Source: Octopus sinensis (Eukaryota). From it: a DNA stretch of 64,000 nucleotides. Location of the stretch: assembly GCF_006345805.1 (NCBI RefSeq), contig NC_042997.1, forward strand, positions 101,556,001 through 101,620,000, written 5' to 3'. Within the stretch, counting starts at the first letter, position 1, and each line of letters begins with the position of its first letter. Below are positions 1 through 64,000 of this stretch, piece by piece. The notes beneath the pieces were generated by a model. The model was given only the letters and a program-made list of their open reading frames with translations, was not told the DNA's origin and ran no database searches. The position numbers were made by a program, and so were the translations under genes.

Positions 1-1939
1 TAGCATGGCTGTTCGTACACACGCATCATACAGTCTGCCTTTCACTCTGTGCGAGAGGCCTTTTGTCACCAGTAGAGGTAAGAGCTCTCTGAACTTTGCC
101 CAAGCTATTCTTACTCTAGCAGTTACACTTTCAGCACACCCGCCCCCGCTGCTGACTTGGTCACCTAGGTAACGGAAACTATCAACTATTTCTAGTTTTT
201 CTCCCTGGAAAGTGACGGAAGTTGGTCTCAGAGCATTTTCAGTGTTTATTGTTCCTGAGCATCTGCCACATACAAAAACCATCTTCCTAGTTAGCCTTCC
301 TTTGACATTGCTGCATCTCTTATGTGTCCATAGCTTACACTTGGTGCATCTTATAGAGTTTCTACCTACACCTTTTCTACAGATCGAGCAGGGCCATCTA
401 CCTGAAGGTGTTTGTGATTTGTCTACCTTCCTACTGATTACGACTTTGGTTTTAGCTAGATTGACTCTGAGGCCCTTCGATTCTAATCCTTGTTTCCACA
501 CCTGAAACTTCTCCTCCAGTTCTGATAGCGACTCAGCAATTAGAGCAAGGTCATCAGCATAGAGGAGCTCCCAAGGGCATCCTGTCTTGAATTCCTCCGT
601 TATTGCCTGGAGGACTATGATAAATAGGAGGGGGCTGAGTACTGAGCCTTGGTGGACTCCTACCTCTACCCGGAATTCTTCACTGTACACATTTCCAACC
701 CTCACCCTACTAGCGGCGTCCCTGTACATGGCCCGCACAGCTCTCACTAACCATTCATCTATCCCTAGTTTCCTCATTGCCCACCAGATAAGGGATCGGG
801 GGACCCTGTCGAAGGCTTTCTCCATGTCAACAAAAGCCAGGTACAGGGGCTTATCTTTGGCTAGGTATTTCTCCTGCAGCTGCCTTACCAGGAATATAGC
901 ATCAGTAGTACTTTTCCCTGGCACAAACCCAAACTGCATCTCATCTAAACTAACTCTCTCTCTAATTAGTTGGGCTATGACCCTCTCCGTAACCTTCATC
1001 ACCTGGTCCAACAGCTTGATACATCTGTAGTTATTTGTATCTAGGGCATCACCTTTACCTTTGTAGCAGTTGACTATTATACTGCTACACCAGTCATTGG
1101 GTATGACCCCTTTGTGTATCACCTGATTAACTATACGGGTGACTAGGCTATAGCCGACACTACCAGACATTTTGAGCGTCTCTGCAGTGATTCCTGATGG
1201 GCCTGGGGCTTTCCCTGTCTTCATGCTTCTAATTGCCTTAGCTACCACGGAACTATCAACTCGGATAGCTGGTCCCTCTGTTGGGTCAACATTCGGCAGA
1301 CTCTCTTTATCCCATTCATTTTCTTCATTCAGCAACCTTTCATAGTGGCATCTCCAAACCTCTCTCTTTGCATCCTCATTTAGCGCAAGTGAACCATCTT
1401 CCATGCGAACACACTTCTCTCCTACCACATCACGATTCTCTCTCACACACTGTCTTGCAACACGAAGCACCTCCAGTCTTTGGTCCTCACGGCGCAGAAC
1501 ATTGGCAAATTTTTTCTTATCTGCTTCCCCTCTAGCTAAATAAACCTGTCTCCTAGCTTCTCTTTTGGCAGTCTGATACAATCCCCTGCTACCCCCATTT
1601 TTCCAGACCTTCCAAGCCTGTCTCTTTTCTCTAATAGCCCTGTCTACAATATTGTTCCACCACCACGTTATTCTAGGTCGAGAGGGGACTTTGCACCAGC
1701 CACAGATCTGGTCAGTGGCTCTCAGCAGGTTGTCCCTTAGAAACGTCCAGCTGTCTTCTACCCCCTGTGATGCTCTATCCCCTTCTACTTCGTCAGAGGC
1801 TTCAAGTAATATGTCCCTAAATCTCTGTCCATTTGCAGGATCTTTAAGCTTCCAGATCCTTCTTCTCCATATTTGTCGTCTTCTGGTTGTCCTCCTAGTC
1901 CTGATCCTAAAGTCACTAACTACCAGTCTATGTTGTGGG

Positions 1940-1944
<5 letters not shown>
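1..1944 (-). mobile_element. RTE-clade non-LTR retrotransposon ORF (end of APE region, RT, PHD finger); 5'-truncated, runs off window start
   Basis: Manual minus-strand translation gives 648 codons with no stop: CTPQHRLVV, KAPGPSG, NYRCIKLL, QFGFVPGKSTTDAIF, FVDMEKAFDRVP, GVHQGSVLSPLLF, ELLYADDL (YADD at 550-561), FRYLG, RVRIAWAKF. Missing from the ORF track, probably because it has no stop inside the window. Confidence 0.95.
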
Positions 1945-1999
<55 letters not shown>

Positions 2000-2000
2000 G
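1945..2000. repeat. (TA)n microsatellite between two oppositely oriented RTE copies
   Basis: Direct reading of the TA/CA dinucleotide run. Confidence 0.95.
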
Positions 2001-2001
2001 T

Positions 2002-2515
2002 ATGGAAACTGGGGATTCACGAATGGTTAATAAGGGGTGTACAGGCCCTATACAGAGATGCTGTCAGTAGGGTTATGATTGGAAATGAGCATAATGTAGA
2101 ATTCCGGCTTGTAGTAGGGGTCCACCAAGGATCAGCCCTCATGCCCCTCTTATTCATCATAGTCCTCCAGGCAATAACAGAGGAATTCAAGACAGGTTGC
2201 CCCTGGGAACTCCTCTATGCTGATGATCTGGCTATCAAAGCAGAATCACTACTAGAACTAGAGAAGAAATTTCAAGTTTGGAAGCAAGGTTTAGAATCGA
2301 AGGGCCTTAGAGTTCTAGTAAGTAGGAAGGCAAACACATCACACACCTCCTCAAGTAGGTGGCCCTGCTCGATCTCTAGAAAAGGTGTAGGTAGAAATTC
2401 CATAAGATGTACCCAGTGTGAGCTATGGACACATAAGAGGTGCAGCAACATCAAAAGAAGATTAACCGGGAAGCTAGCTTTCACATGCAGCAGATGCACA
2501 GGACCAACAAATACC
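2002..2515 (+). mobile_element. Internal fragment of a second, more diverged RTE copy (RT core end plus PHD)
   Basis: Translation KLGIHEWL...GVHQGSALMPLLF...ELLYADDL...WPCSISRKGVGRNSIRCTQCELWTHKRC is colinear with the 1-1944 protein. Confidence 0.92.
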
Positions 2516-2743
2516 ACATCGCCAGTCACATTTCCGTCATAGAAAAACGGGCCATAAAGATGCTTCTTACAGATGGCACAAAACACATTCACTTTTGGTG
2601 AGTCCTTCTCATGCTCAACTGTGGCATGGGGAGTTTCTTCACCCCAAATGCAAACATTATGCTTATTGACTTTACCATTTGTATGAAATGTGGCTTCATC
2701 ACTGAAAACAAGATGTTCGTTGAACTTGGCTTCTTCAAATTTC
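2516..2743 (-). pseudogene. Tc1/mariner transposase, catalytic-domain part (maT/rosa-like), 3'-truncated
   Basis: KFEEAKFNEHLVFSDEATFHTNGKVNKHNVCIWGEETPH...SPKVNVFCAI...GPFFYDGNVTGD; the first catalytic Asp lies in FSDEA. Confidence 0.88.
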
Positions 2744-3374
2744 AGTTCTATATTTAAGAGATGAGGAATTATGTACATTATTTACATTATTTGACAGATA
2801 TTTGTACTCATCTTGTTTGTTGTTAACACGTTTCGGCTGATATACCCTCCAGCCTTCATCAAGTGTCTTGGGGAAATTTCAAACATGGATTCTCATTCCT
2901 AAGGTATTTTTTGATGTTGTTATTATTATTATTATTATTATTAATCAGGTCACTGCCTGGAATTGAACTCAGATCTTGGTGTTAGTAGCCCGTGCTCTTA
3001 ACCACTACGCCATATGCCCATGGGCATATGGCGTAGTGGTTAAATAATGACATCAAAGAGAGGTTATCTTTATTACTTAGGAAAATAATCAGAGGTGATG
3101 ATAGAAAGAAAATCCAATAAGATCTTGGCCCACGGGCATATGACGTAGTGGTTAAGAGCGCTGCCTACTAACCCCAAGGTTCCGAGTTCGATTCCAAGCA
3201 GTGACTTGAACAATAATAATAATAATAATTATAATAATAACATCAAAAAATACCTTAGGAATGAGAACCCAGGTTCGAAATTTCCTCAAAACACCTGATT
3301 AAGGCTGGAGGGTATATCAACCAAAACGTTAACAAACAAGATGAGGACAAATATCCAATCAAATGTAAATAATG
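2744..3374. mobile_element. Inverted two-arm retro-insertion (tRNA-like head, (AAT)n, hammerhead-like tail) with 13-bp TSD; PLE pseudo-LTR-like or SINE dimer
   Basis: Arms 2744-3020 (-) and about 3128-3374 (+) are homologous. Flanks are TTCTTCAAATTTC (2731-2743) and TTCTTCATATTTC (3375-3387), which duplicate the transposase codons K-F/Y-E-E. Confidence 0.75.
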
Positions 3375-3930
3375 TTCTTCATATTTCTCTTGCATATCAA
3401 CACAGAACTGTTTGCGCTTTCGCTTGTCATCTGCCGTTATGGCCTGAACGAGCAGCAGCTTGTAGGGTTTCGTTAGCAAGCATTTCCTCAGAATGTGCCA
3501 GACTATCATTAAAGGAATCTGGGTTTCCAGACTTGTTCTTTTTATGGACATCTTGGGGCTTCGCAGGAGTTTTTGGCAAACCTCCTCGACCGTCTCTTCC
3601 AATGTTAGTGGTCGTCCAGATCCTTTTGCCCTGCACAGACAGCTCTCCTCTTTGAATTTTTTGTGCCATGTCCAAATCTGCATTGCCATTGGTGACTTTT
3701 TAGAGAACTCTCTCACAAATGCATGGTGCACAGTCTTGTTCGACTATGTTCAAGCATACTCCAACACACTAAACACCTTTTCTCTTCCAGTGAATGCCAT
3801 TTCTATGCCTGAAAAGATAAACATATTAAACATAAAATTTTGATCTGTTTGAAGCCATTTGAAGTCATTTGAACAAGAACTGGTAAAGTTTTTAGATTGC
3901 AAAAGGATATCAAATTTTTTGAAACACCCT

Positions 3931-3932
<2 letters not shown>
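3375..3932 (-). pseudogene. Tc1/mariner transposase N-terminal HTH part and left TIR (same element as 2516-2743)
   Basis: ATG at 3800-3798, then MAFTGREKVFSVLEYA*T*SNKTVHHAFVREF...GSGRP...KPYKLLLVQ...KQFCVDMQEKYEE, with two in-frame stops. The end reads ACAGGGTGTTTCAAAAAA on the minus strand next to a TA run. Confidence 0.88.
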
Positions 3933-3964
<32 letters not shown>

Positions 3965-4529
3965 AGGTTATAGGGTTCATGCAAGAATTTTATAAATATA
4001 GGTGTGACAGCTTAAATTTCTTTAAAAGTGTAAGTCAGGGATAGTTCAAATTTGGTGATGTAGGCTTGTCTCTAAATAAATTTTTAACTAGGTTTGTAGG
4101 TTTAGGGTTAGGGTTAAGAAAGTTATATACACATAAACATCTGCAACACATATGAACATATAGGTTTTCTTTGACTTGCATCTATAAATGCACATGTACA
4201 CATACATAGATGCACACATATACTTACAGTGCTTAAGTATATATGTGCATCACACACCCAGATATATGTAGACATATGAGGGCAATCCTGAGGGAAGTAC
4301 ATAATCTGCAAATGAGCATGTGTATACAAATCCTCATTTTCAATTGTAGGTGATTATAAAAAGTTAGGTAGAATCTTTTTGTTCATATTTACATACATAC
4401 TTGTAGATAATTGTAGTAAATATAGATGGAAAGTTATGGAAGAAGTTCAAGTGTTAATTGTTAATAATATGGTTATTTATATCATCTGGATTAGTTTTTA
4501 AAGGGAGGAATTTGAAATGTTTTAGTGTT

Positions 4530-4940
4530 CTAAACATTTTATGTTTGCAGGAAGAGATTAGCTCAGAGTTATGGTTCAGTAGTTAAATGTTGAATTAAAG
4601 AATTTGGTTGAATTCAGCTATACGGAGTTGGTAATGTTTGTTATTTGGTTGGTATAATTGTGTACAGATTAATATTTCAAGATGTGTTTAAATGGGGAAG
4701 AAATTTTTCCTACTTGGTTTGCAAAATGTATGCATGTGTTGATGGTATCTTATTTTTAACTTGTTAGCAGTGAACCCTATATTTGTGGCTGTAGTTGGTG
4801 TTGTGGTGTAGTTGTTATTGTTCTACTGAAGATTATGTTACTGCAAGGCAATTTCTGGTTAGAGGGCAAGATGAAGGGATGTTGCATTGGCAGTTGATGC
4901 AGCTGAGTGTATGGTTTTGGTTTTCATATCTTATAATAAT
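4530..4940 (-). pseudogene. Decayed Penelope-like element, GIY-YIG endonuclease and C-terminus
   Basis: Frameshifted pieces CINCQCNIPSSCPLTRNCL (CPLTRNCL at about 4845-4869), IGFTANKLKIRYHQH (about 4736-4780) and LLNHNSELISSCKHK (about 4537-4581) match the order and motifs of PLE endonuclease C-termini. Confidence 0.7.
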
Positions 4941-5719
4941 TCTGCTTGTCATTACATTACTTAACCCATTGGTAACACTTTCATGTGATTAGAGAAAAAG
5001 AGGGAGCGAGAAGCGTCCGTGACATGAGGTAGAGAGAATGTAATTGTAATGCTTTCATGTGATTAGTTGAAGGGAAAGAGAGGAGAGAGAAAAAGAGGAT
5101 AAGGCAAAGAGACAGAAGGGGGGAGAACGAAAAAGAGAGAAAGACAGGAAAGAGAGAGAGGAGTGTCTATGATATGAGGTGTGGGGAATTGAATAATTTT
5201 AGCAAAGGAATTATGTTCTGATGGTGAGGTTAAAGAAAGACAGTGAGAGGGGAAGAGAGAGGGATGGTGGTGATTGGGTAATGAAAAGTGAATTTTTTTT
5301 ATTAAACTAAGTTTTTTATATCACTTATCACTTAACACATACGCATAAGTGCAATTCCATGAAATATTCACGCTTATTTACATGGCAGATATATGCATTT
5401 TAACTAAAGTTTGTATCATATATACAGGATTCTTTTTTTGTTTAATGGAAAAATAAGAATGAATATTTATTTTATGAGTGTTGTGTATTAAGTCTATAAA
5501 ATTGTGCATAAAGAATATAAAGTGTATTATGTAATTATCGTATTCCAATTTCTTTAACTTTTCAATGGGTAGCAGATGAGTGACCATCTTTCCATATGGA
5601 TACAACACAGACTACATTTTCAGATTTTTGGATAAAGTTTTCAGGAATAACCCAATGGGTTTACCATTAATGCTAGTTTAGATAATTATAATTGAATATA
5701 GTTTCTTCAAAGATGCTGG

Positions 5720-6700
5720 ATGTAGAGTATGATATTTTGATGTTGCATTGTTAATCAAGATGTGGTACATGCAATTAGGGTGGAAGTGTTTATGAAGGAT
5801 TGGCTGGTTATTGTAGAGACTCATATGTTAAAAGGTTGATTGAACTAAGTTATGTTTCTTTCCCTGCTTTCACATTTATAGTGGATGTGGTGTTGTTAGT
5901 GTGCTGGACTTTTTCTCTATCACTGATATTGTGTAATACTTCTTGTATACAGTTGCTATTTTGTTGAATACACATTCATTACATAAAGTGAAGAGTGTTA
6001 ATGAGATGTTGACAATGTTTTTAATTATACTTTGTGTGGAGTTGGAGTCTGTATATACATTGGATTTGTTTTATAACGTTTGTAAATGGAGATATTTAAG
6101 TTTGAATTGACATCAAGGAAGTTAACTCTTTTGAGATGTATGATACTGCAATAGAGATTCTTAAGGTTTTGAAGAAGTGGTGTAATTCTTTCCTAAACCT
6201 GTCTGTTTGCTGTGTTTTAAAACCTCTGTAGAGGAGTAGACCATCTGAAATAAAGAAAAATTTTGCCTGATTTGCTGATATGTATAGACCAATGATGTCG
6301 CTGGCCTCAGCTGGGTCCTTTGATCCCACACTGACATCAAATGTTTCCTTGGGGTTTTTTTTGATCCAGTATGCATTGCTGTGAAACAGTAGGGATTTCC
6401 TGGCTTGTATTATTTTGATTTCTGTTTTTTGATTGTTGTTATTGATTTGGCAATTTCCAAAGCTGTAATAAGTATTGCATAACTGTCCTTAATGTCAAAC
6501 TGGAAGAAGTAATACTTGTTTTTGTTTAGTATGTTATTAAACTAACCAGTCACAATATATGTGTTACTTTAGAAAAGTAAGGCTGAGGGTGATTTCATTT
6601 TGGGTGTGACTGCATCAATGATTTTCTTCCTAATGATGCCTAGGTTAGATTTAAAAGGGTTTATTAGTGTGATGAATAGGTAATTATTGAAATTGGGTGG
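5720..6700 (-). pseudogene. Decayed Penelope-like element, reverse transcriptase and linker
   Basis: Motifs in the expected order: TLINPFKSNLGIIRKKIIDAV (about 6608-6670), FFQFDIKD, ARKSLLFHSNAYWIKK, FDVSVGSKDPAEASDIIGLY (about 6282-6341), VNFLDV, RERNIT*FNQPFN. Many stops and frameshifts. Confidence 0.75.
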
Positions 6701-7897
6701 TTGCTCATTGTAATATATGGGTATTTGTATGTTAAGATATCTACTTTATCTTCAGTTTTTAAGCTAATGGCTTTTTTTTGTGGGTGGGGTATGACTGTTG
6801 TGTTTATATCATTTCAAAATGCATTATTTGTTTTTTTCACAGAAAATGAGGTAGAAAGAAGTCAATTATAAGAATTAACACTAATCTGATAGAGGTCACT
6901 CATCTTGTCTAATTTTACAAACATTTACACTGTTTGAAGGCAGTCCGATTTTCTGCTTGATCTCATTCTGCAGAGTGTTCAATTGCTTGTTGAATCTTAC
7001 GTTTTTTTGTTTTTTTTATCATTGTGAATACAATAAGCCTCGTTCAGTTTCCATCAACCAAATTCACTCACAAAGCATTGTTAGCTGTAGACTATAATAT
7101 AAAAGACTTGCCCAAAGTGCTGTTGAGTGTGACTAAACTTGAAATCATGTGGTTGAGATGCTTTTGTAACATTAAGTATCTGTACTTATATTTTGTATAC
7201 CATACTAATCACTTGAATGCACCCACATTTGAAGATTAATGCAAAACAAATTAACTACCATATAAACAATGTCATTAACTGTCTTACTTTGTAAACCATT
7301 GTTGGAACAAAAGAAATATTCTGAACAAAAACAAACAAAAAAAATAAAACACAGTATTGGGTTCACAATCATAAGGCTGTGATTTCAGTTTCTGTTCTGA
7401 ACTATTTGGCACTTTGTATCCTTAAACAAAGCACTTCATTTCCCCTTGATCCAGTCAGCACAACTAAAAAGGTGCATGAGCAACAGCTGAGGGCTAATCC
7501 TACTATACATTGGTGTTCCACTTAGAGAGAAGTTAGATAGTCTTAGTCACTTAAATACCATGGAAACTAGCATGAGCCTAATGAACCTGTAGGCTTGAGA
7601 GAGAGTTTAATCCCAAACAAACTAAACACCAACACAAGCCTTTTTTTTTTTTTTAGGACTTGTATTTTCAGTTTGTTATTCAAAAGAACAGCATAAGGTA
7701 TAACATAAAATTTGTGTACATTTTAGATAAAGAAAATATTGATTTTTTATCATGAGAAAGAAAACGAACTTCAAAGAGCTGTGCTTGGTGGAGTTGTCTA
7801 GCTGGTATTTACTTCGTTGACTTTAGTGGGATGAAAGCTGTCAACTCAAACTCTGAATGTAAAAGTACATAATGCTTTTCTTTTCTGGTGCTGTACT

Positions 7898-8689
7898 CAT
7901 CATCATCATCATCGTTTAATGTCTGCTTTCCATGTTAGCATGGGTTGGACGATTTGACTGAGGGCTGGTGAAGCAGATGGCTGCACCAGGCTCCAGTCTT
8001 GATCTGGCAGAGTTTCTACAGCTGGATGCCCTTCCTAACGCCAACCACTCCGAGAGTGTAGTGGGTGCTTTTACGTGCCACCAGCATGGGGGCCAGTCAG
8101 GCAGTACTGGCAATGACCTCGCTCGAATCTTTTTACTCATGCCACTGGCACAGGGGCCAGTAAGGCGACACTGGTAAAGATCACGCTCAAACGATGTCTT
8201 TTATGTGCCACTGGCATGGAAGCCAGTTAGCCGCTCTGGCAACAATCGCAATCGGATGATGCTCTTAGCACCCTACTAGCACGGGGCACAAGTGCCAGTA
8301 AGGCGACGCTGGTAATGATCACACTTGAATGGTGCCTTTTATGTGCCAGTGGCACGGGAGCCAGTTAGCTGCTCTGTCAACGATCACACTCATATGGTGC
8401 TCTTTGCACCCCGCTAGCACGGATGCCAGTCATTGAAGTTGATTTTGATTTCACTTGCCTCAACAGGTCTTCGCAAGCAGAGTTTAGTGTCCAAAGAAGG
8501 AAAAGGTACACATATGTGGGCTGGTTACGCTCCTGGCATAGGCCGCAAGGTTATGGTCTCATTTGGCTTGCCGGGTCTTCTCACGCACTTCATATTTCCA
8601 AAGGTCTTGGTCACTAGTCATTTCCTTGGTGAGGCCTAAAGTTCGAAGGTCGTGCTTCACCACTTCATCCCAGGTCTTCCTGGGTCTAC
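7898..8689 (-). mobile_element. 5'-truncated RTE LINE 3' end (ORF terminus, 3'UTR, (GAT)n tail)
   Basis: RPRKTWDEVVKHDLRTLGLT...REKTRQAK*, then a 3'UTR with repeated GCCACTGGCAC units and the tail AAACGATGATGATG on the minus strand. Confidence 0.88.
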
Positions 8690-10777
8690 TATTTTTGCCA
8701 TTTCTCACTTCTACATGAGAAAATATATGTAAAACATGAACTGTTAGAGATAACTGTACTCTCTTATGTTTCTTCATTCTTTAAATGGTAATTTCTAATA
8801 TAGGGTATATGGGAGAGGGGAGCAGTTACTTATATCACCCCCACCTGACTAGTACTACATTTTATTGACACCAGAAGAACAAAAGAACACTGACCACAGT
8901 AGAATTTGAACTCAGAACATAATTGGCTGTTACTAAATACTACAAGGTATTTTATCCATGCTCTGTCATTTCTACCAGTCTACCATTCTGTTCTTTCTGT
9001 AACTCCATATTAGACTCAAATATTCTACCTGTTTAATGTTCAAACCAGCCAGATCCCACATCTCACACCTACCCTACAAAGTCATTCTAAAAGTAAACAA
9101 TCACATCACTGGAATCTTGAAGCTACAAGATAATACATAATTAATTCAAAACAATGTGAATATATAAGCTTTATATTTAACAGAGTAATCTGAATGCTAA
9201 AGAATTAGAGTAAAATTCATGTATCTTTTACCTTTTACTAGCTTCAGTCATTGAAATGCAGCCATGCTAGGGTATGCTGTATGTTATACTCATTTACGAG
9301 TTTTATTTTCCAATCACATTTTCTTGTCAATTGCTACCAGGATATCTCTTCTGATGTCTATCAGGATGTCTGTGTCTTAATGTCTGTCTATCAGGATATA
9401 TATATTTTACAGTCTATTTAGATATGTGTTCTAACAATTTTCAACTTTCATATAAATGAGCTCTTATACTTGTTTAACTCCTTATACAGAATGAGCTAAA
9501 ATAAATTTATCTTCCACTCCTTTACTCTTGTATGTATATCAATTGTACTTGAACAGGAACTAGTCTCTAACTGCTTAGAGGTTTATTAATATCAATGAAC
9601 ATATTTACATTCATCTAAGCTGCCTTCAGTTACTATCAGTCAGTTTTAGCTTACACACTAATATATTGTTTCTATCTTTGGATTAAAAAATATCACCTGA
9701 AGAAGCTTGAAAATAATTAACTTTAAACAACTAACTGTAAGTTCTTTCTTTCTCTTTCCATTTATTTTTCTCTTTCTTTGTATAAATTCTCTTTACAAAA
9801 ATTGAAAAACACTGTTGATACTTATAGTGTTTTAGTATACAAAAATGTGATCATACAAAGAATACTCATTTTACTTGTTAGACTTCAGCGATGCTGGGTA
9901 TCTTATGTATGTCCCTGCTGGAACTTTGAACATATATCCCCTTGTTAATGTCTAAGTGATGTCGATTGAGTCCCTCTGTATTTTCTTTTTTCTTTTTCAT
10001 TTAACTTCTCATATGAATAATTTTGTTGTTCGGACACTTGACTTAGTTTAAAAATCTAAATGTGTATTCACTATTTAATCTTAAGTTAAACCAACTATAG
10101 ATTTCAAATTTCAGCGTTTTCTCAAATATATGCCTTATAAACAGTGTTACACCATCCACTTTCTTTTCTCATACATAAACACTTTAACATTATGTTCATT
10201 GACTTGAGCTGTACAAACTTATCATTTTTCATTATATGTAGAAAATACTTTCAGGTACTTTACTAATTGTTTGTTTCATGCTAAAGTTGGTTCTCCCCAC
10301 ATGGTCGTAGCTTACTGGTGGAACAATCGTAATATTATTTGGGGTTTTGTTTAATTTTAAAACAAAATAAAATCTTGATCCTTGTTAAATTAAAAATATA
10401 TTATTTTGATATCCCTAATGTTTACATTTTGAAAATTTTAATCACTGTTTATATTTATTTTAAAAGAAAATTTGCTCTTCAGATTTTAATTCAAACTCCA
10501 ATCTTCTGCCTGAAGATTAAATTTAAGGAATATAGCTGTTTTGTGTAAGACCATTTACATTATACTATAAGCAATATCTTTGATCTAACAAGGGGTTAAT
10601 TTATCTTCTGGAGTAAAAATTTACCTGGCAAAGTGTAAAAATAATATACCCGAAAATGAAGTGTTCTATAATGTTTAAGTGTAAAACCTTACTCAAGATC
10701 TTCCCTTTTCTGTTTTCTATGTCTCCCCACCCCCTTTATTTTAAAGTAAAGTGTTGAATGGCAAAATACATCTAGCT

Positions 10778-11012
10778 CAGTGTTTCTCAACCATTTTTCT
10801 TACCTACAGACCTCTTTGATTCCTATTTTACTCCGATAAGCTCTTGTAACCATTCGATGCTTTAAAACTCATATTATATTTTTATCATCAAATATCATTA
10901 AAAATTGTTTAAAATATTTTGTGAAATATAGAAGCATAACAAATTTATTGCAAATAAATTTTAATAACAAAATTTTACATAGACCCCCATGGACCCTGGT
11001 TGAGAACCACTG
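10778..11012. mobile_element. hAT-type MITE
   Basis: TIRs CAGTGTTTCTCAACC / GGTTGAGAACCACTG. The 8-bp flanks ATCTAGCT and GTCTAGTT match 6/8 and fit an NTCTAGAN-like target. Confidence 0.85.
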
Positions 11013-11539
11013 GTCTAGTTGGTGGATAAAGACAAAAGAAGAATTAACAATCAGTATCCTAGTTATTTATCAGTAAATACTTTACTGTCCACTCTATAGC
11101 TTTGATACTTTAATACTTATTGTGATTTGTTAATTCTTTAAAATATTCATTACAAAGAACTGTATGAATAATTTGGTTTTCCCACAACTCACAACCTGTG
11201 CTTAAGGCCTGTCTGTCAATGAGGTTATTCATTTGAATGTTTAGCCTCAGCTACTGTATTTTTTAAAAGATATGAATGTTTATGAAATGACATAAACTTC
11301 CTGTAAGTACTTTACTATCAAGAACATTCTTTGTTTATCTTCTTTTTAAATATTATTGCTGTAATGTGCAATTTAAGTTTTCTTTTCTTTCTTTTTTTTT
11401 ATTAGTTTTTTAATATATTCAGATAGATACACTTACTACTTAAATATACTTTGCTTTAAATAAACTTTGAACCAAAAACTACTGAAAACAATAACTAAAA
11501 TCACAGTGGAAAATAAGTTATGTTGACCATATCTCCACC

Positions 11540-11595
<56 letters not shown>

Positions 11596-12705
11596 CTTTT
11601 CCCTCACATACACATAATAAAACACACACACACACACAAAGTATGCCTTTACTGAAAAGCAGTGCTTCAAATTTGAAGATAGTAATGCTTTCAAAAATCT
11701 ATATTTTCAAACACTTATATTTTGCTTGTTACATTAGTTTTCTGGAGTCTTTATATATATATATATATATTTTTAATCTATCCTATATATTTTATTTGTT
11801 TCTATAGCTTTTCACTTATTGATTTTAATTCTTTCTTACATAGAATGAAGAAAGTTAAATACAGCACACATTTTCTCTACAAGTGACCCTGAACCTGAAT
11901 GCGGTCTTTATAAGAATATTACATATAAAGTAAAACCTTTAAAGATCTTCCATTGATGTCTTCTGGGCTTCTACATATTAGAACGACCTTGGAAGGATTT
12001 CAACTCAGATCTGTAAGCACAATTTTTTTTTTCATGACTCAGTTAACTTAGATGTCTTGTCGGTTCCTAATGGTTCCATAATTGTTTAGATTAAGGCATA
12101 AAGTTTTACCTTGCCAATATATTTAACATATTCAATAAAGCTTTTGGAATCATCAAAAAATATGTTATGATTTAAGATTCTGAAACTTTAAGATTTTGCT
12201 CATTTTTGGATTAATATAACCCTTCTTCTTCATTCATTATAATTGCATCTCCTCATCCTTAATACATATCTAACCGTGCCTTACTTCCCTCATACTCTCT
12301 TACAACACCTACTCACTGACACTTCCTGTTCTTCTGTCCCCAGTTACTTCTGTTCACTGTTTTGAACTTGAGGGCCTGGCATCTCATCACCACTTTCTTA
12401 TCTCTCTTTCCAGCTCCACCTTGGTTGCTCCAATACACTCTTCTGCAACAAGAAACCTGTTCCAGTACCGTCTTTTATACTCCAACCTTTCATCACCTAG
12501 TATAAGCCACTTTGTTGTGGAAGTTTGTTGACATTTTCCTGTCAACAAATTATCTGGTAGTTCCTTGCTTTCAAAGATAATCAGAACAAAACTTCCCTTG
12601 CTTGAAAAAGAGTGTTAGTGACAGAAAGGACATCCAGCCGTAAAAACAATGCCAACTAAAATGTATTTGTCTAACCCATGCTAGAATGGTAAAAATGGAT
12701 GTAAA

Positions 12706-13440
12706 TCATCATCATTTAACATTCAATGTCCATGCTAGCATGGGTTGGACAGTTTGACCAAGGCTGGTGAGCTGAAAGGCTGCACCAGACTCCAGTCTCA
12801 TTTGACTTGGTTTTCTATGGCTGGATGCCCTTCCTAACACAAACCACTCTGAGAGTATAATGGGTCCTTTTACATGCCACCAGCATGGGTGCCATTTGCA
12901 TGACACCGGTATCTGCCATGGCTGTGATTTTGCTCGGCTTGATGGGTCTTCTTCTCAAGCATGACATAATGCCAAAGGTCTTGGTCATTGCCTCTGTGAG
13001 GCCCAACACTTGGAAGGAACTCAACCACTTTACCTCCATGAGGTTCAACACTCAAAAGGAAATCAGCCAATTTGCTTTCGTGAGGCCCAATGCTCGAACG
13101 GTGCTCTTTACGTGCCACCAGCATGGGTGCCAGTTATGTGACACCAACATCAGCCATGACTACAATTTCACTTGGCTTGATGGGTCTTCTCAAGCACAGC
13201 ATATCGCCAAAGATTTTGGTCACTAGTCATTGCCTCTGCAAGGTTCAAAGTTTGAAGATCATGCTTTACCCCTTCATCCCATGTCTTCCTGGGTCTACCT
13301 CTACCACAGGTTTCCTCCACAGTTAGAGATCGGCACTTCCTTACACAGCTGTTCTCATCCATATGCATCACATGACCATACCAGCACAGTCATCTCTCTT
13401 GCACGCCACATCTCATGCCTCTTAATGCCTAACTTGAATG
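12706..13440 (-). mobile_element. 5'-truncated RTE LINE 3' end with duplicated ORF-terminal segment
   Basis: ORF 13168-13371 reads CRSLTVEETCGRGRPRKTWDE...EKTHQAK*. A second copy of the ORF end lies at about 12920-13050. Conserved 3'UTR and (GAT)n tail present. Confidence 0.85.
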
Positions 13441-14672
13441 AAAATTATATATATATGAATGAATGGAAATTAAAATGAAAATTATATATATAAAATGAAA
13501 GTCATTAGGGCATCAGAAAGAATATCTTGTGTTTGTTCTGGCTTTGTGTCCAAATCTCCTCTGTTTTTCACCTTTCCAAGGTAAACACATATAGCACCAG
13601 CCAAAATGGTGTTTTGGTGGATGGAATGTTAGAGTATTGAGGGTTATGCCTCATGGTATCCATTTACACTCAGTGCATTCTGAGTTCAAATCCCACCTCT
13701 TATTACCATAGGCAAACCAGTGATAGACTTAAAAAGTCTTTAAGGAACTACCCAAGTATTTCAGCTGATCACTCTCCATGGCAGTGTAGTAGCTTCCAGG
13801 AGAGAATCAAAACAGAGTTTTAAGTTTTGTGAATTCAGGCACCCAACAAACAATGATACATATATGTGAATGACGTGTGTGTGTGTGTGTAATGTTTTTA
13901 TGTAGTGTAGGGCTAGTTGTTTTAGAATAATTCTTCAACAGCTGTAGAATATTTTTGTGTTGTTGAGGAGACACAAAGCCAACATTTGTAGACCTTGATT
14001 GCAGAAATGGGAATGGGAGATAATCCATTGAAGTAATTCCAATATATTAATGGTACATATTTTATCAAAGTCAATCAGATGAAATATAAAAGTTAAGCCC
14101 ACTAAGATTTTTATCCAAAAATAAAGAATATCAGATAGTGTTGGCTTTATCAATTCAGTGCTTTGCTTAAGTAATACAACTTTTAAAGATATTGGAAAAC
14201 AATCTATGATCTATGATCAATATTTATCTCTAATTCCTAATAATATTAAGCAGATGAGAGATAAATATCCACCAGGCTAAGATACTAATCTAGCAGGTGT
14301 GACATTTTTTAGTAGTAGCATTGAACTGAACTATGTGAGCAAATAGAACATTCATTTTTCACTAGTCACAGCAGTGGATTGTTTCCTCTCTGCACAACCT
14401 AATTACTATTAGGTAGACTGAACTTGGTGGCTGATGCAATACAGTACTAGTAACAGGATATGAACTACCAATCGCCCAGTTAGTTTGTTTGTTAACCTAT
14501 TGACTCGGCTATCACACTGAAGTGTTAAATGTTTCTTTATTCAAGACTAGCTTAAAAGCTGCACTCTGTGTGGACTTTTCAGCTAGCTCCTGCAGAGGGC
14601 TAATTGAGCCTGTGGCCCAAAACTAAAGAGAGCTAAATAACATGACTATAATATGTCTATAATAACTATATA

Positions 14673-14857
14673 GGTGCAGGAGTGGCTGTGTGGTAAGTAG
14701 CTTGCTTACCAACCACATGGTTCCGGGTTCAGTCCCACTGCGTGGCACCTTGGGCAAGTGTCCCCTACTATAGCCTCGGGCCGATCAAAGCCTTGTGAGT
14801 GGATTTGGTTGACAGAAACTGAAAGAAGCCCGTCGTATATATGTATGTATATATATA

Positions 14858-14916
<59 letters not shown>

Positions 14917-15125
14917 CATGTATGTTTGTGTGTCTGTGTTTGTCCCCCTAGCATTGCTTGACAACCGATGCTGGTGTGTTTATGTCCCCGTCACTTAGCG
15001 GTTCAGCAAAAGAGACCAATAGAATAAGTACTGGGCTTACAAAGAATAAGTTGCTCGACTAAAGGCAGTGCTCCAGCATGGCCACAGTCAACTGACTGAA
15101 ACAAGTAAAGGAGAGAGAGAGAGAG
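14673..15125 (+). mobile_element. Full-length tRNA-derived SINE (family A) with internal (TA)n(TG)n tract
   Basis: A-box-like TGGCTGTGTGG and B-box-like GGGTTCAGTCCC. The body and tail (GGTGCTCCAGCATGGCC...GACTGAAACAAGTAAA type) recur many times in the window. Confidence 0.9.
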
Positions 15126-16907
15126 TATATGCCACAGTGGTGTTTGATCAGGGGTTAAGGATGGATGAGAATTAATTCTGTAATGCAATCATTCTATTGT
15201 TCCAGTCCAAGTTGAATTCCAGCTGTTGGCCAATTCATCCCAAAGTTATTATCTTGATGTAAAATTAACGAAGTGAATGTCATTTATCTCCCCACTTGCT
15301 CTCTGACAGCATCTGATAAATGCCAACCAAGATGGTATGAATCAGCCAAGCTTTACCTGTTAGAAATAGCAACCCAAATATTTTAAAATATTTCCACATG
15401 CAGTCATTGTATTTTGTATGGTACTGTACATAGTCAGTTGTTCATCAGTTTTCAAATGAAATAATATATTACTGTTTCTGATATGCAATGTGCATACAGA
15501 ATATTAAGATGAATATTTTAATATTCTGTTTAATGATTTTTAGATATGTATATCTTGCAACATTAAGAGGAGTCATTGAAATTCATTTGTAGAGAGGTAA
15601 AAGCTGAACTAAACTGACTATATTAATGTTCATACGTGTAATCACTAATGTGCAGTTTAGATAGAACTAATGATATATAGTGTTTCTCAGATTGACACTA
15701 TTCATTGAACTTGAGAAAAAGCAACAATAATGTTTCATAGTATATTGGAAATACTGAGAACAAACAAAAAGACATTTCTAAAATCCATTGCTACAGTGGT
15801 AGGCATGTGTAATGCTTTTTGCTAAACCAGGCATTTCAAGTATAAACTGATGGTTTCTAATGTTTCTTTTAAACTTGTGTATTGAAATGGTTTCTGTTAG
15901 CAAAAGTTTGAGTTCTCTCTTTACTTATTGGATGCTACCCACTCAAAAACTACTGATATAATCCCAGCTACGCCTGGGTAAGACAGATATCAGACAATCA
16001 GCTCCCCCAAAACTGTTTTATAGCAAGCTACAAAAGAAGTTGTCTCAGAGATTACATGATGCAATATGAGATGCTTAAATCATATCTAAAACCATTTGCC
16101 ATAAATCTTGCCACTTGAAGTATACCATTGGACCAGGTTAAATAGTGCTCCTTATTGCTCAAAGACCAACATGCAACAGAGCAAAGGAGGCAAGCTAGGA
16201 AGACCAGAGCAAGTAGTCTTCAAGATAAGCTCCCCATCATCACTTCTAACTGCCAAAGTACTTTTTGTAAAAGAGATGAGTCTCATTAACCATTTGTACA
16301 CTCATCTGATTGACAGAGTGAGTATACAGCTGAATGATAAGGCCAATAGGCTTGTTGAAGTGTGGGACCCATAACAGCCAAATCACACATGTCTGAAGAC
16401 TGAACTCCCCTATTTATAGTCCTGCTGACATTTCTATTAAAATGCATTTTCCTGTAGCATATTCTTTCTTCTCCTTCATCCTGTAACATACCAAACTTTC
16501 CCATACCACCTTGTCCACAGTTTAAAGGACAATTTCTGCAAGCATCACCATTCGCATCTATAATGACACTCAGGACATTTGCAAACCTATGGTTTGCTAT
16601 TTCAACTTGTCAGTGTATTCCATTGACAATATCTTATTTTGAGACTACTACACACCACTGATCCTTTTATATACATAAATATAAGAAATGCCCTGCCTTC
16701 ATTATTGATATGGCTTCACTAACAAGCATAAACAATCAGTTTTCCTTTTCCTAATTCATACTCCCATTTCCTGATTTTAACTCTTCTTCTCATTGATGTT
16801 CCCATCTCTTACAGCCATTCAGTGGCCTTTCTATTAACCTTATTTCTTTTCCTGCTTATTTGTATAAATTTCTGTGTATAAGTAAGTGTATGTGTGTTTA
16901 TGTATGT

Positions 16908-17530
16908 CATCATCATCATCGTTTAACTGCCACTTTCCATGCTGGCATGGGTTGGATGGTTTGACTGAAGACTGGTGAGCCAGAGGCTGCACCAGGCTCA
17001 ATCTAATCTGGCAAAGTTTCTACAGCTGGATGCCCTTCCTAATGCCAACCACTCCGAGAGTGTAGTGGCTGCTTTTACGTGCTACTGACACGAGAGCCAG
17101 TCATGCGGTTCTGGCAATGACCATGCTCAAAGGTGTTTTTACATGCTACATGCATGGGAGCCAGGCTGGCTGTACTGGCATATGTACTGGTAAGGCAACA
17201 CTGGCAACGATCATGCTCAAATAGTGCTGTTCATGTGTCACCAGCATGGGAACCAATCCGTGGCTCTGGCAATGATCATGCTTGGATGTGCTTTTAACGT
17301 TCCACTGGCACGAGTGCCAACCAGGTGGTACTGTCATCGGCCATGTTAGCGGTTTTGATTTATTTACACTTGCTTCAGTAGGTCTTCACAAGCAAAGTTC
17401 ATTGTCCAATGAATGAGAGATACTCATAAGTGGGCTGGTTACACCCTATGTTCGGGTGTGCTTTCAACGTTCCACTGGCACGAGTTTCAATTAGGTGGTA
17501 CTGTCATCGCCCATGTCAGCAATTTTGATT
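16908..17530 (-). mobile_element. RTE 3'UTR fragment with (GAT)n tail
   Basis: Same 3'UTR and tail as the copy at 7898-8689. Confidence 0.8.
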
Positions 17531-18999
17531 TTGATCTGCATGAATTAACTTCTACAGTTTGAGAAACAAGTTGTAAAATAAATATCTTAAGAGTTTAATC
17601 AAACCAATATTCCTTTTCTCTTTTATGTTGAGTATAAAGTTTGAAAATGATTCTCCAAACATCATACTAATCCTTTAATAGTTTGGTTATTCATATATAG
17701 GAAATATAAAGTGGCAAGCTGGCAGAATTATTATCACACTGGGTAAAATGCTTAGCAATAGTTCTTATTTCTTTATTGCCCACATATTACCCAAATATTC
17801 TAGTTGTTCTATGCTCAAACCAGCCAGATCCAGCCTATCAAATCTACCCCACAATGTCATTCTAAAAATAGGCTAAAGATAAATCACATCATCAGAATCT
17901 CAAAACAACAAGATAATGTATGGTTAATTCTAAACAATGTGAAAAATAAGCATCACATTTGACAGTGTTATTAAAGAGCTGAGAAAACAATACGCTATGA
18001 ATAGTGATGTTGTAGAGATAAACAAGCATACACATACACACACACACATATACAACAAGCTTCTTTCAGTTTCTGACTACCAAATCCACTCACAAGGCTT
18101 TGGTCAGCCTGAGGACTGAACCCAGAACCATGTGGTTGGGAAGCAAGCTTCTTTACCACACAGTTATGCCTGCACTCTGTCTGTTTGTCCTCCAAACATC
18201 ACTTGACAACCGATCTTGGTAGCAGTTCAGCAAAAGTGACTGATAGAATAAGTACTAGGCTTAGAAAGAATAAATCCTGGGGTCAATTTCTTCAACTAAA
18301 GCCCTTTAAGGTGGTGCTCAAATAGCCAAAACAAGTGAAAGGGAGAAAAGATACACACACACACACTCACACACACACACAATTCATTCAGAATCTAAAT
18401 CAGTACAAAATTGATGCAAATATTTTTAGAATGATATATTGGAAACCCTACATACATAGGAAACCCTACATACATATGGTGTTAAATGATATGCTTAAGG
18501 ATAGATTTTAATGTAATTGAAATAAATTCATGAAATAAACAGAAGTGGTATGTTTCTCTTGAACCAACAAGGAGTATTTAACAAATTGATAAGATGTGCT
18601 ACTCAAAATAAACATGTCATTTTTAAACTGGAAGTGTTAATTTTTATAGCCAAAATATTCAATTGCTAATTAGAAATACTTTTAAGGGTTTCATAAAAAC
18701 TTACTTTCTTTTAAATTTTTTTTTTTAATGGGTGATCAAAAAAAATCTCTAATTCATAGAAATTGTTTCTAAAATAAGCATTCTGATTAGTAAAAGAATG
18801 TAAAACAAAACAGATGGTAAGAGTGTTGATAAATAATTTTTTTGATATTGTTTGAAAGAAGAATCTGAAGTTGGCCTCATTCATTGACTCTTCAAAATGA
18901 AATAAAAACTGGAATTCAAATCATACAAATGGAATTCAAATCATTCTAATTAATACTTCTCAAATTCATGTTAATTTAGTATAGTATGGAAAACTTGTT

Positions 19000-19730
19000 C
19001 AAAGAGAATGTTCTTGAGAGGAAGTAAAATATGGAATAGGCATGGGCGTGACTCCATGACACAGGCATGGCTGGGAGGCACAGGCACAGGTGTAACTGGG
19101 GGAAACAAAGGCATAGCTGGGAGGCAGTAGTGAGGTGCAGCTTAGCTGGGTGGCACAGTTATGGCTTGGGAGGCACAGGCATGACTGGGAGACACATGAA
19201 TAGCTGAGAAGCATGGGCACAGTTTTGGTTCATAAGATTAAGCTCAAGGTGGTTTTGTCATTTACACATGCCATCCTTGCTACATTCACCCATCTTTTTT
19301 TGAAACATTCACTAGACAAAACTTCCCTCTCTACTCTCACCTTCCTCTTCAAGTGATACTCGAAGAAGTTGATGAGAGATTCACCAGAGAGGAAAGTGTT
19401 TGTCTGTAGACCTTTCAGACGCATCTACCATACACATTCTTTCGCTATAGCCACAATTATGTTGAAAATGGCTCTTCCTTCCTGTTTCAAGGAAGGAGGT
19501 GCAACAATATTCACGATAGACTCGGATGATAAACTGAATTGTCCCACATGCAATAGCAGTCGTTCGACATAGGCTCACAGGTCAGAAATGGTTGGACACT
19601 GTACAAGTGTGTGCAGAACAGTTTAATTGCTCTGACTCCATCTCGGGCAGGTCAGCCTCATGTTCCTGAAGCCATGCCTGTAGAGCTTATCCCAAACGAG
19701 TAGCGCTTCTCAATAGCACTGCCATTTGCT
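19000..19730 (-). mobile_element. L1/Tx1-type LINE 3' fragment (ORF2 zinc knuckle, C-terminus and 3'UTR), decayed
   Basis: RDKL*RHG...TCPRWSQSN*TVLHTLVQC is a degenerate CX2C-H-C knuckle. It continues AKECVW*MRLKG...FEYHLKRKVRVEREVLSSECFKKRW, with stop at 19230 and a GC-richer repetitive 3'UTR. Confidence 0.65.
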
Positions 19731-22700
19731 GAAATTTTCTTGAGAACACACTCTTCATGGTAAGGAAATTTGATGTCTATCTTTAGCATATTAGGAATCC
19801 ATTTTGGTAGTCATTCCTCTTAATTTTGTATGTAATATAATTTTTAATCTTCAGATTTTTTAAATATTCTAAGCCACTGGTTTTAATTGATTAATATCAA
19901 TTTCTACCCTTGTTATTTAATTTTAAGTATATATATATATATATATGTATAAGTTTTCACGGTGTATTGTTTACTTAAGGCCTAGTCAGAAATTTATAAA
20001 ATTATCCTAATTTGAAAACCAACATTTAACATGTATAGAAACCTGTTACATAAAAGAATTACACATATTGTGTAGATACTCTATATTTAAATGCAAAAGG
20101 AAATTGATGAGTAATTTGATAAGTATAACTGAAGGAAAACTAAGTTCAAATAATATGAGTTCACTCTAAAGTGCACAAAATGGTCAAAACTTAATTGAGA
20201 ATAGCCATAGTAGAATGAAGCTAAAAGCAAACTAAGTCTGCTATGTAGAATTATTTCCTAGTTAGGGATTTTTTGATTGCTACAGAATACCAAAAAATCA
20301 ATGAAGCTGTATCCTATAACAAAGAGTCAAATAACAGAAAAATCTTTAGCACTAGTTGTATGAAATTCAGAAATTTCTTGTTCCTTCTAATCAAAGTAAT
20401 TATCTTTATTTGGATTAACACTGTACCTGCTGACACAGAAAATAGTCACAACTGATAGGAATGACCTTTTAAATGCTTATGCAATCTAGAGTAAACGGAA
20501 ATTATTTACTTCAATTGGGATTTATAGGGACTGACTAAGAATAGATGTAGGAAATATATTAATAACTTTAATCATCTTCTAATGGGTTAAAATAATCAAT
20601 ACTAACTATCAACACAAGCAGAAATATGTTAAGGTAAGGAATTATTGTGTGTAATAGGGGGAAATGATATCAGACTTATAGCTTGAGGTCTCTGATAGAC
20701 TGAAACAAAATAAAATGAAAAGAAAAAAGAAAAAAATGGCAAGACAATTAAAAGGTCAAGAAAGAAAGTTAAGTGTGTCGGAGAATTATGTAGGACATTG
20801 AAATGTAAGAGAAACTATGGTTGAATAAACTAATTGAGTGTATTTTTTTCCTCTCTCTATCTCCCCCCCTCTCTCTCTCTTCTTTTCTGTTAGAGGAAAA
20901 GGAACAGTACTCATGACCTTTGCAGTCATGACCTCATAGTTTGGTGCAATCACTACTATTAATTTTCATTTTGAATGTCTGTAGAGAGATGTGGACCGGA
21001 AAAACTGGTGGGAGAGATTTCCAGTTCTGAGGGGGAATGATTGGGAAAAGTTTTTATTGTGATATCTAGAGGTTGAAATACAGCGATAACGAGAGAAGTA
21101 CACATTGGTGAACCTGACTTTCTTTGGGCTGATTTATATGTATTGGCAGTATCATTACTAGTTATGCAAACAGTACTTTAATGTAAACCTTGAGCTTTGT
21201 AGAGGGTCAACTGTTGATAAGACTGAAGTGTTTTCTAAATGTGAAAAGGAAACTTAGTCTTTAAGATACAGTTTTGACAATGCAATACATGTAAGGTTAC
21301 TGTTAAAGATCATCAGAGATTATGAAGCCATCAGCTTTGAGGAATTTAATTGTAAGTTGTTCATGTGTAAGGAGGGTGGAAAATATAAGAGTTTCCTGAC
21401 AAATGTGCTTGATGCTATTGAATGAGCCTAGATTATGTTGACCCCATTGTAGGATGTTTTCAAAATGTTTCTGTTCATGGAATCAGTGCTTGGGGTTTCT
21501 ATATTGTATATGCAACTGTATGTAGAAAGATATGCTGGAGTGTGTGTGTTTATATAACAAAAGTTGATCATTTAATGTAGAGGAAAAAATCTCAATAACA
21601 TAAGCAAAACTTGGGCTTTTCTATAGTTTATGGAACAGCATCAAACATTGTACTGGAGTAGTTTGAAAAGAAACTTCTGATCCCAGAGATGAAAGGCAGA
21701 TGGGGGCCACAAGCCGGGAACTTAACTAGGAGAGCACCATTCTTAATAATGCTGAAGGTTTTTCTGATGTCAAGAATGACAATCTTCCTTTCACCAAAAT
21801 TTTTCTCAAGAGTGAAAGGCCATTAGTATGTAAGGAAGAAAAGTATGTCTCCTGTAGTTATGATCTCTACAGAAACCATGCTAATCAGTCAATGAAAACA
21901 GATTTAAAGTGAGAAATAGGTTGCTGATTTCAACTATCTCTATCATCTTTGCAATTCATGAAGTGGTTGGTGTTAGGAAGGGCATTCATCTATAGAAACC
22001 ATGTCAAAACTGACTGCATCTGTCACATTCCCGTCCCCCCCAACCTTCTCACATACAATTATCCCAAGCCTACACACCATCATTTCACACTATCCCACAC
22101 TACAACACATACCTGCACACCACCACACAAACAAGAAACTATATGCACCCCTATCTCACACACACAAACAAACAGTCTCTGTGGTATATTTCTAAAGATC
22201 CCTCTGACAAGAGAAAAATTGAAGGATTTGGACAAGATAGAAGTGAATGGTGAAATACTGTTTAAGGATAAAAGAAGATAACTGGGGGAGGAAATCAGAG
22301 CAATCAGAGATGTTTTTGAAAATGGTGACTGTGTTTGCATAATGATGAGACTGGTGGATTAAATGAGGAGAGTTTAAGATGCTTCACTGCAAGTGTGCAG
22401 TGTTTGAAGCAAAGCCAATAGTTTAACACGCATTAAGAACCCCTAAATGCTTGGTTTGGGAGCAGGAGTAAGAGGAAGAACCTTTAAGTTTGTTGAGATC
22501 CACTTTTCAAGGGACCAGAAAGCCAAGTTGTAATGTGGAAATCAAAAGAACTTGCAGGCCATACAGTGCACAAGACATTATATATATTTGAATAATCACA
22601 GATAAGAACAATTTGCAAATCTTGTAGACACTTTTTGTTGTTGTTAAGAATACCAAGTCAGTTTTGCATGTGGAAGCTAATGATTAGTGTATACGAGCCT

Positions 22701-24776
22701 GGTGCAGCTGCTGGTTCTTCAGACCTCAGTCAAACTGTCCAGCCCATGCCAGTATGGAAAACAGACGTTAATCGATGATGATGATGAAGGTGTAAATGCA
22801 CTTGAAACCCAGAATAGAAGGAAAGCAAAATGAGATACAAAAAATAAAAATTTTTAGCAAATCAAAGAGCAATAACAAAAATTGATATTTTTTAACAGAT
22901 TAACCACCATTGCCAATGCACTTTGTGTGTGTGTGAGTGAGTGTGTGTGTGCACCTATCTTTCTCTTGTGGCTGAGATTATTTTCTGTTACAAGTAAGAT
23001 TTTTTTGAGTATTGTTGATCTCATAACAGATTTTTGATGTGTAAGACATGGTATTTATTACAATGTGACTGTTACTTTATTTACACCTTGTTATTGTTTA
23101 GTCCCAAGTTAGCCTTAATGAAGCAGACCTATGATCAAAGGCCACCCAGCCTGTCTTTTTAAGGGTGTTTAGAAATACATTATCCTGGGTATCATTTACT
23201 TTTTCATGACAGTACATTGTCATGTGAGGGAAATTTAGCTGCTATTTCTAGTAGATCAAGTAACAACATAGAGGCTCCATTATGTTTTACTAGTTTTTTT
23301 TTTTCCAATCAATTGAAGCATGTTGCATCTGTTTTGACATCCAATCTATTTTTATATGATCAATATCTCAAGAGTAGTGTATAGTATTTCAGTTCTTTAA
23401 GATGTATTAACTATTAAGACAATAGTAAGCTTTGATAGAAACATCATCTCGTATTATTTTTATGTTATGTTGTTTCCATGAATTATATCAAATTTTACTG
23501 TTAGTCTATAACTTGTTATGGCTATTTCATCATTCTATCACAGCTTTGAAGATTCTATAAGTGTCCAAATAATTAGGAATTGTTAATGCAATTTTTTTTT
23601 ATAGCAGAATCTTGTGCTTAAAACTCAGCGTCTAAGTAGACTAAAACAAAAATATAGAACAATAACCCACTTGTTCAGTAACTTGATCACACAGGTGCTT
23701 CACCTGTATAGTCACCATATCTCTCTGTTATTCAAATCACATTTTGAAAATTAAAAGCACATTTATCCTTCCATAAAATTAGTGCACATGTTTGTGTATA
23801 TGTATGTGTGTGTGTGTATGTATATGTGTATGTATCTGTATGTTTATGTATATGTTTATGTATGTATGTGTGTGTGCCTCTACATGTTTATGTATGTGTG
23901 TATGCACATATAACATATAATCACCCTACTTGCATAAATACCTACAAATAATGCCTAGCAGCAAGTCATTAATCCATCTTGCACTGAAAATCACGTTTAA
24001 ATTGTTTTCATACCTGGCAAACAATCAAATAGTTTCTGATTTCCTTCCAATCAGTCAGGTGAAAGCCCAGCTTATGTATCACTGCTCTTCTGTTACCTTT
24101 ACAATGGAGAAGTTGATGATGAGTAAAAAGTCTTACATCATTGTATTTCTACTATTCAAATATGTATATATTCTTACTCATGTACATAAACAATAGAAGG
24201 GAATGTACATTTTTTTACACATAGTTATGTAGACCATTTAACACTCGAGTATAGATGTATCTTTGCATGTACGTAAATAAGTGTTTGTGTCATGATGTTG
24301 CAACTATATGCATGTCTATTTCACACACACATATACATATATAAATGTTTTTATATATAACCATGCAGTCTGATTAGCTTTTGGAACTGTATAGCATAGT
24401 TCTTTTTTTTTTCTCTGGTTTTATAAATTATGGTAAGATTATTGTTTGATGTGACTGATTTCTTAAAATCATTTCCTAAAATATGCCTATGTTTACTGCA
24501 CAATTCATACTATTTAAAAACTATGTATCAATTAAAATCTTCCCCAGGAAATATAATAGATTTCAAATTCCTAACCAACAGTTGTGTCAGAAATATAATG
24601 AATCATGATTTTGAAACTCCATCATTGTTTTGCAAATTATTTTTTAAGAATATTTTTCATCTTTCCATACAAATACATGCATATTATTTTCACCTTCCCA
24701 TGAAAGACTCTCTCAAAATCATTTATTTGCGAAGTAAAATTCACAGAAAACCCTTACCACATACTGTTTTGCAACA

Positions 24777-25349
24777 ATGGTATCAAATGATATTGATATA
24801 CGCACTGTCGAGAAATTTGTTCGAGATTTAAGTTATGAAATATCTCAAAGGGAATATTATCGCCATGTCCTGCAGAGACGATATCAAAAGGAGCATCTTC
24901 TGAGAAAATTTTACCAAGATCTTTTGCTTCAAAGACAACTAAGAGAACATTTAAAAGGAACTTATTATCATGAGCATTATCAAAAGCAACGTCTTCATGA
25001 ACAAAATCTACGGAAATATTATCAAGAACACTTGAGGAGAAGCCAATTCCAGCTGCTTTTGCTAAAGAAACTGAATCAAAATGTTTTTGATTCGTGTCTA
25101 TACAAAGAATATTTGCAAAGAGAACAATTGCAATTACTGCTTTTGAAGCAAGAACAAAATCTATCAAAACAACTAAAGAACCAAAAAGAGTGTACCTTTA
25201 TAAATTTTCAAAAGTACAATTCCTGTGATGAACTTTTCCTTGTAAAAGAATACCAACATATCTTTCAGGAAAAATTATACAAGCATATATTACAGACAAA
25301 GCTATATCAAAATATGTCCATAAAAAATTCATTTAATCACAATGATTAA
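24777..25349 (+). CDS. Hypothetical 190-aa Q/E/K/L/Y/H-rich helical protein (orphan-like, not TE-like)
   Basis: Longest non-TE ORF. Start context ACAATGG, AATAAA at 25428-25433. Internal repeats (QFQLLLLK / QLQLLLLK, EHLLRKFYQD / EQNLRKYYQE) differ largely by synonymous codons. Confidence 0.6.
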   Translation: MVSNDIDIRTVEKFVRDLSYEISQREYYRHVLQRRYQKEHLLRKFYQDLLLQRQLREHLKGTYYHEHYQKQRLHEQNLRKYYQEHLRRSQFQLLLLKKLNQNVFDSCLYKEYLQREQLQLLLLKQEQNLSKQLKNQKECTFINFQKYNSCDELFLVKEYQHIFQEKLYKHILQTKLYQNMSIKNSFNHND

Positions 25350-26324
25350 GAGAGTCAGAATTTCATCCAAAATTACTTGATTTTCCAAAAGTTCCTTCTT
25401 AGAACTATAATAACTAATATCCACCAAAATAAATGTTTGGAATGCATTATGGAAAATGTTTCGAACTTGAAATAGGAACATAGTCGAAGTTAAACATTTT
25501 AGAAGAACTTACTTCCTGGCTGGTAATTCTTTTAGAATCTAACACTGTTGTAATAGATTTAGAGACAAACTTTTCCTTTTGTGTAACCTCTGTAATCAAA
25601 CAAACTAACAAATTCTTTCTGCAAGGTAGCTACAATTTCTTTTTTTGACAAGCACAAATGATATCTCAGTCACTTAAAATACTCAATAATGGATTATTAA
25701 TATTTCTAATGCACAAACAACTTCATACCCAATATACTTAATTATATTTGTTAACACTCTATTAACATGTTTTCTTTGTTGCTTTTGTTGTTGGATATTA
25801 CTTACATACGTGCACTTTTATGTTAACATATTCTATTTCTAGACAATTTCATTCCCATTTGACTAACATGTTCCCAAAATATGCACATTCAAATAATTTA
25901 TGCAGTACTAAAATTTTACATTCAAAAATATTTTGCCTTAATGTACACAGGCACACCCACCTACATGCAACACACATACACTCACTCACACACATGCAAA
26001 CAGACATTCTATGTTGCCAGCATATAAAAAGGCTTTTCACTGTTATTGAATGTATCAAAACGTTGCCTTGTATCTAATGCAACTATATCTCTATTATGAT
26101 AGGAGGCCAGTATTGTAGTCTAGGGAACTAGATAAGCATAAGTCCACTAGGTACAATAATTGTTACTAATAATAAAATATTGAAAACAAGCCAAATTATC
26201 ACAGTCTGTCAGCACAAACTTATGCAAAGATGTTAACACTACATCCGTACTTAGGTTGTGGAGGTGACATCATCTCATTCTACTTCCTTCCCCAGCATAT
26301 TTACCCTATACCTCTCTTTACTTG

Positions 26325-26617
26325 TTTCAGTCATTTGACTGTGGTCATGCTGCAGCACTGCCTTTTAGTCGAGCAAATCATTCCCAAGACTTATTCTTTG
26401 TAAGCCTAGTACTTATTCTATCAGTCTCTTTCACTGAACTACTAAGTTATGGGGACGTAAACACACCAGCATCGGTTGTCAAGCGATGTTGGGGATGACA
26501 AACACAGACGGACAAATGTATACACACACATACATATATATGATGGGCTTCTTTCAGTTTCCGTCTACCAAATCCACTCACAAGGCTTTGGTCAGCCTGA
26601 GGCTATAGTAAAAGACA

Positions 26618-26618
<1 letters not shown>
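26325..26618 (-). mobile_element. SINE family A, truncated
   Basis: Reverse-complement match to 14673-15125. Confidence 0.8.
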
Positions 26619-26657
<39 letters not shown>

Positions 26658-26727
26658 CAGATAAATTCCTCTATTTACATAATATCGAGGTATCTTTCAT
26701 TCTTTTGTTGTCTTACCATTTTTATCA

Positions 26728-26760
<33 letters not shown>

Positions 26761-29440
26761 ATATATATATATTACATTATTTAATGAATACATTACCTTT
26801 AAGAAACATTTTTTAATTATCTAAATGAAAATTCTCCCAGAAACTTGAAAGGTATATTAAACTTCCATCTGCCTGTCAGCTAATTGCAATGAGTAGATGA
26901 CAGCAAAAGCATACCAGCAATCAGTATAGATACAATTTCCTCTGTATTTCACGAAACTTGTTACATTTTGTTTGTTTGTTTTTTTTTTCCACAAAATCTA
27001 CTTGTAAAATAGGGGTGCATCTTATAGGCTGGCAAATATAGTAGTTATAAAACTTATACACATATAAATCAATTAGTAGTGTTAAAACTATCTATATGAA
27101 AAATTATTTTTTATATTTTGTGATTTATAACTTAAAGATAAAATCTAGAATTACAATATTATATATGTATACATATATGCATATCGTATATATATGTATG
27201 TAATAGTATTAAAACTTATGATTTCATTCAAATCTATGAAGCCTGTCATTTGAAATGATGGCATGATATGTATGGCTTTTCTAAGAATAGACCAACATAA
27301 GTAAAATTAATCCAATTAGAAACATCTAAAATATGTATAGGTATGGTAATTTTTTTTTTTACTTATCTATGATTTCTTTTAATCTCTCTCTCTCTCTCTC
27401 TCTCTTCTCCTCTTCCATAAATATATATATAATTTATCTGTAAATCATATGCCTATGAATGCATATATAATACATCTATATATTTCTGTAACTACAGTAC
27501 TATGACGTTAGATGTATGTGAATGAATCTCTTAAACAAATTTGAATTAACATATGTTTAATATTAAACATACATTTAGAATGTTGATTAACTGTACACAT
27601 GAATGTGTGTGTATGTAGATATATAGATATATATATATGACTAGATAGAAAACCAGGCAGTCAGACATAGACAGATGTGTGTGTCTTTATATCTACAAGT
27701 GTGTGCATTAAATATACACATTATTATATTCAGATGTATCTATTAGTCTGTGCATATCCTTCATTTGTGGGGTCTTCATATTTAACTCAAATATTTATTT
27801 CTGCTTTATCACATGAAACTTGGCTACAGTAATATGAAAGCCTTGAAGTGTTACAAGCAGGCATTATTATGCAAGTAAATTCCAAGTTTCAGTTTTTATC
27901 TGAGCAGCAGAATAGCAGAGCTACACATATTTTACACACACATACACACACGTAAGTGTGTGTGTGTATGTGATTTTTATTTGTATGTATGTGTAAATTC
28001 ATGTGTATCATCATTATGTCTGCATTCCTATGGTTGGATAAGTCCTCCCCAACACTTCATTTCACAATTAGTTGCATGCTTTTTAAATCCCTTTCGTGCA
28101 GCTTTCATTATTTCTGACAATGACACTATTGGTTTCCCTCTGCCATAATTACCTTCCACTTGGATCTCTTGGCACACTTTTACCCATATGTTATCCTCCA
28201 TACACATTGAATGTCTCTAATAATGCAGTTACCTTTCTTTTTAACTAGTTTTTTTTTTTTTTTTCCTGTTCCTCTATATCACATTGCTCTTACACACCAA
28301 ACATTACACATTGCGTGAAGCATATTTACTTCATCTCTCTTCAACTTTCTTTTCTGTTCTGTATTTGGATCCCATCTCTCACTACCATGTGACATTGCAT
28401 TTCATACACAAAGGATATACAATCTACTCTTCACTCAAAACAAAAAAAAAGACCTTTTTGTCACCATTCTGTATATATATGTGTGTGTGAATGAGTGGTG
28501 TGTGTGTGTGTATGTATGTGTGCATATGTATATATATATTTACGTACATATATATCATCATCATCATCATCCTTTAACATGTGTTTTTCATGCTGGCATG
28601 GGTTAGACTTGTATGCATATATACATATGTTTGTATGGATGCATCTATGTACACACACACACACACACATACACATACAGAGAGGAAATTGACAAGTAAT
28701 CTTCATGCTTAATAAGAGAAATATCAGCTGTATCAAACAGAGTGTAATCGCATTTAGAAATTTATTCATGAACCCTTACAGATATCAATCTGTTTCACAT
28801 GAAGCCAAAGCTGATTAACAGTGAAAAGTAAATTTTATATTACTTGTGTGAAGAGCACAAAAAAACTATGTTAGACACTTCAAATACTCTAATTAGTAAT
28901 TCAAAAGCTATTTCACACGTAAATATATTAAGTCAGAATGAACACATTTAGTAAAATTCTACCTACAATGGTTGAATATTGATCAATCTACATATAGATT
29001 ACTGTCAGAAATCATCAGTAATATGCCACTCAAGGTGCAAAGATATATATATATATATATCAATAACCCAAAATATACTTATATTCAAAATTATGTGTCA
29101 GTGCAGTCTTATACATATATAGTTACATTTTAATAAGTTAAAGAAATTGGATCATATATACATATATATTGAATGTCTTGTATGTGTATACATCTGTTTG
29201 TGTAAACATACACATATGTGTATATGCACTTGTACACACACACAAACACATGTTCTTCAGACAGTGATATGCAAGTGTACACCACATACTACTTCCTGTT
29301 CTTAAATAAGTTTGCAGTGATTGATCATAAATGTGGTCTGCAAATGGCAAATGGAGTGTGAGAACGAATGAGAGGAAATTACAGTAAACTTCTGCACATG
29401 CACTTTAGAAAACACCAGAAGCAATAATGATCATATATAT

Positions 29441-29748
29441 ATATAAAAGAACTTTTTTGCGTAATAAGATAAAAAAACCAAGGCTGTGTAGATATTAGAG
29501 GATTTATAGATAGATGGTCTTACAGCTGTTTCTAGGGTATTTATTAATAATATCCCTTCATCTGAGACGGTGTGAGAGGATAGTTATGTCATAGTTAGTT
29601 TAGATGTGATAACTATCCTCCCACACCGTCTCCGATGAAGGAATATTATTAATAAATATCCTAGAAACAGCTGTAAGACCTATATATAAATGCTCTAATA
29701 TCTACACAGCCTTGGTTTTTTATCTTTTTATGCAAAAAATTCTTATAT
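29441..29748. mobile_element. Fold-back element with two inverted arms of about 140 bp, each carrying a hammerhead-like motif (PLE pseudo-LTR-like)
   Basis: Arms 29441-29587 and 29609-29748 are near reverse complements with a 21-nt spacer, and the unit sits in TA-rich repeats. Confidence 0.8.
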
Positions 29749-30598
29749 ACACATGCTGACATAGAACCAACGTTGAACCCTTTATTCGCAATATTACCGA
29801 ATCTGGAACTTAATTATAGTCTGTCTATAGCACTTATTCAGCATTACCTGACACCTTTGGGTCTCAATGACACCATTATCTCTTATAACCTCAACTTCTC
29901 ACTATATATATATATACACACAATTTGGTCAAGTAACACAACACTGGCAGTGTCCTTGCATGAGAGTCATGACAGGTTTTCAGACTGCCAGGTAAAACTG
30001 TTTTCTTTCATCCTAGGAACTAAAATAAATATTCTAATTTTTCTTTCATTTGTTGCTCCTAATATACATATGTATCTAAAATCAAAGTTGTAACATTTCC
30101 TGCAGGATTCAAACATATATGTATATGTGTGTGCATACATGCATGTGTGTGTAAACATATAAAGAAAATTAATTACCATTACGATCACTAAGAAAAAGAG
30201 AACTCTATTGCTTTGTTGAGTAAACATTCTTTTTATGGAAATTCCAAAGTTCACTCCCTCATAGTGACCAGCAGTTTCATTCTGGGCTGGGAATTCTCAG
30301 TCTGACAATTCCCAGCTGGAGATTAAAAATAGCATGTCACTGTTAGGTTCTGAAGCTTCCAATAACCACAATATATATAGTATGCAGTTCGTACCTTTTG
30401 TATTTACACTTCAAGTTGCACCATGATGCACACTTCATAAATTTCTAACTACCAATCCAAGAGCTACTAGCTGCATTCAATACATAATTATACGCAATAA
30501 TTTAATGCGCAATTTAACATTTGCTTATGAGAAACACATACATGCACATATACATGTGTCTGTATATGTTTTATACATGTAATATATATATATGTGTG

Positions 30599-30647
<49 letters not shown>

Positions 30648-30822
30648 GTATATATATATATATTTATAAATCACCTGAAAAGTTAGAAGAGTAACTCAAG
30701 GGTCGAGAGTTTACAGTCTTATATATGTATATGACACACATATATATTAATATATGTGTATGTATGTATATATATACATGCACATGCATATATAAGAATA
30801 CAACTCTCTCTCTCTCTCTATA

Positions 30823-30866
<44 letters not shown>

Positions 30867-32145
30867 CCATATACATATATGTGTATTCATATCTATTTAT
30901 ATAGATAGATAGATAGATAGATAGATACACATATATATAAGCATACATATATACATATATATATATATACACACATATATATACATGCATATTTATATAT
31001 ATGTATATGTACACACGTATATGTACATATAAGCATGCTTATATATACATATATATGTATACATGTAATATATGTATATATATATATATATATTCAAGAT
31101 ACTCTGTCATACAAAATATCCAGCTATTCAAAGAATACAGTCTACTCTGCAAATCAACATTTAGTTCTCATTTGCTTAGTGTTGTTCTTTTTTTATTTTG
31201 TGTGCACACACACACACATGCACATGCAGACACACAAACATGAGATATGGATACATATGTATAGTAATTGTAGGTGACTTGTACCTGCATATACTTGTAA
31301 ACGAGAAAATTGTTCTATATAAATTCTAGATATTGGTATCTTTACTTTTTTTTTCTATTTGTTTGTATTTTCACACACACTTGCACTCCCTTATATCTCA
31401 TCATCATTATCATCATTTAATGTCTGTTTTCCATGCTGTCATGGGTTGAACGGTTTGACAGGAGCTGGCATGTCAAAAGACTATGCCAAGTTCTGTCTGC
31501 ATTGGTATGGTTTCTACAGCTAGATGCCCTTCCTAATGCTAACCACTTTATATGGTGTACTGAGTAGTTTTTACATGGCACCAGCAATAGTGAGGTCACC
31601 AAATAATTTACAAAACAAGACCCCCTCAGCTGAGATGGGAAGTAGTATTGCAGAGGGTGGCTTTGTGCCAGATAAGAGGTTAGACTATGAGTAGAGGTAC
31701 AGAAATATGTGTCTTGCAGTAAAGGAGATACATGGCTACTTCAGTATTAGAGAGAAAGGAGGAGGAAGAGTGGAGGGAGGGAGGGAGAAAATAGTCTGTG
31801 GTGGAGTACACTCAAGTTACAAGGAGGTGTATATAAGTGAAGTAAAGGGCCAAAGATTGGATAAGGTGAGTAGGTTATTGTGAAAGGGTATTGGGGACAG
31901 TGGGAAGGGAATGTAGTGAGTGGACGGAAATAGTGGGAGGGGGTTTTAGGAGGATTTTGTGGGAAAGAGATTCCACAAGGGTGGTTGGGAGATAGAGGGG
32001 TGGGGGTACACCAGATGGTGGGCGTGGTTGGGGGAAGGGGGTGCTGAGAGGATGGGATATGGGGGAGAGGTTTGTCAAGAAAAGATTGTCTGCAAGGTAG
32101 GGGAAAATGGATATATATATATATATATATAAACATATCTATATA

Positions 32146-32194
<49 letters not shown>

Positions 32195-32963
32195 CAGGCT
32201 TGTCCTTTACAGGTGCTGGTGCTGTATGATGCATCCATGCCAGTGGCACATAAAAAGCACCCAGCACATTCTGTAAAGTGGTTGGCATTAGGAAAGGCAT
32301 CCAACTGTAGAAACTATGCCACAACAGACAATTTGGAGTTTGGACCACTTCCTGGTTGGCCAGCTCTTGTCTAACTGTCCAGCTCATGCCAGCATGGAAA
32401 ACGGACATTAAACGATGATGATAATATACTGTGGACATCATAAGAATTTAAAAAGTTCGAGAGAAGATGAAGTAATAGAGTAATTCTTTTTTGGTGGGAA
32501 ACAGTGAATCTCAGACTAGACAAAGTTATGAAAAAAAACATGTAAGCATATCATGTTTAGAGATGTAAGTCTGAGTCCCATGGGTAGCCTTTGACTTTTT
32601 CTGTCCAAAAGGGTTTCCAGCCCAATATTTACATGCTATTATTTATAGCTGTATCTGTTTTGGGTTTCACCATTCCAAAAATGAATTATTTCATCTCTAG
32701 AACTTTCTAAATTCTTACGACATCAACAACATGCAGTTCTCGTTGGCAAGAATATAATTTCTAAAATGGATTGAGAAATTTGAAGGATAGTTTTGGTCTT
32801 CACTGGTAGAACACCTTTCATGTTTACAGATGTTGGTTCGAGTTTTATGGGCAGCCTTCAACATTTTCTGTTCAAAGAGTTTTAAAAGAATTTTTTTTTA
32901 ATGCACTAGTTAGTTACATGCTATAATTTAGAACTTTATCTGCTTGAAAATTCAGTTTCAAAA

Positions 32964-33277
32964 AAGAATCATACACACCTACACACACGTATACATGAAC
33001 CCTTATGTATTAGGTTAGAATTGTGTGTGTAGGTAGGTATATATGCAGTGTTATTATGAGAGGCTGGTGAATGTGGAGAATGCATGTATGTATGTCTGAA
33101 TTTCTTTTGTAAGAAAAAAAAGAATCATACACATCTACCCACACATATACATGAACACATATGTATTAGGTTAGAATTGTGTGTGTGTGTGTATGTAGGT
33201 ATATATGCAGTGTTATTATAAGAGGCTGGTGAATGTGGAGAATGCATTTATGTATGTCTGAATTTCTTTTGTAAGAA
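32964..33277. repeat. Tandem duplication of a unit of about 155 bp
   Basis: AAAGAATCATACACA...TTTCTTTTGTAAGAA occurs twice head-to-tail. Confidence 0.9.
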
Positions 33278-33889
33278 TTTTGGTTTGTTATCATTTATTG
33301 CAAACAATATTGTTAAATTTTGGAAAAGTCATATAATTAAAGCTTATAAAGACACTTGAATGCCTATATTTTTTTTCCCATTTACCCCCAAAATTTTTTC
33401 CTTCACATTAATCCTTTGGCCACAGGATTGATATGTCGAAAAAGCTTTGTTGAAAGCATAAATAAATACAAATGTCCATCAATATCTGTATTTATAGGCT
33501 TTAATTGATACATCTCTTCCAAAACAGCAGTGTGTGAGTGTATATATGTATGTGCGTTTGTATGTGTATGTGTATACATATATGTATGTGTGTATATATA
33601 TATGTTTAGATGCTGTTGTTGCCACTGACTGTTATCTGTTAATATAAATATATAGATATATGCATATGTGTATACATACATACAAGCATATTTGTGTTTG
33701 TGTGTATATATATATATAAGTACATATACAAGATCACTCAATATTAATTATTTAGTGATCCATCAGTTTAATGTTAAACTGTTGTTATGTATAACTTACT
33801 TAAAAACAAACATTATATATATATATATATCTTATTGTCATTGTCATCATCATCATTCAATGCCTATGTTCCAAGGTGGAAGTTGGGAG

Positions 33890-34330
33890 CATTATCAAAT
33901 GGCTAGAAGAGCAGCTAGGTGACAGGTATATTTGGCTACGGGTGAAGCAAAAAAAAAAAGAGATTTGCACATGTCTTAGATTGTGAAGATCAAAGGCATG
34001 AAGTGTCCAGAACTGCAAAGCAGTGTTTAAGAGAAAGCCAAATCATCATTGGCAAGAAGTGTGAGAAGCTGGTGAATGTGGGGAAAAGCATGGGATAAAA
34101 AGGGGCTATGTCATGCTCACCCTACAGAGGGACCAGCAATTCAAATTGATAGTAGCTTGTTAGATAAAGTGATTAAGGACATGAGAAGGAGATCTGCAAA
34201 TCCATCAGGGATAATTGCAGAAATCCTCAAAATATTTGATGAGATAGGATACCTGATCACCTGGATAGTTAATTAAGTAATACAGGAGAGTGTCATATCC
34301 AATGATTGATGCAGCAGTATCATCATACAA
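33890..34330 (+). pseudogene. Decayed internal RTE fragment (pre-RT region)
   Basis: PTEGPAIQIDSSLLDKVIKDM...PSGIIAEILK...VN*VIQESVISND*CSSII is colinear with the 1-1944 protein. Confidence 0.8.
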
Positions 34331-35169
34331 TATAGATGTAACAGGCTGGAATTGTCTTTGAGCATATTCAAGGAATGATCAAAATTAGTAGACTGTGTTA
34401 AATGTTTGTTTCTAAGTAAATTTTCAATTAGCTTTATAAAAATGGTTGGGTTATTATATATTTTCTGTTCTGGTGTATGTGATGTGTTTCTAACAAAACA
34501 TTCTGATATACTTATGTGTGCATGTATGTACTTATCTCTGGGTTTGTGTATTTTTCACTTGTTAGTAATATCTTGTACTTAATGTGTATTTGTTTTTTGT
34601 ACTTGTCCTTTACATATCTGTCATGTATTTACATATTTTTCATTTGCTGGTGATGTTCTGTACTTAATGTGTACATTTAATTATATGTATGTATGTACGT
34701 ACATATACATACACACCCACATGCACACCCACACAGATAAGGCAACTCATATCCGTACATGCACATTCCAATGTATGATTATATACATACCTTGTAGTTC
34801 CATAAATATTTGCATAGATATGTGTATATAAAACATTGACATGCACATATATATGCATCCCCATACACATACACTCACAGACACACATATACACATACAT
34901 ATAAACTCATATGTGCATGAATTGGTCCATTACCCCTCTTCATACAACCCTTTGTTTTTCTGTGAAACACATTTACACTAAACCTAATTTGCATATGTAT
35001 CATTCCACCCATCAGATGGACATTCCACACAAAACAAAATCCCACTGTACATTAAACTTCAAATACTAAATTAAATCGCACTTTTATGATGGTAAGCTGA
35101 GGCTTCAAAGTCTCCATCAACCTTTTTGTTATAAAACAAAAACACACACACTTATATAAAGCTAAACAG

Positions 35170-35250
<81 letters not shown>

Positions 35251-36806
35251 GTATGTGTGTATGTATGTATGTATGTATATACATGTGTGTATGTTTGTAT
35301 GTGTTTATTTAAGACATTGACAACTATGTTTTATTAGGCAGATTAAAATGTTTGCTATGAAAAGCATTTAATGTGTTAATCTCCACAAACTGTAAAATCC
35401 ACAATCTGGTTTTACTTTCTGGTTTGATTGACTTTACTTGCTACCATAGTTCTCTTACAATAGTCAATTTTACTCCACCTGTTAATGTTTTCCCTTCCCT
35501 CATGACTCATAGCCATATGCTTTCATACCTGATTAAGATATACTCTTAATCATCAGCATCATCACCAACACCTTTCCAGCTGCTTCTGTTACTCCTGCTG
35601 CTTTATGTACTTTACAAATTGTCAAGGATGTCTGACAGATTAACAGATAACCAAATGTTCAGAAACTTTCTAGAGTAGTCAGAGCTTCTATCAGCTGAAG
35701 TCTTTCAATTGCTAAAACATCTCATTAAATAGTTCACACTTTTTTGTTATCTCTGTGACCAAACTAGTGTTGGGAGATTGTCCTACTGAGAGCATGGCTG
35801 GTAGAAGAAGAAAGCTATAGCAAGTAGCATTTCATTTGAAACAGTACACTATGGCAGTGAAATGGGTTTTGAACATTGAATATGGAATATCTGGAGTGAC
35901 TGGAAGAAAAAATTAAGTAAAAGTGTGCCCATTCATTATATAACGCTAACTAGAATGAATGACAGAACACTAGGATGTAGAATAAGTAGCTGAGTATTAA
36001 AAGCATTAACTGAGCTGGGTGTGTGTGTGTGTGTGTGTGTCTATCTATCTTCTGCCACATCATACCTATTCCTGCTCCTCTATTATACTTCAGCCTCACA
36101 ACAATTGGCATAAACTCCCATTCTGCTAGACCCTTTCTCAGATGAGAGTGTTCTTTAGTTTTGTGAGTTACATGGTAATCAATCTCATTAGGGCTAGTGC
36201 CACAAATAAAGCACTCAGTACACTCTATAAAGTGGTTGGTGTTAGGAAGGGCATTCATCTATAGAAACCATGTCAAAACTGACTGCATCTGTCACATCCT
36301 CATCTCCCAACCTTCTCACAATTATCCCAAGCCTACACACCATTATTCCACACTACAACACATACCTGCACACCTCCACACAAACAAGAAACTTTATGCA
36401 CCCCTACCTCACACACACACACACAAACACACACACACTTCTCCCTATACCCATTTCTGTACCTTGATACCTTCCTATACATGCACATTCCATCCTGACC
36501 CCATACCCTTTTTTGTTGTTGTTTTTCTTATTCTTTTATTTTTTTCTGATGAGGAGCTAGTGCCCAAAATATCAGGACACTTTTCCTTCTTTTTAAGTAT
36601 TAAACTAATACAACATTTGTTAAGGCTTATCCCTCCTGTGTTGGCTTCTTTTTGAACTTTCTGTCTAATGTGTGTGTGTATGACGAAATTGAGATAGACT
36701 ACAACATAATCAAGACTAACTATAACAATTTTGAGCCCTGATGATGACAAATTTGAAGGTTAACCCTGTATTTATATATAATTGTGTATGTACATATACA
36801 TCATTG

Positions 36807-36899
<93 letters not shown>

Positions 36900-36932
36900 T
36901 ATATATATACACATACACATATGTATGCATAT

Positions 36933-36980
<48 letters not shown>

Positions 36981-37252
36981 ACATGTATGTATGTATGCAT
37001 ATATGTAATTAACTTTATGTTTGTGTTTGTGTATACATCATCATCATTGTTTAATGTCCACTTTTCCATGCTTACATGGATTAGAGAAAACTTATTAGAT
37101 ATAACCTGGACATGCTTTCACAGAGGATTACAAGCAACTCACAAATTATGTTGGTGACTTGTGCACAGATGTCATGACAAGAGGAACAGAGACACTTATA
37201 TATTTATATATCATATTATATATATTATATATACATTATATATATATATATC

Positions 37253-37968
37253 GACTGGCCTCCGTGCTGTGGGCACGCAACAAACACCATCCAATCGTGG
37301 CCGTTCGCCAGCCTCATCTGGCACCTGTGTCGGTGGCACATAAAAACACCATCCGAAGACCCGGCAAGACTAGTCAGGCCATAACCCGTGGCCCCTACCT
37401 GGGACGTAGTCAGTCCACCTGTGCATACCTTCCTTCTTGTGACACTTGTGAAGACCTGTTGAGGCAAGTGAAAATCAAATCAAATCAGAACAAATCAAAA
37501 TAGATGAACATCAATGGAATTTGTATCTTTGTGGTACCATTGCCGGTGGCACACAAGAAAATCATCCGAACGTGGCCGTAGCCAGTACCGTATAGACTGG
37601 CCTACGTGCTTTGGGGACGTAACAAACGCCGTCCGCCAGCCTCATCTGGCACCTGTGTCGGTGGCACATAAAAACACCATCCGAGCGTGGCCGTCTGCCA
37701 GCCTCGTCTGGCACCTGTGTCGGTGGCACATAAAAACACCATCCGAGCGTGGCCGTTCGCCAGCCTCGTCTGGCACCTGTGTCGGTGGCACATAAAATCA
37801 CCCACTACACTCTCGGAGTGGTTGGCGTTAGGAAGGGCATCCAGCTGTAGAAACACTGCCAGATCTGACTGGCCTGGTGCAGCCTTCGGGCTCCCCAGAC
37901 CCCTGTTGAACCGTCCAACCCATGCTAGCATGGAAAACGGACGCTAAATGATGATGATGATGATGATA
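37253..37968 (+). mobile_element. CpG-rich RTE 3'UTR copy with 62-bp tandem units and (GAT)n tail
   Basis: Units CAGCCTC(A/G)TCTGGCACCTGTGTCGGTGGCACATAAAA... start at 37637, 37699 and 37761 (the third is partial). The copy ends GAAAACGGACGCTAAATGATGATG. Confidence 0.88.
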
Positions 37969-38919
37969 TATTTATATAATTAGGGTTCAGCAAAAAAAAT
38001 TTACTTATATATATATTGTATTATATTGTATTATATATATATATGTTATATATATATATATTATGTTATATAAATTATATATTGATATATTATATATTTT
38101 ATAGTAAATATATATATGCATGCACACACACAATAGGCTTCTTTCTGGTTACCGTTTATCAAATTTTACTCACAACACAGACACACAAATGTATTTACGG
38201 AATATTAAGTTTTAAAGCTTATTGATTCATAGGATTAAGCATATCCACAGTTTGTCTTTGAACTCATAGAGAAGTAGATTTGGAATTATTTTGGTAAAAA
38301 CAAAAGAAGTAAGATACAAAAAAAAAACCCATGACTATGAAACTTTACTAATATGTTTATATTATATGAAAAGAAGCAGTGCTTACAATATTCCTACTTT
38401 TTTAATATAACATTCATTTATACATGAAATAAGACTCAGGTGCACATTAGTAAACTTGCTCTGCCACATGTTCATTCATAAAATGCAATATACTTATGTG
38501 TATAAGTATATGCTTATTCTGTCTACACTCTTGCTTTTGTGTTTGTCTATATGTTTGTGCATAGGAACATTCACTATGTGTGTCTGTCTGGCTGTTTCTG
38601 TGTTTTATCTGGGTTTGTGCATGGATATTTGCTATTAGAAATGTGTGAGTGTTTCCCGTATATGTGTACTTGTCTGTTTTTATATGTATATCTCCATGTC
38701 TGTGTGCACACACTTTACCTTTTATTGTCTCTCTTTTATGTATGGGCAGGAATTATTTTTTATCGATTTTAAAATTAAGATTTTTGTTTTGTTTTGTTTT
38801 AAGGGTTCCAAAGCCAAGAAATAATTTTAGGCAAAAGAGCTTCTATTTAAGAGTAGAGTAGATGAAACACTAATTAAAATTGTGGTATACACAAACACAC
38901 TTTTAATATATGTATATAT

Positions 38920-39160
38920 TGAAAGCCTTGTGAGTAGATTTGATTGACAGAAACTGAAAGAAGCCCGTTTTATATATGTGAGTGTGTGTCTGTGTTTGTC
39001 CCCCCACTATCGCTTGACAACTAATTTTGGTGTGTTTACATCCCTGTAACTTAGCAGTTTGGCAAAAGTGAGTGATAGACAACGAATAAGTCCCCTGGCC
39101 AATTTGTTCAACTAAAGGTATTGCTACAGCATGACCGCAGTCAAATGACTGAAACATATA
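38920..39160 (+). mobile_element. SINE family A, 5'-truncated
   Basis: Matches the body and tail of 14673-15125. Confidence 0.75.
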
Positions 39161-39174
39161 TATATATATATACA

Positions 39175-39213
<39 letters not shown>

Positions 39214-39406
39214 TATAGGTATAGGCATGCCTATGTGATTAACAACTGTGCTTTGCAATCATGTGGTTTATAGAAATATATACACACACACACATATATA
39301 CACACATACATACACATACATATATATACATACATATGTATATACATGTGTATATATGTGTGTGTGTGTATTTATATGCATTCATTTCTATCCACATCTT
39401 TAAGCA

Positions 39407-39478
<72 letters not shown>

Positions 39479-40104
39479 GAATCTTCATCCTTATTCTCTC
39501 CTATATTCACTTTCTTGTACCTTGAGAGCATACCCTGACACCCTCATCACTACCATCATTTTCCTCATTCCAGCTGCAGTAACCATGTATCTCCTTCACA
39601 GGCAGAGACTTGTTTCTGCCTGCCTTTTAACAACTAGTATAAAACCATCTCCCTTAATACGACACACCCACTTAGTTGATAGGTCTTGTTTTGTGAGTTA
39701 CTTGGTAACATCATTAATATAAGTACTATGGAAAATGCACCCAGTACACTCTGTAAAACGGTTGGTATTAGGAAGGTCATACAGCCATAGGAATCATGCA
39801 AAAAGCAAACTTTTGAGCTTGATGCAACCTTCTAGCTCATAATAATTGTGTGTGTGTGCGTGTGTATGTATATATGTGTGTGTGTGTGTGTGTGTATATA
39901 TATGTATATGTATATATTTTTTTATATATATATATATAGGTATGTGTGTATGTATGTGTATACTTTATAATTAGGGTTCAGCAAAGATATATGTGTGTAT
40001 ATATATGTATATGTATATATTTTTTTATATATATATATATAGGTATGTGTGTATGTATGTGTATACTTTATAATTAGGGTTCAGCAAAGATATATGTGTG
40101 TATA

Positions 40105-40147
<43 letters not shown>

Positions 40148-40559
40148 ATATATATGTATGTATATATGTATGTATATATATATGTATGTATATATGTATA
40201 TATATATATGTATGTATATATATATATATATGTATGTGTATATGTCTATATAGGTATATGCATTTATGTCTTCCATATTAACCTTGTACCTTGAGAGTTT
40301 GCCCTGGCAACCCATCACTACCATCTTCATACTTTTCCCAGTTAATACAACTCACCCTTATATAATGTGTTGTAGCCATATATCTCCACCATAGCAAGAC
40401 ATTTGTGCTTTTCCCTACATCATACTTCAGCCTTTTAGCTCCAGGATTAGAGCCAACCCTCCCTCCCTCATACTCCCCTCCCCACCACCTAGTTGTAGGG
40501 TCTTTTTATCCTTTTCTGTTCTTTTTATGCCTTGCATCTTGTTCTGCAACCTCACGGTG

Positions 40560-40985
40560 CCTGGGGCATGTAAAAAGCACCCCATACACAATGTAAGGTG
40601 GTTTGCATTGGGAAAGACATCTAGCTGCAGAAAACATACCAAAGCTGGCACTGGATTGTATAGTACTGCTTTGTGGCTCACTGGATCCTGCCAAACTGTC
40701 CATCCCATGCTGGCATGGAAAATGGATATTAAATGATGTTGATGATGCAAAGCGAACTTTTTAACCACACTCCCAAGCCTGCACAGACACACACACATCA
40801 TCATCATCATCATCATTTACCATCTGTTTTCCATGCTGGCATAGGTTGGACAGTTTGACAGGAGCTGGAGACCTGCAACAAACTCCAATCGTCTGTTTTG
40901 GCATGGTTTCTGTGGCTGGCTGCTCTTCCTAGCACCAACCACTTTACATAGTGTATTGGGCACTGTTTATGTGGCACTGCCATGA
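40560..40985. mobile_element. Two short RTE 3'-tail copies, tail-to-tail
   Basis: The plus copy ends AAATGATGTTGATGATG (about 40748). The minus copy starts CATCATCATCATTTACCATCTGTTTTCCATGCTGGC (about 40797). Confidence 0.75.
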
Positions 40986-41021
40986 TCTGTGTGTATGTGT
41001 GTGCATATATACATATATATA

Positions 41022-41080
<59 letters not shown>

Positions 41081-41232
41081 GCATACATTTATATATAAAT
41101 ATTTAACAGAAGCAACAGAGTAACTAAAGGACTGAGAGCTTCATGTATTAGCACTTGTCAAACTAGTTACAAATCAAGGGGTCATTCTGTTACTTCTGCT
41201 AAATATGAATAAATATAACTATATGTGTGTGC

Positions 41233-41274
<42 letters not shown>

Positions 41275-42118
41275 TCATGTTTGAGTTCTAATTTCCTGTT
41301 TGCCTTACCAAACCTATGCATACATACATACAATGAGAAAGAGAGAGAGAAACGCACTTTTTATTAAAACACTGATTCTCTAAAATAAAGCAACACACCT
41401 TTCGATTGGTCTCACTTTTGTACTAAATCATATTCACAATCAGTATTAATATTTTGAGTATTTAGTTCTCAGTTTTATCATATTCTCGTGAATAGTTAAT
41501 CCCAGGGTATATTCACACATTTGTGCACATGCTTATAATTATATACATGTATATATCACACAAACAGACATATGCATACACACACACACACACATACACA
41601 TATATCAATTTCATTTTGTGTAATTGAAGTCAACTTCTTCAACATTGAGAACCACAGAAACCTTATATTTCAAGTTAGTGTTTACACTGTTAGTTTTACT
41701 TCTTTCCTTTCCAAGTAGTTGAATTGACAGGTAATTTGGGATGAGACGAATAGCTACACACATATATATGACTATGCATTTAGAAGGATAATGCAAAAGC
41801 TCATATGTTTTTGTGTTCAGAAAGTAGTGATTATCCTTTAAGATTATAGATATTGTTACATAAAACAAATGAAAAAAGACAACAGTAAAAGTCTGTTTTA
41901 TTTTGTTGGCACATTTCAGAAGCAATACATTTGTTTTGTTAAAATTTGAGTAAAATCTTTTTTGTGAATTTACACTTTTCACTAACACATATAAATCACA
42001 AAATTTGCTTATATTAAGTTTTTAATAGTAATTTTAGTTCACTAATTTAAAAAAAATTTTTTTTTATTCAATAATTAGGGTGAGAAGAAATGTTTATTAA
42101 TTCTTTATATTAGAACAT

Positions 42119-42346
42119 TTAACTTTTTAGCATTCAGATTACTCTGTCAAATATAATGCTTGTTTATTCGTGTTGTTTTGTATTAATCAAGCATTATCTC
42201 ATAGCTTTGATATTTTAATGACGTTATTGATTGTTTTTAGAATGACATTATATGGTAGGTGTGAGAGGCCAGACCTGGCCAGTTTGAACATAAAACAAGT
42301 AGAATATTTCAGCCAGATATGGCCTGTTTAACTGCTAAAGGGTTAA
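42119..42346. mobile_element. piggyBac-type MITE (TTAA ends); related partial copies at about 9015-9205 and 17795-17965
   Basis: TTAA-CTTTTTAGCA ... TGCTAAAGGG-TTAA termini. Confidence 0.7.
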
Positions 42347-42954
42347 ATATACTCCCAAATATTTCTTTAAAATAACATTCATAATCATAACTGTATTGAT
42401 GTAATACAATCACTATGTGACGTTATACCTATTTGTAATAGTATTTATGGTTTAGTTTGCAATTGTTAAGAGCAAAAACTAATAAACATTACTTGCATTC
42501 AATAGAACTGTGTTGCTTTATCAATGGCATTGTTTTATTCTTTGATGAATATTATTACAAAACCTTACACACACACACAAATCATATTCATATCAGTATG
42601 TTTTATTGTTTCATGAAAAGAGTGTTTATATCAAGACCTTGTATTCTAGCAGTCCTAGTCAAGTCCTGCATGCCCACCAAAGATAATAAATTAATTGTAA
42701 ATAGTCAACTTGTTCAATAAATACCATTGTTGAACATAATGGGAAATTAACTTTTCTGTTCTGTCCCCTGTTATGAAATGTTGTGGCAGTTGTACTGAGA
42801 TGTCACCATAAACTCCACAGCTATTTATCTAGGATTGGTGTATGGCGACGTAATAGGAAGAAGTCAAAAATGAGAGACAATGGATGAGCAACAATTCCAT
42901 CAGTGTACACTTGTTCATTTTTATGGTGAGCAGTTGTATATCTTATATTTTATT

Positions 42955-43128
42955 TGTTTCAGTCATTAGTCTATGGTCATGGTGGGGCATTGCTTTGAAG
43001 GGTTTTAATCAAACAAATCAAACCCAGTACTTAATTTTTGCTGAACCACTAAGTTATGAGGATGTAAACATACCAACACCAGTATTTAAGTGGTGATAGG
43101 AACAAACACAAATACACACACGCATGTG

Positions 43129-43180
<52 letters not shown>

Positions 43181-43650
43181 ATATATATATGGAGGTGCAA
43201 TGGCCCAATGGTTAGGGCAGTGGACTCGCGGTCGTAGGATCGTAGTTTCGATTCCCAGACCAGGCGTTGTGAGTGTTTATTGAGCAAAGACACCTAAAGC
43301 TCCACGAGGCTCCAGCAGGGGATGGTGGCGATCCCTGCTGTACTCTTTCACCACAACTTTCTCTCACTATTTCTTCTGTTGGCCTGCTCGCTTAGCCAGC
43401 AGGGTGGCGTCATTTGAAAGCTAAAACAATGCGAAGCGCATTGTGACCAGCAATGTGTAGCAATATTTGATAGCCTAGTCGATCACAGTGATATATATAC
43501 AATGGGCTTCTTTTCTGTTTCCATCTGCCAAATCCACTCATGATACTTTGATCTATAGTAGAAGACACTTACCCAAGGTGTCACACAATCGAACTGAACC
43601 TAGAACTATGTGGTTGGGAAGCAAACTTCTTACCACACAATCACACCTAA
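42955..43650 (-). mobile_element. SINE family A (minus) interrupted by a SINE family B insertion
   Basis: Tail at about 42955-43110 and head at about 43495-43650 flank the (TA)n tract and the inserted SINE. Confidence 0.75.
43191..43493 (+). mobile_element. tRNA-derived SINE (family B)
   Basis: GGAGGTGCAATGGCCCAATGGTTAGGGCAG...TTTCGATTCCC head with A- and B-box-like motifs, followed by a non-tRNA body. Confidence 0.82.
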
Positions 43651-45226
43651 ATTCTTGGAAACTAATTAAGTAAAACTATTGTCTTCATTATAATTATTTT
43701 CTTGCAATACCATAATATAATGTGGTCATAATTTGTTTTCAAATCTAATGTACTATATACTCAGAAGTAACGACTAAATCAGAAGTGATAATTGGGGCTG
43801 TTGATGTGGTCAACTGGAACAATTTAACCTGGAAAGTTGTATTGATATACTCACCCAGTTTCATCATTTTATTGTGTTCTTGTGCATTATATGTGCTAAA
43901 ATTTATTAATATTGATCTGAACCACTATTCTTCCATGCACATTTCCCTGTAGCCATTGTCGCTTAGTTTGAGCCACCTTTTCCATTCAACGTCTCTTAGC
44001 CAACAAAATATTTTCAGACCTTCCATCTCAATACTATGTGCAAGATCCAACTCAACAACCTCATTTAAATATGATTCTCAGAGTAATCATTAAATCCTCT
44101 CACACCGTAACATTTTTTTATCGACCTACCTAAAACATATTGTAATCACAATACATACATGCCCCTCCACCCTACCCTCCTCACAAAACACACACACACA
44201 CACACTATACACGACCCAAAGCAAACAAAAACCCATTCAGATAAAACCAATGTACGTGCACATTCTTTTGGAGATGGTTTGAGAAGTTGTGTGGGTTCGT
44301 CATCATCATCATCATTTAATGTCCACTTTCCATGCTGGCATGGGTTACATGGTTTGACTGAGGATTGTAAGTCAGAGAGCTGCACCAGGCTCCATTCTGT
44401 TTTGGCTTAGTTTCTATGGCTGGATACCCTTCCTAAAGCCAACCACTCCATAGAGTGTACTAAGTGCCTTTTACATGTCATCGGCCCAGGCATCTTAAAC
44501 GCATCACCAGCATGGGTGCCATTCATGCGTCACCAGCACTGGCCACAGCAGATGTCCCTTTTATCATTATCACTTCCTTCTCTATCTGAAAGGTTTGGTG
44601 CCAAATGTTTGCTTGTCAAAAAAAGCACTCAGTAGCTGTTGCCATGTGTACCTGTCTTCTTTTGCAATCAACATCTCTTTGCTTGCTGTATTCCACACAT
44701 TTCATATGCAGATAATCAAACCATTTGTGGTTGTGGTGGTAGAGAAGTTTATGTTGACATTTAGCATACACAATTTGGATTTGGTGCCCAAAAGAACACA
44801 AGAACTGAACGTAAACTGGGGTGAAAACAACCTGTAGATCGCTGATCAACTTATGTCAAAATAGATTTCAAAGTGAGCATGTTCAGCTTTCCATTCTTAG
44901 ATGTCAACCATGCAAGTATTATTACATCAAAAACTAAATATAAGAAAATCAAAAGGTTTTGGGATTTTATGCAATGAATGAAAACAAGACTGGATTGTAA
45001 CAAGTAAATTAACTGGAAGAAATAAGAGCCTGAGGTTAATTTTTGTGGACAAATTTAAGAAAGTTGTTTATCAAGTAATTTTCTTGACTTTTAGTGAGCA
45101 ATTAATTTACAATCATTGTTTTAATCTTTTTGCTTTCTCTGTTCTATATTTTTGTTGTTGTTTTGCCTAAATTTGGGAGCGCTAGTGGCTTTCCCTGCTT
45201 CCATGATTCATATGCCCATGTACATA

Positions 45227-45463
45227 TTGGGTTGGTGCATAATTATTGCGGCTTTTTTCAACAAAAACAATAGCAATATTTAACAAAAACATCTTTAAAT
45301 GACAGTCTGATCATCTGCCAAGCAAATAGGAAGCAATAATTGAAGTAGATATGTGAATATGCTCTGGAATAATCATTTAAAGATGCTTTTGTTACATGTT
45401 GTTATTGTTTTTGTTGAATAAAGTTTGTTGAAAAAAAGCCGCAATGATTATGCACCAACCCAA
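45227..45463. mobile_element. Mariner-type MITE
   Basis: TIRs of about 40 bp, TTGGGTTGGTGCATAATTATTGCGGCTTTTTTCAACAAA and its near reverse complement; TA on both sides. Confidence 0.9.
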
Positions 45464-46879
45464 TACATAGAAAAGAATTATGTTGCATATCTAATTCTAC
45501 ATGCTATGATGCTGTTGTATTTGGTGTCTTAAAGAAAAAGATATGCTAAAATGATTTCTTGATGCCTTTTGCATGATGCATGAAACCTAAGATTTGGGAG
45601 TGGAATGAAAGTTATGACATTCATCAGCAACTTAAGTTATATCGAACAGTCCTAAATAGCTATGTACTGTGTTGAGTGGAATGTGGTATTACAAGACAAA
45701 TACCCATTTGAAAAAAGTTTGTTTTTGTTTTTCTGTGTAGCTGTGTACTTAATGCAGTAATGAGAGGTTCTTAAAGCATTAATGAGCAGTTTATCTTGAA
45801 ACTAATTGTTTGATATCAAAGAAAATATTTTTTTTACTAAATTGAATGGTTGTTTTTAGGTCATAAAGAACCATGTCATTCATTTATTATTTGAGAGATA
45901 CAGCTGGCTTACTGTTTCACAGCCCATATTAGTAATGTGTAATATTCATAGCAAATACACCTGTTCACACAGGTAAGTAACAAGGGTGATTGATTTAAAT
46001 GATGAGTTGTGAAAGTTCTATACATTGAGCAATAGTTTTATGATTAGTTACTTGAAAGTTTTGATCTAAAATCTCTTTTATCAAAAGTTCAGTATTATAA
46101 CTAAGTTTAGAGGTGTCTCTCAACTGCTCTATACCTTGAAAACTGAGATAAATAAAATCTAACACCATTGAGGTTTGAAGGAGAAATAAGGTTATTAGTG
46201 CTAATATTTGTAATGTAGTGTTGAGTAAGGTGATACAATTCAGAATGTCTTTGTGTTTGGTTGCTTCATACAAAATCATTAAATAAAAAGGAAATAAAAC
46301 TGTTAAACAAATTAATTTAATATACAAGCCTGCATACAGATCATCTATTAACCCTCATGAGCCTCTTATAATGTAAAGGTTTACTTTGACAAAGAGGAGA
46401 ACATGAAGAAAGCAATTATGTAATGCTGTTCATATACTACAGGGAGTAAACCATATCACTTATGATCCTTGTCTGAACAATTACATTGCAGAAAGAAATC
46501 ATTGGTGTAACGCTGAAGAGAGATAACAGCTGGTAAGGTGAGGAGTGGATATTGATTAGAACTAAAACAGGTTTTTTTTTGCCTTTTTTCTTTTCCAGTT
46601 TTTTTCATCATTCTTACTTAAGAACTGAGTATCAGTTACACTCAGATGCACTTGCATCATCTCTCATCACTTTTAGTGCATTTCACTCACCAGACACTGT
46701 ACTGAACATTTCACTCAATCCTTCTTTTGAAGATAGACATCCTTTTAGGATACCCTCCCTACACTTAACCACATACCCCCACCCTCAATATCAATATGGG
46801 AATGTTGAAAAGAAAAAAAAACAAAAAAAAATAAATAAACATCAACTCTATCAACCTTACCAAGCTATTCTTATTCATT

Positions 46880-47095
46880 AATCTTTTCTACTCTTGGCAC
46901 ACAGCCTGAAATTTTGGGGGAGGGGTCCAGTCAATTAAATCAACCCCAGTATGCAACTGGTACTTGATTTATCAACCCCAAAAGGATGAAAGGCAAAGTT
47001 GACCTAGGTGGAATTTGAACTCGGAACATAAAAATAGACGAAATACTAAGCATTTCACCCAGCGTGCTAACATTCCTGCTAGCTCATTGCCTTCT
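46880..47095 (-). mobile_element. tRNA-derived SINE (family C); another copy at about 49405-49622
   Basis: Minus strand reads GCTAGCAGGAATGTTAGCACGCTGGG...GAGTTCAAATTCCACC, and the body recurs in the window. Confidence 0.72.
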
Positions 47096-47809
47096 TATTC
47101 ATTAATCTTGAATGACCTGCAAGGGCTATTAGTATTGTCCCACTTCATAAAACTAACCTCAAAAAAAATAATAAAATAAAATAATAATAATAATAATTGT
47201 TGATTATAAATTCATTGATATGCAAATGAATGTGAAAATAAATATAAAAAACTTATATTTACAGTAGCTAGTCTGGAGGTAAAGGAAACTAAGTCATTTG
47301 ACAGATGGTTGGTCTGATTATTTAATAGTATACGTAACCTTTCTATTCTTAGTTGTAGCATTCTTTATTTATTTATTTTCACTGTTCCATATAAACGTTC
47401 CTTCTTTTTCACTTGCATGGAGATCAATATTAATCTGAATTCCAACTGCTTAAATTCATTCCCCTATTTCTCTTCCTTTCTCTCTCATTTTTTTTTTTTT
47501 TATTATTTTCATTTTTCCTTCTTATGTGTATTTCTATTTTTCTGTCATTCTCAATTTCTGTCTTTTTCTGTTTCTCAACACGACTGAAGAAAGCAGTTTT
47601 TGGTTTCTAGTGCTTTCCATACTTTCATCATCCTGCTCTATTAAATGACAAGCACGTGTTTCACTCACACATGCTGCATTTCATTCACATCATGCATAAA
47701 TTAGAAAGCATTTATTTTATTTTTTTTAACGATATATGATAAATAATAAGGTGATATGATAATTATAATGATATCGATGATGGTAAGAAGATGGAAGAGG
47801 AAGATAATA

Positions 47810-47845
<36 letters not shown>

Positions 47846-48062
47846 GTTGTGGTGGTTGTCATAGTGGTGGTGGTAGTATTTGATGAGAACAAGTGTGGTG
47901 GTGATGGTGGTACCTTTGATATGGTAGTGTTGACTTTTATTTTAAACTGTTTTTCTTTACTTTGAACATAATTACAAATAACAATTTTACTGATTCACAC
48001 TTAGTACATTAGTTATTACAGTTTTCATAATGTATGCCACATAGTTATTATTGTTGTTGTTG

Positions 48063-48096
<34 letters not shown>

Positions 48097-48565
48097 CATT
48101 ATTATTATTATTATTATCATTATTGCAACATGAAATACAACTGAAACAATAAACAAAATACTTCATCGCTTCTTATTCAGTTCAGTCAATTTTGCCTCCC
48201 ATTATTCTAATCAATAAAATAAATAGTGGCTATTGATTGAATTAACTGTAAAATTGGCATTGTGCCTAGTTGAAAGGAACCAACATATTTTGACATAAAC
48301 ATATCCATGTTTTTCTATAGCCCAAGGTCAGCTCTTATCATCAAAAGCTTTCCAGCCATGATGTTCATATCTTTTTATGCGTAACCAAGGTTGTATTGAT
48401 CAATGTATCCTTTCTTTTTTCCAAGATGATAGGGTGTGATTTGTGGAAAATTTGGCTGTTATATCTAGCATTTTGAATAGCTGCATAGAGGTATCCTCCT
48501 TAGCTTGAACATTTCCTATGTTGTATGTATCAGTGAATGTACAAAAACTATATATATATATATAT

Positions 48566-48611
<46 letters not shown>

Positions 48612-49239
48612 TAGCACAATTAACAATGCTATTTCACTGGTTTACTTTACAGTTTAAGTGCCATTGTAATGTGTATATTATATATTTTTGTGTATATGTC
48701 TGTCTGTATGTATGTGTATATACAAACATACACACTTGTAGACATATGTGCGTATGTATGTGAATGTCTCATTAGGTGTGAACTTGTGTTTATCCTAAAG
48801 AGAGAGGTGTCTGCTCATGCTTGCCCTACTCTCTGTAGAATGAACATGACACTCCCAATAATCAGGCAATAACTAGCTGAAACTAACCAAGCTGTTCTTA
48901 AGTTTAGCTTGCAGAGAGAATTCTGTGGGTTTAGCCACCGAGTCTATTTATACAGTAAGGCTGAATGAATGTTTATTAAATATTTATATATGTAATGTGA
49001 GTGTATCCACTCACAGTTGTCTCTGTAATTTTATCTTATTGACCTTGCTCAGATTTACCTGACTCAGTTATACTGACCATCATGATCATACACAGTGTTT
49101 GGTAGGTTAGCATGGGCTTTATCTCATATCTAGTTTTTGATGGACAGTTAACCCAATTAGGTTCGTGTTGACATGTTCATAAAGGTGTGCATCCTTAATG
49201 AATTCTGGCTTAACTTCCCAGTAATGTCTTGCAAAGCCA

Positions 49240-49248
49240 TCTCTCTCT

Positions 49249-49338
<90 letters not shown>

Positions 49339-49339
49339 C

Positions 49340-49377
<38 letters not shown>

Positions 49378-49378
49378 A
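49240..49378. repeat. Long (CT)n microsatellite
   Basis: Direct reading. Confidence 0.95.
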
Positions 49379-50720
49379 TTCACAGCATCTGTAGTTGTAA
49401 GAAGATTGCTTTCAAGGTTTGGCACTAGGCCAGCAGTTTCAAGGGAGGGACAGGTCGATTTAGTCAACCCCAGTTCTTGGCTGATACTTTTTTTATTGAC
49501 TCCAAAAGAATGAAAGGCGAAGACAACCTTGGCAGAATTTGAACTCAGAATGAAAAAACCGGATGAAATGCTGCTAAGTTTTTTGCCCAGTGTGCTAACA
49601 ATACTGCCAGTTTGCCACCTTAGTGACTATAAGAAGATTGCCATACAGTTTTTGTTTGGTTGGAGATATTAAAAATGGCCTGTAACATGAGAGTGTGAGT
49701 GCTGTCAAACCTAGTTTCCAGATGTTTGGTGAGCATCCAGTTAGTAGGCCTATACAATAGCACTGATGTCACAGTAACTCAGTTGTGGAGGCATGTGGCT
49801 TAATGGTTAGAGTCTTGGACTCATTATTGTAAGATTGTGGTTTCATTTCCTGGACCAGGCAATGCATTGTGTTTTTGAGCAAAATACTTCATTTCACGTT
49901 GCTCCAGTCCATTCAGCTAGCAAAAATGAGTAATCCTGCATCCTGTCCAGGTGGGGAATCTATAAGCTATGGAAACCTGGAAACTGGTCCTTATGAATCG
50001 GCATGACTCTAAAAGGTAACTAACTTTACATTAACACAGCAGTAACTTCTTTCAAGACCATCTGATGCTTATGAAATTCCAAATAGATTACACTAAGGCC
50101 ATCAAGAACAACAAATTTTTATATATTTTCTTTCAATGTATTGTTACTCTCTGAGTATACAAAGATGTCTACAGATTTTCAAAGGTTTGAGCATTTAAGG
50201 TTAGATTTTGTAATTCTGTAATTCTAATGCATAGCTACTCTATCTGTTTGCACCATTTCTTGGAAATAATATTAAACAGGATTATTAGAAGTGTACATGC
50301 AGTTAGTGAAGCAAGTACTTCCTCTTGGTAGCAGTGTTTAAAATTTAAAAAACAGACAAATATGACAACAACAATGAAATCAATTAACTAAATTACTTGG
50401 AAAACATACATTTATAAATACATACATTGTGTGTGTGTGTGTGTGCATGCATGCATGTATATGTATGTGTATATATCATCATCATTGTTTAACGTCCGTT
50501 TTCCAGAGTGTAGTTCAACAGAAATATGGGAATGAATGGGTTGATGTAGTGAACTGAGGTCATCTATGCAATTAATTATTAGACAGAATTTCCCTGTATG
50601 AATGTTTAAAATCCAAAAACAATCAGCAAATTAGACAATAAAATTAGTTGATTGGAAGTTTTGGAAACTATATTAAAAAAAGATGCAGATTTATGTTTGT
50701 ATATATTTATATATATGTAC

Positions 50721-50752
<32 letters not shown>

Positions 50753-50767
50753 ATACATATATATATA

Positions 50768-51500
50768 TCAGGCTGATTAAAAAGTAAGTAACATTTCATC
50801 ACAATTTATTTCAACAATGAAGAAATTTTATTCATCAAAGTACCATTACAATCAACACATTTCTACCAAGTTATAAGTTTGTTTATTCCAGTAACATAAA
50901 AATCTGGAGTTCTGGAGCTGATGAACTCTTTGAATGCTCTTTCAGCATCAGTTTGATTTTTGAGCCCCTTCTCTTGCAGGAAACCATCAAAGTAAGTGGT
51001 AGTCGGTAGGAGAAAGATCTGGGGAATAAGCTGGGTGGGGAAGAACTTCATAGCCAAGTTCCCTCAACTCCTGGAGCATCTGTAGTGAAACATGTGGTCA
51101 AGCATTGTCATGAAGAATGATTGGCCCTCTTCTGTTGACCAGTCTGGGACAGAAGAGTTGCAGATTTTTGTTCATTTTGGCAATTTCATGGCAATATGTT
51201 TCTGCAGTAGTGGTTTTTTGGGGGTTTTAAAAAGTTATAGTGGATGAGTCCAGCAGTACAGCACCAAACAGTCACCATAACCTTTTTGAAGAGCTCAGAG
51301 ATTAGGAAGGTTTTCAGTGCTTCATTTTGGTCGAACCACTGCGAAGAATGTTATTTATTATTGTACAGAATCCACTTTTCATCGCAAGTTACAATACAGC
51401 CGAGAAATGGATCAGTCTGGTTACGGAGAAGTGATGAGCAAATTTCATATCTGCACATTTTCTGATTTTCATTAAAATCATGTGATACCCATTTGTTGAG
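50768..51500 (-). pseudogene. Mariner (DD34D-type) transposase 3' two-thirds with right TIR, decayed
   Basis: YEICSSLLRNQTDPFLGCIVTCDEKWILYNN...KVMVTVW and AFKEFISSRTPDFYVTGINKL. Frameshifts present; the terminus lies next to TA. Confidence 0.85.
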
Positions 51501-54500
51501 CTTCTTTGATTTTCTGATTGCATCCAGCTGTAGAAACTTTGCCAGATCAGATTGAAGCCTGGTTCAGCCTTCTGGCTTGTCAGCCCTCAGTCAAACTGTC
51601 CAACCCATGCCAGCATGGTAAGCGGACATTAAACAATGATGATGATGCAGGCATAGCTAACTTGAAGTTCCTTTGCTAGTTCTCGAGTGGTTTTACGTGG
51701 ATCTTTCTCGATGACAGTCTTTAATCAACCGTCATTGATAAGAGATAGGTATCTACTATGCTTACAATCTTCAAGGCTCAAGTCTCCATTGCATGTTCGG
51801 TTGGATGGGATACTTGAATTTGTTCAAAAGCTTCATAGCACAGTCTTTCTTCTTGTCCTTGATGGTTTGGGATAAAAGTTGGCCTTTCTTATTTTGTATG
51901 AGGAATACTGAATGCCTTCATGCAATACCTGCCTGATAAGAAACTTTGGAAATAGTTCTGGATCTTTGGAAATATGCTGTGCTTGAGAAGACCCAGCAAG
52001 CCAAATATGATTGTAGCCATGGCCAATGCCAGTGTCACATAACCGGCCCATTTAAAAATGCCCTTCAATTGTTATATATGTGTGTGTGTGTGTGTATATA
52101 TATATATGTATATACACAGTAGAGTGTAACAGACTTAACCCTTTTGGTTAAGTCCCTGATTCTTTGATATAAACTTTCTATATAAAGGGACCTAAATTAA
52201 AATTTCACATTAAAATTCCATGTTATTTTATGTTCCAATTAGTAATGACCATGATATTTTAGTAAATTCTTTATTGTTTTTCAAAATTTATTGAAATAAA
52301 GAGGGTGTAGTTCAGCAGAAATATGGGAATGAATGGGTTGATATAGTCATCTATGCAATTAATTATTAGACAGAATCTCTCTCTGTGAATGTTTAAAATC
52401 CAAAAAAATTAATTGATTGGAAGTTTTGGAAACTATTAAAAAAATATGCAGATTTAGTTTTGAAACCAACTGGGAAAGGCTGTGGATATGTTATGGCTTT
52501 ATTAAACTTCCTCAGTGTTTTATTAAAACAATACTATGTGATTCAAGATAAATTTTGTTGCTATTTCTAGCAGGTCACCTGACTACACTAGGAATGTTAG
52601 TAAATAAATATGTAGCAACTTACTGTAATCAAAGAGTTAAAGTTTTTGATATTTGAAAGAACTGGATTGAGTGAGATTCATTTTTGCAGTGGAATTTTGG
52701 ATGTTTAGTCCTATTGTTACCACAATTCTGTTGAATTAATTTTATTTTGAAAATGATAAAGAATTTAGTAAAATAAATTTGCTCTTATTAACCTGGTGTT
52801 TTGAAAATGAATGAGCATGAATTTAGATGAAAGATTTAAATCTGAATCACTTTAAAGTTTGTCTCATAGAACCAGGACCAGTTTCATGCTAGTCAGTATA
52901 AAGATGATTAAAAATGATTGGACATTTAAGTATGAAAAAACTTAATAATTAGCATGTTGTAAGCTTTTATTACTACCCTTTCTTATCTCTCATATTTATC
53001 ATTATATACTTAGGATTTTATGGAATATTCATGTTAGTTTTCAGTACTAATGGTAACTCAAAAGGATTGCTTACAAATGATAAGAGTATTATAGTAGAAT
53101 CAGTTGTAACTGCTACATTAATAGCTGCTAGAGTAACTGTAGCAACTGAGGCTGCAAAAGAAGCAATATCTATTAAGTTTTATTATAAAGCTAATGAAAA
53201 ATGTTTCATGCCTGAAATCAATAACAATTACACAATTCTGACAAAAATCTCTTTTAACTTTCAATAAAGAAAATGTTTCCAATACAGATGTTTATAGATA
53301 TTAGAAGCTAATATTATATAACAAAATATTTATGTACCACATGGAATTGAGTAAAATTATATATATATATATATGAAATTGCAGCTGCTATTATTTTTTT
53401 ATATATATATATAATTTTACAGATATTGCTTTTTGTGTTTTTATTATACTTCTATGTCCAACTTCATGATATAGAAAGAAAAATGAATTGTCTGTGGGAA
53501 TCAATAAAGTTGACTGAACATGAATCTGATGCAGTGCCACTAATATGCCAATTGTTTCATCCATATATATTATGTGTACGCCTTTCATGTATATCTGTTC
53601 ATATATAGACATATTTCTATGTTTACATGTCTATTCATTGGATATATATAGCACTGTATGCTTACTAAAATCTCCTAGCAGTTATTATGGATTAACTGTA
53701 CATTAAGTGTTGCGTTTTACAAAATAAATTACTACAATCCATTATTTATTCTACTTAGGTTTCCTTTTAATGTAAATCATTGTATATGTGAATAAATATT
53801 ACATTCATTGACAAACTGATGTAAAAAGAAATGGGATGAGTAGTTTATCTTAGCCAATAATTTAATGAGGGATTTATTATTCAAATGTATTATTTATACT
53901 CTCGAAAATCTGAATAAGTTACAAACCATTTGTGACCTCCTGAGTTTGTACAGATTGTCTTTGATGAAATGAAAAAAAAAGGAAGTTGAAAAGAGAGAAG
54001 AAACTAGTTGATAGTACTTTTCCTCACCATGGACACTATGCAGGTGTTTTAGATGAAAATCAATTAAAGGATAGTTGAATGGTTCACTAAGATTTCTCTT
54101 AGTATGGTAGTATAAGTATAGTGTTGAATGAATGATGTTTTGTAGATGTTTAATGCTGGTTGTAATATTTAATATTAATAAATGAGTAAATTCTTTCTTT
54201 AAATATTTGTTGTTTTGTTAGTAATAATTATTTTTCACTGTCATAATAATTTTCGTTACACTTATTTATTTCAAGTGGTTCAGTTTTCTGATTCATTAAT
54301 TAAGAACTTCAATTTAAAATTAAAACCTTAATTAAAATAAACAATAACACAGACTACTGAAATCCTTTTAGTTTGGCACTCAAACATTTTTGCTGCTCCA
54401 CTGCTTTAAAATCACAATAAGATTTATCGCTGAATATTCACTTTTATAGAAAAATTTGATTTCAAAAAAATAAATGAGAATTTCTTTACATTTCAAATAT

Positions 54501-54719
54501 TCTTAATTAACTTTAATTTCTCAACCATTATAACAGATTTTTGTTGTTATCTATACATGCAGCCACAATTTCTTAAACCGAAATAAAATAGCCACAAAAC
54601 TAGCCTTTGATCATACCCTACCCCCCTTAATAAAACACTGCCAATTAAGTAGAATATGCTTTGCTGAGAATCTTTCATTTTTTTTTTTTAGTTTTTTTAT
54701 TTTACCTTTATTTATTTAG

Positions 54720-55165
54720 GCACAGGTATGGCTATGTGGTAAGAAGCTTGCTTCCCAACCACATGACTCTGGGTTCAGTCCCACTGCATAACACCTTGGG
54801 CAAGTATCCTCTTCTATAACCTCCGACCAACCAAAGCCTTGTGAGTAGATTTGGTAGACAGAAACTGAAAGAAGCCTGTTTTATATATATATATATATAT
54901 GTACATACATACATACATACATATGTGTGTGTGTGCACATATTTATGTGTGTGTGTCTTCATATTCGGGTTTGTCCCCCCCCTCACCATTTGACAACTGA
55001 TGTTGGTATGTTTATGTCCCTGTAACTTAGCAGTTTAGCTAAAGGGACTATTAAAATAAGCACTAGGCTTAAGAAATAATGCCTGGGGTCGATTTGTTCA
55101 ACTAAAACTCTTCAAGGTGGTGCTCCAGCATGGCCACAGTCAAATGACTGAAGCAAGTAAAAGTA
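54720..55165 (+). mobile_element. Full-length SINE family A
   Basis: Colinear with 14673-15125. Confidence 0.88.
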
Positions 55166-55809
55166 AATGAAAACCTTTGCTCTCCCCCTTCCCCATGGGG
55201 CACAGGTCATTGACAACTTGTCTCTGCTGTTCTCAACCTTGGACTATCTTTTTTGCTTCTTTCCAGCTGGATGCCTGCAAGAGAAGGCCTTCTTCTCCCA
55301 GGTCTTGTTGGTTTTGAATAGTCATCTATGCTTCTGTAACTTTGATTGTTTTTTTTTTTGTTTTTTTGTTTTTTTTTCTATGCAGACCCATTTTTATTTC
55401 TGGGAAGAAGTGGTAAATATTAGCCTGACCATTATTCTTTAACTTGCCCAGTATGAGAGGTCCCCTACTAGGAGCTTGCACTCTGCTGGTTTAGCTCTAA
55501 GGATACTTGAGCTACACTGCAACAAGGATTGGACCTTGTGGGTTGAGAAGGTCTAATAAGACTAAACCATGTCCATTGCATTCATCAGTTAACCACAAGA
55601 ATAGATATATTTCAATATTGCATTTCTTAATATTTTCCAAAACTTTCAAATACACAAACACACACATACACACATACGCATCTTATTAACAAGAAACATT
55701 AGTATTTATTTGATAGGAAATTGTATTTTGTTTATGAAAAATGGTTTCCATTATTTGCAATACATTTCAATAATTTTTTCTAAACTTTATAAATTTTTAT
55801 TTCTATATC

Positions 55810-55960
55810 TGGTAAGTAGCTTGCTTACAAACCGCATGGTTCCAGGTTCAGTCTCACTGCCTGGCACCTTGGGTAAGTGTCTTCTACTATAGCCTCGGGA
55901 TGACCAAAGCCTTGTGAGTGGATTTGGTAGACAGAAACTGAAAAAAGCTCATCGAGTGTG

Positions 55961-56009
<49 letters not shown>

Positions 56010-56235
56010 ATATATATGTGTGTGTGTATATGTTTGTGTGTCTGTGTTTGTACCCCCCAACATCGCTTGACAACTGATGCTGGTGTGTTTGCGTTCCCGT
56101 AACTTAGTGGTTCGGCAAAAGAGACTAATAGAATAAGTACTAGGCTTACAAGGAATAAGTCCTGGGGTCGATTTGCTCAACTAAAGGCGGTGCTCCAACA
56201 TGGCCACAGTCAAATGACTGAAACAAGTAAAAGAG
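55810..56235 (+). mobile_element. Near full-length SINE family A
   Basis: Colinear with 14673-15125. Confidence 0.88.
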
Positions 56236-57890
56236 GTATATATATATATATATAATTTTGCTTTCCTATCATGTGGTTTCAGGTTCAGTCTCACTGTAAG
56301 GCACCTTGGGCTACTGTCTTCCATAGTCCCAGGCTTACCAAAGCTGTGTGAATGGTTTGGTAGGCTGAAACTAAAAGAAGCCCATTGTATACATACATAC
56401 GTGTGTTTGTGTATGTGTTTGCACCTCCTTGTCTTGACATAGTGTGATAGTTGAAATTGAGTATCACCATCATACAAGCAGTGTTATTTGTTTCCAATCA
56501 TATTCTGATCATGGGAAACAATTTAGGGTTGGTAACAGGAAGAGCATCTGTCATAGAAAATCTGCCTCAATGAATTCTGTCTGACACATGGAAAAGTGGA
56601 TGTTAAAATGATGGTAGTGGTGGAGGTGGCGATGATGATGATGTTTCATAGTTTGACATTAGCTGAATGTTTTTTTCTTTTACATCTTAGGCTTTTGATA
56701 TAATATTGTCTATTTTCCAAAATAATTTCAATTATAAAGATTTCAGCAAATATAAATTTAAAAAGAGATAGGTTCTTTAAAAAATGCTTAATATGAGATT
56801 TAATTTCACATTGGGCAAAATGCTTGGCTGTATTTTTGTCTGTCTTCATGTTCTGAGTTCAAATTCCACCAATGTTGACTTTGCATTTCATCCTTTCAGT
56901 TAAACACTAGGGTTAATTTAAATGACTTGGGTCCTCCCCAACAAACCCACTGGCCTTGTGCCAAAATTTAAAGCCAGTATGGGATTTAATTTCATTGTCA
57001 GAAATAATTTGTTTTGCCACTTTACACCCCTTCTTCCATGTTTGCGTGGACCATGTATTTATTTGTTGGAGCTGTTAGTATTACAAAATGATGCTCTTCT
57101 GCTACTGACAATGAGTTTCTAATCCACTGCTGTTATTAGACATATGTATCAGATCTTTTGGAAACTTACAAATGTAAATTATATATGCCTGCTAAAATCT
57201 CAAAAGTTTTTAGGAGCTGGTGCTTGCTGCCTCCAGTTTTATGGTGTGATGTGAGCAAGAGACAACATTCACCCTAGGATAAGATACCAGTCAATAAACT
57301 GGTTAATATTCCCAGGTGATCTGCTGCATATTTTTGACAGATATGTGAGCTAAAGCAAAAATAGAATAAACAGCTCCACCCAAACATTTAACAAAGTACT
57401 TGTAGTTCATGTGAACTCTTAACATTCCTGCTGGTAGGTAGTCCAATAGCTTATTCAGTCATCTCACTTCTACATTGTTCTTTCTGATTGACCCAGCATG
57501 TAATTCATGAGTAGATTTATCTGAACTGCTTAAAACATTAAGCTAGACCTAAACATCAACCATAATGTTGAACTAGTAATGGAACCTCTACATGATTGCT
57601 TAGCTTGCTAGAAATGGTATCTAAATCTTTTTCAAATCTCAATGTACCATAGATGATGTAGTCCTATATACACTATATTGGGAAAAGATGGTGTGGTTAT
57701 GGATTAAATGTCTTTGATCATAGGATTGTTCAGTCATTGCTAACTATGGGCTAAATTACAATTACTAAATGTTATGAACCTTGTGGAGTTATTGGAGACA
57801 GTTTTATGTTTGTATGCAAGTTATATTGTATTTTTTAATCTTTATCAAATGGATAATAATAATGATAATGACAATAAGAAGAAGAAGAAT

Positions 57891-58500
57891 GATAGCGTTA
57901 CTCATATAGTAAGTGAATGTAGCATTCTGGCACAGAAAGAATACAAGAATAGACATGACAATCTAGGGAGAGTAGTCCACTATGTAGAAAGTTAAGATTT
58001 GACCATACTGATAAATGGTATGAACATGAACCTAGTAAAGTAATAGAAAGTAAGAAATACAAGATGTTGTGGGACTTAAACATTCAGACTGACAGAGTAA
58101 TAGAAGCTAGAAGACCTGATTTGGTAGTAGTAGATAAAGAGAATAGAAAGTGCCTGATAATTGACTTTACAGACCTTAATGATGAAAAAATTAATATGAG
58201 AAGTATAGAAAATTAGCAAAGTACCAGGACCTTGCTATTGAATTACAGAAACTATGGAAAGTGTGGGTAAAATGTATCCCAGTAGTTATAGGTGCAGCTC
58301 CAGAAAGTTGTACTAAACTGGAGCGGTTTAGTACAGCTCCAGAAAAGTGTTAGGAACAGCTAGGATACTTAGGAAGGTTCCTGGCATCTAAGGTTACTTC
58401 CTGTAACCCAATAAGAGGGTTCTTGGCATCTAAGGCTACTTGTTGTAACCCGGTGTTAGGATTCTTTTCTTTTCCAAGTCTAATCTGTTGAGTGTATATG
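57891..58500 (+). mobile_element. R4/Dong-type LINE 3' fragment (restriction-like endonuclease), followed by (TAA)n
   Basis: SVTHIVSECSILAQKEYKNRHD...KWYEHEPSKVIE...LWDLNIQTDRVIEARRPDLVVVDKENRKCLIIDF...LGTARILRKV. Confidence 0.85.
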
Positions 58501-58502
58501 AA

Positions 58503-58541
<39 letters not shown>

Positions 58542-58589
58542 TAATAATACTAACAACAACAATAATAATAATAATTAATAGTAATAAGT

Positions 58590-58800
58590 AGATATAAGGA
58601 TCTTTAAATGGAAGTCTCAAAAATGTGGCATCTAAGAACAGAAACTGTACTTGTGATCATCAGAGATTTAGGGCCAGTACCAAAAGGCACTCTTAAATGC
58701 TATAGCCAAATACTAAGAAACCCCAAGGGATCAGAACTACAAAAAATTCTTAGAATGTGAACAGTAGTTCACACCCTAAGAAAAATATCATCAACCTAAA
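58590..58800 (+). pseudogene. Second, older R4/Dong-type C-terminal fragment after the (TAA)n tract
   Basis: DL*MEVSKMWHLRTETVLVII...ELQKIL...HTLRK. Confidence 0.55.
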
Positions 58801-60218
58801 AATACCTGATTCTCTTAAAACTCTTACAAATTCAACAGAATCTTAGTTCTTAGATTCTGGTCTTCTTCCTGTATAATATATACCATTGCTAATCATAACT
58901 AATATTCATAGTAAAATGTCCAATTTGCTGTTACTTGAGGTCTCTAACTGAGACACAGAACAGCTCATGTAAAACAAAGCTACAATAACATAAATGCTAA
59001 AAAAAATATCATCATTAACAACAGCTGTATTTTAACAACAGCTGTATTTTAACTACATGCATAAATTTCATAAAAATAAAGATTCATTACAATGATTTTT
59101 TTTTTTTTTTTTTTTTGCTTTGCTATTACAGAATTTCAAGTATTCTTCAAATTTTAAATGACTACTAACCAATTGCTTGGTAACATGACCTTCAAGTTAT
59201 GATGAAGTATTTTAGTTCATGTCCAAAAGAAGATAACAATTTTAAAAAGTCATCAACTAATATGGGAAAGAGTAAGTAACATTTTCTTTTAAATATATTA
59301 AACCCTTTTATGACCATATTTCTGATGGAATAGACTGCTTTTGCTCAAAACCTTTGCCATTATTAACCCTTCTATTCTGTTGAAATACTCTGCTTTTGTT
59401 TCAATTTATTTTAAAAATACAAAAAATTTAGTAAGATAACATTGTCTTTATTAACCTGATATTTGGAAAAATAATTTAAGATAGGATTTTGATGGAAGAT
59501 TTGCATCATTGAATCAAAGGTTGTCATAGGTGGGTTCGTATCAAAAGGGTTAGGCTGATGTATGGAATTTTGATGGGAAGTTTTAATTTAATACCTTTAA
59601 AAAAAGAAAGTAGACTGCTCCTTGTTTTGTGAAAAAAAAGAATGTATTGTAGTTCAAGGGACAGTCTCGGATGGGCTGGTATCGAAAAGGTTTAAACTTT
59701 GAAAAGGTTCTGTAATATTTTAGAATCATGTTAATTTTCCCCGTTCTATTCTAAATTGAAAATTAAACCTTTCTAAAGTGCTTGCTTCACTTATTGTTAA
59801 GTCGGGCATTTCTAAAGTACTTACTTCGCCTCATCTATTAAGTTGGACAGTTTTTTAAAGTTCTTGTCTTGTAGAGAACAGTTTTCAAATGCTTAGCAAT
59901 ATTTTCTAAAGTGAGTTTGTCTCATTTATAGTTAAGTTTCCAGAATTCTTATTTTGTGATAGAACCTTAACTGGCTGTTGCTGAAAGCTGAAGAAAAAGA
60001 TTGTAATAGATGAATTTTTTAACATTATATAGAGAAAATAATAAAATTAGTGATTGAGTTTAGATCTTATAATAAAATTTCATCCAATTTTTAAGTTTAC
60101 CATATTGTAAACTCAACCAGAAATCCAGTATATTACTATTCACAGTAGTAGAAGGATTACTTCTTTTTAATTTCTTCAATTAAAAGAAATGGTGAAATGT
60201 TCTGTATGATGTAGAGAT

Positions 60219-60529
60219 CAGCGATTCTCAACTATTTTTCATCTATGGACTCCTTTGATTACTATTTTACTCTGGTGGACCTCCATAGCCTTTTAATGTT
60301 TATCAACTAGTTTTATAGCTACTTCTTTCAAAATTCTTACTTTGTTTTTCACACATTAATTTGTGATAGGCTGAACTAATGTAAAATGATACCTAGCTGT
60401 TTCTTGCAATAAATATATCTAAAGCAAAATTTTTTCATGGACATAAAACTCTACTGTGGCTTTCCAATTTACGACTTTGTTTGCATGGACCTCCAAAAGT
60501 CTTATATGGACTCTGGTTAAGAACCACTG
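60219..60529. mobile_element. hAT-type MITE, same family as 10778-11012
   Basis: CAGCGATTCTCAAC ... GGTTAAGAACCACTG termini; flanks ATGTAG(AG)AT and ATGTAGAT. Confidence 0.78.
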
Positions 60530-61642
60530 ATGTAGATGAACTGAAAAAAAATTTTTTTATTGTTTTAGAAACAAAAAGAAAACATGTCTTTTTTCTTTCC
60601 CTTTAATTTTGACAACACTATTCCCAGTTATAACATTTTGTATTCTTTGTTAAATATATTTGTTGATGCTAAGCAATTTGTTCTATCTATATCTTATTTG
60701 CAGACTTTCTATGCATGCACTAGTAATCTATCTTCTTGCAAAAGCGACTTATTTTAATATATGATTTATAAATGTAACATTAATGCACAAATTTGAAGAT
60801 ATGGAAGATTATGGAAGAAATTTAAGACATGCAAAACCAAATTTTAGAGTTGCAGTCATATCATTATTGCAATGTTAGCGAAATACCCATAATTCCCTGT
60901 AGTGTTATAAATGACTTCTTATTTAGGTTCTAGGCTACAACTTTATAGATGAGAGAAGAGTTTGTATAATGCTTGTTTTTCTCTAAACTCTTAGCAGAAC
61001 AAATGAAAGGAACTGGCTTCAACTGGTGATTAAGATGCCTTATGGACTTGGCTTTTTGAAAGTTAAAATCGTTTTTTATATTGATAGATATAGCTTTCAG
61101 ACATGTAAGTTGTCCTTGGTATAATTTTACATCCTGGCTTAGTTTGTACAGTTGTAGTTATTCACTTTAGACTTGGAGCATTTACATAATATTTCTATTT
61201 TTCTTCTAACACATTTAATAGAATTACTGTTCATAATTGCTACTGTTATAAAAAAAAAAAAGAAACAGAAAATTTTCTTAAGTTTTACGAAATTAATTTG
61301 AAATCATATTTGTCATAGATGTTAGACAAAACTTTAGAAAAAGAGTGGCTGACAAACTTCCTAATTAAACTCACTATAAATTATACTTAGGAGACTCACA
61401 CGAATCAGAAACATCTTTACAGGCTATGCTATATCTATATGGGCTCTTCTCAATTCCCTAGCCTGTGAACTACTTTCCAGAGATGACTTCATGCTGGAGG
61501 AAGGGAAAATTATAATGAACATTGTCTCCATGACTCTTCTCATTACTGACTTTTAGCGAATCTTTTACTGACAAAAGTCTTTTTTCTCTGTCTAATTAAT
61601 CAGTCTTTGAATGAATGAATGAATGAAAGAATGAATGAATGA

Positions 61643-61683
<41 letters not shown>

Positions 61684-62344
61684 AGTTTTGTGAATTGTAC
61701 TTTAAAATTGCCATTGTTAATTGGCATTTCTAGATTTAGAGATTTCATTTCCAACAGTCAAACAAATATTAAAAAAATTTTGCAGTTGTTAGATTATTAC
61801 AAATTTAGCTTTATTATTTTTGTCTTTTTAACATCTAATTACTACATTAAAGTGATTCTACTGTGTTGGGAATTGAATTGAAATTAAACTGGCAAACATG
61901 TTAATATAACAATAATTTTTGCTCTTGTAGAATTGGTAGAGTATTAGACAAAATGCTATGCTGATATTTGTTTTAGCTCTTTACATTCTGAGTTCCCATT
62001 AAGACTAAATTTGTCTATGTTAGAAATAATCATTATATTCATCATCACTATTATTATCATGATTATTATCATCATCATTATAATTATTATTGTCATTATC
62101 ATTATTATTGTCATTATCATTTTCTTTCAGTTCTGTTTCCATTTCATGCCAAGTGTCTTCCTGACACCTAGGGCAGAGAAACTCATTGTAGACATTTGAT
62201 AGACCATTAAAATAAACACACCAGATTGTTCATTTACAAAGTCATGTGATAGAGAAAAAAGAGATGAAAGACAGAGAGAAAAAGGAGAAAATAGAAAAAT
62301 AGAAAAAAGCAAACAAAGAAAATAAAGGGGAAAAAATAAAGAAA

Positions 62345-62660
62345 ATTCACATTGACAATGCTCTTCTCAGTACATGTAACCTGCAGGGATTGTAAGCCAG
62401 GGATCAGTCTTAAATAATTTTCAGTTCCTTTTCTTGATCATTCCAAGTGCTCCTACAATCACTGGTATTGTAACCATCTTGAGACACCAAATCTTTTCGA
62501 TTTCAATTAGCAAATCTTTATATTTTCTGAGTTTATCAAATTTTTTTACGGTCACAGGGTATACTCATGTCAATCAATAAACAGATTTTATTGTTTTGAT
62601 CTTTCGCAACAATATCTGGTTTATTTGCTTTGATGGTCTGGTCTGTACATACTGGAAATA
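62345..62660 (-). pseudogene. R4/Dong-type RLE C-terminal fragment
   Basis: TDQTIKANKPDIVAKDQNNKICLLIDMSIP...KYKDLLIEIEKIWCLKMVTIPVIVGALG. Confidence 0.8.
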
Positions 62661-62739
62661 ATATTATTATTATCATTATCATCATTATTGATGTTCTGGA
62701 GAACTCCCAGAGAGTTCTTAATTACCAGTTATTCTTTAC

Positions 62740-63110
62740 TTGAAAGGTTTCAAGTAGTGCCTTCTCCTGTAACTCAAAGAGACAATACCCCTTAGAATGT
62801 GAGCTGTACCCAACAATGCTGCCTTTTGGATCACCTCGAGTCTGACAGCAGCCCTAGTATTCTTAATATGTTTTTCAAAGCCCTTGGAAACTGCTCCTAG
62901 TGCTTCAATTACCACTGGTATCACCATCACTTTCCTTATGCCCCATAATTTTCCTATCTCATCCCGCAGTGGCTGGAATTTCTCAGTCTTTTCTGTTTCC
63001 TTATATTTCACCTTCGAATTACCTGGTATTGCAACATCTATTATCTTTACTTCTTTTTCATCTTTGTGGATGAGCATGATATTATTATTATTTCCTTTGC
63101 ACAGCTTCTA
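62740..63110 (-). pseudogene. R4/Dong-type RLE C-terminal fragment
   Basis: IIDVAIPG...KFQPLRDEIGKLW...VIPVVIEALG...IQKAALLGTAHILR. Confidence 0.85.
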
Positions 63111-63169
63111 ATGCTGGAGATGTACTACAATGCAGCTGTTCACTACCAGTGAACTAAGGTAGCACATCT

Positions 63170-64000
63170 TATTTTTCGAGCAGCTTCCGGATTATTCAAG
63201 CAGTTCCAAGCAGTGCTGTTTTCTGCAAGTGCTCCACCCTTATTGCAGCCCCTATTTGTTCCACATACTTCTCAAGATTTTTACTCACTGTTCCCAGGGC
63301 TCCGACAATTATTGGTACTACTGCTACCTTTTTCATCGACCACAATTGCTTAACTTCCCAAGCTAACCTGTCATATCTCTCAACTTTTCTTTCTTCCTTA
63401 TTGCATACCTTGTTGTCAGCTGGGCATGTTGTATCTATGATCCAGCATAGTTTGTTTTCTTCCTCAATTAAGACTATGTCCAGCTTCCTATTCTCTATCT
63501 CATGGTCGCACTGGATCATAAAATCCCATAGGGTCTTTGCATTTCTACTTTCGATGATGCCTTCAGGTTTGTGGTCGTACCAATTTTTTGGTCTGTCAAG
63601 TTCATACTTGTTGCAGAGTGTCCAATGGACAATCCTGGCTATATTGTCATGGCATCTCTTATATTCCTTCTGAGCTAGTGGCGTACATTGGCTGGTAATA
63701 TGCCATACGGTTTCACCATTTTGTCCGCAGATTCTGCACTTATCACTTTCTGATGTGTTGTCTCTTCTGTATTTTATGTAGTATGTTCTTAGTGCTTGCT
63801 CTTGGGCAGCACAGATTTCCAGTTTTAAATCAATTTTCATCATCTACAGCTATCTTTTTTCTCTGTCTGTTTTATCTTCAACATCCCTATGAAATTGACC
63901 ATGCATTCTTTTCTTTATCCACCTATTTTCAGTTTCATTCGTTTTTAATTTCTTGTATAGTGCTTTATCTTTGCAATCTTTCATCCTACGCAAGTCTGAC
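63170..64000 (-). mobile_element. R4/Dong-type LINE 3' part (CCHC finger plus RLE), runs off window end
   Basis: MHGQF (in the stretch upstream of the listed ORF), then CAAQEQAL...CRICGQNGETVWHITSQC...KEYKRCHD...LWDFMIQCDHEIENRKLDIV...IIDTTCP...VVPIIVGALG...LQKTALLGTA. Confidence 0.9.

What the first reader, a model, noticed from the sequence alone, without database searches (positions are those of the whole stretch)
24777..25349. Candidate lineage-specific 190-aa protein with internal repeats showing synonymous divergence
Seen: a stop-free 190-codon frame in very AT-rich DNA with no TE motif I recognise. Repeats QFQLLLLK (caa ttc cag ctg ctt ttg cta aag, 25044-25067) and QLQLLLLK (caa ttg caa tta ctg ctt ttg aag, 25125-25148) keep the amino acids while changing codons. 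EHLLRKFYQD and EQNLRKYYQE do likewise (gag/gaa, ctg/cta, aga/cgg, tac/tat). Kozak-like start and a downstream AATAAA are present. Inference: this pattern suggests selection on the plus-frame protein, likely an amphipathic or coiled-coil, His/Tyr/Gln-rich orphan protein. It is the only convincing host coding sequence in the window.
Basis: partly seen in the sequence, partly recalled or inferred. Interest (0 to 1): 0.7.

Follow-up and report, generated by a model that had tools for sequence, protein, structure and literature searches.

The report
Conserved small gene for helical repeat protein
The 190-codon open frame is very probably a real, fast-evolving, single-exon gene for a basic, almost entirely helical protein built from 9/18-residue tyrosine-leucine repeats, with one relative in another animal-like genome, no known family and no known function.

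Summary
ORF length alone is weak evidence: about 0.03 open frames of this length (203 codons) are expected by chance per 64-kb window.

Independent evidence does show coding. An exhaustive HMMER search of 1.84 billion proteins found one relative, on a 211-kb ENA contig. Read with the standard code it is a 193-codon ORF. It is colinear from Met-Val-Ser to the C-terminal repeats at 31-32% identity.

- Only this frame is open and similar in both loci.
- Codon position 2 is most conserved and position 3 least.
- 35 of 57 identical residues use different codons.
- pS 0.84 is saturated; pN is 0.45.
- Flanking DNA is unalignable.

Both proteins are basic (pI 9.5) with significant 9/18-residue Tyr/Leu periodicity. 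AlphaFold2 models each almost entirely as helix: 8-183 here; 4-128 and 132-174 in the relative. The hydrophobic period is 4.5, not a heptad. There is no Pfam, PDB, viral or transposon link, and no second copy. Function is inferred only; expression is untested.

The parts
24777..25349 (+). Complete coding sequence, 190 codons plus TAA. The product is 24 kDa, pI 9.45, net charge +11, rich in L/Q/K/Y/E/R/N/H, with no obvious hydrophobic N-terminal signal segment by eye (not tested with a predictor).
   Evidence: Homologous 193-codon ORF at L001:10001-10582. Coding-type conservation.
24774..24780 (+). Start codon context acaATGg (A at -3, G at +4). The homologue has aagATGg, also A at -3 and G at +4. 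Both proteins begin Met-Val-Ser.
   Evidence: Only 8% of ATGs in the window have this context. An in-frame stop lies 14 codons upstream, at 24735-24737.
24831..25322 (+). Repeat region, residues 19-182. It consists of degenerate 9-residue units (consensus about Y-Q-E-x-L-x-x-K/R-x) with an 18-residue super-period. It is best preserved at residues 19-90 and 150-182 and degenerate in the middle. It lies inside the modelled helix (residues 8-183).
   Evidence: Aromatic periodicity. Self-similarity by lag. Hydrophobic period 4.5. Conserved hydrophobic residues at register 0 and 4 mod 9. AlphaFold2 helix 8-183, mean pLDDT 80.6.
25044..25067 (+). It is a 9-residue unit in which Phe replaces the unit's Tyr.
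25125..25148 (+). At DNA level it shares an exact CTGCTTTTG with the first copy, shifted by one codon.
24891..24920 (+).
24999..25028 (+).
25428..25433 (+). AATAAA, a candidate polyadenylation signal 79 nt after the stop. This is weak evidence: the hexamer is common in this AT-rich DNA. The homologue has ATTAAA 115 nt after its stop.

Best explanation
Window 24777-25349 (+) is a genuine protein-coding gene whose whole CDS lies in one exon. It has been kept open by purifying selection while evolving fast.

Its 190-aa product is a basic (pI about 9.5), cytosolic-looking protein that forms essentially one long alpha-helix, about 175 residues or about 26 nm. The helix is built from degenerate 9-residue units (Tyr at position 1, Leu at position 5, Lys/Arg near position 8) with an 18-residue super-period. 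Eighteen residues equal five turns of an unstrained helix. The conserved Tyr and Leu residues therefore tend to line up in straight seams on different faces, rather than in the winding seam of a heptad coiled coil.

Shown: the ORF, its conservation, the periodicity and the helix prediction.

Inferred: a straight, two-faced helix of this kind most likely works structurally. It would either pack side by side with copies of itself or lie along a periodic polymer such as a cytoskeletal filament. The combination of single exon, strong basic charge and rapid divergence is what one typically sees in germline, sperm or cilia-associated structural genes. That last step is a guess, at about 0.25.
For: 1. 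An exhaustive phmmer search of 1.84 billion representative proteins gave one hit at or below the reported threshold (E 0.001): E 7.8e-5, query 5-180 against target 4-174.
2. That hit's gene call had read TGA as Trp. With the standard code the locus is a 193-codon ORF. BLASTP gives 32% identity over 187 residues starting at M1-V2-S3.
3. The Smith-Waterman score is 206, against 64 +/- 10 for residue shuffles (z = 14). Against shuffles of 9-residue blocks it is 123 +/- 14 (z = 5.8, 0 of 1000 reach it). The match is therefore colinear homology, not just shared repeat composition.
4. Only frame +0 is stop-free and similar in both loci. The other five frames carry 2-19 stops and score 32-109.
5. In the codon alignment, nucleotide identity is 0.435 / 0.592 / 0.391 at positions 1 / 2 / 3, against 0.256 / 0.368 / 0.289 expected from composition. 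Of 57 identical residues, 35 use different codons. Shifted frames give 15-16% identity.
6. pS is 0.84, which is saturated, against pN 0.45.
7. The ORFs are fragile: 7.4-8.6% of single-base changes would create a stop. Survival of about 290 random substitutions without a stop has P around 1e-10.
8. Flanking DNA shares only (TA)n/(TG)n microsatellites.
9. It is single copy in the window. The homologue's 90% cluster has 1 member on 1 contig.
10. The 9/18-residue periodicity, basic charge and helix prediction are shared by both proteins.
Against: - There is no evidence of transcription or translation. None of the available tools covers RNA-seq or proteomics for this organism.
- Only two family members are known, so selection is inferred from one saturated pairwise comparison. 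The window copy specifically could be a recently inactivated paralogue.
- The middle of the window protein (residues about 95-150) has lost much of the Tyr periodicity, and pLDDT falls after residue 130.
- The promoter, any 5'-UTR intron and the poly(A) site are not established.
- The functional inference rests on sequence geometry only. Neither a profile search nor a fold search against solved structures, which I would expect to include axonemal microtubule-inner proteins (my assumption), found a relative.
- AlphaFold2 was run on a two-sequence alignment, and long single helices are a common default output.
Confidence: 0.75

Rival explanations
1. The ORF belongs to a low-copy mobile or virus-derived element, for example an accessory or ORF1-like helical protein. 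Its conservation would then reflect selection on the element, not on a host gene.
For: The window is full of transposon debris: LINE RT/PHD at 1-2542, mariner remnants and LINE-tail ORFs. LINE ORF1 proteins are often basic and contain long helices (my knowledge). A CDS confined to one exon is also consistent with this.
Against: - There is no second copy in 64 kb or in the 20.7 kb of L001.
- No RT, endonuclease or transposase domain was found in the tested ORFs of at least 110 aa around the window ORF. No Pfam hit is on record for any gene called within 10 kb in L001.
- Only one cluster member on one contig was found among 15 billion predicted proteins. LINE RT from the same window finds 1846 relatives.
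- There was no match in IMG/VR viral contigs.
- No convincing terminal repeats flank the ORF. The inverted repeats found are short, AT-rich and 70-92% complementary.
Confidence: 0.08
2. The window copy is a dead or dying paralogue or retrocopy of a functional gene located elsewhere. Its frame would be open only because inactivation is recent.
For: The CDS lies in one exon. The central repeats are more degenerate than in the L001 homologue, with 16 against 21 Tyr. The locus sits in a gene-poor, transposon-rich stretch. No expression data exist.
Against: - The full-length frame, the start codon with its favourable context and the C-terminal repeats are intact, although 7.4% of possible point mutations would create a stop.
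- No poly(A) tract or target-site duplication is visible by eye in the DNA after the ORF.
- The homologue in L001 has the same one-exon CDS layout, so this layout is ancestral for the family and not a sign of retroposition.
Confidence: 0.1
3. The ORF is a chance open frame in AT-rich or cryptically repetitive DNA, and the database hit is a compositional artefact.
For: - About 0.03 such ORFs are expected per window, so a large genome would hold hundreds to thousands.
- The antisense frame is also open for 147 codons.
- The protein is low in complexity (Q/L/K/Y/E), and only one database hit exists, at E 7.8e-5.
Against: - The match is colinear from residue 1, beats 1000 of 1000 block shuffles that preserve the repeat units, and is frame-specific.
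- The conservation gradient across codon positions is the coding one.
- Both ORFs have nearly the same length, the same Met-Val-Ser start and the same A(-3)/G(+4) context.
- The antisense frame is neither open nor similar in the homologue.
Confidence: 0.03
4. The ORF is one exon of a larger multi-exon gene, so the 190-aa product is not the real protein.
For: - L001 has a strong splice-acceptor-like sequence (ttttttttag) 4 nt before its ATG.
- The window has ttcacag 30 nt before its ATG.
- The frame is open 13 codons upstream of the ATG in the window and 55 codons upstream in L001.
Against: - Similarity starts exactly at the shared Met-Val-Ser and is absent upstream.
- Both frames end in a stop within 7-16 codons after the last conserved repeat, with no good donor site there by eye.
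- The acceptor-like sites fit a 5'-UTR intron equally well.
Confidence: 0.04

Closest known systems
Canonical heptad coiled-coil proteins
   Same: It is long and uninterrupted, lacks Pro and has a single Gly, and has regularly spaced Leu and aromatic residues. It is predicted helical over about 175 residues.
   Different: The hydrophobic period is 4.5 residues and the sequence repeat is 9/18 residues, not 3.5 and 7. An 18/5 repeat gives straight seams with no supercoil, and much of the conserved Tyr and Leu falls on two different faces. No coiled-coil Pfam family matches.
Filament 'ruler' or lattice-binding helical repeat proteins (for example nebulin on actin, axonemal microtubule-inner proteins such as CFAP53/MNS1, CCDC39/40)
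   Same: This is a working analogy only. Shared traits are a basic, extended helix, a short periodic motif with a conserved Tyr, small size and no globular domain.
   Different: There is no sequence match to any solved chain or to the nebulin or TPH Pfam models. Foldseek returned nothing. The repeat length differs: 9/18 residues against about 35 for nebulin (my knowledge). No localisation data exist.
LINE ORF1-type helical nucleic-acid chaperones
   Same: It is small, basic and helical, and is encoded in one exon in a transposon-rich region.
   Different: It is not multi-copy. No ORF2/RT lies next to it in either genome. No RRM, CTD or esterase module is present.
Taxonomically restricted ('orphan') fast-evolving genes of invertebrate genomes
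   Same: It has no Pfam domain and one relative among 15 billion predicted proteins. It shares 32% identity with that relative while the surrounding DNA is unalignable.
   Different: It is not a recent de novo gene. The frame, length, start and repeat architecture are shared with a genome so distant that no transposon family is shared in the DNA available.

Membership tests
Protein-coding gene (generic) | The open frame is conserved in a second genome, and conservation is specific to that frame. | tested here: met
   A 193-codon ORF in L001 is colinear at 31-32% identity. The other five frames carry stops and score low.
Protein-coding gene (generic) | Substitution pattern of purifying selection: position 2 more conserved than 1, and 1 more than 3, with synonymous sites more diverged than non-synonymous ones. 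| tested here: met
   Identity is 0.592 / 0.435 / 0.391 at positions 2 / 1 / 3. pS is 0.84 against pN 0.45. Of 57 conserved residues, 35 use different codons. dS is saturated, so no numeric dN/dS can be given.
Protein-coding gene (generic) | Transcription and translation. | not testable with these tools
   No transcriptome or proteome of the source organism is reachable. The exact protein is not in the 15-billion-protein collection.
Heptad coiled coil | A hydrophobic period of 3.5 residues (a/d core positions). | tested here: not met
   The power spectrum peaks at 4.5 residues in both proteins. Self-similarity peaks at 9, 18, 27, 36 ... and is negative at lag 7 in L001.
Single alpha-helix (SAH, E/K/R-rich) domain | Composition dominated by Glu/Lys/Arg, with almost no hydrophobic residues. 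| tested here: not met
   The window protein has L 31, Y 16, F 9 and I 7 of 190 residues, and Q 25.
Transposable-element ORF (for example LINE ORF1) | Many dispersed copies, and adjacent RT, endonuclease or transposase genes. | tested here: not met
   It is single copy in the window and in L001. There is one cluster member on one contig. No TE domain was found in the ORFs scanned around it, and none is on record in L001. The copy number in the source genome itself could not be measured.
Any Pfam-A family (including nebulin repeat, TPH, tektin, RIB43A) | A profile match at or near the gathering score. | tested here: not met
   Both proteins returned 0 families at E up to 10.
Solved-structure relatives (including the axonemal microtubule-inner proteins I assume are in the PDB) | Sequence or fold similarity to a PDB chain. 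| tested here: inconclusive
   The profile against PDB gave only 2 chance-level hits, at E 0.35. Foldseek gave 0 hits. A single long helix carries almost no fold information, so the absence of a match does not exclude a functional analogy.
Viral gene | A relative in viral contigs. | tested here: not met
   None found in IMG/VR.

The most novel reading that the evidence does not exclude
The two ORFs are the first seen members of an undescribed family of straight-helix 'nonad' (9/18-residue, 18/5) repeat proteins. Their alternating Tyr and Leu seams would let a single helix about 26 nm long bridge two surfaces of a periodic cellular polymer, for example as a spacer or ruler in sperm or ciliary structures of a marine invertebrate lineage. 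This would be a design distinct from heptad coiled coils and from nebulin- or MIP-type repeats.
Probability: 0.15. Interest if true: 0.6.

Novelty: new variant of a known kind. Interest (0 to 1): 0.4.

Why it matters
If confirmed, this is a real gene for which I found no called or annotated product in the collections searched. It sits in a transposon- and microsatellite-laden region where automated annotation tends to find nothing. It would define a protein family with no Pfam or structural relatives and an unusual 9/18-residue helical periodicity.

The practical value is modest but real. It would be a clean test case for finding small, fast-evolving genes by cross-genome ORF conservation. It would also be a candidate structural protein, possibly germline or ciliary, in a poorly annotated animal lineage. 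It does not bear on a long-standing open question, and taxonomically restricted helical proteins are common, so interest is moderate.

Tried and rejected
- A word-indexed protein search with the ORF alone found nothing. With the two-sequence profile it found only P0001 again.
- Exact-sequence look-ups of the ORF and of two transposon ORFs from the window were all absent. The LINE RT from the window finds nothing above 56% identity. The source species is therefore evidently not in the collection, and the absence of a self-hit says nothing about expression or annotation.
- Two scans of JGI metagenomes and one scan of IMG/VR found no relatives.
- The PDB profile search and the Foldseek search gave nothing usable.
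- Rfam and tRNA scans of the window found nothing.
- Upstream DNA of the two loci does not align, and there is no synteny within the available flanks.
- Literature searches for nonapeptide or 18-residue Tyr repeats, and for the ENA accession, returned nothing relevant.
- A TMEM33-like ORF at 45995-46324 (-) was followed up as a possible second host gene. The hit is sub-threshold, and no further TMEM33 pieces were found on that strand up to 64000. I treat it as probably spurious.
- The antisense 147-codon frame is rejected as a gene. It is not open or similar in the homologue.
- I could not determine the organism. My impression of a cephalopod or other marine invertebrate rests only on base composition and microsatellite style, and is untested.

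Full report
**1. What is in the sequence**

The window is AT-rich (about 30% G+C around the finding). It is full of (TA)n, (CA)n and (GA)n microsatellites and looks like animal nuclear DNA.

On the plus strand an ATG at 24777 opens a 190-codon frame that ends with TAA at 25347-25349. The stop-free stretch begins 13 codons earlier, at 24738.

- the two Leu-rich octapeptides at 25044-25067 and 25125-25148;
- the two decapeptides at 24891-24920 and 24999-25028, with the codons as quoted;
- a start context acaATGg;
- an AATAAA at 25428-25433.

**2. Is that more than chance?**

Not on ORF length alone.
- From the local stop-trinucleotide frequency (5.9%), about 0.03 open frames of at least 203 codons are expected per 64 kb on both strands.
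- Markov simulations that reproduce the microsatellites reach 190 codons in 3.5-6.5% of windows.
- A large genome would therefore contain many such frames by chance.
- The Kozak-like context occurs at 8% of ATGs, and poly(A) hexamers occur about twice per kb.

- The QFQLLLLK/QLQLLLLK pair shares an exact CTGCTTTTG shifted by one codon. It re-aligns at 19/21 nt identity with two 3-nt indels.
- The second pair shows 5 synonymous and 5 non-synonymous differences.

The repeats themselves are nevertheless real.
- Tyr/Phe residues recur at lags 9, 18 and 27 more often than in any of 5000 shuffles.
- BLOSUM self-similarity peaks at multiples of 9.
- All five direct DNA repeats inside the ORF are spaced by multiples of three bases, whereas the two outside it are not.
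- Base composition is strongly codon-periodic: A is 55% at position 2, and C is 32% at position 1 against 6% at position 2.

**3. Independent evidence: a homologue**

Pfam gave nothing, and a word-indexed search of 5.8 billion protein clusters gave nothing.

An exhaustive phmmer search of 1.84 billion representatives returned one protein at or below the reported threshold of E 0.001. This is P0001, at E 7.8e-5, aligned over query 5-180 against target 4-174.
- It is encoded on a 211-kb contig of ENA analysis ERZ21867824 (locus L001).
- That contig is also AT-rich (31% G+C) with the same kind of microsatellites.
- The stored 246-aa product had been called with TGA read as Trp. Under the standard code the frame is 193 codons, nearly the same length as the window ORF.
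- The two proteins both start Met-Val-Ser. They align colinearly to the last repeat at 31-32% identity, with three in-frame gaps.

**4. Tests of that homology**

- The Smith-Waterman score is 206. Residue shuffles give 64 +/- 10 (z = 14).
- Shuffles that keep 9-residue blocks intact but destroy their order give 123 +/- 14 (z = 5.8; 0 of 1000 reach 206). The match is therefore positional homology, not only a shared repeat motif.
- Of the six frames, only the proposed one is stop-free and similar in both loci.
- The 147-codon antisense frame of the window has 4 stops in L001 and scores 32.
- In the codon alignment, identity is 0.435 / 0.592 / 0.391 at positions 1 / 2 / 3, against 0.256 / 0.368 / 0.289 expected from composition.
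- Of 57 identical residues, 35 use different codons. Frame-shifted translations of the same alignment are 15-16% identical.
- Nei-Gojobori proportions are pS 0.84 (saturated) and pN 0.45.
- The frames are unusually fragile, because Tyr, Gln, Lys, Glu and TTR-Leu codons lie one step from a stop. Between 7.4% and 8.6% of point changes would be nonsense, against 4.2% for uniform codons. About 290 unconstrained substitutions would leave the frame open with P around 1e-10.
- Outside the ORF the two loci share only microsatellites.

Together these results show that the plus-frame protein has been under purifying selection since the two genomes, or two paralogues, separated.

**5. Host gene or mobile element?**

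- The ORF is single copy in the window and in the 20.7 kb of L001.
- P0001's cluster has one member on one contig. The two-sequence profile finds nothing else in 5.8 billion clusters. By contrast, the LINE reverse transcriptase at window 1-2016 finds 1846 relatives.
- The other ORFs of at least 110 aa within about 7 kb of the window ORF, all scanned, gave no RT or transposase match. No Pfam hit is on record for any gene called within 10 kb in L001.
- There is no relative in IMG/VR or in JGI metagenomes.
- I see no poly(A) tract by eye after the ORF and no convincing terminal repeats around it.

A host gene is therefore the best reading. I could not measure the copy number in the source genome itself, because that genome is evidently not in the reachable collections.

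**6. Gene structure**

Similarity starts at the shared ATG. Both ATGs have A at -3 and G at +4. The window has an in-frame stop 14 codons upstream. Both frames stop 7-16 codons after the last conserved repeat. The CDS is thus complete in one exon.

L001 has an excellent acceptor-like ttttttttag 4 nt before the ATG, and the window has ttcacag 30 nt before it. This hints at a 5'-UTR intron, but that is inference only.

**7. The protein**

- Size and charge: 24 kDa, pI 9.45 (homologue 9.56), net charge +11 (homologue +12), GRAVY about -1.
- Composition: no Pro and a single Gly in the window protein. By eye there is no hydrophobic N-terminal segment.
- Structure in the window protein: AlphaFold2 on the two-sequence alignment models one helix from residue 8 to 183. 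Mean pLDDT is 80.6 and exceeds 88 for residues 11-130.
- Structure in the homologue: helices at 4-128 and 132-174.
- Repeat unit, clearest in the homologue: YQEFLQRKL / YYQFLQSKF / YQAVLQRTL.
- Conserved hydrophobic columns fall at register 0 (Tyr) and 4 (Leu) of a 9-residue unit.
- The hydrophobic power spectrum peaks at 4.5 residues, not 3.5-3.6.
- In the homologue, multiples of 18 are the strongest lags.
- Eighteen residues make five turns of an undistorted helix. Tyr46/64/82 therefore lie on one straight line (280 degrees), and Leu41/59/95/113 lie on another line 140 degrees away.

This is not a heptad coiled coil and not an E/K-type single alpha-helix.

My mechanistic reading is inference. 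I see a straight rod of about 26 nm with two sticky seams and a positive surface. Such a rod would either pack laterally with itself or lie along, or between, elements of a periodic polymer.

The single-exon layout, basic charge and fast divergence are typical of germline, sperm or cilia structural genes. I put that at about 0.25.

A profile search and a fold search against solved structures found nothing. I would expect those structures to include axonemal microtubule-inner proteins, although the tool output does not say so. This result counts mildly against membership of a conserved axonemal family.

**8. Context and the claim 'only convincing host CDS'**

- Window 1-2542 holds two inverted LINE fragments with RT and PHD domains.
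- Positions 2272-2778 and about 50990-51724 are mariner remnants.
- Positions 62736-63843 hold two ORFs that look like LINE tails.
- Most other long frames are microsatellite translations.
- One 109-aa ORF at 45995-46324 (-) gives a sub-threshold TMEM33/Pom33 match (18.3 bits against a cut-off of 24). No further pieces were found on that strand.

I found nothing that rivals the 24777-25349 ORF.

**9. Verdict**

Three corrections apply:
- It is not strictly an orphan.
- It is not a canonical coiled coil.
- 'Lineage-specific' remains untested.

Expression is unproven. Interest is moderate. It is a probably real small gene with no called or annotated product in the collections I searched, and it would found a new 9/18-residue helical repeat family of unknown function.

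No step had to be referred.

Noticed in passing
window 1-2542: Two LINE fragments lie in inverted orientation. A 672-codon open frame on the minus strand (1-2016) carries RVT_1 (E 4.8e-32) and a PHD finger. A plus-strand frame (1577-2542) carries a partial RVT_1 and PHD. The best database relative is only 56% identical. One hit, filed under a Candidatus Thiodiazotropha MAG 'ex Lucinoma', may be bivalve-host DNA mis-binned (my guess).
   Followed up: partly
window 2272-2778 (-) and about 50990-51724 (-): These are decayed mariner/Tc1-type transposase remnants. The second matches Pfam Transposase_1 at E 2e-4 and is split over frames by stops. The first was recognised by eye only.
   Followed up: partly
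window 45995-46324 (-): A 109-aa hydrophobic ORF gives a sub-threshold TMEM33/Pom33 match (E 0.0016, 18.3 bits against a cut-off of 24). It has plausible splice sites: acceptor ttgtttaacag near 46300 and donor CAAG|GTATAG near 46135. No other TMEM33 pieces were found on that strand up to 64000, so it is probably spurious.
   Followed up: partly
window 24754-25197 (-): A 147-codon open frame lies antisense to the finding. It is a by-product of the sense codon composition, and is neither open nor similar in the homologous locus.
   Followed up: yes
window 62736-63843 (-): Two adjacent ORFs of 113 and 215 aa share a '...ALGTVSK...LEKY...AALLGTA' tail that looks like the C-terminal region of a LINE ORF2. 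Neither has a Pfam hit, and the exact sequence is not in the collection.
   Followed up: partly
L001 10001-10741 (ENA ERZ21867824, ctg118751l): The public gene call for the homologue reads through a TGA at 10580-10582 as Trp, adding 53 spurious residues. The contig looks like animal host DNA inside a 'metagenome' assembly. Its taxon is unknown to me.
   Followed up: partly
window-wide, for example 23779-23951, 31747-32304, 36716-37069, 39261-39722, 55960-56040: Dense (TA)n/(CA)n/(GA)n microsatellites create many long stop-free frames. Simulations preserving this composition give a mean longest open frame of about 154 codons per window. ORF length is therefore a poor gene signal in this genome.
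   Followed up: yes
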